This document shows, piece after piece, positions 1-29,534 of a stretch of 29,534 nt of DNA (its first letter is position 1; each line of letters begins with the position of its first letter). The translations under genes and the position numbers were made by a program. The notes beneath the pieces were generated by a model. It saw only the letters and a list, made by a program, of their open reading frames with translations, made no database searches and was not told the DNA's origin. Origin of the DNA: Octopus sinensis (taxonomy: Eukaryota); assembly GCF_006345805.1 (NCBI RefSeq), contig NW_021832913.1, positions 1 to 29,534 of the forward strand, written 5' to 3'.

Positions 1-9
1 ATATATATA

Positions 10-2362
10 ACTTTCCAGGTGAAGAATGTACCCCACAACATAGACTGGTAGTTAGTGACTTTAGGATCAGGACTAAGAGGACGACCACAAGACGACCAAC
101 ATGGAGAAGAAGGATCTGGAAGCTTAAAGATCCTACAAATGGACAGAGATTTAGAGACATATTACTTGAAGCCTTTGACGAAATAGAAGGGGATATAGCT
201 ACACATGGGGCAGAAGACAACTGGAGGTCTCTAAGGGACAACCTGCTGAGAGCCACTGACCAGATCTGTGGTTGGTGCAAAGTCCCCTCAAGACCCAAAA
301 TAACGTGGTGGTGGAACAATATAGTTGACAGGGCTCTTAGACAAAAGAAACAGGCTTGGAAGCACTGGAAGAATGGTGGTAGCAGGGAATTGTATCAGAC
401 TGCAAGAAGGGAAGCTAGGAGGCAGGTGTATTTAGCCAGAGTGGAAGCAGATAAGAAAAAATTTAACAATGTTCTGAGCCATGAGGAAGAAAGACTTGAG
501 GTATTTCGTGTTGCAAGACAGAGTGTGAGAGAAAATCGTGATGTGGTAGGACAGAAATGTGTTCGCATGGATGATGGTTCACTTGCGCTAAATGAGGATG
601 CAAAGAGAGAGGTTTGGAGACACCACTATGAAAGGTTGCTGAATAAAGAAAATGAATGGGATAAAGAGAGTCTGTCGAATGTCGATCCAACAGAGGGACA
701 AGCTATCCGAGTTGACAGTTCCTTGGTAGTTAAGGCAATTAGAAGCATGAAGACAGGGAAAGCCCCAGGCCCATCAGGAATTACTGCAGAGATGATTAAA
801 ATATCTGGCAGTGTCGGCTATAGCCCAGTCACCCATATAGTTAACCAGGTGATACACGAAGGAGTCATTCCCAATGACTGGTGTAGCAGCATAATAGTCA
901 ACTGCTAAAAAGTTAAAGGTGACGCCCTATATACAAATAACAACAGGGGTATCAAGCTATTGGATCAGGTAATGAAGGTTACGGAGAGGGTCATAGCCCA
1001 ACTAATTAGAGAGAGAGTTAGTTTAGATGAGATGCAGTCTGGGCTCGTGCCAGGGAAAAGTACTGCTGATGCTATATTCCTGGTAAGACAGCTGCAGGAG
1101 AAATACCTAGCCAAAGATAAGCCCCTGTACCTGGCTTTTGTTGACATGGAGAAAGCCTTCAACATGGTACTCCGATCACTTATCTGGTGGTCAATGAGGA
1201 AACTAGGGATAGATGAATTGTTAGTGAGAGCTGTGCGAGCCATGTACAGGGACGCTGCTAGTAAGGTGAGGGTTGGCAACGAGTACAGTGAAGAATTCCG
1301 GGTAGAGGTTGGGGTCCACCAAGGCTCAGTCCTCAGCCCCCTCCTATTTATCATAGTCCTCCAGGCAATAATGGAGAAATTCAAGACAGGATGCCCCTGG
1401 GAGCTCCTCTATGCTGGTGACCTTGCTCTAATTACTGAGTCACTATCAGAACTGGAGGAGAAGTTTCAGGTGTGGAAGCAAGGATTAGAATCAAAGGGCC
1501 TTAGAGTCAACCTAGCTAAACCAAAGTCCTAATAAGTAGGAAGGTAGACAAATCACAAACGCCTTCAGGCAGATGGCCCTCCTCGATCTGTAGAAAAGGC
1601 GTAGGTAGAAACTCTATAAGATGTACCAAGTGTAAGCTATGGACACATAAGAGGTGCAGCAATGTCAAAGGAAGGCTAACTAGGAAAATAGTTTTGTATG
1701 TGGCAGATGCTCAAGTGCAATAAACACTGAAAATGTGCAGAGACCAACTTCCACCACATTCCAGGGAGAAAAACTAGAAATAGTTGATAGCTTCCATTAC
1801 CTAGGTTACCAAGTCAGTAGCGGGGGTGGGTGTGCTAAAAATGTAACTGCTAGAGTAAGAATAGCCTGGGCAAAGTTCAGAGAGCTTTTACCCCTGTTGG
1901 TGACAAAGGGCTTCTCGCTCAGAGAAAGGCAGACTGTACGATGCATGTGTACGAACAGCCATGCTACATGGTAGTGAAACATGGGCTGTGACTGCTGAGG
2001 ATATGCGCAAGCTCACAAGAAATGAAGCCAGTATGCTCCGATGGATGTGTAACGTCAGTGTTCATACTCAACAGAGTGTAAGTACCTTGAGAGAAAAGTT
2101 GGACCTAAGAAGCATCAGTTGTGGCGTGCAAGAGAGACGTTTGAGCTGGTATGGTCATGTGACGAGAATGGCTAAAGACAGTTGTGTGAAAATGTGCCAC
2201 AACCTAGCGGTTGAGGGAACCTGTGGAAGAGGTAGACCCAGGATAACCTGGGACGAGGTGGTGAAGCACGACCTTCGAACTTTATGTTTCACCTACGAAG
2301 AGACTAGAGACCGAGACCTATGGAAGTATGCTGTGCGTGAGAAGATCTGGCAGGACAAGTGA
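10..2362 (+). pseudogene. Disrupted RTE ORF (APE end, RT, embedded PHD finger, C-terminal domain)
   Basis: Premature TAA at 906-908, frameshifts near 1520, 1695 and 1925, and YADD changed to YAGD. ORF-track pieces 390-908, 960-1532, 1735-1974 and 1961-2362 are collinear. Confidence 0.92.
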
Positions 2363-2526
2363 GACCATAACCCATGGCCTCTATCTGGGATGTAGCCAGT
2401 CCACTTATGCATGCCTTTCCTTCTTGGGACACAAATCTCTACTTGTGAAGACCTGTTGAGGCAAGTGGAAATCAGAATCAAAATCGAAATCGATCAACAT
2501 CAATGGAAATTGTAGCTGTGATACCA

Positions 2527-2803
2527 GTGCCGGGGGCACGTAAGCGAACCATCCAAACGTGGCCATTGCCATCACTGCCCCGGCTGGTCTCTGTGCTGGT
2601 GGCACATAAAAAGCACCATCCGATCATGGCCGTTACCAGCCTGGCCTGGACCCTGTGCTGGTGGCACGTAAAAAGCACCATCGGATCGTGGCCATTGGCA
2701 TTCTCGCCTGGCCCCCGTGCCGGTGGCACATAAAAAGCACCATTCGACTGTGGCCATTTGCCAGCCCCGCCTGGCACCTGTGCTGGTGGCACGTAAAAAG
2801 CAC
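2527..2803 (+). repeat. ~62-bp tandem array in RTE 3' UTR (5 cores)
   Basis: Core GTGCYGGTGGCACRTAAAAAGCACC (first unit degenerate, last truncated); GGCAC at 2535, 2601, 2663, 2725 and 2788. Confidence 0.92.
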
Positions 2804-2937
2804 GGAGTGGTTGGCGTTAGGAAGGGCATCCAACCGTAGAAACATTGCCAGATCAGACTGGGCCTGGTGCAGCCTTCTGGCTTCCCAGACCCCAGTTGAA
2901 CTGTCCAACCCATGCTAGCATGGAAAGCGAACGCTAA

Positions 2938-2970
<33 letters not shown>
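2938..2970 (+). repeat. (ATG)11 microsatellite tail of RTE copy 1
   Basis: Read directly. The same tail ends RTE pieces at 4208-4224, 6538-6563 (degenerate) and 26877-26900 (minus strand). Confidence 0.95.
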
Positions 2971-2972
<2 letters not shown>

Positions 2973-3940
2973 ATATATGTCTTATGTGAATATGTACTCC
3001 TTTATTATTTTATTTGTATCTTCCCTTATACATGCACCCTTGTATGTATGTGTGTATCTATGTATGATTGTATATCCTTGTGGTATGTGCATACGTTTTT
3101 CTATAATTTGTAAATCAATAATTTTCTCCTTCATATATTTGTATTTGTGCTTATTCTTTTTTGATTGTCTCCCCTACCCAGGCTAGTTTTTGAGTAAGAG
3201 AACACTTCTGAGTACACTGGCCTGTCCTGTCTGAGATCATTGTTTCTCTTAGTTAAGTTTTTTTTGTTTTGTTTTTTTCTCTGCTTGTATGTACCATTTT
3301 ACTTAAATATTGTATCATTTTCAAACATAGTCTTGTCTCTCAGGTTTAAGCCTCTTGTAATATATATATATTTTTTTGTTTTCCATTATTAAATGTATAC
3401 ATATAATTCTCTATGGATTTTTTCTGCTAGTGAACCTGTTGCGTTATATTCTACTAGACACATGTGGGTTTGTTATATTATACTTTGTCTCAACCTGTTA
3501 TTATTTCTTTAAACATATCCATTAGATTTTTATTTTTATGTTATAGTTTACTGCACATATAGACTTGCATACACATTGATAAGTCTTTCTTTTTCTTCCC
3601 TCTCACTATTATTATTTTTCCCTTTTACAACTTGTTTGTAAATATCTGATTTTTCCCTATTACCCCATCTGTATTCTCTCTCATTGTACCTTATTTTATT
3701 TTATTTTACTTTATTTAAAAGTATGCATAAATTTAATTATAATTACTATGATTATAATTTTTTCTTACATATATTTTTGTTTCAAAATGTGCATATGTAT
3801 TGAATTCAATATTGTATTAAATCTAATATTGATTCAACATCATTTTTCTCCATTTTTTATACTTGTTTTTGGTATATTTATACCTATAATGAAATTTTTC
3901 AACTATATATATATGTATAAATATATTTATTTGATTACCT

Positions 3941-4002
3941 AAGTCTGAGGAGCTAGGTTCATATGACAAGCCTACAAAACTTTAGGTTGCTTGGAGTCAA
4001 AC
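3941..4002 (+). ncRNA. Degenerate type-I hammerhead ribozyme motif
   Basis: CTGAGGA at 3945-3951; stem II G(C)TAGG/CCTAC; AAAA in place of GAAA at 3976-3979; stem III CTTTAGG/CTTGGAG (7 pairs, three of them GU); GTC cleavage triplet at 3996-3998. Stem I is poor. Confidence 0.55.
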
Positions 4003-4097
4003 CAAACTGTTATTAAATACTAACATATGTATTGCTAGTCAAATGCATTGAGTGCCTCTTTCTTTCGTTTTCCAATCATTCAGTTCTCTTGGTATAA

Positions 4098-4224
4098 GGG
4101 TTGGTTAGCAAGGGCATCCAGTCATAAAACCCCTGCCAAAACAGTTAGTGAAACCTGTCGCAATCTTCTGCCAAGCCAGCCTGTCAAATATCCAACCCAG
4201 ATGTGAAATGATGATGATGATGAT
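4098..4224 (+). mobile_element. Isolated, diverged RTE-type 3' tail fragment
   Basis: GGTTGGTTAGCAAGGGCATCCAG...TCCAACCCA...(ATG)n resembles the copy-1 tail at 2808-2970. Confidence 0.75.
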
Positions 4225-6563
4225 TTGTGGTTGGAGCAAAGCTTTTGCCAGATCAAAGGTGATATGGTGGTGGAACAATCAGGTCGACAGGGCTATAAAA
4301 GAGAAGAAATGGGTTTGGAAAGTGTGGAAAAGGGATGGTAGCAAAGAATCATATTAGGTAGCTGAAAAGGAAGCAAGGTACCAGATTTATCTTGCTAAGG
4401 TAGAAGCAGACAGGAAGAGGTTTGCCAATATCTTACAGTATGAAGACCAGAGACTTGAGATTTTGCATATTGCTACACAGGTGCAGGAGTGGCTGTGTGG
4501 TAAGTAGCTTGCTTACCAACCACATGGTTCCGGGTTTATTGCCACTGTGTGGCACCTTGGGCAAGTATCTTCTACTATAGCATCAGGCTGACCAAAGTGT
4601 TGTGAGTGGATTTGGTAGACGGAAACTGAAAGAAACCTGTCGTATATGTGTATATATATATATATATATGTGTGTGTAAATATTTGTGTGTCTGTGTTTG
4701 CCCCCCCCCCCCAACATCGCTTGACAACCAATTGTGGCGTGTTTACATCCCTGTAACTTTGCAGTTCAGCAAAAGAGACCGAGAGAGTAAGTACTAGGCT
4801 TACAAAGAATACGTCCTGGGGTCGATTTGCTCGACTAAAGGCACTGCTCCATCATGGCCGCAGTCAAATGACTGAAACAAGTAAAATAGTAAAAGAGTGT
4901 GTCAGAGAGAATTGAGATGTTGTGTGAGATAAAATGTGTACAGATAGATAATGGCATGCTAGTATTTAGTGATTTGGAAAAGAAAAATGTGTGAAAGAGC
5001 TACTGTGAAGGGCTATTAAATGTAGCGGATGAATAGAAAAAGGGAGTCTCCCCATCATGTGAACCCAACAGAGGGGCCAACCATTCATATAGACAGCAGT
5101 ATGAAAAATAATGTAATTAAAGATATAGAGACTGGAAAAATCCTTGGTTCATCAGGAGTCACTGTTGAGATGCTTAAAATATCTATAAAGAAGGATACAG
5201 TCTGGACACTGTTTAGTTAATTAGGTTATTCAGGAAGGTATAATCCCCATGACTGGTATACCAGGATCATAATCAGCTAAAAACAGTAATGAAATGCATT
5301 TAACATAATTTATAGAGGCCTAATTACTTGACAAAGTGATAACAGTTATGGAGAGAATAATAACCCAATTAATTAGAAACAAATTAAGCTAGATGAAATG
5401 CAGTTTGGCACAGTAAGGGAAGAAGTCAGGCAAGTACAAGGGTAATATTAAGCTAAGAATAAGCTGTAGTACTTGGCATTAGTCGACCTGGAGAAAGCAT
5501 TCAGCAGGGCACCCTGCTCTGTAAAATGCTGGTATTTCAGGAAGCTAGAGATAGATAGATGGCTTGTGAAAAGCAGTACAGGTATTGTACAGGGTTACTC
5601 TAAATAATATTAGGGTTAGTCATGAGAACAGTGATAAACTTAGATAAATTTTAGGGTTAGGTGTACATCAAGTCCTCAGCCACCTCCTATTCAGAATTGT
5701 CCTCTAGGTCATAACAGAGGAATTTAAGCCTGGAAACCAATGAGAACTACTATATGTAAATTACCTTGCTCTCACAGCAGAATCTGTAACAAAACTAGAA
5801 AAAAGTTTCAGGTGTGGAAGCAAAGCCTGGAATCAAAGAGCCCTGAAGTTAACTTAGGAAAGACAAAAGCCTTAGTAAACAAGAAAACAAACAGGACCCT
5901 ACTCACTTCAGGTAAACGGTTTTTCTCAGAATGTAAGAATGGTGTAGGCAGAAATTTATTTCAGTGTATTCAGGGCAAGCAATGGATGCACAACAGGTGC
6001 AGTGGAACAGTAGGGAGGTTAACAGAGAAAGTAGTGTCTGTATGTGGAAAATGCATAGGAGTCATAAAATCTACAAGTATACAGGAAATGGATTTTCACA
6101 AATGCCTAAGAAGGTGCTCTAAAGGTACTGGGCAATATCTGCTAGCTAGGTGACCTAATTTTCAGTGGAGGAGGAAATGAAATTGTTAGAATAAGATGGA
6201 GAAAGTTCAGAGATCTTTTACTTCAAGTAGCAACCAAAAGTCTCTCTTTCTGAGAGAAAGGAAAGTTGTGTGATGCCTGTGCAGAAACAGGAATGCTACG
6301 TGATAGTCAGCCATGGTCCCTGAATGTAGAGGGCATGCAAAGACTAGAAAGGTATGAAGTTACTATGTTCAGTATGATGTGTAATGTTTGTCTGCAAGGG
6401 GCTCTTTCCCCTCACCATCTCCAACATCTCAACCTTATCAACCTACAGAAGTCAATGGAGCCTGGTACAGCTCATGGCCATGCCAGCTCCAGTCAAACCA
6501 TCTCACTCATACCGACATGGAAAATTGATGCTAAACGATGACAATGATGATGGTGATGATGAT
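4225..6563 (+). mobile_element. Old, heavily degraded RTE-clade copy 2, interrupted by a SINE, with an internal deletion before the tail
   Basis: ICGWSK...WWWNN, VNPTEGPTIHIDSS, GKILGSSGVTVEMLK, VDLEKAF, FQVWKQSLESK and a PHD remnant are collinear with copy 1. Many stops and frameshifts; degenerate (GAT)n tail at 6538-6563. Confidence 0.9.
4480..4897 (+). mobile_element. tRNA-derived SINE with internal microsatellite and CR1-like LINE tail, inserted in RTE copy 2
   Basis: A-box-like TGGCTGTGTGG at 4490 and a degenerate B-box near 4532; internal (TA)/(TG) and C12 tracts; tail GGCACTGCTCCATCATGGCCGCAGTCAAATGACTGAAACAAGTAAAA. RTE sequence resumes collinearly on both sides. Confidence 0.88.
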
Positions 6564-6657
6564 AATATATACTTGTGTGTATGTGCGTGTGTGCATATTC
6601 AAGAATAACATTTCTGATGACAATCAGAAATCCAACCAGTATACACACTAAAAAAGT

Positions 6658-7292
6658 TAATGCATTGAAAGAATGTTCATTTTAAGATACGAAGATGATG
6701 ATGATGACTTCTCAGCTTTTTAGAATAATTAATAATTTTGTTAATTTCATCAAACCAAGAATAATTTATGAATCACTTGCTAGCAACTAGGTCACTCTTC
6801 TGAAATCAAACATTTAATCTCAGTGATAAAACTGATTTCAAGTTTTGGCACAAGGCCATCAATTTCAAAGGAGTAAACTCAATTAAATCGACCCTAGTGT
6901 TCAATTGGTACTTATTTTGTCGATGCCAAAAGAATTAAAGGCAAAACTGATTCCAGCAGCATTTGAACTCAGAACTTAAAATCAAAAGAAATGCTGCAAA
7001 GAATTTTTCCTAGCACAGTAACAATCCTGCCAGCTCAGCCAGAATATTGCTATTTCAACAACACTGGAATAATATAACGAGGAAAATTATAAACATTAAA
7101 ATATTATTGGCAGCAATATATAAACAAGTTTGTTTTTGTAGCACTGAAATGTATTATAGTACAAGTAGAAAGATATATTTTTCAACATGTAAATACTGAT
7201 AGAACAACATATATAGGATAAAATACTTACAGAGAAGAAAAATTATCATCATCTTCATCATGTATTAAAATGAACATTCTTTCAATGTATTA
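6658..7292. repeat. 28-bp inverted repeat (arms 6658-6685 and 7265-7292, one mismatch), extended inward by (GAT)n/(ATC)n
   Basis: TAATGCATTGAAAGAATGTTCATTTTAA versus the reverse complement of TTAAAATGAACATTCTTTCAATGTATTA. Confidence 0.85.
6833..7040 (-). mobile_element. tRNA-derived SINE (family 2), diverged copy
   Basis: Minus-strand head GGCTGAGCTGGCAG with B-box GAGTTCAAATGC; central GCCTTTAATTCTTTTGGCATCGACAAAATAAGTACC; tail GGCCTTGTGCCAAAACTTGAAATC. Homologous to 8246-8461. Confidence 0.85.
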
Positions 7293-7433
7293 TTGGCAGT
7301 ATTAGTTTGTTACAACATTTTGTGAATTGACTGAAACTCAAAGTTAGTATTTATAGAAATATACTTTCTTCATGGTCATAATAGATTAATATTGACAGGA
7401 AAATACATACAAATGATTTATATTTGTACTTAC

Positions 7434-7706
7434 TGGATAATGGTTTTGCATAAAATCTTGTCTTCTCACCAGTGGTGCTTTCACAAACAATTGTTTGCTC
7501 AATATTTTGAAGAAGTGTGATGTTTATGATTCTGACATTGTTAGGAAGCACATTTGCTTCAAAGTTTTTACTTTTATTAGTTCCGTTAACGACGTTTCCA
7601 TCAATTTTCCAGAGTTTAAGCTTTTCCTTTCCAAAAGGACATTCAAAAGTGACTGATTGATTCGCCCTGGGAAATTTTGCACCACCCTCAATTATTCCAA
7701 GAGAAA
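7434..7706 (-). CDS. Internal coding exon of an unidentified host gene; divergent immunoglobulin-like extracellular domain
   Basis: Acceptor ttttcatttccttcAG (AG at 7708-7707) and donor A|GTAAGT (7433-7428); 273 nt, phase 1-1, open frame. Ig pattern SVTFEC..WKIDG..TIVCES and four N-glycosylation sequons (NQS, NGT, NKS, NIT). Confidence 0.85.
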
Positions 7707-8245
7707 CTGAAGGAAATGAAAATATAAAACACATACATATCATTTAATAGCTACCTTGTTATTCAAAGGAGTAATTTTTCTAATGCAAGAACAACAACTT
7801 GAAATAAATAAAAATTAAAAGGATTAATTGAAAAATTCCTTTTAAAGTATAATTTAAAATTAAATGTGAATAGATGTACGGAGAATATTTCAGAGAGAAT
7901 AAGAATCACACCCATGTATCATAGGTAATGCCTAAGGCATCAACTTTCTGTCAATGACTCAAATATTATAATGATATCATCTGCCCAAGAGAAATGTAAA
8001 AGAAACATGTCAATCAGAAGCACACACCTACTTTATGATGTGAAATCAGACATTGAAATGTGAAGAGATATTCGGTTCCTGAACTTTATTTAAATAACAC
8101 AGATGATTACCATTTTGTTTTATTTTCTGTGAAATCTGTATTTGTATTCACATTTAGTTTTAAAATTTAAAAGATTTTATTTAATATATTTAATTGGGCA
8201 AAAATTAACAGTGGCGAGAACAATGAAGAAGACAATGAAAATATT

Positions 8246-8461
8246 GATTTCAAATTTTGGTACAAGGCCAGGAATTTTGGGGGAGGGGATAAGTTGATCC
8301 CATTGACCTCAGTGCTCAACTAGTACTTATTTTATTGACCTGGAAAGGATGAAAGGCAAAGTCTCAACCTCAGTGGAATTTGAACTGAGAATGTAAAGCC
8401 AGACAAAATGCCACTAAACATCTTGCTCAGTGTGCTAATGAGTCTGCCAGTTCACCACCTT
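8246..8461 (-). mobile_element. tRNA-derived SINE (family 2)
   Basis: Minus-strand head GGTGGTGAACTGGCAGA, B-box CAGTTCAAATTCC, and central GCCTTTCATCCTTTCCAGGTCAATAAAATAAGTAC, which resembles a MetaSINE-type central domain (from recall). Same tail as 6833-7040. Confidence 0.85.
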
Positions 8462-8520
8462 AAAGACAAAGAGAATATTAAAAGGTAGGGAGTGGTATTA
8501 AAAAGTTCCCAGATTAGTTT

Positions 8521-9231
8521 TCTGTATATATATAAAAGGCATGATGTGTGTGTACGTGGATGTAATTTATGCATGTCCACATAGCATGTATGTCGCTCCA
8601 ATTTTAGGACATTCATCATGACCCTAGCTGTATTTTTGTCAACTTATTTTTTTCAGACGCACCAGCATAGTGGTATAAATAAATTTTCAACCAAAACTAT
8701 TAACAATTTTCAAGTCAGAGAAATTCACTATTGTTTACAACAGGAGTTAAGTCCCCTTCTAGCTATGAGTAAGTTTTTGTTAAGACTTTTGTTAAGTGTT
8801 TTGTTGATATGAGGGCAAACACACACACACACACACGAACATGTAAACGTACAAAAAACATGTATGCAATAGGTGTATGATCGTATGTGTGTGTGTGTTT
8901 GTGTATGTAATTTATGCATATCCACAAATTAGCATGCATGTCGCTCCAATTTTAGGAGGACATTCGTCATGATCCTAGCTGTATTTTCGTCAACTTATTT
9001 TCCCAGAGGCACCAGCAAATAGTGATAAAAATAAATTTTCAACCAAAAATTTTAGCAACTAAATCCACTATTGTTTACAACAAGAGTTAAGTCCCCTTCT
9101 AGCAACGAGTAAGTTTTTGTTAAGACTTTTCTTAAGTGTTTTGTTAATATACAGGCAATACATACACACACGAACATGTATGCATACAAAAAACATGTAT
9201 GCAATAGGTGTATGTACATAAGTGTGTGTAT

Positions 9232-9266
<35 letters not shown>

Positions 9267-10031
9267 CTTATGTATACTTAAGATTTAGTTGTGATCTGAA
9301 CGTAACCACTTCTGACACAGAGAATCGGGAGCCCCTTTGGGCATTCTATTTTCCTTGCTTGAAGGGTTCCCAACCCATGGGCAAAAGAAGGGGGTTAGAT
9401 GATGGGGGTGGTGTTTTTAAAGGGCTGGCATGTGCAGCCTGATCACCTCTGGCGATCAAACTCCCTATCCATGTACTCCCGTCGCAACACTGATTCTGCA
9501 GAACTGAGTTGGGTGTGAAAACCAGCTTTAACGTATAAATATAGATACTTTTGAATCAGCAATATTGCGTTCGGTTAAGTTCTACTTAGGGTGAAAAATC
9601 AATGAACTGATTCCTTATGGGGTTTTCCACTTAATCAGGATAAAAAAAAAAAATCGATAAACCAATTCCTTATAGGATTTCCCAATAAAATTGGCTACAC
9701 CCCTTTTTCAACCATAACTTTTACCAAATTTGATGTATTTTATTCAAACTTGATGCCAGCATTACTTAGGACTCATGGGATCTTTGAATGCTTTAAGTTC
9801 TCCAAAAACAAACAAAAAAAATCGATGAGTGGAAAAAAAAAAGCAAAACCGATTCCTTATGGGATTTCCCAATCAAGTTGTCTGCAACTCATTTTCAGCC
9901 AAAAGTTTACCAATTTCAACGGATTTCGCTCAGATATAACATCGATGTTACTTAGTTTGGTTTGAAATAAAGAACTTGATTAGCTTAATAATCCTAACTT
10001 AATCCCGGGCAAAGCTGGGCTACACTGCTAG
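8521..10031 (+). mobile_element. Non-autonomous Helitron
   Basis: Starts TC(TGTATATATATAAAA); 3' hairpin CCCGG-GCAAAG-CTGGG at 10004-10019; ends CTAG (10028-10031) followed by T; no TSD. The upstream base is T rather than the canonical A. Confidence 0.78.
8561..9225 (+). repeat. ~345-bp tandem duplication inside the Helitron
   Basis: TGTAATTTATGCATRTCCACA...GTCGCTCCAATTTTAGGA starts at both 8561 and 8906, and similarity continues through AAGTCCCCTTCTAGC and ATGCAATAGGTGTATG. Confidence 0.92.
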
Positions 10032-10758
10032 TGTTAAAAGAAAATAACTTGTTTACTTAAGTTTTAACAACATCGCTTTTGAAATAGTCACCTTTCACAG
10101 CAATACACTAACCCCAGCATTCCTGCCACTATTGGAATCTGGCCTGAAAATCATTTTCTGTAAGCAAGTCGAGCACTTTCTGTGATTCACTCTTGATCAT
10201 GACAACAGAGTTAAAATGGCAACCTTTGAGCTGAATTTTTACCTTGGCAAAGAGATGGCAGTCTGCAGATGCTAAACCTGGCAAATAGGGCAAGTGTGGG
10301 AGTGATACCATGTTGTTTTTGGCAAGGAACTCAGATAGGGAGCATTGTCATCATGAGGAATCCACTTCTGTGTGCTCAATAGATCTGGTTGTTTAGCCGA
10401 ATGTCTTCCCTCAAATGCTTCACAACATCACAGTAAAATTCTCCATTGACTGTCTGGCCTTATGGGATGAATTCTTTATGCACAATACTGGTGATGTTGA
10501 AAAAACAATGAGCATGCTCTTGATTGAGCTACAGCTCTGTCATGCCTTCTTTGGTTATGGAGATGAAGGCCTCTTCCATTGGGATGAAAGTTGCTTCATC
10601 TCAGGGTTGTGCCCATAGACCCAACTCTTATCACCCGTGATGATCCTTGACATAAAGGCTGGGTCATCAGTGGCCTGCCAATGGAGATCTTGACAGACTT
10701 TGACATGATGTTCTTTCTGTTCAGTAGTCAGCAGGCAGGAGACAAACTATGTTAGCAA

Positions 10759-10797
<39 letters not shown>

Positions 10798-10804
10798 CAT
10801 ATGT

Positions 10805-11944
10805 ATTTAAAGAATGTAGTTGTGTAAAGATGGAATAATGTGAGATGCTCACCCCTTCACGGGAAGGAGTAAATTAAATACATAAAAATTCAACTACATT
10901 GACAGTTACATAAATTTGAAAATGAACACCCAGACAAGTCTGGAACACTCTTTCTGCTGAATTTCCAAATCAGGATCACAGAGGATGGTAACATTCACAT
11001 GAATCTTTACAAAAGAAGCAGTGACTAGGAATCTATTCATGCATTATGATTCAGCCCAGTCCACCAGAGCCAAAACTGCACACATACAAAATGAAATAAC
11101 ATGCATAAGGGACAGATGCAGTGAAGTAAGTGACAAAGCCATCAGCACGAAGCGGTTCCTCAGGAACTTAGCATGCAATGGCTATCCACCATCCACAGCT
11201 AAAAGGCTGCCTCTGTGAATCATGAAAGTGGGTAAACTACACAGAGAAGCCCATAACATCAGATCAGAAAAGTGCTTCCTTAGACTGCCCTACTTTGATG
11301 ACAGAACATCAGTAGCTATCCAATATGCCATCTGCAGGGAGAGACTTAACATACAGCTGGTACACACCAGTCTATCCCTGAAGAAAGCTCTATCAAGGGA
11401 AAATACCAAAGAGAGAACTGTGGGGTGCACACTCACCAACTGCCCCATCAATGACATCAAAACATGTAGTATATGAGGTCGTCTGCAATAAATGTGGGGC
11501 ACCCTACATAGGGAGCACTACTAGGAAACTACACATTCAAATAAACAAGGAAATGCAGATAGACACTTTGATAAAGAAACACCTCATAAAGTGCTAAACC
11601 CAGAATTTCAAAGTTTCCATCAAGGCAACACAACACAACAGGGGTAAAATTGAAACCAGTCATTAATGACAGGAAGAAACTATACGAAGCAGACTAGTTG
11701 TTATAGCAACAGCAACCTGCACATGTCACTTCTTCACTCCTTCACTGCCCCACCACACACATACTTCTGAGCAACAAACTTTTTCCAACCACCACTTTTC
11801 TGAATTTCTTGAAGAATGGGTCTTCATGCCAAAATATAGAAGTAAAAGGTAAAACTGCAACTTTGATCTTTTCCCTTTTCAATTTGTAGTTTAATTTGTA
11901 CCTTCTTGCATTGTTCTGGCTTTACACAACCACATTCTTTAAAT
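10805..11944 (+). mobile_element. Penelope-like element fragment (RT C-terminus, linker, GIY-YIG endonuclease, pLTR remnant)
   Basis: IKFENEHPDKSGTLFLLNF..NLYK..NLFMHYDSA; FLRLPY; CTLTNCP; VVYEVVCNKCGAPYIGSTTRKLH (from 11466). Terminal inverted match between 10805-10829 and 11920-11944. Confidence 0.85.
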
Positions 11945-11982
11945 CATACCTCAAAGTGCTTCACAAACTCTACCTCATTTTA

Positions 11983-12003
11983 ACACACACACATGCACAC
12001 TCA

Positions 12004-12067
<64 letters not shown>

Positions 12068-12108
12068 ATATATATACATATATATATATATATCTACATA
12101 TATATATA
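11983..12108. repeat. (CA)n-(TA)n compound microsatellite
   Basis: Read directly. Confidence 0.95.
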
Positions 12109-13288
12109 TTTTTTTTTCATTTCATCTAGTTTCAGCTCACAAGCTGTGGCCATGCTGGAGCACTGCCATTCGGTGTTGCTACATGATTTTACTTCACGAA
12201 TACTTTTCAGTAATTGACATTTGATGAATGAGAGAGTTTGATGCAGCTGCCCTCATCTGCACCTCCTGCCGTGAAGTTGGTTCATCTGGGACACCTGACA
12301 GGAAGAGGTCCAGCTTTATTTTAAAGACATCCGTATCCACCTCATGCAGGTCTCTCTGGTCCTTCGGGAGGATATTGAAGAGCCGTGGACCTCTGAAGCC
12401 CAGGCTATTGCGGTATCTTCTCCTACATCTTGAAGGTAAATTTGGAGTCCTTGGCACTATGCAGTGGTGCCCAGTTCTAGTATTTGTGTAACTCTCGATG
12501 CCAAAGTTTGGGACAAGTCCTTCTAGGATCTTCCAGATGTATATTATGGCATATCTTTCTTGCCTACGCTCTAAGGAATAGAGTCTTAATCTCTTGAGTC
12601 TTCTCCAATAGCTTATATGCTGCATAGAGGCTATCTTTTTTGTTGGATTGCCTCAAGTTCTGTGATTAATTTGACACTGGTTGGTGACCATAGCTGAGAG
12701 CAATAGTCAAAGTGGCTTAGGACAAGTGTCCTCAAAGGACCATCATGGTTTCCTGGTCTCTTGTTCTAAAAGCTCTAAGAATCCATCCGGTCAGCCGCCT
12801 ACATTTCATTGCCAATTTAGCAACATGCACATGAAACGTTCATCATTGCTCATGTAAATACCCAGGTCTCGCACTGATTGTGCCTCTGGGATTGCAATCC
12901 CTCCAGGTCCAGTGTATTTATTGGGTATTGCATTTAGTTTTGCATGCTGATAGCATAAAGCTTGAAAGTTTTCAGCATTGAACTGCAAGCTATTCTTTTC
13001 AACCCACTTGTATATTTCATCCAGCTCACATTGCAGGTGCATAGTGTCTTCAGGGTTCTGTATTACCTGTGAAACTTTTGTATCATCTGCATAACTTGTG
13101 ATCGTGGCTCTCTGCGTGGCTAAGGGCATGTCTGAGAGGGCCATTATCAACAGTAGCGGTCTCAAAGCAGTGCCTTGTGGAACACCGCTCACTATTTGCG
13201 TGTTATTGGAGGTGGCCCCATTGGCTACTACCACCTGACATCTATCCTTCAGAAAGTCATGAAGCCATTCTCCCAATTTTCCAACTAT
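12109..13288 (-). mobile_element. CR1-like LINE A, 3' part (late RT, C-terminus, 3' tail)
   Basis: SGVPQGTAL, SYADDTK, SVRDLGI, LYSLERRQERY and GVPDEP; tail GGCAGTGCTCCAGCATGGCCACAGCTTGTGAGCTGAAACTAG...A9. Confidence 0.93.
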
Positions 13289-13688
13289 AGTAGTAAGTAG
13301 CTGTTGGAACAGAAAGACGTGTTTCAGCTCGCTCTGACCAGTAAGTGGCTGTTGGAACAGAATACATATGAACCCAACTTTACAATTTTCAACTGAAAAC
13401 TCAACTGAAAATTCTTCCTTCTCAAAAACGACAAAGCCTTAATTCCAGTGAAAGCTACGTTTTTGTATCGTGAGCACGTATTATGAAAGATATAATACTG
13501 TAACGATAATATAATTATTCGTAAGTACACAATATTCCTATTAACAAACACACAATAGTTTACATTATCTCAGAACTATAACATATACCAGTACTACTGT
13601 CTCCTACTGTTCAATACACCACAGAAGTTGATATTTTGAATATTTCTATCCTTATTTGCCATTACCTATATTTATTACCTATATTTAC

Positions 13689-14179
13689 TGTTATTATCTA
13701 TATTCTTGTTGCACAAACAACTTGGTTAAGTGACCAACAACGAATCGAAGACACTGAAAAACAATAGGTAGCTCACAACAACAGTAACAAAAAAAATACA
13801 CATCTTTAAATATCGCAACTGGTCGTACATTGAAGTGGAAACTTCATTAACTCATGGTTCATTCTCTTTCAAACCAATAACATACATGCCTCAAACTTCA
13901 ATTTCATTGCTAAAAGAGTTGGCCATCTCTTTAATAACCCTGCTTCATATCTCACTGTGAGAAACCTGTAACCACGTGGATAAACTAGCCCGAAATTTTT
14001 TACTCACCACAGCCCATTTAATGTTATTATCTATATTTTTTTGTTGCACAAACAACTTGGTTAAGTGATCAACAACGAATCGAAGACACTGAAAAACAAT
14101 AAATAGTTCACAACAACAGCAACAGTAACAAAAAAAAACACATCTTTAAATATTGCAACTGGTCATATATTGAAGTGGA
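13689..14179 (+). repeat. ~150-bp direct repeat in LINE B 5' UTR (13689-13839 and 14022-14179)
   Basis: Both copies run from TGTTATTATCTATATT through GCACAAACAACTTGGTTAAGTGA and CGAATCGAAGACACTGAAAAACAATA to TTGAAGTGGA. Confidence 0.92.
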
Positions 14180-14538
14180 TACAACTACAACATTCACATC
14201 AGCAGCTAAAAGAACTAATAGACCCGTCATTATCATCATCATCATTGTTTCCATCTTCTACTGCTACTTCCCCTTCTTCATCTTCTCTCCCCCTCCTCCT
14301 GCTACTACTCTAGTGGCCAAAGCCAAACATTCATTCTACCTCGCCAGTGACCCATCCCAACCACTCTTACTTTCTCCATATCCCACCACCATAGCTCCAC
14401 TAACAACTCAAGTACCATTGCTACTACTACTACTATCTCAGCCAGTGTACAAAATCAACCACTGCTCCTTCCCCCTCTCCATTCAAGTCAAACAATTCTA
14501 AATCTCAAGCTATTCACAATCCACCGCCCACATAAACG

Positions 14539-15947
14539 ATGACGGGTAATGGAAATCCACGGACTGCCAGCTCAGAGAGCAACACTTGCCTGGCCACAGA
14601 CATCATATTGAAAATCATCTCATCAACACAAAATCAAGATATAAAAAGTGTCTTGTCGAAATATGATATCAAACAGGAAAGTGGAGCAATATACAAAAAT
14701 ATTTTCACCAACTGTAAGTTTACGATGTTAAAGAAAGCAGCAGCTTTCTTGAATGATGGTGTCCAAGTTGAGCTCACAAAACCAAACCTCACCAACTGGA
14801 TTATAGCAAGGATTGAAAACTTCCTCCCGGAGACTTGCAAAATGTGTGACAAACAGTACTGCATTACATTTGGCCAAAAACCAGCTTTGGCATGCTTCAT
14901 CTGTGGACAAGGAATACACGAAGCGTGCTACTTAAAAAAGATAAATAACCACATCATTCCAGATATTCTAGGACTACACTGGCTATGCAGTTATTGTTCA
15001 CCAAGGGCCAAATAACGAATGAACCTAGGACCCTACCACAGACAGGCCGTTCTAAACAGACATTGATTGGCGAAACTGACATGGCAAATAAATCCTGCCA
15101 CACACAGGCCATCCAAGTGCCTCTTGTAAATAACAAGAATGAAGACAATGACATGCAAACACCTACAAAACAAGAAACAGGAGATCTTGCAGAAAAAGAC
15201 CAAACTTCCCACGAAAAGAAACAGATCCAGAGCAAACGCTCAAATGAAGGAAGGCCAGTATGTATCCATTACAGGCGCAACAAGTGCAAACATGGTCTTT
15301 CAGGTACAGGGTGCATGTACAGTCACCCCAAACCATGCAGACCATATATCAACTTCGGTACTGATCGAAAAAAAGGATGCCAAAATGGCCGAGAATGTGA
15401 ACTCCTTCACCCAAAGATGTGCCGCAATTCGCTGAGAAAAAAAGAATGTTTTGGTGAGAATTGCAAATTTATGCACCGGAAGGGTACAATTCGCATAAAA
15501 ACTACTGAACCCACACCACCAGGACCAAGCTCAGCAGGGTATGAAAACCATTTCCCAAAAATGCGGAAACCAGGTCATGGCTCAGCAGGGTATGAAAACC
15601 ATTTCCCAAAAATGTGGAACACAGGTCATGGCTCAACAGTGAATGAAAATCATGCTACTCAATTGTATACATCAGCTGTAACAAACCCAAACTCGCAGAA
15701 ATTCGATATAGTAATGAATGAAAGCAGTTTTTTAGGCATAATCTACCAACTACAACAACAGCTGTACTCCATACAGACGACTCAGCAAAACCAGGCAACA
15801 TTGATACAAAGGCTGACACCTGGACTTACAGGGCACGTACAACAAATACAGACAGCCCAGCAGACCGAATATCCAGTCAGCACAGTCCCAGCAACTACAA
15901 CAGTCTTGCCAACAATAGGGCAGATGTATCCGGTACAACAAGCATAA
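14539..15947 (+). CDS. LINE B ORF1: PHD finger, three CCCH zinc fingers and a Q/T-rich tail (one frameshift near 15010)
   Basis: CKMC..CFIC..HEAC..WLCSYC (C4HC3), then Cx7Cx8Cx3H, Cx13Cx5Cx3H and Cx8Cx4Cx3H. Adding one A at GCCAAATA joins ORFs 14539-15015 and 14985-15947. Confidence 0.85.
15529..15653 (+). repeat. 51-bp in-frame tandem repeat (~2.4 copies; SAGYENHFPKMxxxGHG) in ORF1
   Basis: Units start at 15529, 15580 and 15631. Confidence 0.9.
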
Positions 15948-18931
15948 TAACAGCAAATATCCAGGGTCTTTATCCGAAAACAAAACAGTGTAAAGTCCCT
16001 TTCTTGGAAGAATTAGCAACAGAAAACAACTCCAAAATAATTGGAATTACTGAAAGTCATCTCAACGAAAACATCCGCAACAGCGAAATCACAATCAATA
16101 GATTCAACATCTTCAGATGTGATAGACAAGGCAGATCCCATGGGGGCGTTATCATGTATATCCATGATACCTATGCATGCATAGAACTTGTCAATGAATC
16201 AAATGCCTACTGCAACCTGCTGTGCATAAAAATCATCCAACTTAATACAGTTGTAACAATAATGTACAGACCGCCAAACAGCCCAACATTATCCTTCACT
16301 GAGCCACTGACGAAGCTCCAACAAATTCTGGGAAACATGGCAAGTCCAATGCCAGACATTATCCTCCTTGGTGACTTCAACTTCCCTAACATCATCTGGC
16401 CACATGGACACATACTAAAACTGGGGACAAAAGCTGAACAAATACAGGCAGCCAAACTGTTGGAAGTCACAGAGAAATTATACCTCAAACAAATGATGAC
16501 AGAAGCAACAAGAAATAATAATACGATCGACTTGGTTTTCACCAACAACGAGGACACGCTATTTGACCTTCACTCAACCCCAACAATCCTTTCAGACCAC
16601 AATATTATTGAAATGCATTTACACATTGGTAATGAGCCCAATGCCACAACTCTTAAACAAAAGGACATGCCAAAGCTATGCAGGTATGATTATCACCAGG
16701 CAATGGGAAACTATTAACAACCAGTTACAAATCATTGACTGGGATCTCTACCTTACTGGGCCAGATAAACACAAGAAATTCTTAAACAAGATCGAAGAAA
16801 TATGTGAAAAAAATGTTCCTCTAAAGAAAACCAAGTCCACAAAAAAACCTGTACCACGGGAGCGAAAGATCCTGATGCGCAAAAGGTCAAGACTAAGAAA
16901 CAAAACATCTAAGCTGACATCAAAACATGAATTACAGAAAGTCCTTGACCAAATATACAGATTAGAAGACAATCTAAAACAACACTATGATGAAGAACGT
17001 AACAATGCAGAAAAGAAAGCCATAGAAAACATCAAGAAAAATCCAAAATGTTTCTACAGTTTTGCAAAGAAATACTCGAACACCAAGTCAACAATAGGAC
17101 CTCTCCAGAGACAAAATGGGGATGTAGTGAATAACCCTATTGAAATGGCAGAAATGTTGGGTCAACAGTATGAAAGTGTCTTCAGTGAGCCATCTAAAAC
17201 CATGAAGATCCATGACCCAGGAAAATTCTTCAAGGATATCGACCATACTAAACCTACCCTATCCGACATTGATTTCAACCCAGAAGACATAGCAAGAGCA
17301 ATAGACAAGCTCTCCATGCACTCGGCTGCGGGGCCTGACGGTTTCAATGCCATGATACTTAAAAACTGCAAGGCACAATTGTCGAAACCCCTTTACATGA
17401 TATGGAGGGAATCTATGGAGAATGGCAAAATACCAAATACATATAAAGAAGCACACATAACTCCAATACATAAAGGGGATAGCAAATCAAAACCAAAGAA
17501 CTACCGACCATCTCACTGACATCACACATTATCAAGGTCTTCGAAAGAATAGTTCGTGGAAAACTGGTTGAGTTCCTGGAATCCAACAATCTGATGAATT
17601 GCAACCAGCATGGATTCAGGTTAGGTAGATCATGCCTTTCCCAACTACTGGCACACCATGACCAAATCCTAGAAAATCTAGAGAATGGATACAACACAGA
17701 TGTTATCTACCTCGACTTTGCCAAGGCATTTGACAAGGTAGATCATGGCATCCTGGGTCACAAACTTCGAAAGCTAGGAGTAGGAGGAAAAGTTGGTACA
17801 TGGATAAACGAGTTCCTTACAAATAGAACTCAAACAGTCACTGTGAATGGAACCCATTCAACACCATCACCTGTGACCAGCAGTGTTCCTCAGGGTACAG
17901 TACTCGGCCCAATCCTGTTTCTCATCCTCATCTCTGACATAGATGAAGATACAACCAGCAAAGTCTCATCCTTTGCTGATGACACCAGGGTCATGAGACA
18001 AATCAAAGACGAGGTGGATACAGAGGCCTTACAAAAGGACCTGACCACCATATATAAATGGCAGGAAACAAACAACATGTTGTTCAATGATAAGAAGTTT
18101 GAACTAATTCGCTACGGAACAGATCAAGATCTGAAAAATACAACAAACTACAGAAACCCATCAGGACAACAAATAATGGAAAAACAGTATGTGAAAGATT
18201 TAGGCATCCACATGGGAACCAACCTAAAATTCAGAGAACACCTTGACTCAGTCTGTCTTACTGCAAGAAAGTACAGTGGGTGGATCTTGCGCACCTTCAA
18301 ATCAAGAGATACCTCAACAATGAAAACCCTCTGGAACAGTATGATACTTCCGAGGATTGACTACTGTTCTCAGTTGTGGTCACCAACAACAAAGGGCCAA
18401 CTATCTAAGATAGAATCGCTCCAAAGAAATTTTACCTCATACTTCTCAGAAACGAGGGACCTGGACTATTGGCAAAGACTCAAAACCTTGAGGATGTACT
18501 CAATAGAAAGAAGATTTGAGCGATACCGAATTATATACATTTGGAAAATGATAGAGCAGAAGGTGCCAAACTTTGGTATCAAAACCTACCACTCACTGCG
18601 CCACGGAAGACGCTGCCAGCTGCCACCAATCAACAAAAAGGCTGGCCAGGCAGCAAAAACCCTGCGAGAATCAAGTCTGTTGGTTCGAGGAGCACAACTG
18701 TTCAACTCCATTCCGGTACATGTCAGAAATCTATCAGGATGCAGTGTGGAATCATTCAAATTGCAACTGGATAGATACTTAAGCACCATTAGAGATGAAC
18801 CCCATCTCCCAGGATATACACAACGAGCACAAACTGACTCAAACTCGCTCCTACACATGTCAAATTTAAGCAGAGAATACAACCTGGCAACCACACCAGA
18901 CTCTGAGGGTGGAGTCTTCGACTTGGCCTGA
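15722..18931 (+). CDS. LINE B ORF2: APE endonuclease and reverse transcriptase (frameshifts near 16702 and 17510, no nonsense codons)
   Basis: TANIQGL, GITESHL, MYRPP, LGDFN, IDLVF and SDH (APE); AAGPDG, NYRP-ISLTS, QHGF, YLDFAKAFDKV, VPQGTVLGP, FADD and KDLG (RT). Confidence 0.93.
15728..15734 (+). promoter_or_regulatory. Putative -1 frameshift slippery heptamer T TTT TTA (LINE B)
   Basis: In phase with ORF1 (agT TTT TTA). The -1 frame opens after TGA at 15719-15721 and is continuous with ORF2. Confidence 0.68.
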
Positions 18932-18966
18932 GCATGGACTCAAACCCAAATGAAATGAAATGAAAT

Positions 18967-20815
18967 GCCAAGATCATGCAGTTTGTGACATATTCCATGA
19001 TCGACTTTATCAAAGGCCTTTGCAAAGTTGAGATATATGACTTCCACATTTGAGTGGTTGGGCAGTTGTTTCAGCACCCAGTCATAGTGTTGTAGGAGCT
19101 GAGTTAGGCAGCTTCTTCCTGGTAGGAAACCATGTTGGGTGTCAGGCAGCAAGTTATTTTCTTCAAGGAAAGTGATTAGTGTCCTTCTGACTATTCATTC
19201 CATGACCTTGCTGATGTGTGAGGTCAGAGAGATAGGTCTGTAGTTCTTGGCCTCCACTCTGCTACCTGCTTTATGAATAGGGCATATTTTACCCTCCTTC
19301 AGTTTTCTTGGAAGTTTGCCAGTTGCAAGGAAGCTCTGAAAGAGGAACTGCAGTGGTCTTGCTAGGAATCGCTTACATACTTTTAGAAGGATTGCTGGGA
19401 ATCCATTGGGGCCAGTAGCTGAGTTTGGGTTCATTTCATCTATAGCCCTTATTACATCGTCTTCTTTTATATTGATATAATCAATCATCATTGCCTCTGA
19501 ATTTATATCTGCAGTGGTAAAGAAGTCAGTTGGATTGCTGACTTGAAAGTGCCCTAGGGGTGGAGTGAAAATACTTTTGAATTGCTCATTTAGTATTTCA
19601 CTTATCCTCATTGGATTTCCTGTGAGTGTACCATCTTTTTCAAGGAGTGGCCCTATCCTGCAGTGCACCGTAGCTGTTTCTTTGGCAAACTTGTAGAAAG
19701 CTCTGGGCTTGGATTTTATATTGTCTATAGCCCAGGTTTCTTTGTCAGCTCTTTCTTTTTCATGGGGGAGTTGCAGACATTTTTCAATTTTCAACAGTTT
19801 TATTTTCAGGCAGGACTTTTCACTGCTTTCAATTTGTTTGTTTAGGTGATTTGAAACTTTTGTACACCGTCTCAAGAATTTTCCTCTCTCTGGGGATTTT
19901 GTTCTTGTGTACAGTGGCCTTTCTCTCTGGGACACATTTGTAGCATATGGTTTGCATTACAGGCATGAATTGTTGAAGTTTCATGTCATTGTCTGGTGAG
20001 GAGAGACATTTAGGCCAGTTTTGTTTGAGGATCTCTTTCTCAATTTGTTTCCAGTTTGCCTTATGGAAGTTCAAGCTGGAAAGATTCTGAGAGTTTCTTG
20101 TAGGCTGCATGTCCATGCTTCCCTTTGGCCCATACATGGTCAGCTCTACCATGTTGTGATCCGAGAGTAGTGTCAGTGTCACTTTCACATTATGGATGAG
20201 ATCCATATTATTTGTGAAGCAGAGATCCAGTATGTTACCTACCCTGGTTGGTTGGAGTACTATTTGCTCCATGTACAGAGTGTTGATGAGGTTCAGGAGG
20301 GACCTTGCCTGTCCTCGTTCGCATTGTGTCATTCCTGGGAGAGAAAGGCCCTCGGGCCATCTGACATTGGGCAGATTGAAGTCTCCCATAAGAAGTACAC
20401 TTATGTGTTGTTCAAATGTGACTAGAACTTCTATTTTTGTAAGGCAGTCTTCAAACTTACCTACATGACTTGGAGCATCTGGAGGACGATATGTAGCATA
20501 TATAACTACACCGAGTGGCCTTATATGTACAATTAGTATGTCACACATTGAATTTGAGTATGACAAAAGGACCTGGAGTGTGAGGTCCTCGCGGATGTAC
20601 ATAGCAACTCCACCATAACTCCTTTCTTTTCTGTTGGTCCATAACACAACATACTGTGGTATGTGTATTTCCACATTTGCTATATCTGATTTCAGGTGTG
20701 TTTCCGTAAGTGCTATGCATAAGGCTTGATTGCATGCAACAATGTCTCTCAAGAAAGGGATTTTTGTCCTGTTACTGAGTGTTAGCAGTCCTCTGATGTT
20801 CAGTAAGCATGGAGA
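18967..20815 (-). mobile_element. CR1-like LINE A, 5' part (APE through early RT), 5'-truncated at the start of APE
   Basis: LLNIRGL, ALTETHL, TYRPP, MGDFN, SDH, ATGPNG, NYRPISLTS, QHGF and FAKAFDKVDHG, with several frameshifts. Confidence 0.93.
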
Positions 20816-23800
20816 GGACGGCAAAAACTGCTGGTTCGCCCAATCGACACCCCACCAGAACTTCAGGGGACTCAAAGAGAAGAGCTTTACTGAAGGAAGA
20901 CAAGAAATGTCTCCCAGGAAAACTTTCAGAAAGGAAGTATGCTCCTCAGATGTTCTGCGCAATGCAGCAGCTGAGCAAGAGTCTTTTTTATGCATGGCGC
21001 AAAGAATTGTCCGACAACTAACCTGGCTACACCAAGCACAGAGAAGGAACCCTGCCCACCACTATGCAAGACCACCACAGTCAACAGACACGGGATGGCC
21101 TCCCCTAACGCCTGCACAGCCGTCACCCTAATACTTTTACTAAATATTGGGGGCCTGTTGCATCAAAATAGAAACAAAATTTCTTTCCTGAGAGATCTTA
21201 CTGCATGCAATCAAGCCCTATGCATAGCACTTGTGGAAACTCACCTCAACCCTGATATAGAGGACGCAGAAGTACACATACCAAACTATGCCATACAGCG
21301 AACAGACAGAAGGGAAAGGAGCCATGGTGGAGTTGCTGTATACATCCGAGATGACCTCACACCCCAGATCTTAATGACATACTCAAATTCGGTATGTGAC
21401 ACTTTAATTGTATACATAAGACAACATAATATAGTCATATGCAATACATATTGCCCACCGGATGCTCCAAATCACACAGACAAGTTTGAAGATTGCCTCA
21501 CAAGAATTAAAGAAATCCTCATGAATCTGGAACACCATGTGACCATATTTCTTATGGGTGATTTCAACTTCTCCAACGTCAAATGGCCCGAAGGTCTCAT
21601 ACTCTCAGGAATGAATCATTGCAAGCAAGTACAGGTGGAGTCCCTGCTCAACCTCACCAACGCCTTATTCATGGAGCAAGTTGTACTCAAACCAACTAGG
21701 GTGAATAACATTCTGGATCTCTGCTTCATGAACAATATGGACATCATTCATGATGTGAAAGTGACACCGACATTAGTTTTGGATCACAACATAATAGAGC
21801 TGTCTATGTTTGGGCCAAAAGTAACCAGAGACATACAGCCTAAAGGAAGCACCCGAAATCTCTCCAATCTGAACTTCCACAAAGCAGATTGGAAATCAAT
21901 CCAAAAAGAGATCCTCAGAGAGGACTGGCCGCAATGTCTCTCCACACCAGACATTGACATGAAACTAGAATGTTTCATGTCTTCTGTGCAAGCCATATGC
22001 CAGAAATATGTCCCAGAGCACAAGGCCAAAACAAATAGGAGCAAGATTCCAAGAGACAGGAAGATCCTCATGAGACGACGGACGAAGGTTGCAAATCGTC
22101 TCAACCAACATCCCAAAGTAGCGAAATGTCCTGCCTAAAAACAACACTGATGGAGATCGAAAAAAGGCTGCAACAATCCTATGTGAAGGAGAAAGCAGAC
22201 AAAGAAGTCTGGGTTATAAAAAACATTAAATCAAACCCAAAGGCCTTCTTTCATTACGCAAAAGAAACAGTCTCAGTGCACTACAAGATAGGACCCCTCC
22301 TCCAAAAGGATGGCTCCCTCACAGACAGTCTAACTATGATCAGTGAGATGCTGAATGACCAGTTCAAAAGTGTCTTTACCACCCCGTTGGAACACAGACA
22401 AGTGAACGAACCAGTGGACGTCTTTGCCGCCTCACCTATAATCAGCGAGGCGGTTACAATAGAATGTATTGACATTAGCGAAAAAGATGTTCTTCTAGCC
22501 ATAGATGAAGTGGACACAAACTCAGCTGCTGGTCCAGACGGTTTCCCAGCCATCCTCCTCAAAGCGTGTAAACATGCCCTGGCAAAACCCCTCAAGATTC
22601 TCTTCCAGAGCTTTCTTGCGAATGGTAAACTGCCAAGCAAGCTGAAGGAGGGAATAATATGCCCAATACATAAAGGGGGAAGTAGAGCAGATGCCAAAAA
22701 CTATAGGCCTATCTCTCTGACTTCACACATCAGCAAAGTCATGGAACGGATAGTCAGAAAGAAACTAATCGCATTCCTTGAGGAAAATAACTTGCTGAGT
22801 AATACCCAGCATGGTTTTCGACCAGGTAGGAGCTGCCTGACCCAGCTCTTACAGCATTATGACTGGGTGTTGAGGCAGTTACTCAACAAATCAAATGTGG
22901 ACGGAATCTACCTCGATTTTGCAAAAGCTTTTGACAAGGTGGATCATGGTATGATATGCCACAAACTACGTGACCTCAGCATAGCTGGAAAACTTGCAGT
23001 GTGGTTGCATGACTTCCTGAAAGATAGGAGTCAGGCAGTAGTGGTTAATGGAGCCACCTCTATGAACACACAAATAGCGGTGTTCCACAGGGCACTGTCT
23101 TGGGACCACTGCTTTTTATAGTGGCCCTCTCAGATATGCCCTCAAATGCCCGGATAGCCACTCTGGCCAGCTATGCAGACGATACGAAAGTCTCACAGAA
23201 AATACAGAACCCCAGCGATGTTGCACACCTGCAGCAGGAGTTGGACTCAATCTACAGATGGGCTGAGGATAATAATATGCAGTTTAATGCTGAAAAGTTC
23301 CAGTCCCTGTGCAACCAGCATCCAAAACTGAATATTAAACTTACAGGATACACCGGTCCACAGGGAATTTCAATCCCAGAGCCTAAGTCTGTGAGGGACC
23401 AGGGTATCGACATGAGTGATGATACCTCTTTCCAAGTGCACATTACCAGGATGGCGACAAAGTGCAGACGACTGGCTGGGTGGATCCTAAGAACATTCAG
23501 AACCAGAGATAAGGAAACCATGATGGTCCTCTGGCAGACATTCATCCTCAGTCGCCTGGATTACTGCTCACAGCTATGGTCACCCACCAGTGTAAAATTA
23601 ACAGCGGACCCTGAAGCAATCCAGAGAAGATTCACAAAGAAGATCGTCTCTTTGCAACAGCTCAGCTACTGGGAAAGGTTGAAACAGCTAAGACTCTACC
23701 TCCCTGGAGAGAAGATGGGAGCGGTATGCAGTAACATATGTCTGGAAGATCCTGGAAGGAATTGTGCCAAATTTTGGCATTGTAAGCTGCACCAATGCTA

Positions 23801-24157
23801 AAACGGGACGACACTGCATAGTGCCAAAGATCCCAGCAATGCCATCACGCTTCAGGACCAGCTTCTGCAACAGCCTGGGTTTCAAGGGCCCACAGCTTTT
23901 TAATATTCTCCCAAAGAGTCTGAAAAACTTGCACAAAGTAGATGTAGCGGTTTTTAAATCAAAGCTGGACATCTTCTTGTCAAGAGTCCCAGATGAACCT
24001 ACCTCACGGCAAGAGGTGCAAATGAGAGTAGCTATATCAAACTCCATTCTTCACCAAGTGCCACATATTAGACAAGGTTTGTCGTAATAACAGTGTAGCA
24101 CAAAACGGCGGTGCAACAGCAGGGCCGCAGCTCTGAGCTGAAACTAGAAAAAAAAAA
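20816..24157 (+). mobile_element. CR1-like LINE C, 5'-truncated in ORF1, disrupted ORF2, complete 3' end
   Basis: ORF1 remnant GKNCWFAQ...SFLCM (to 21131); ORF2 pieces 20990-22138, 22126-23121, 23100-23801 and 23764-24087 with APE motifs and YADD; tail GGCCGCAGCTCTGAGCTGAAACTAG-A10. Confidence 0.93.
20984..20990 (+). promoter_or_regulatory. Putative -1 frameshift slippery heptamer T TTT TTA (LINE C)
   Basis: In phase with ORF1 (tcT TTT TTA). The -1 frame opens after TGA at 20972-20974 and continues into APE. Confidence 0.62.
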
Positions 24158-24189
24158 TACATATATATATATATATACATATATACATT

Positions 24190-25766
24190 CATTAAGTGAA
24201 GCTATATCCCCTTCTATTTCGTCAAAGGCTTCGAGTAGTATGTCTCTAAATCTCTGTCCATTTGCAGGATCTTTAAGCTTCCAGACCCTTCTCCTCCAAG
24301 CAGATCTTCTTCTGGGCAACCATTTAGCTCTGATCCTGAAGTCGCTAACTACTAATCTATGTTGAGGAGTGCATTCTTCGCCTGGAAAGGTTTTGGCATT
24401 TATAATCAGCCCTCTTTCCCTTTTTCTGGCAAAGATGTAGTCAATCTGGCTGGTGTGTCTGCCAGAACGGTAGGTGACTAGGTGAGAGGAGAGTTTCCTG
24501 AAGTTGGTATTGCAGACCATAAGGTCATTTGCATCGCAGAACTCCAGCAGCCTGGTTCCCTCCTCATTACGAGAACCAAAACCGTAGCCTCTCTGAACGC
24601 CCCCGACATGCCGACCAACATGTCCATTGAAATCACCTGCCACGAAGAGAAGGTCACTGTCATTTGTCAACGAGGTAGTTCGCAATAGGGTGTCATAGAA
24701 TTGGTCTTTTTGTCCTTCCGGTAGCCCTGGTTGAGGGGCATATGCCGAGATGATGGTAGCTGTCCTGTGGTGAAGGACTAATCTAATTTTAATTACTCTG
24801 TCACTTACTCTGACTACCTCAATTACCTTACCTACCCATTTCTCTGCAAGAAGTATACCCACGCCCCCGACCCCGTCAATGTTCCCTGCCCAGAAAATCT
24901 TGTACCTGTGTTCCTTGCCTGTGAGGAGCCTAGCGGAACCTCCTCACCACCTTACTTCCTGGATACAACATACATCCACACGTCTCCGTTCAAGCAGCTC
25001 TACAATCTCTCCAGACCTACCTTTCAATGTGCCAACATTGAGTGTGCCAACTCTGAGGGTGTGGGAGGTGTGGGCATCTGAGACCCTGGGATGAGGGGCA
25101 GCCGTGTCATGTACCTGAAAAAAAGCTTGCATTTGGCAGATTTCATATGGAAAACACTAGACTACAACCTGCATACATTTCACAATTTTTTGCGCTATAT
25201 GATCAGATAAACCTACATAGGTGCTAGTGGGGGTGGGGGTAGTTAAGTAAGACAGGGGTAGAACTTCCGGTATTTTAGGGGGTGGGAGGGCGGGCGAGAA
25301 CATAGAGGCAACTAGTTTGAATATTATATTTAGGGGAAAATAATTAGATAAATGAAATAGAGCCAGAGAGAGAATGAAAATAAATAATAAATACGGTATG
25401 ATATATGATACGAGGGGGCAATATTTTGAGGGATAATGGAATAAACAACGAAGATGGCACTGAAAGAAACGGTAAACTTTAAAAGAATGCATGAAGACGC
25501 CATGTTTTAGCGAAGGGAAACGAAAGGGGAACAGATTAAGGTATCTAAACAAACGCTTAAAAATATGAAAGTAGCAGTTGAAGTTTAAAGTCTTAACTGG
25601 CCATTTTGAAAATCCGTGTTTTCTCTGGAGGCGAAGCGAGTGAATGAGAGAGAGATACAATCGTCCACAGGTTTTTAAGGGAATTAGGATTTGTGTGTAT
25701 GTGTGGAGGGGGGCAGGAACACGAGGGGAGACAGAGCGAGAGAGAGAGAGAACATAGAGGCAACTA
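24190..25766 (-). mobile_element. RTE-clade 5' half (putative 5' UTR and APE domain), 3'-truncated
   Basis: ATG at 25132; RVGTLNVGTL, CCIQEVRW (premature TGA follows), SAYAPQ, AGDFNGHVG, QIDY and PQHRLV. Its end overlaps sequence homologous to positions 10-200. The 5' boundary is uncertain. Confidence 0.9.
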
Positions 25767-25835
25767 ATATGTGTATATATATATATATATATATACATAT
25801 ATGTGTGTGTATATATATATATATATCTATATATA

Positions 25836-25869
<34 letters not shown>

Positions 25870-25891
25870 GTGTGTATTTATAATATATATA

Positions 25892-25972
<81 letters not shown>

Positions 25973-26075
25973 ATATATATATATATATATATGTGTGTGT
26001 ATATATATATATATATTATATATATATGTGTGTGTGTAATATATATATATATATATGTGTGTATATATATATATA

Positions 26076-26119
<44 letters not shown>

Positions 26120-26123
26120 TATA

Positions 26124-26168
<45 letters not shown>

Positions 26169-26293
26169 ATATATATATATATGTGTGTATATATATATAT
26201 GTGTGTGTGTATATATACATATAATATGTGTATATATATATATATATGTGTGTGTATATATATATATATATATGTGTATATATATTATATATA

Positions 26294-26342
<49 letters not shown>

Positions 26343-26412
26343 ATATATAATATATATGTGTGTGTATATATAATATATTATGTGTGTGTATATATATATA
26401 TTATATATGGTG

Positions 26413-26449
<37 letters not shown>

Positions 26450-26498
26450 GTGTATATATATATCATATATATATAATATATAATATATATGTTATATT

Positions 26499-26536
<38 letters not shown>

Positions 26537-26580
26537 TGTTATATATATATATATATATATATGTGTAAGATATATATATA

Positions 26581-26667
<87 letters not shown>

Positions 26668-26685
26668 GTGTATATATATATATGT

Positions 26686-26756
<71 letters not shown>

Positions 26757-26876
26757 GTGGTGTGTGTATATATATATATATATATCTATATATATATTAT
26801 ATATAACAACACAATATATATATATATAATATATGTGTATATATATAATATATATATATATATAATATATGTGTGT
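25767..26876. repeat. 1.1-kb compound (TA)n/(TG)n microsatellite
   Basis: Read directly. Confidence 0.97.
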
Positions 26877-28878
26877 CATCATCATCATCATCATCATCAT
26901 TTAACGTCCGCTTTCCATGCTAGCATGGGTTGGACGGTTCAACTGGTGTCTGGGGAGCCCGAAGGCTGCACCAGGCCAGTCAGATCTTGCAGTGTTCTAC
27001 AGCTGGATGCCCTTCCTAACGCCAACCCCTCCGAGAGTGTAGTGGGTGATTTTATGTGCCACACGACACAGGTGCCAGACGAGGCTGGCGAACGGCCACG
27101 CTCGATGGTGTTTTTATGTGCCACCGACACAGGTGCCAGACAAGGCTGGCAGACGACCACGCTCGGATGTGTTTTATGTGCCACCGACACAGGTGCCAGA
27201 CGAGGCTGGCGAACGGCCACGCTCGGATGGTGTTTTTATGTGCCACCGACACAGGTGCCAGACAAGGCTAGCAGACGACCACGCTCGGATGTGTTTTTAT
27301 GTGCCACCGACACAGGTGCCAGACGAGGCTGGCGAACGGCCACGCTCGGATGGTGTTTTTATGTGCCACCGACACAGGTGCCAGACAAGGCTGGCAGACG
27401 ACCACGCTCGGATGGTGTTTTTTATGTGCCACCGACACAGGTGCCAGACGAGGCTGGCGAACGGCCACGCTCGGATGGTGTTTTTATGTGCCACCGACAC
27501 AGGTGCCAGATTAGGCTGGCGATCGGCCACGATTGGATGGTGATTGTTACGTGCCCTCAGCATGGAGGCCAGTTGGTGCAGTACTGGCTACGGCCACGTT
27601 CGGATGGTATTCTTGTGTGCCACCGGCACTGGTACCACAAAGATACAAATTCCATTGATGTTCATCTATTTTGATTTTGTTTGATTTTCACTTGCCTCAA
27701 CAGGTCTTCACAAGTGTCACAAGAAGGAAGGTATGCACAGGTGGACTGACTACGTCCCAGGTAGGGGCCACGGGTTATGGCCTGACTAGTCTTGCCGGGT
27801 CTTCTCACGCACAGCATACTTCCATAGGTCTCGGTCTCTAGTCATTTCCTTGGTGAGACCTAAAGTTCGTAGGTCGTGCTTCACCACTTCGTCCCAGGTT
27901 TTCCTGGGTCTACCTCTTCCACAGGTTCCCTCAACTGCTAGGGTGTAGCAACTTTGCACGCACTATCTTCAGCCATTCTCGTCATATACGACTACCAGCG
28001 CAGCCGTCTCTCTTGCACACCACAACTGACGCTTCTTAGGTTCAAACTTTTCTCTCAAGGTACTTACACTCTGACGATTATGACACTGACATTACAACAT
28101 CCATCGGAGCATACTGGCTTCATTTCTTGCGAGCTTACGCATATCCTCAGGCAGTCACGGCCCATGTTTCATCACTACCATGTAGCATGCTGTACGTACA
28201 CATGCATCATAAGTCTGCCTTTTACTCTGAGCGAGAGGCCTTTTGTCACCAGCAGGGGTAAGAGCTCTCTAAACTTTGCCCAGGCTATTCTTACTCTAGC
28301 AGTTACACTTTCAGCCACCACCCTACTTACTACTTGGTCTCCTAGGTAGTGGAAGCTATCAGCTACTTCTAGTTTGTCTCCCTGGAACGTGGTAGTAAGT
28401 TGGTCTCTGCACATTTCCAGTGTTTATTTCTCCTGAGCATCTGCCACATACGAAAACTATCTTCCCAGTTAGCCTACCTTTGACATTGCTGCACCTCTTA
28501 TGTGTCCATAGCTTACACTTGGTGCACTCATAGAGTTTCTACCTACACCTTTTCTACAGATCGAGCAGGGCCATCTACCTGAAGTCGTTTGTGGTTGGTC
28601 CACCTTCCTACTTATTAGGACTTTGGTTTTGGCTAGGTTGATTCTAAGGCCCTTCGATTCTAATCCTTGTTTCCACACCTGGAAAACTTCTCCTCCAGTT
28701 CTGATAGTGACTCAGCAATTAGAGCAAGGTCATCAGCTATAGGAGCTCCCAGGAGCATCCTGTCTTAAATTCTTCCGTTATTGCCTGGAGGACTATGATA
28801 AATAGGAGGGGGCTGAGGACTGAACCTTGGTGGACCCCAACCTCTACCCGGAATTCTTCACACTGTACTCGTTGCCAA
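26877..28878 (-). mobile_element. RTE-clade 3' half (late RT, PHD, C-terminus, 3' UTR array, (ATG)n tail), close relative of copy 1
   Basis: EEFRVEVGVHQGSVLSPLLF, WPCSICRKGVG and ADSFHYLG; collinear with ~1274-2970; (CAT)n at 26877-26900. Confidence 0.95.
27046..27630 (-). repeat. 60-63-bp tandem array in RTE 3' UTR (8 conserved and 2 degenerate units, ABABABA pattern)
   Basis: ATGTGCCAC at 27054, 27116, 27176, 27238, 27299, 27361, 27424 and 27486; degenerate cores near 27549 and 27615. Confidence 0.95.
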
Positions 28879-29534
28879 TATATATATATATATAGGTTAT
28901 AAAATGAGATAGGGGTTGAAAATTCACCCACCATGGGATAACATATATCCAATATACTGCTAGATAGGTACCACCCACAAGACTAATAACATAGATGTTA
29001 AAAATTGCCAAACATCAGTCATCTATTGTATTATAAGGGTAAAGGTAATAATATTACCGTAAATTAATACTACAAAATTAGAAATGGAGAACATACTTAA
29101 ATCAATAAAACATCAACTATCAGATGATACCCAATCAATACTTTATTGCACCATTACATATCAGTAAAGACTATAGACTAAATATATAAGGCTGGTAATA
29201 TTATAAAAGCCAAATGTTTGTAAATGAAAAGGTTTATCAGTAAATAGCATAAGATACAAATTAAGGTGAGTACAAAGAAAGACCAAATATACAATATACT
29301 AATATAAACCTGCCAAATAAACACATACAAAAAACCTATATTCTCAACCTAACAAACAAACTCACCTCACAACAGGCTCTCATATATTACATATTAACAC
29401 ATAGCATTACATATCTAGAGCTAGGTATCTAACCAAGACATACATATACACTATGCAATATTAGAAAACTTCAAAATCACATATTACAAGGCAAATACCA
29501 AAATGAATATGTTATTTCATGTCATATTGCATTC

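What the first reader, a model, noticed from the sequence alone, without database searches (positions are those of the whole stretch)
20972..21160. Independent second instance of the slippery heptamer in LINE C
Seen: TGA in the -1 frame at 20972, then tcT TTT TTA (20984-20990, S-F-L as in LINE B), then about 140 nt of dual-open overlap until ORF1 stops at 21131, beside the APE start LLLNIGGL. The surrounding sequence shows no evident similarity to LINE B, so the heptamer appears selectively retained. Caveat: here an ATG overlaps the last heptamer base (20990), so reinitiation is also possible for C.
Basis: partly seen in the sequence, partly recalled or inferred. Interest (0 to 1): 0.7.

Follow-up and report, generated by a model that had tools for sequence, protein, structure and literature searches.

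The report
HIV-type frameshift site in octopus LINEs
A broken copy of a jumping gene (a LINE retrotransposon, likely from an octopus) keeps a run of six U's where its two genes overlap, at the same place as five distant relatives, which likely makes ribosomes slip back one base to produce the second gene, although an ordinary start codon further on remains possible for this particular family.

Summary
In detail: TGA 20972, T TTT TTA 20984-90 in ORF1 phase, ATG 20990, ORF1 TAA 21129, endonuclease start about 21131. In related copies in four runs the A at 20990 is G in 52-86% of depth, so that ATG is not conserved, while the six T's show no variant of 8% or more in the one run that can be fully accounted for. 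Corrections: the family site is U_UUU_UU(A/G), G being non-canonical; TAA 21129 is private to this copy; a second ORF2-frame ATG (21095) was missed and is the real rival for C. The clade-level case is strong: T TTT TTA in phase in 6 of 7 junctions, no Met before the endonuclease in 4, and x-Phe-Leu in 135 of 141 ORF1 relatives. No 3' stimulator was found and no product was shown. Best reading: -1 ribosomal frameshifting giving a Gag-Pol-like fusion. The scan noted another LINE slippery junction on other DNA (e1-7350016), not this clade.

The parts
20807..21143 (+). 3' part of LINE C ORF1, 5'-truncated at about 20807 inside a CCCH zinc finger: linker, x-F-L, predicted amphipathic helix, P/Q-rich tail
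   Evidence: 86% identical over 111 aa to O. vulgaris-named P0008; loose ends show family C continuing before 20807; helix after F-L predicted on the B homologue
20972..20974 (+). last stop (TGA) in the ORF2 frame, 9 nt before the heptamer; ORF2 can only be entered after it
20984..20990 (+). slippery heptamer T TTT TTA in ORF1 phase; family form T TTT TT(A/G)
   Evidence: 20990 A>G in 52/56/63/86% of depth; no T variant of 8% or more in run X3
20990..20992 (+). ATG overlapping the heptamer's last base; not conserved (GTG in the majority of laid depth)
   Evidence: the ORF1 residue after F-L is Cys (which creates this ATG) in only 2 of 129 relatives
21095..21097 (+). second ORF2-frame ATG, 16 codons before the APE Asn and 46 nt before the family ORF1 stop, with G at -3 and +4; the rival start for family C
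   Evidence: A and T show no variant of 8% or more in X3 (bookkeeping), G not resolved
21129..21131 (+). ORF1 TAA private to this copy
   Evidence: T>C in 98-99% of depth in 4 of 4 runs; P0008 reads Q here
21141..21143 (+). family ORF1 stop (TAA), overlapping the first APE strand
   Evidence: P0008 ends QYFY
20975..24087 (+). LINE C ORF2 (APE endonuclease, then RT) in four frame pieces: 20975-22138, 22039-23121, 23049-23801, 23692-24087; a dead copy
   Evidence: (PF14529, PF03372, PF00078)
24148..24157 (+). A-run at the 3' end of LINE C
15719..15947 (+). homologous junction of LINE B: TGA 15719, T TTT TTA 15728-15734, no ORF2-frame ATG before the APE, ORF1 stop 15945
18965..20806 (-). LINE D, a C-related element (64% aa in APE) head to head with C and cut at its APE start; its 3' part is 12078-13288, split off by the insertion of B

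Best explanation
This is the ORF1/ORF2 junction of a dead copy of an APE-RT LINE, where ribosomes translating ORF1 likely slip -1 on the U-run (U_UUU_UUA, often U_UUU_UUG in family C) and would make a low-abundance ORF1-ORF2 fusion of the Gag-Pol type. Shown: the layout (ORF2-frame stop, heptamer in ORF1 phase, -1 overlap, APE), the loss of the overlapping ATG in related copies, and the conservation of the site across the clade at codon and protein level. Inferred: slippage itself, the fusion protein, and a low efficiency set by the U-run alone, since no 3' structure was found. I put -1 frameshifting at about 0.75 for the clade and about 0.6 for family C, whose site has relaxed at the seventh base and which has a usable AUG downstream.
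For: (1) T TTT TTA in the correct phase inside the -1 overlap in B, C, L001, L002, L003 and L004. It is the only TTTTTTA on the sense strand of L001, L002 and L003, and APE identities among these six are 27-48%. (2) Given the amino acids and each element's own codon usage, the chance of these codons is 0.005-0.047 per element; the product is about 3e-7 for the four loci found after the hypothesis was set; 0 of 23 background F-L pairs in the ORF2s are T TTT TT(A/G). (3) B, L001, L002 and L004 have no Met between the heptamer and the APE Asn; their first Met lies 19, 19 and 66 residues inside the domain, or is absent over 150. (4) Of the 150 best ORF1 relatives, 141 have a tail of 70 aa or more and 135 of these carry F-L; in 130 (query-like rows removed) the residue before F-L is never Q, E, K, M or W, which have no codon ending in T, against 25% in the linker (H20:Q0, N22:K0, D23:E0). 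(5) In family C the ATG at 20990 is lost in 52-86% of depth while the T-run stays. (6) A G-starting codon follows in 117 of 129, as at the HIV site, where the 3' GGG matters (PMC5009743).
Against: No trans-frame product, ribosome footprint or reporter result exists. No hairpin or pseudoknot beyond shuffles lies 3' of the site in any of 6 elements, whereas reviews call a stimulator a critical element (PMC7618472). The majority family-C form has Z = G, which the same review excludes. C has a second ATG at 21095, and L003 has two Mets before or at its APE start. L017, in the same weakly supported clade (80/87), lacks T TTT TTA and has A AAA AAC plus an ATG. The protein-level exclusion is confounded: a predicted helix starts at the residue before F, and N-cap preferences (recalled) also disfavour Q/E/K/M. 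The profile used itself contained the F-L columns, which favours hits that have them. The dual-open overlap is unremarkable in C (0.50) and B (0.69) alone. Within family C only about a tenth of positions vary, so three invariant synonymous T's are weak evidence. No natural in-frame fusion protein was found (weak).
Confidence: 0.62

Rival explanations
1. In family C, ORF2 is made by termination-reinitiation (or leaky scanning) at the ATG at 21095, 46 nt upstream of the family ORF1 stop; the U-run is an ancestral frameshift site now relaxing.
For: The ATG has G at -3 and +4 and gives a 12-residue leader before the first APE strand. Its A and T show no variant of 8% or more in X3 (bookkeeping). 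The heptamer's Z base has drifted to G in 52-86% of depth. C is atypical in having Cys after F-L (2 of 129) and a reduced ORF1 with one CCCH finger (P0008). Loose-end lines, read by eye, suggest that the sister family D has an ATG at the APE start about 10 nt before its ORF1 stop. SART1 and L1 ORF2 depend on ORF1 translation and may reinitiate (PMC2881922).
Against: The six T's are still kept in C. The ATG lies in ORF1 Gly-Trp codons, which constrain its T and G anyway. Four of six relatives have no such ATG. 46 nt is a long backward distance compared with known stop-start overlaps (recalled).
Confidence: 0.2
2. F-L is kept for protein reasons (N-terminus of an ORF1 coiled-coil helix), the U-run is a by-product, and ORF2 starts by L1-like AUG-independent initiation.
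For: The predicted helix 159-187 begins at the residue before F; S/D/N before F-L and E/D two places after fit a recalled N-cap and capping-box pattern. AUG-independent initiation is considered likely for L1 ORF2 (PMC5009743).
Against: It does not explain the codon choice T TTT TTA in 6 of 6 DNA junctions that have F-L. His is enriched 5-fold while Thr (0.5x) and Gly (0.4x), good N-caps by recall, are depleted. The other hydrophobic helix positions vary freely among L/I/M/V while F-L does not.
Confidence: 0.07
3. TTTTTTAG is a 3' splice acceptor, and a spliced RNA joins an upstream AUG-bearing piece to ORF2.
For: G follows the heptamer in 4 of 6 DNA junctions and in 117 of 129 by protein inference. 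It would explain the missing 3' structure and an ORF2 frame that opens only here.
Against: C (next bases TG) and L003 (next bases CC) have no AG. The 25 nt upstream are only 32-50% pyrimidine. An acceptor would tolerate C in the tract and any phase (recalled consensus).
Confidence: 0.06
4. Polymerase (transcriptional) slippage on the T6 run adds a base to a minority of RNAs and fuses the frames.
For: It needs neither a 3' structure nor a particular seventh base, which fits the A/G drift in C.
Against: The phase is fixed as x-F-L in 135 of 141 proteins. No indel of 8% or more is listed among genomic copies (table 4). Six T's is short for RNA polymerase II slippage (recalled).
Confidence: 0.04
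5. ORF2 of C starts at the ATG at 20990 that overlaps the heptamer.
For: It is in frame and the frame is open to the APE.
Against: It is GTG in 52-86% of laid depth in 4 of 4 runs, has a pyrimidine at -3, lies 150 nt upstream of the ORF1 stop, and is absent from the other five junctions.
Confidence: 0.02

Closest known systems
[quoted passage not shown]
   Same: Same heptamer, same phase and F-L codons, mostly followed by G; upstream structural/RNA-binding ORF, downstream enzyme ORF in the -1 frame.
   Different: A non-LTR retrotransposon, not a retrovirus; no 3' stem-loop detected; family C often has UUG; no product shown.
Dictyostelium TRE5-A and TRE3-A (APE-RT non-LTR elements; PMC5911963 figure legend, passage read)
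   Same: [quoted passage not shown]
   Different: The passage names no slippery site or test; different host group, and ORF1 is described only as a 51 kD protein of unknown function. I did not see the primary papers.
SART1 (Bombyx) and human L1 ORF2 translation (PMC2881922 passage; primary papers seen only as references)
   Same: Bicistronic LINE RNA whose ORF2 translation depends on ORF1 translation.
   Different: Those reinitiate at or after the ORF1 stop; here ORF2 opens 117-270 nt before the APE start, inside ORF1, and 4 of 6 elements have no AUG before the domain.
CR1/L2 lineage LINEs with PHD-containing ORF1 (PMC4120745, passages read)
   Same: PHD-like N-terminal ORF1 domain (weak Pfam PHD hit for B, E 0.01) with APE and RT in ORF2.
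   Different: That survey has no occurrence of 'CCCH' or 'frameshift'; the ORF1 here has three CCCH fingers and an x-F-L helix. The Repbase clade (CR1-like, Proto2 or other) could not be assigned.

Membership tests
APE-type non-LTR retrotransposon (LINE) | ORF2 with N-terminal APE endonuclease followed by RT | tested here: met
   PF14529 E 2e-9, PF03372 E 1e-7, PF00078 E 3e-15 and 1e-11 on the C pieces
APE-type non-LTR retrotransposon (LINE) | 3' A-tail, 5' truncation, many diverged copies | tested here: met
   A-run 24148-24157; 5' end cut at about 20807; 443-717 contigs laid per run over a wide identity range
named LINE clade (CR1, L2, Proto2 or other) | position of the RT domain among reference clade members | not testable with these tools
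   No reference set is on hand; only groups B, C, D, L001-L004 and L017 (80/87, weak)
canonical eukaryotic -1 programmed ribosomal frameshift | X_XXY_YYZ heptamer in the zero-frame phase | tested here: met
   window copy of C, B and L001-L004
canonical eukaryotic -1 programmed ribosomal frameshift | Z is not G (PMC7618472) | tested here: inconclusive
   met in this copy and in 5 relatives; not met in 52-86% of family-C depth
canonical eukaryotic -1 programmed ribosomal frameshift | -1 frame open from the site into the downstream domain, zero frame open up to the site | tested here: met
   (not beyond chance for C alone; about 1e-4 when the five tested elements are multiplied)
canonical eukaryotic -1 programmed ribosomal frameshift | 3' stimulatory stem-loop or pseudoknot a few nt downstream | tested here: not met
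   folding z from -2.0 to +0.9 over 18 windows, C -0.8 to +0.8; pseudoknot and stem scores within shuffles in 6 of 6; no Rfam match above chance
canonical eukaryotic -1 programmed ribosomal frameshift | trans-frame product whose amount depends on the slippery site | not testable with these tools
   needs reporters, ribosome profiling or proteomics
SART1-type translational coupling | ORF2 AUG overlapping or adjoining the ORF1 stop | tested here: not met
   nearest ORF2 ATG in C is 46 nt before the family stop; none before the APE in B, L001, L002, L004
3' splice acceptor | pyrimidine tract followed by AG | tested here: not met
   no AG in C or L003; present in B, L001, L002, L004; upstream 25 nt 32-50% pyrimidine; consensus recalled

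The most novel reading that the evidence does not exclude
A large clade of LINEs with a PHD plus CCCH-finger ORF1 (2,381 protein clusters at 50% identity match the ORF1 profile) makes its endonuclease-reverse transcriptase as a Gag-Pol-like ORF1-ORF2 fusion, by -1 frameshifting on an HIV-type U_UUU_UUA site with no RNA stimulator. Family C would be a lineage caught relaxing that site as an AUG start takes over.
Probability: 0.45. Interest if true: 0.8.

Novelty: new variant of a known kind. Interest (0 to 1): 0.66.

Why it matters
How LINEs translate ORF2 is an old open question, with tested answers (reinitiation) for only a few elements. A defined, conserved slippery site in a widespread LINE clade gives a one-base, directly testable mechanism. 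It predicts an ORF1-ORF2 fusion protein, a retrovirus-like way of setting the ORF1:ORF2 ratio, and possibly frameshifting without a stimulator that is tuned by tRNA-Leu supply. It would also change how ORF2 is annotated in these families, since 4 of 6 have no usable start codon. Family C is the most informative member: it lacks the AG that a splice model needs, and it offers a natural A/G comparison plus an AUG rival.

Tried and rejected
No whole genome is held for the window, so no copy-by-copy family alignment was possible; laid contigs were used instead. No RNA holder was listed, which is no evidence on expression. Three scans of viral contigs found no relative. The genome-contig scan gave 2 loci: L017 (clade member without T TTT TTA) and L018 (another clade). 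Further matches in those two genomes were other LINE types or gave no usable junction. Of the 16 metagenome loci, 4 belong to the clade and have a junction. L006-L010 and L014 were examined and have no T TTT TTA. L005, L011-L013, L015 and L016 were left out because the junction was missing, broken or a duplicate. A search for long ORF1-ORF2 fusion proteins found none among 631 candidates (weak). 3' RNA structure was not found. The idea that the 5' part of C lies beyond D's 3' end was rejected: 10.2-12.1 kb has no match to P0008. The label Proto2 was considered from memory and dropped, since the passages read give no ORF1 or junction features to test. Ten cluster look-ups for ORF1 relatives gave no names, so the hosts of the wider clade are unknown. 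The joints are low-depth joins among DNA-type contigs and were not used as splice evidence.

Full report
Setting. The window is eukaryotic repeat-rich DNA. No genome is held for it. The closest named relatives of the B and C ORF1 proteins are Octopus vulgaris proteins at 97% and 88% identity, so the host is likely an octopus. LINE C is a dead APE-RT element whose ORF2 lies in four frame pieces and ends in an A-run at 24148-24157. It is cut at about 20807 inside a CCCH finger and abuts, head to head, a related element D, which is itself split by the insertion of LINE B.

Observation. Two of the five sense-strand TTTTTTA in the window are the B and C junctions. Outside the heptamer the two junctions are no more alike than shuffles: 44% of 300 shuffles score as high. 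B and C share 37% amino-acid identity in the APE.

Position 20990 reads G in 1279 of 2462, 15086 of 26862, 751 of 1189 and 1144 of 1330 depth units (52, 56, 63 and 86%; 23-51 contigs each). So the overlapping ATG is not conserved, and the family site is T TTT TT(A/G). No row for 20984-20989 is among the 40 shown, but 27 rows are hidden. For X1, X7 and X16, 1, 3 and 2 T-substitution places remain unaccounted for. No indel is listed. Depth here is summed contig depth, not copy number, and one run may be the source of the assembly. About a tenth of ORF1 positions vary at this threshold, so the within-family invariance is weak evidence alone. The TAA at 21129 is C-starting in 98-99% of depth, and P0008 ends QYFY, so the family stop is 21141-21143. 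A second ORF2-frame ATG lies at 21095, 16 codons before the APE Asn, with G at -3 and +4; its A and T are invariant in X3 by the same bookkeeping.

Relatives at DNA level. A metagenome scan gave 16 loci and a genome scan 2. In a 12-row APE tree, B, C, D, L001-L004 and L017 group together with weak support, 80/87. Seven of these eight have a junction; D is cut before it. Six have T TTT TTA in ORF1 phase inside a -1 overlap, 117-270 nt before the APE start, and in L001-L003 it is the only such 7-mer on the sense strand. L017 has instead an in-phase A AAA AAC and an ATG. Given the encoded residues and each element's codon usage, the chance of the observed codons is 0.005-0.047 each, about 3e-7 for the four loci found after the hypothesis was set; L002's background is small, and shared ancestry makes the elements less than fully independent. 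None of 23 background F-L pairs in the ORF2s has this form. B, L001, L002 and L004 have no Met between the site and the APE Asn, while C and L003 have two each. L001 has an in-frame ATG 144 nt upstream of its site, within a zinc finger. The open overlap alone is weak: P = 0.69, 0.50, 0.13, 0.04 and 0.08 for B, C, L001, L003 and L004.

Relatives at protein level. A profile of seven ORF1 sequences matched 2,381 clusters at E up to 0.001; only the best 150 were returned and examined. One had no finger match, 8 had tails under 70 aa, 135 had F-L 15-100 residues after the last CCCH finger and 6 did not. In 130 rows, after removing 5 query-like ones, the residue before F-L is never Q, E, K, M or W against 25% in the linker (binomial p 4e-17). 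The pairs that differ only at the third base run H20:Q0, N22:K0 and D23:E0, while 54 of 142 other F-L pairs in the same proteins are preceded by such residues. A G-starting codon follows in 117 of 129, and Cys, which creates the ATG in C, in 2. Two cautions apply. The profile contained the F-L columns. And a predicted helix begins at the residue before F (pLDDT about 90 in the helix, 65 overall), so N-cap preferences (recalled) give a similar exclusion, though His is enriched 5-fold and Thr and Gly are depleted. The hosts of these proteins are unnamed.

What is missing. No stimulatory structure was found: folding z-scores ranged from -2.0 to +0.9 over 18 windows, pseudoknot and stem scores lay within shuffles in 6 of 6, and Rfam gave one chance-level match. 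No long fusion protein was found (weak). Nothing here shows translation.

Mechanism. The layout, the codon-level conservation and the absence of start codons in four of six elements point to -1 slippage of Phe- and Leu-tRNA on the U-run, giving a fusion of PHD/CCCH ORF1 to APE-RT at low frequency (inferred). For family C the case is weaker. The majority site ends in G, which PMC7618472 excludes from the eukaryotic motif while also noting that wobble pairing seems not to be required, and ATG 21095 offers a reinitiation route. Loose-end lines, read by eye, hint that sister family D has an ATG at its APE start. The C/D branch may therefore be moving from frameshifting to an AUG start. C argues against the splice-acceptor rival, as it has no AG after the run.

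Known cases. I read passages only, found by term search, of PMC5009743 (first 300,000 of 449,034 characters held), PMC10294476, PMC7846101, PMC4120745, PMC4700185, PMC1965478, PMC2881922, PMC1925062, PMC5911963, PMC6547452 and PMC7618472. Searches turned up no report of a conserved U_UUU_UUA site in a LINE clade or of a PHD-CCCH ORF1 type. The library lacks most subscription papers and Repbase Reports, and I opened no supplements, so a prior mention may exist. Earlier scan notes had nothing at this place or for this sequence.

Verdict. As a member of canonical -1 frameshift cassettes it fails the stimulator test, so I file it as working like one: a new variant of a known kind. Interest 0.66, carried by the clade-wide conservation rather than by this dead copy.

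Noticed in passing
window 12078-13288 (-), 13289-18964, 18965-20806 (-): LINE D is split by the insertion of LINE B: guide-protein residues 299-624 map to 19923-18961 and 623-769 to 13288-12845. B ends in short GAAAT-type repeats near 18945-18965.
   Followed up: partly
window 20805-20807: D (cut at its APE start) and C (cut in a zinc finger) meet head to head with no spacer, though only 74% identical; a deletion or template switch between two subfamilies is possible.
   Followed up: partly
window 20808-20980 and P0008: Family C ORF1 has one CCCH finger and no evident PHD in P0008, against PHD plus three fingers in B and most relatives.
   Followed up: partly
L007 1380-1386, L008 1303-1309, L010 1492-1498, L017 1360-1366, L003 811 and 883: More distant LINEs with -1 overlaps also carry in-phase XXXYYYZ heptamers (A AAT TTT, G GGT TTT, T TTT TTC, A AAA AAC), hinting that frameshifting may reach beyond this clade; no chance control was run.
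   Followed up: no
L017-L026 (handles G001, G002): Two bacterial metagenome-assembled genomes each hold 4 matches to eukaryotic LINE endonucleases, likely host contamination.
   Followed up: no
window about 10920-11600 (+): A decayed coding stretch that by recalled motifs resembles the end of a Penelope-like RT and GIY-YIG endonuclease; not scanned against Pfam.
   Followed up: no
window 13683-13842 and 14016-14182: An 89% identical direct repeat of about 160 nt upstream of B ORF1, perhaps a duplicated 5' UTR unit.
   Followed up: no
window 15530-15630: An in-frame tandem duplication in the B ORF1 linker (SAGYENHFPKM twice), present once in P0002.
   Followed up: no
window 3-2362 (+), 4222-6387 (+), 24196-24943 (-), 27356-28878 (-): Several pieces of another, single-ORF-like LINE family (RTE-like by recall) and a 62-nt-type tandem repeat at 2523-2962 and 27045-27637.
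   Followed up: no
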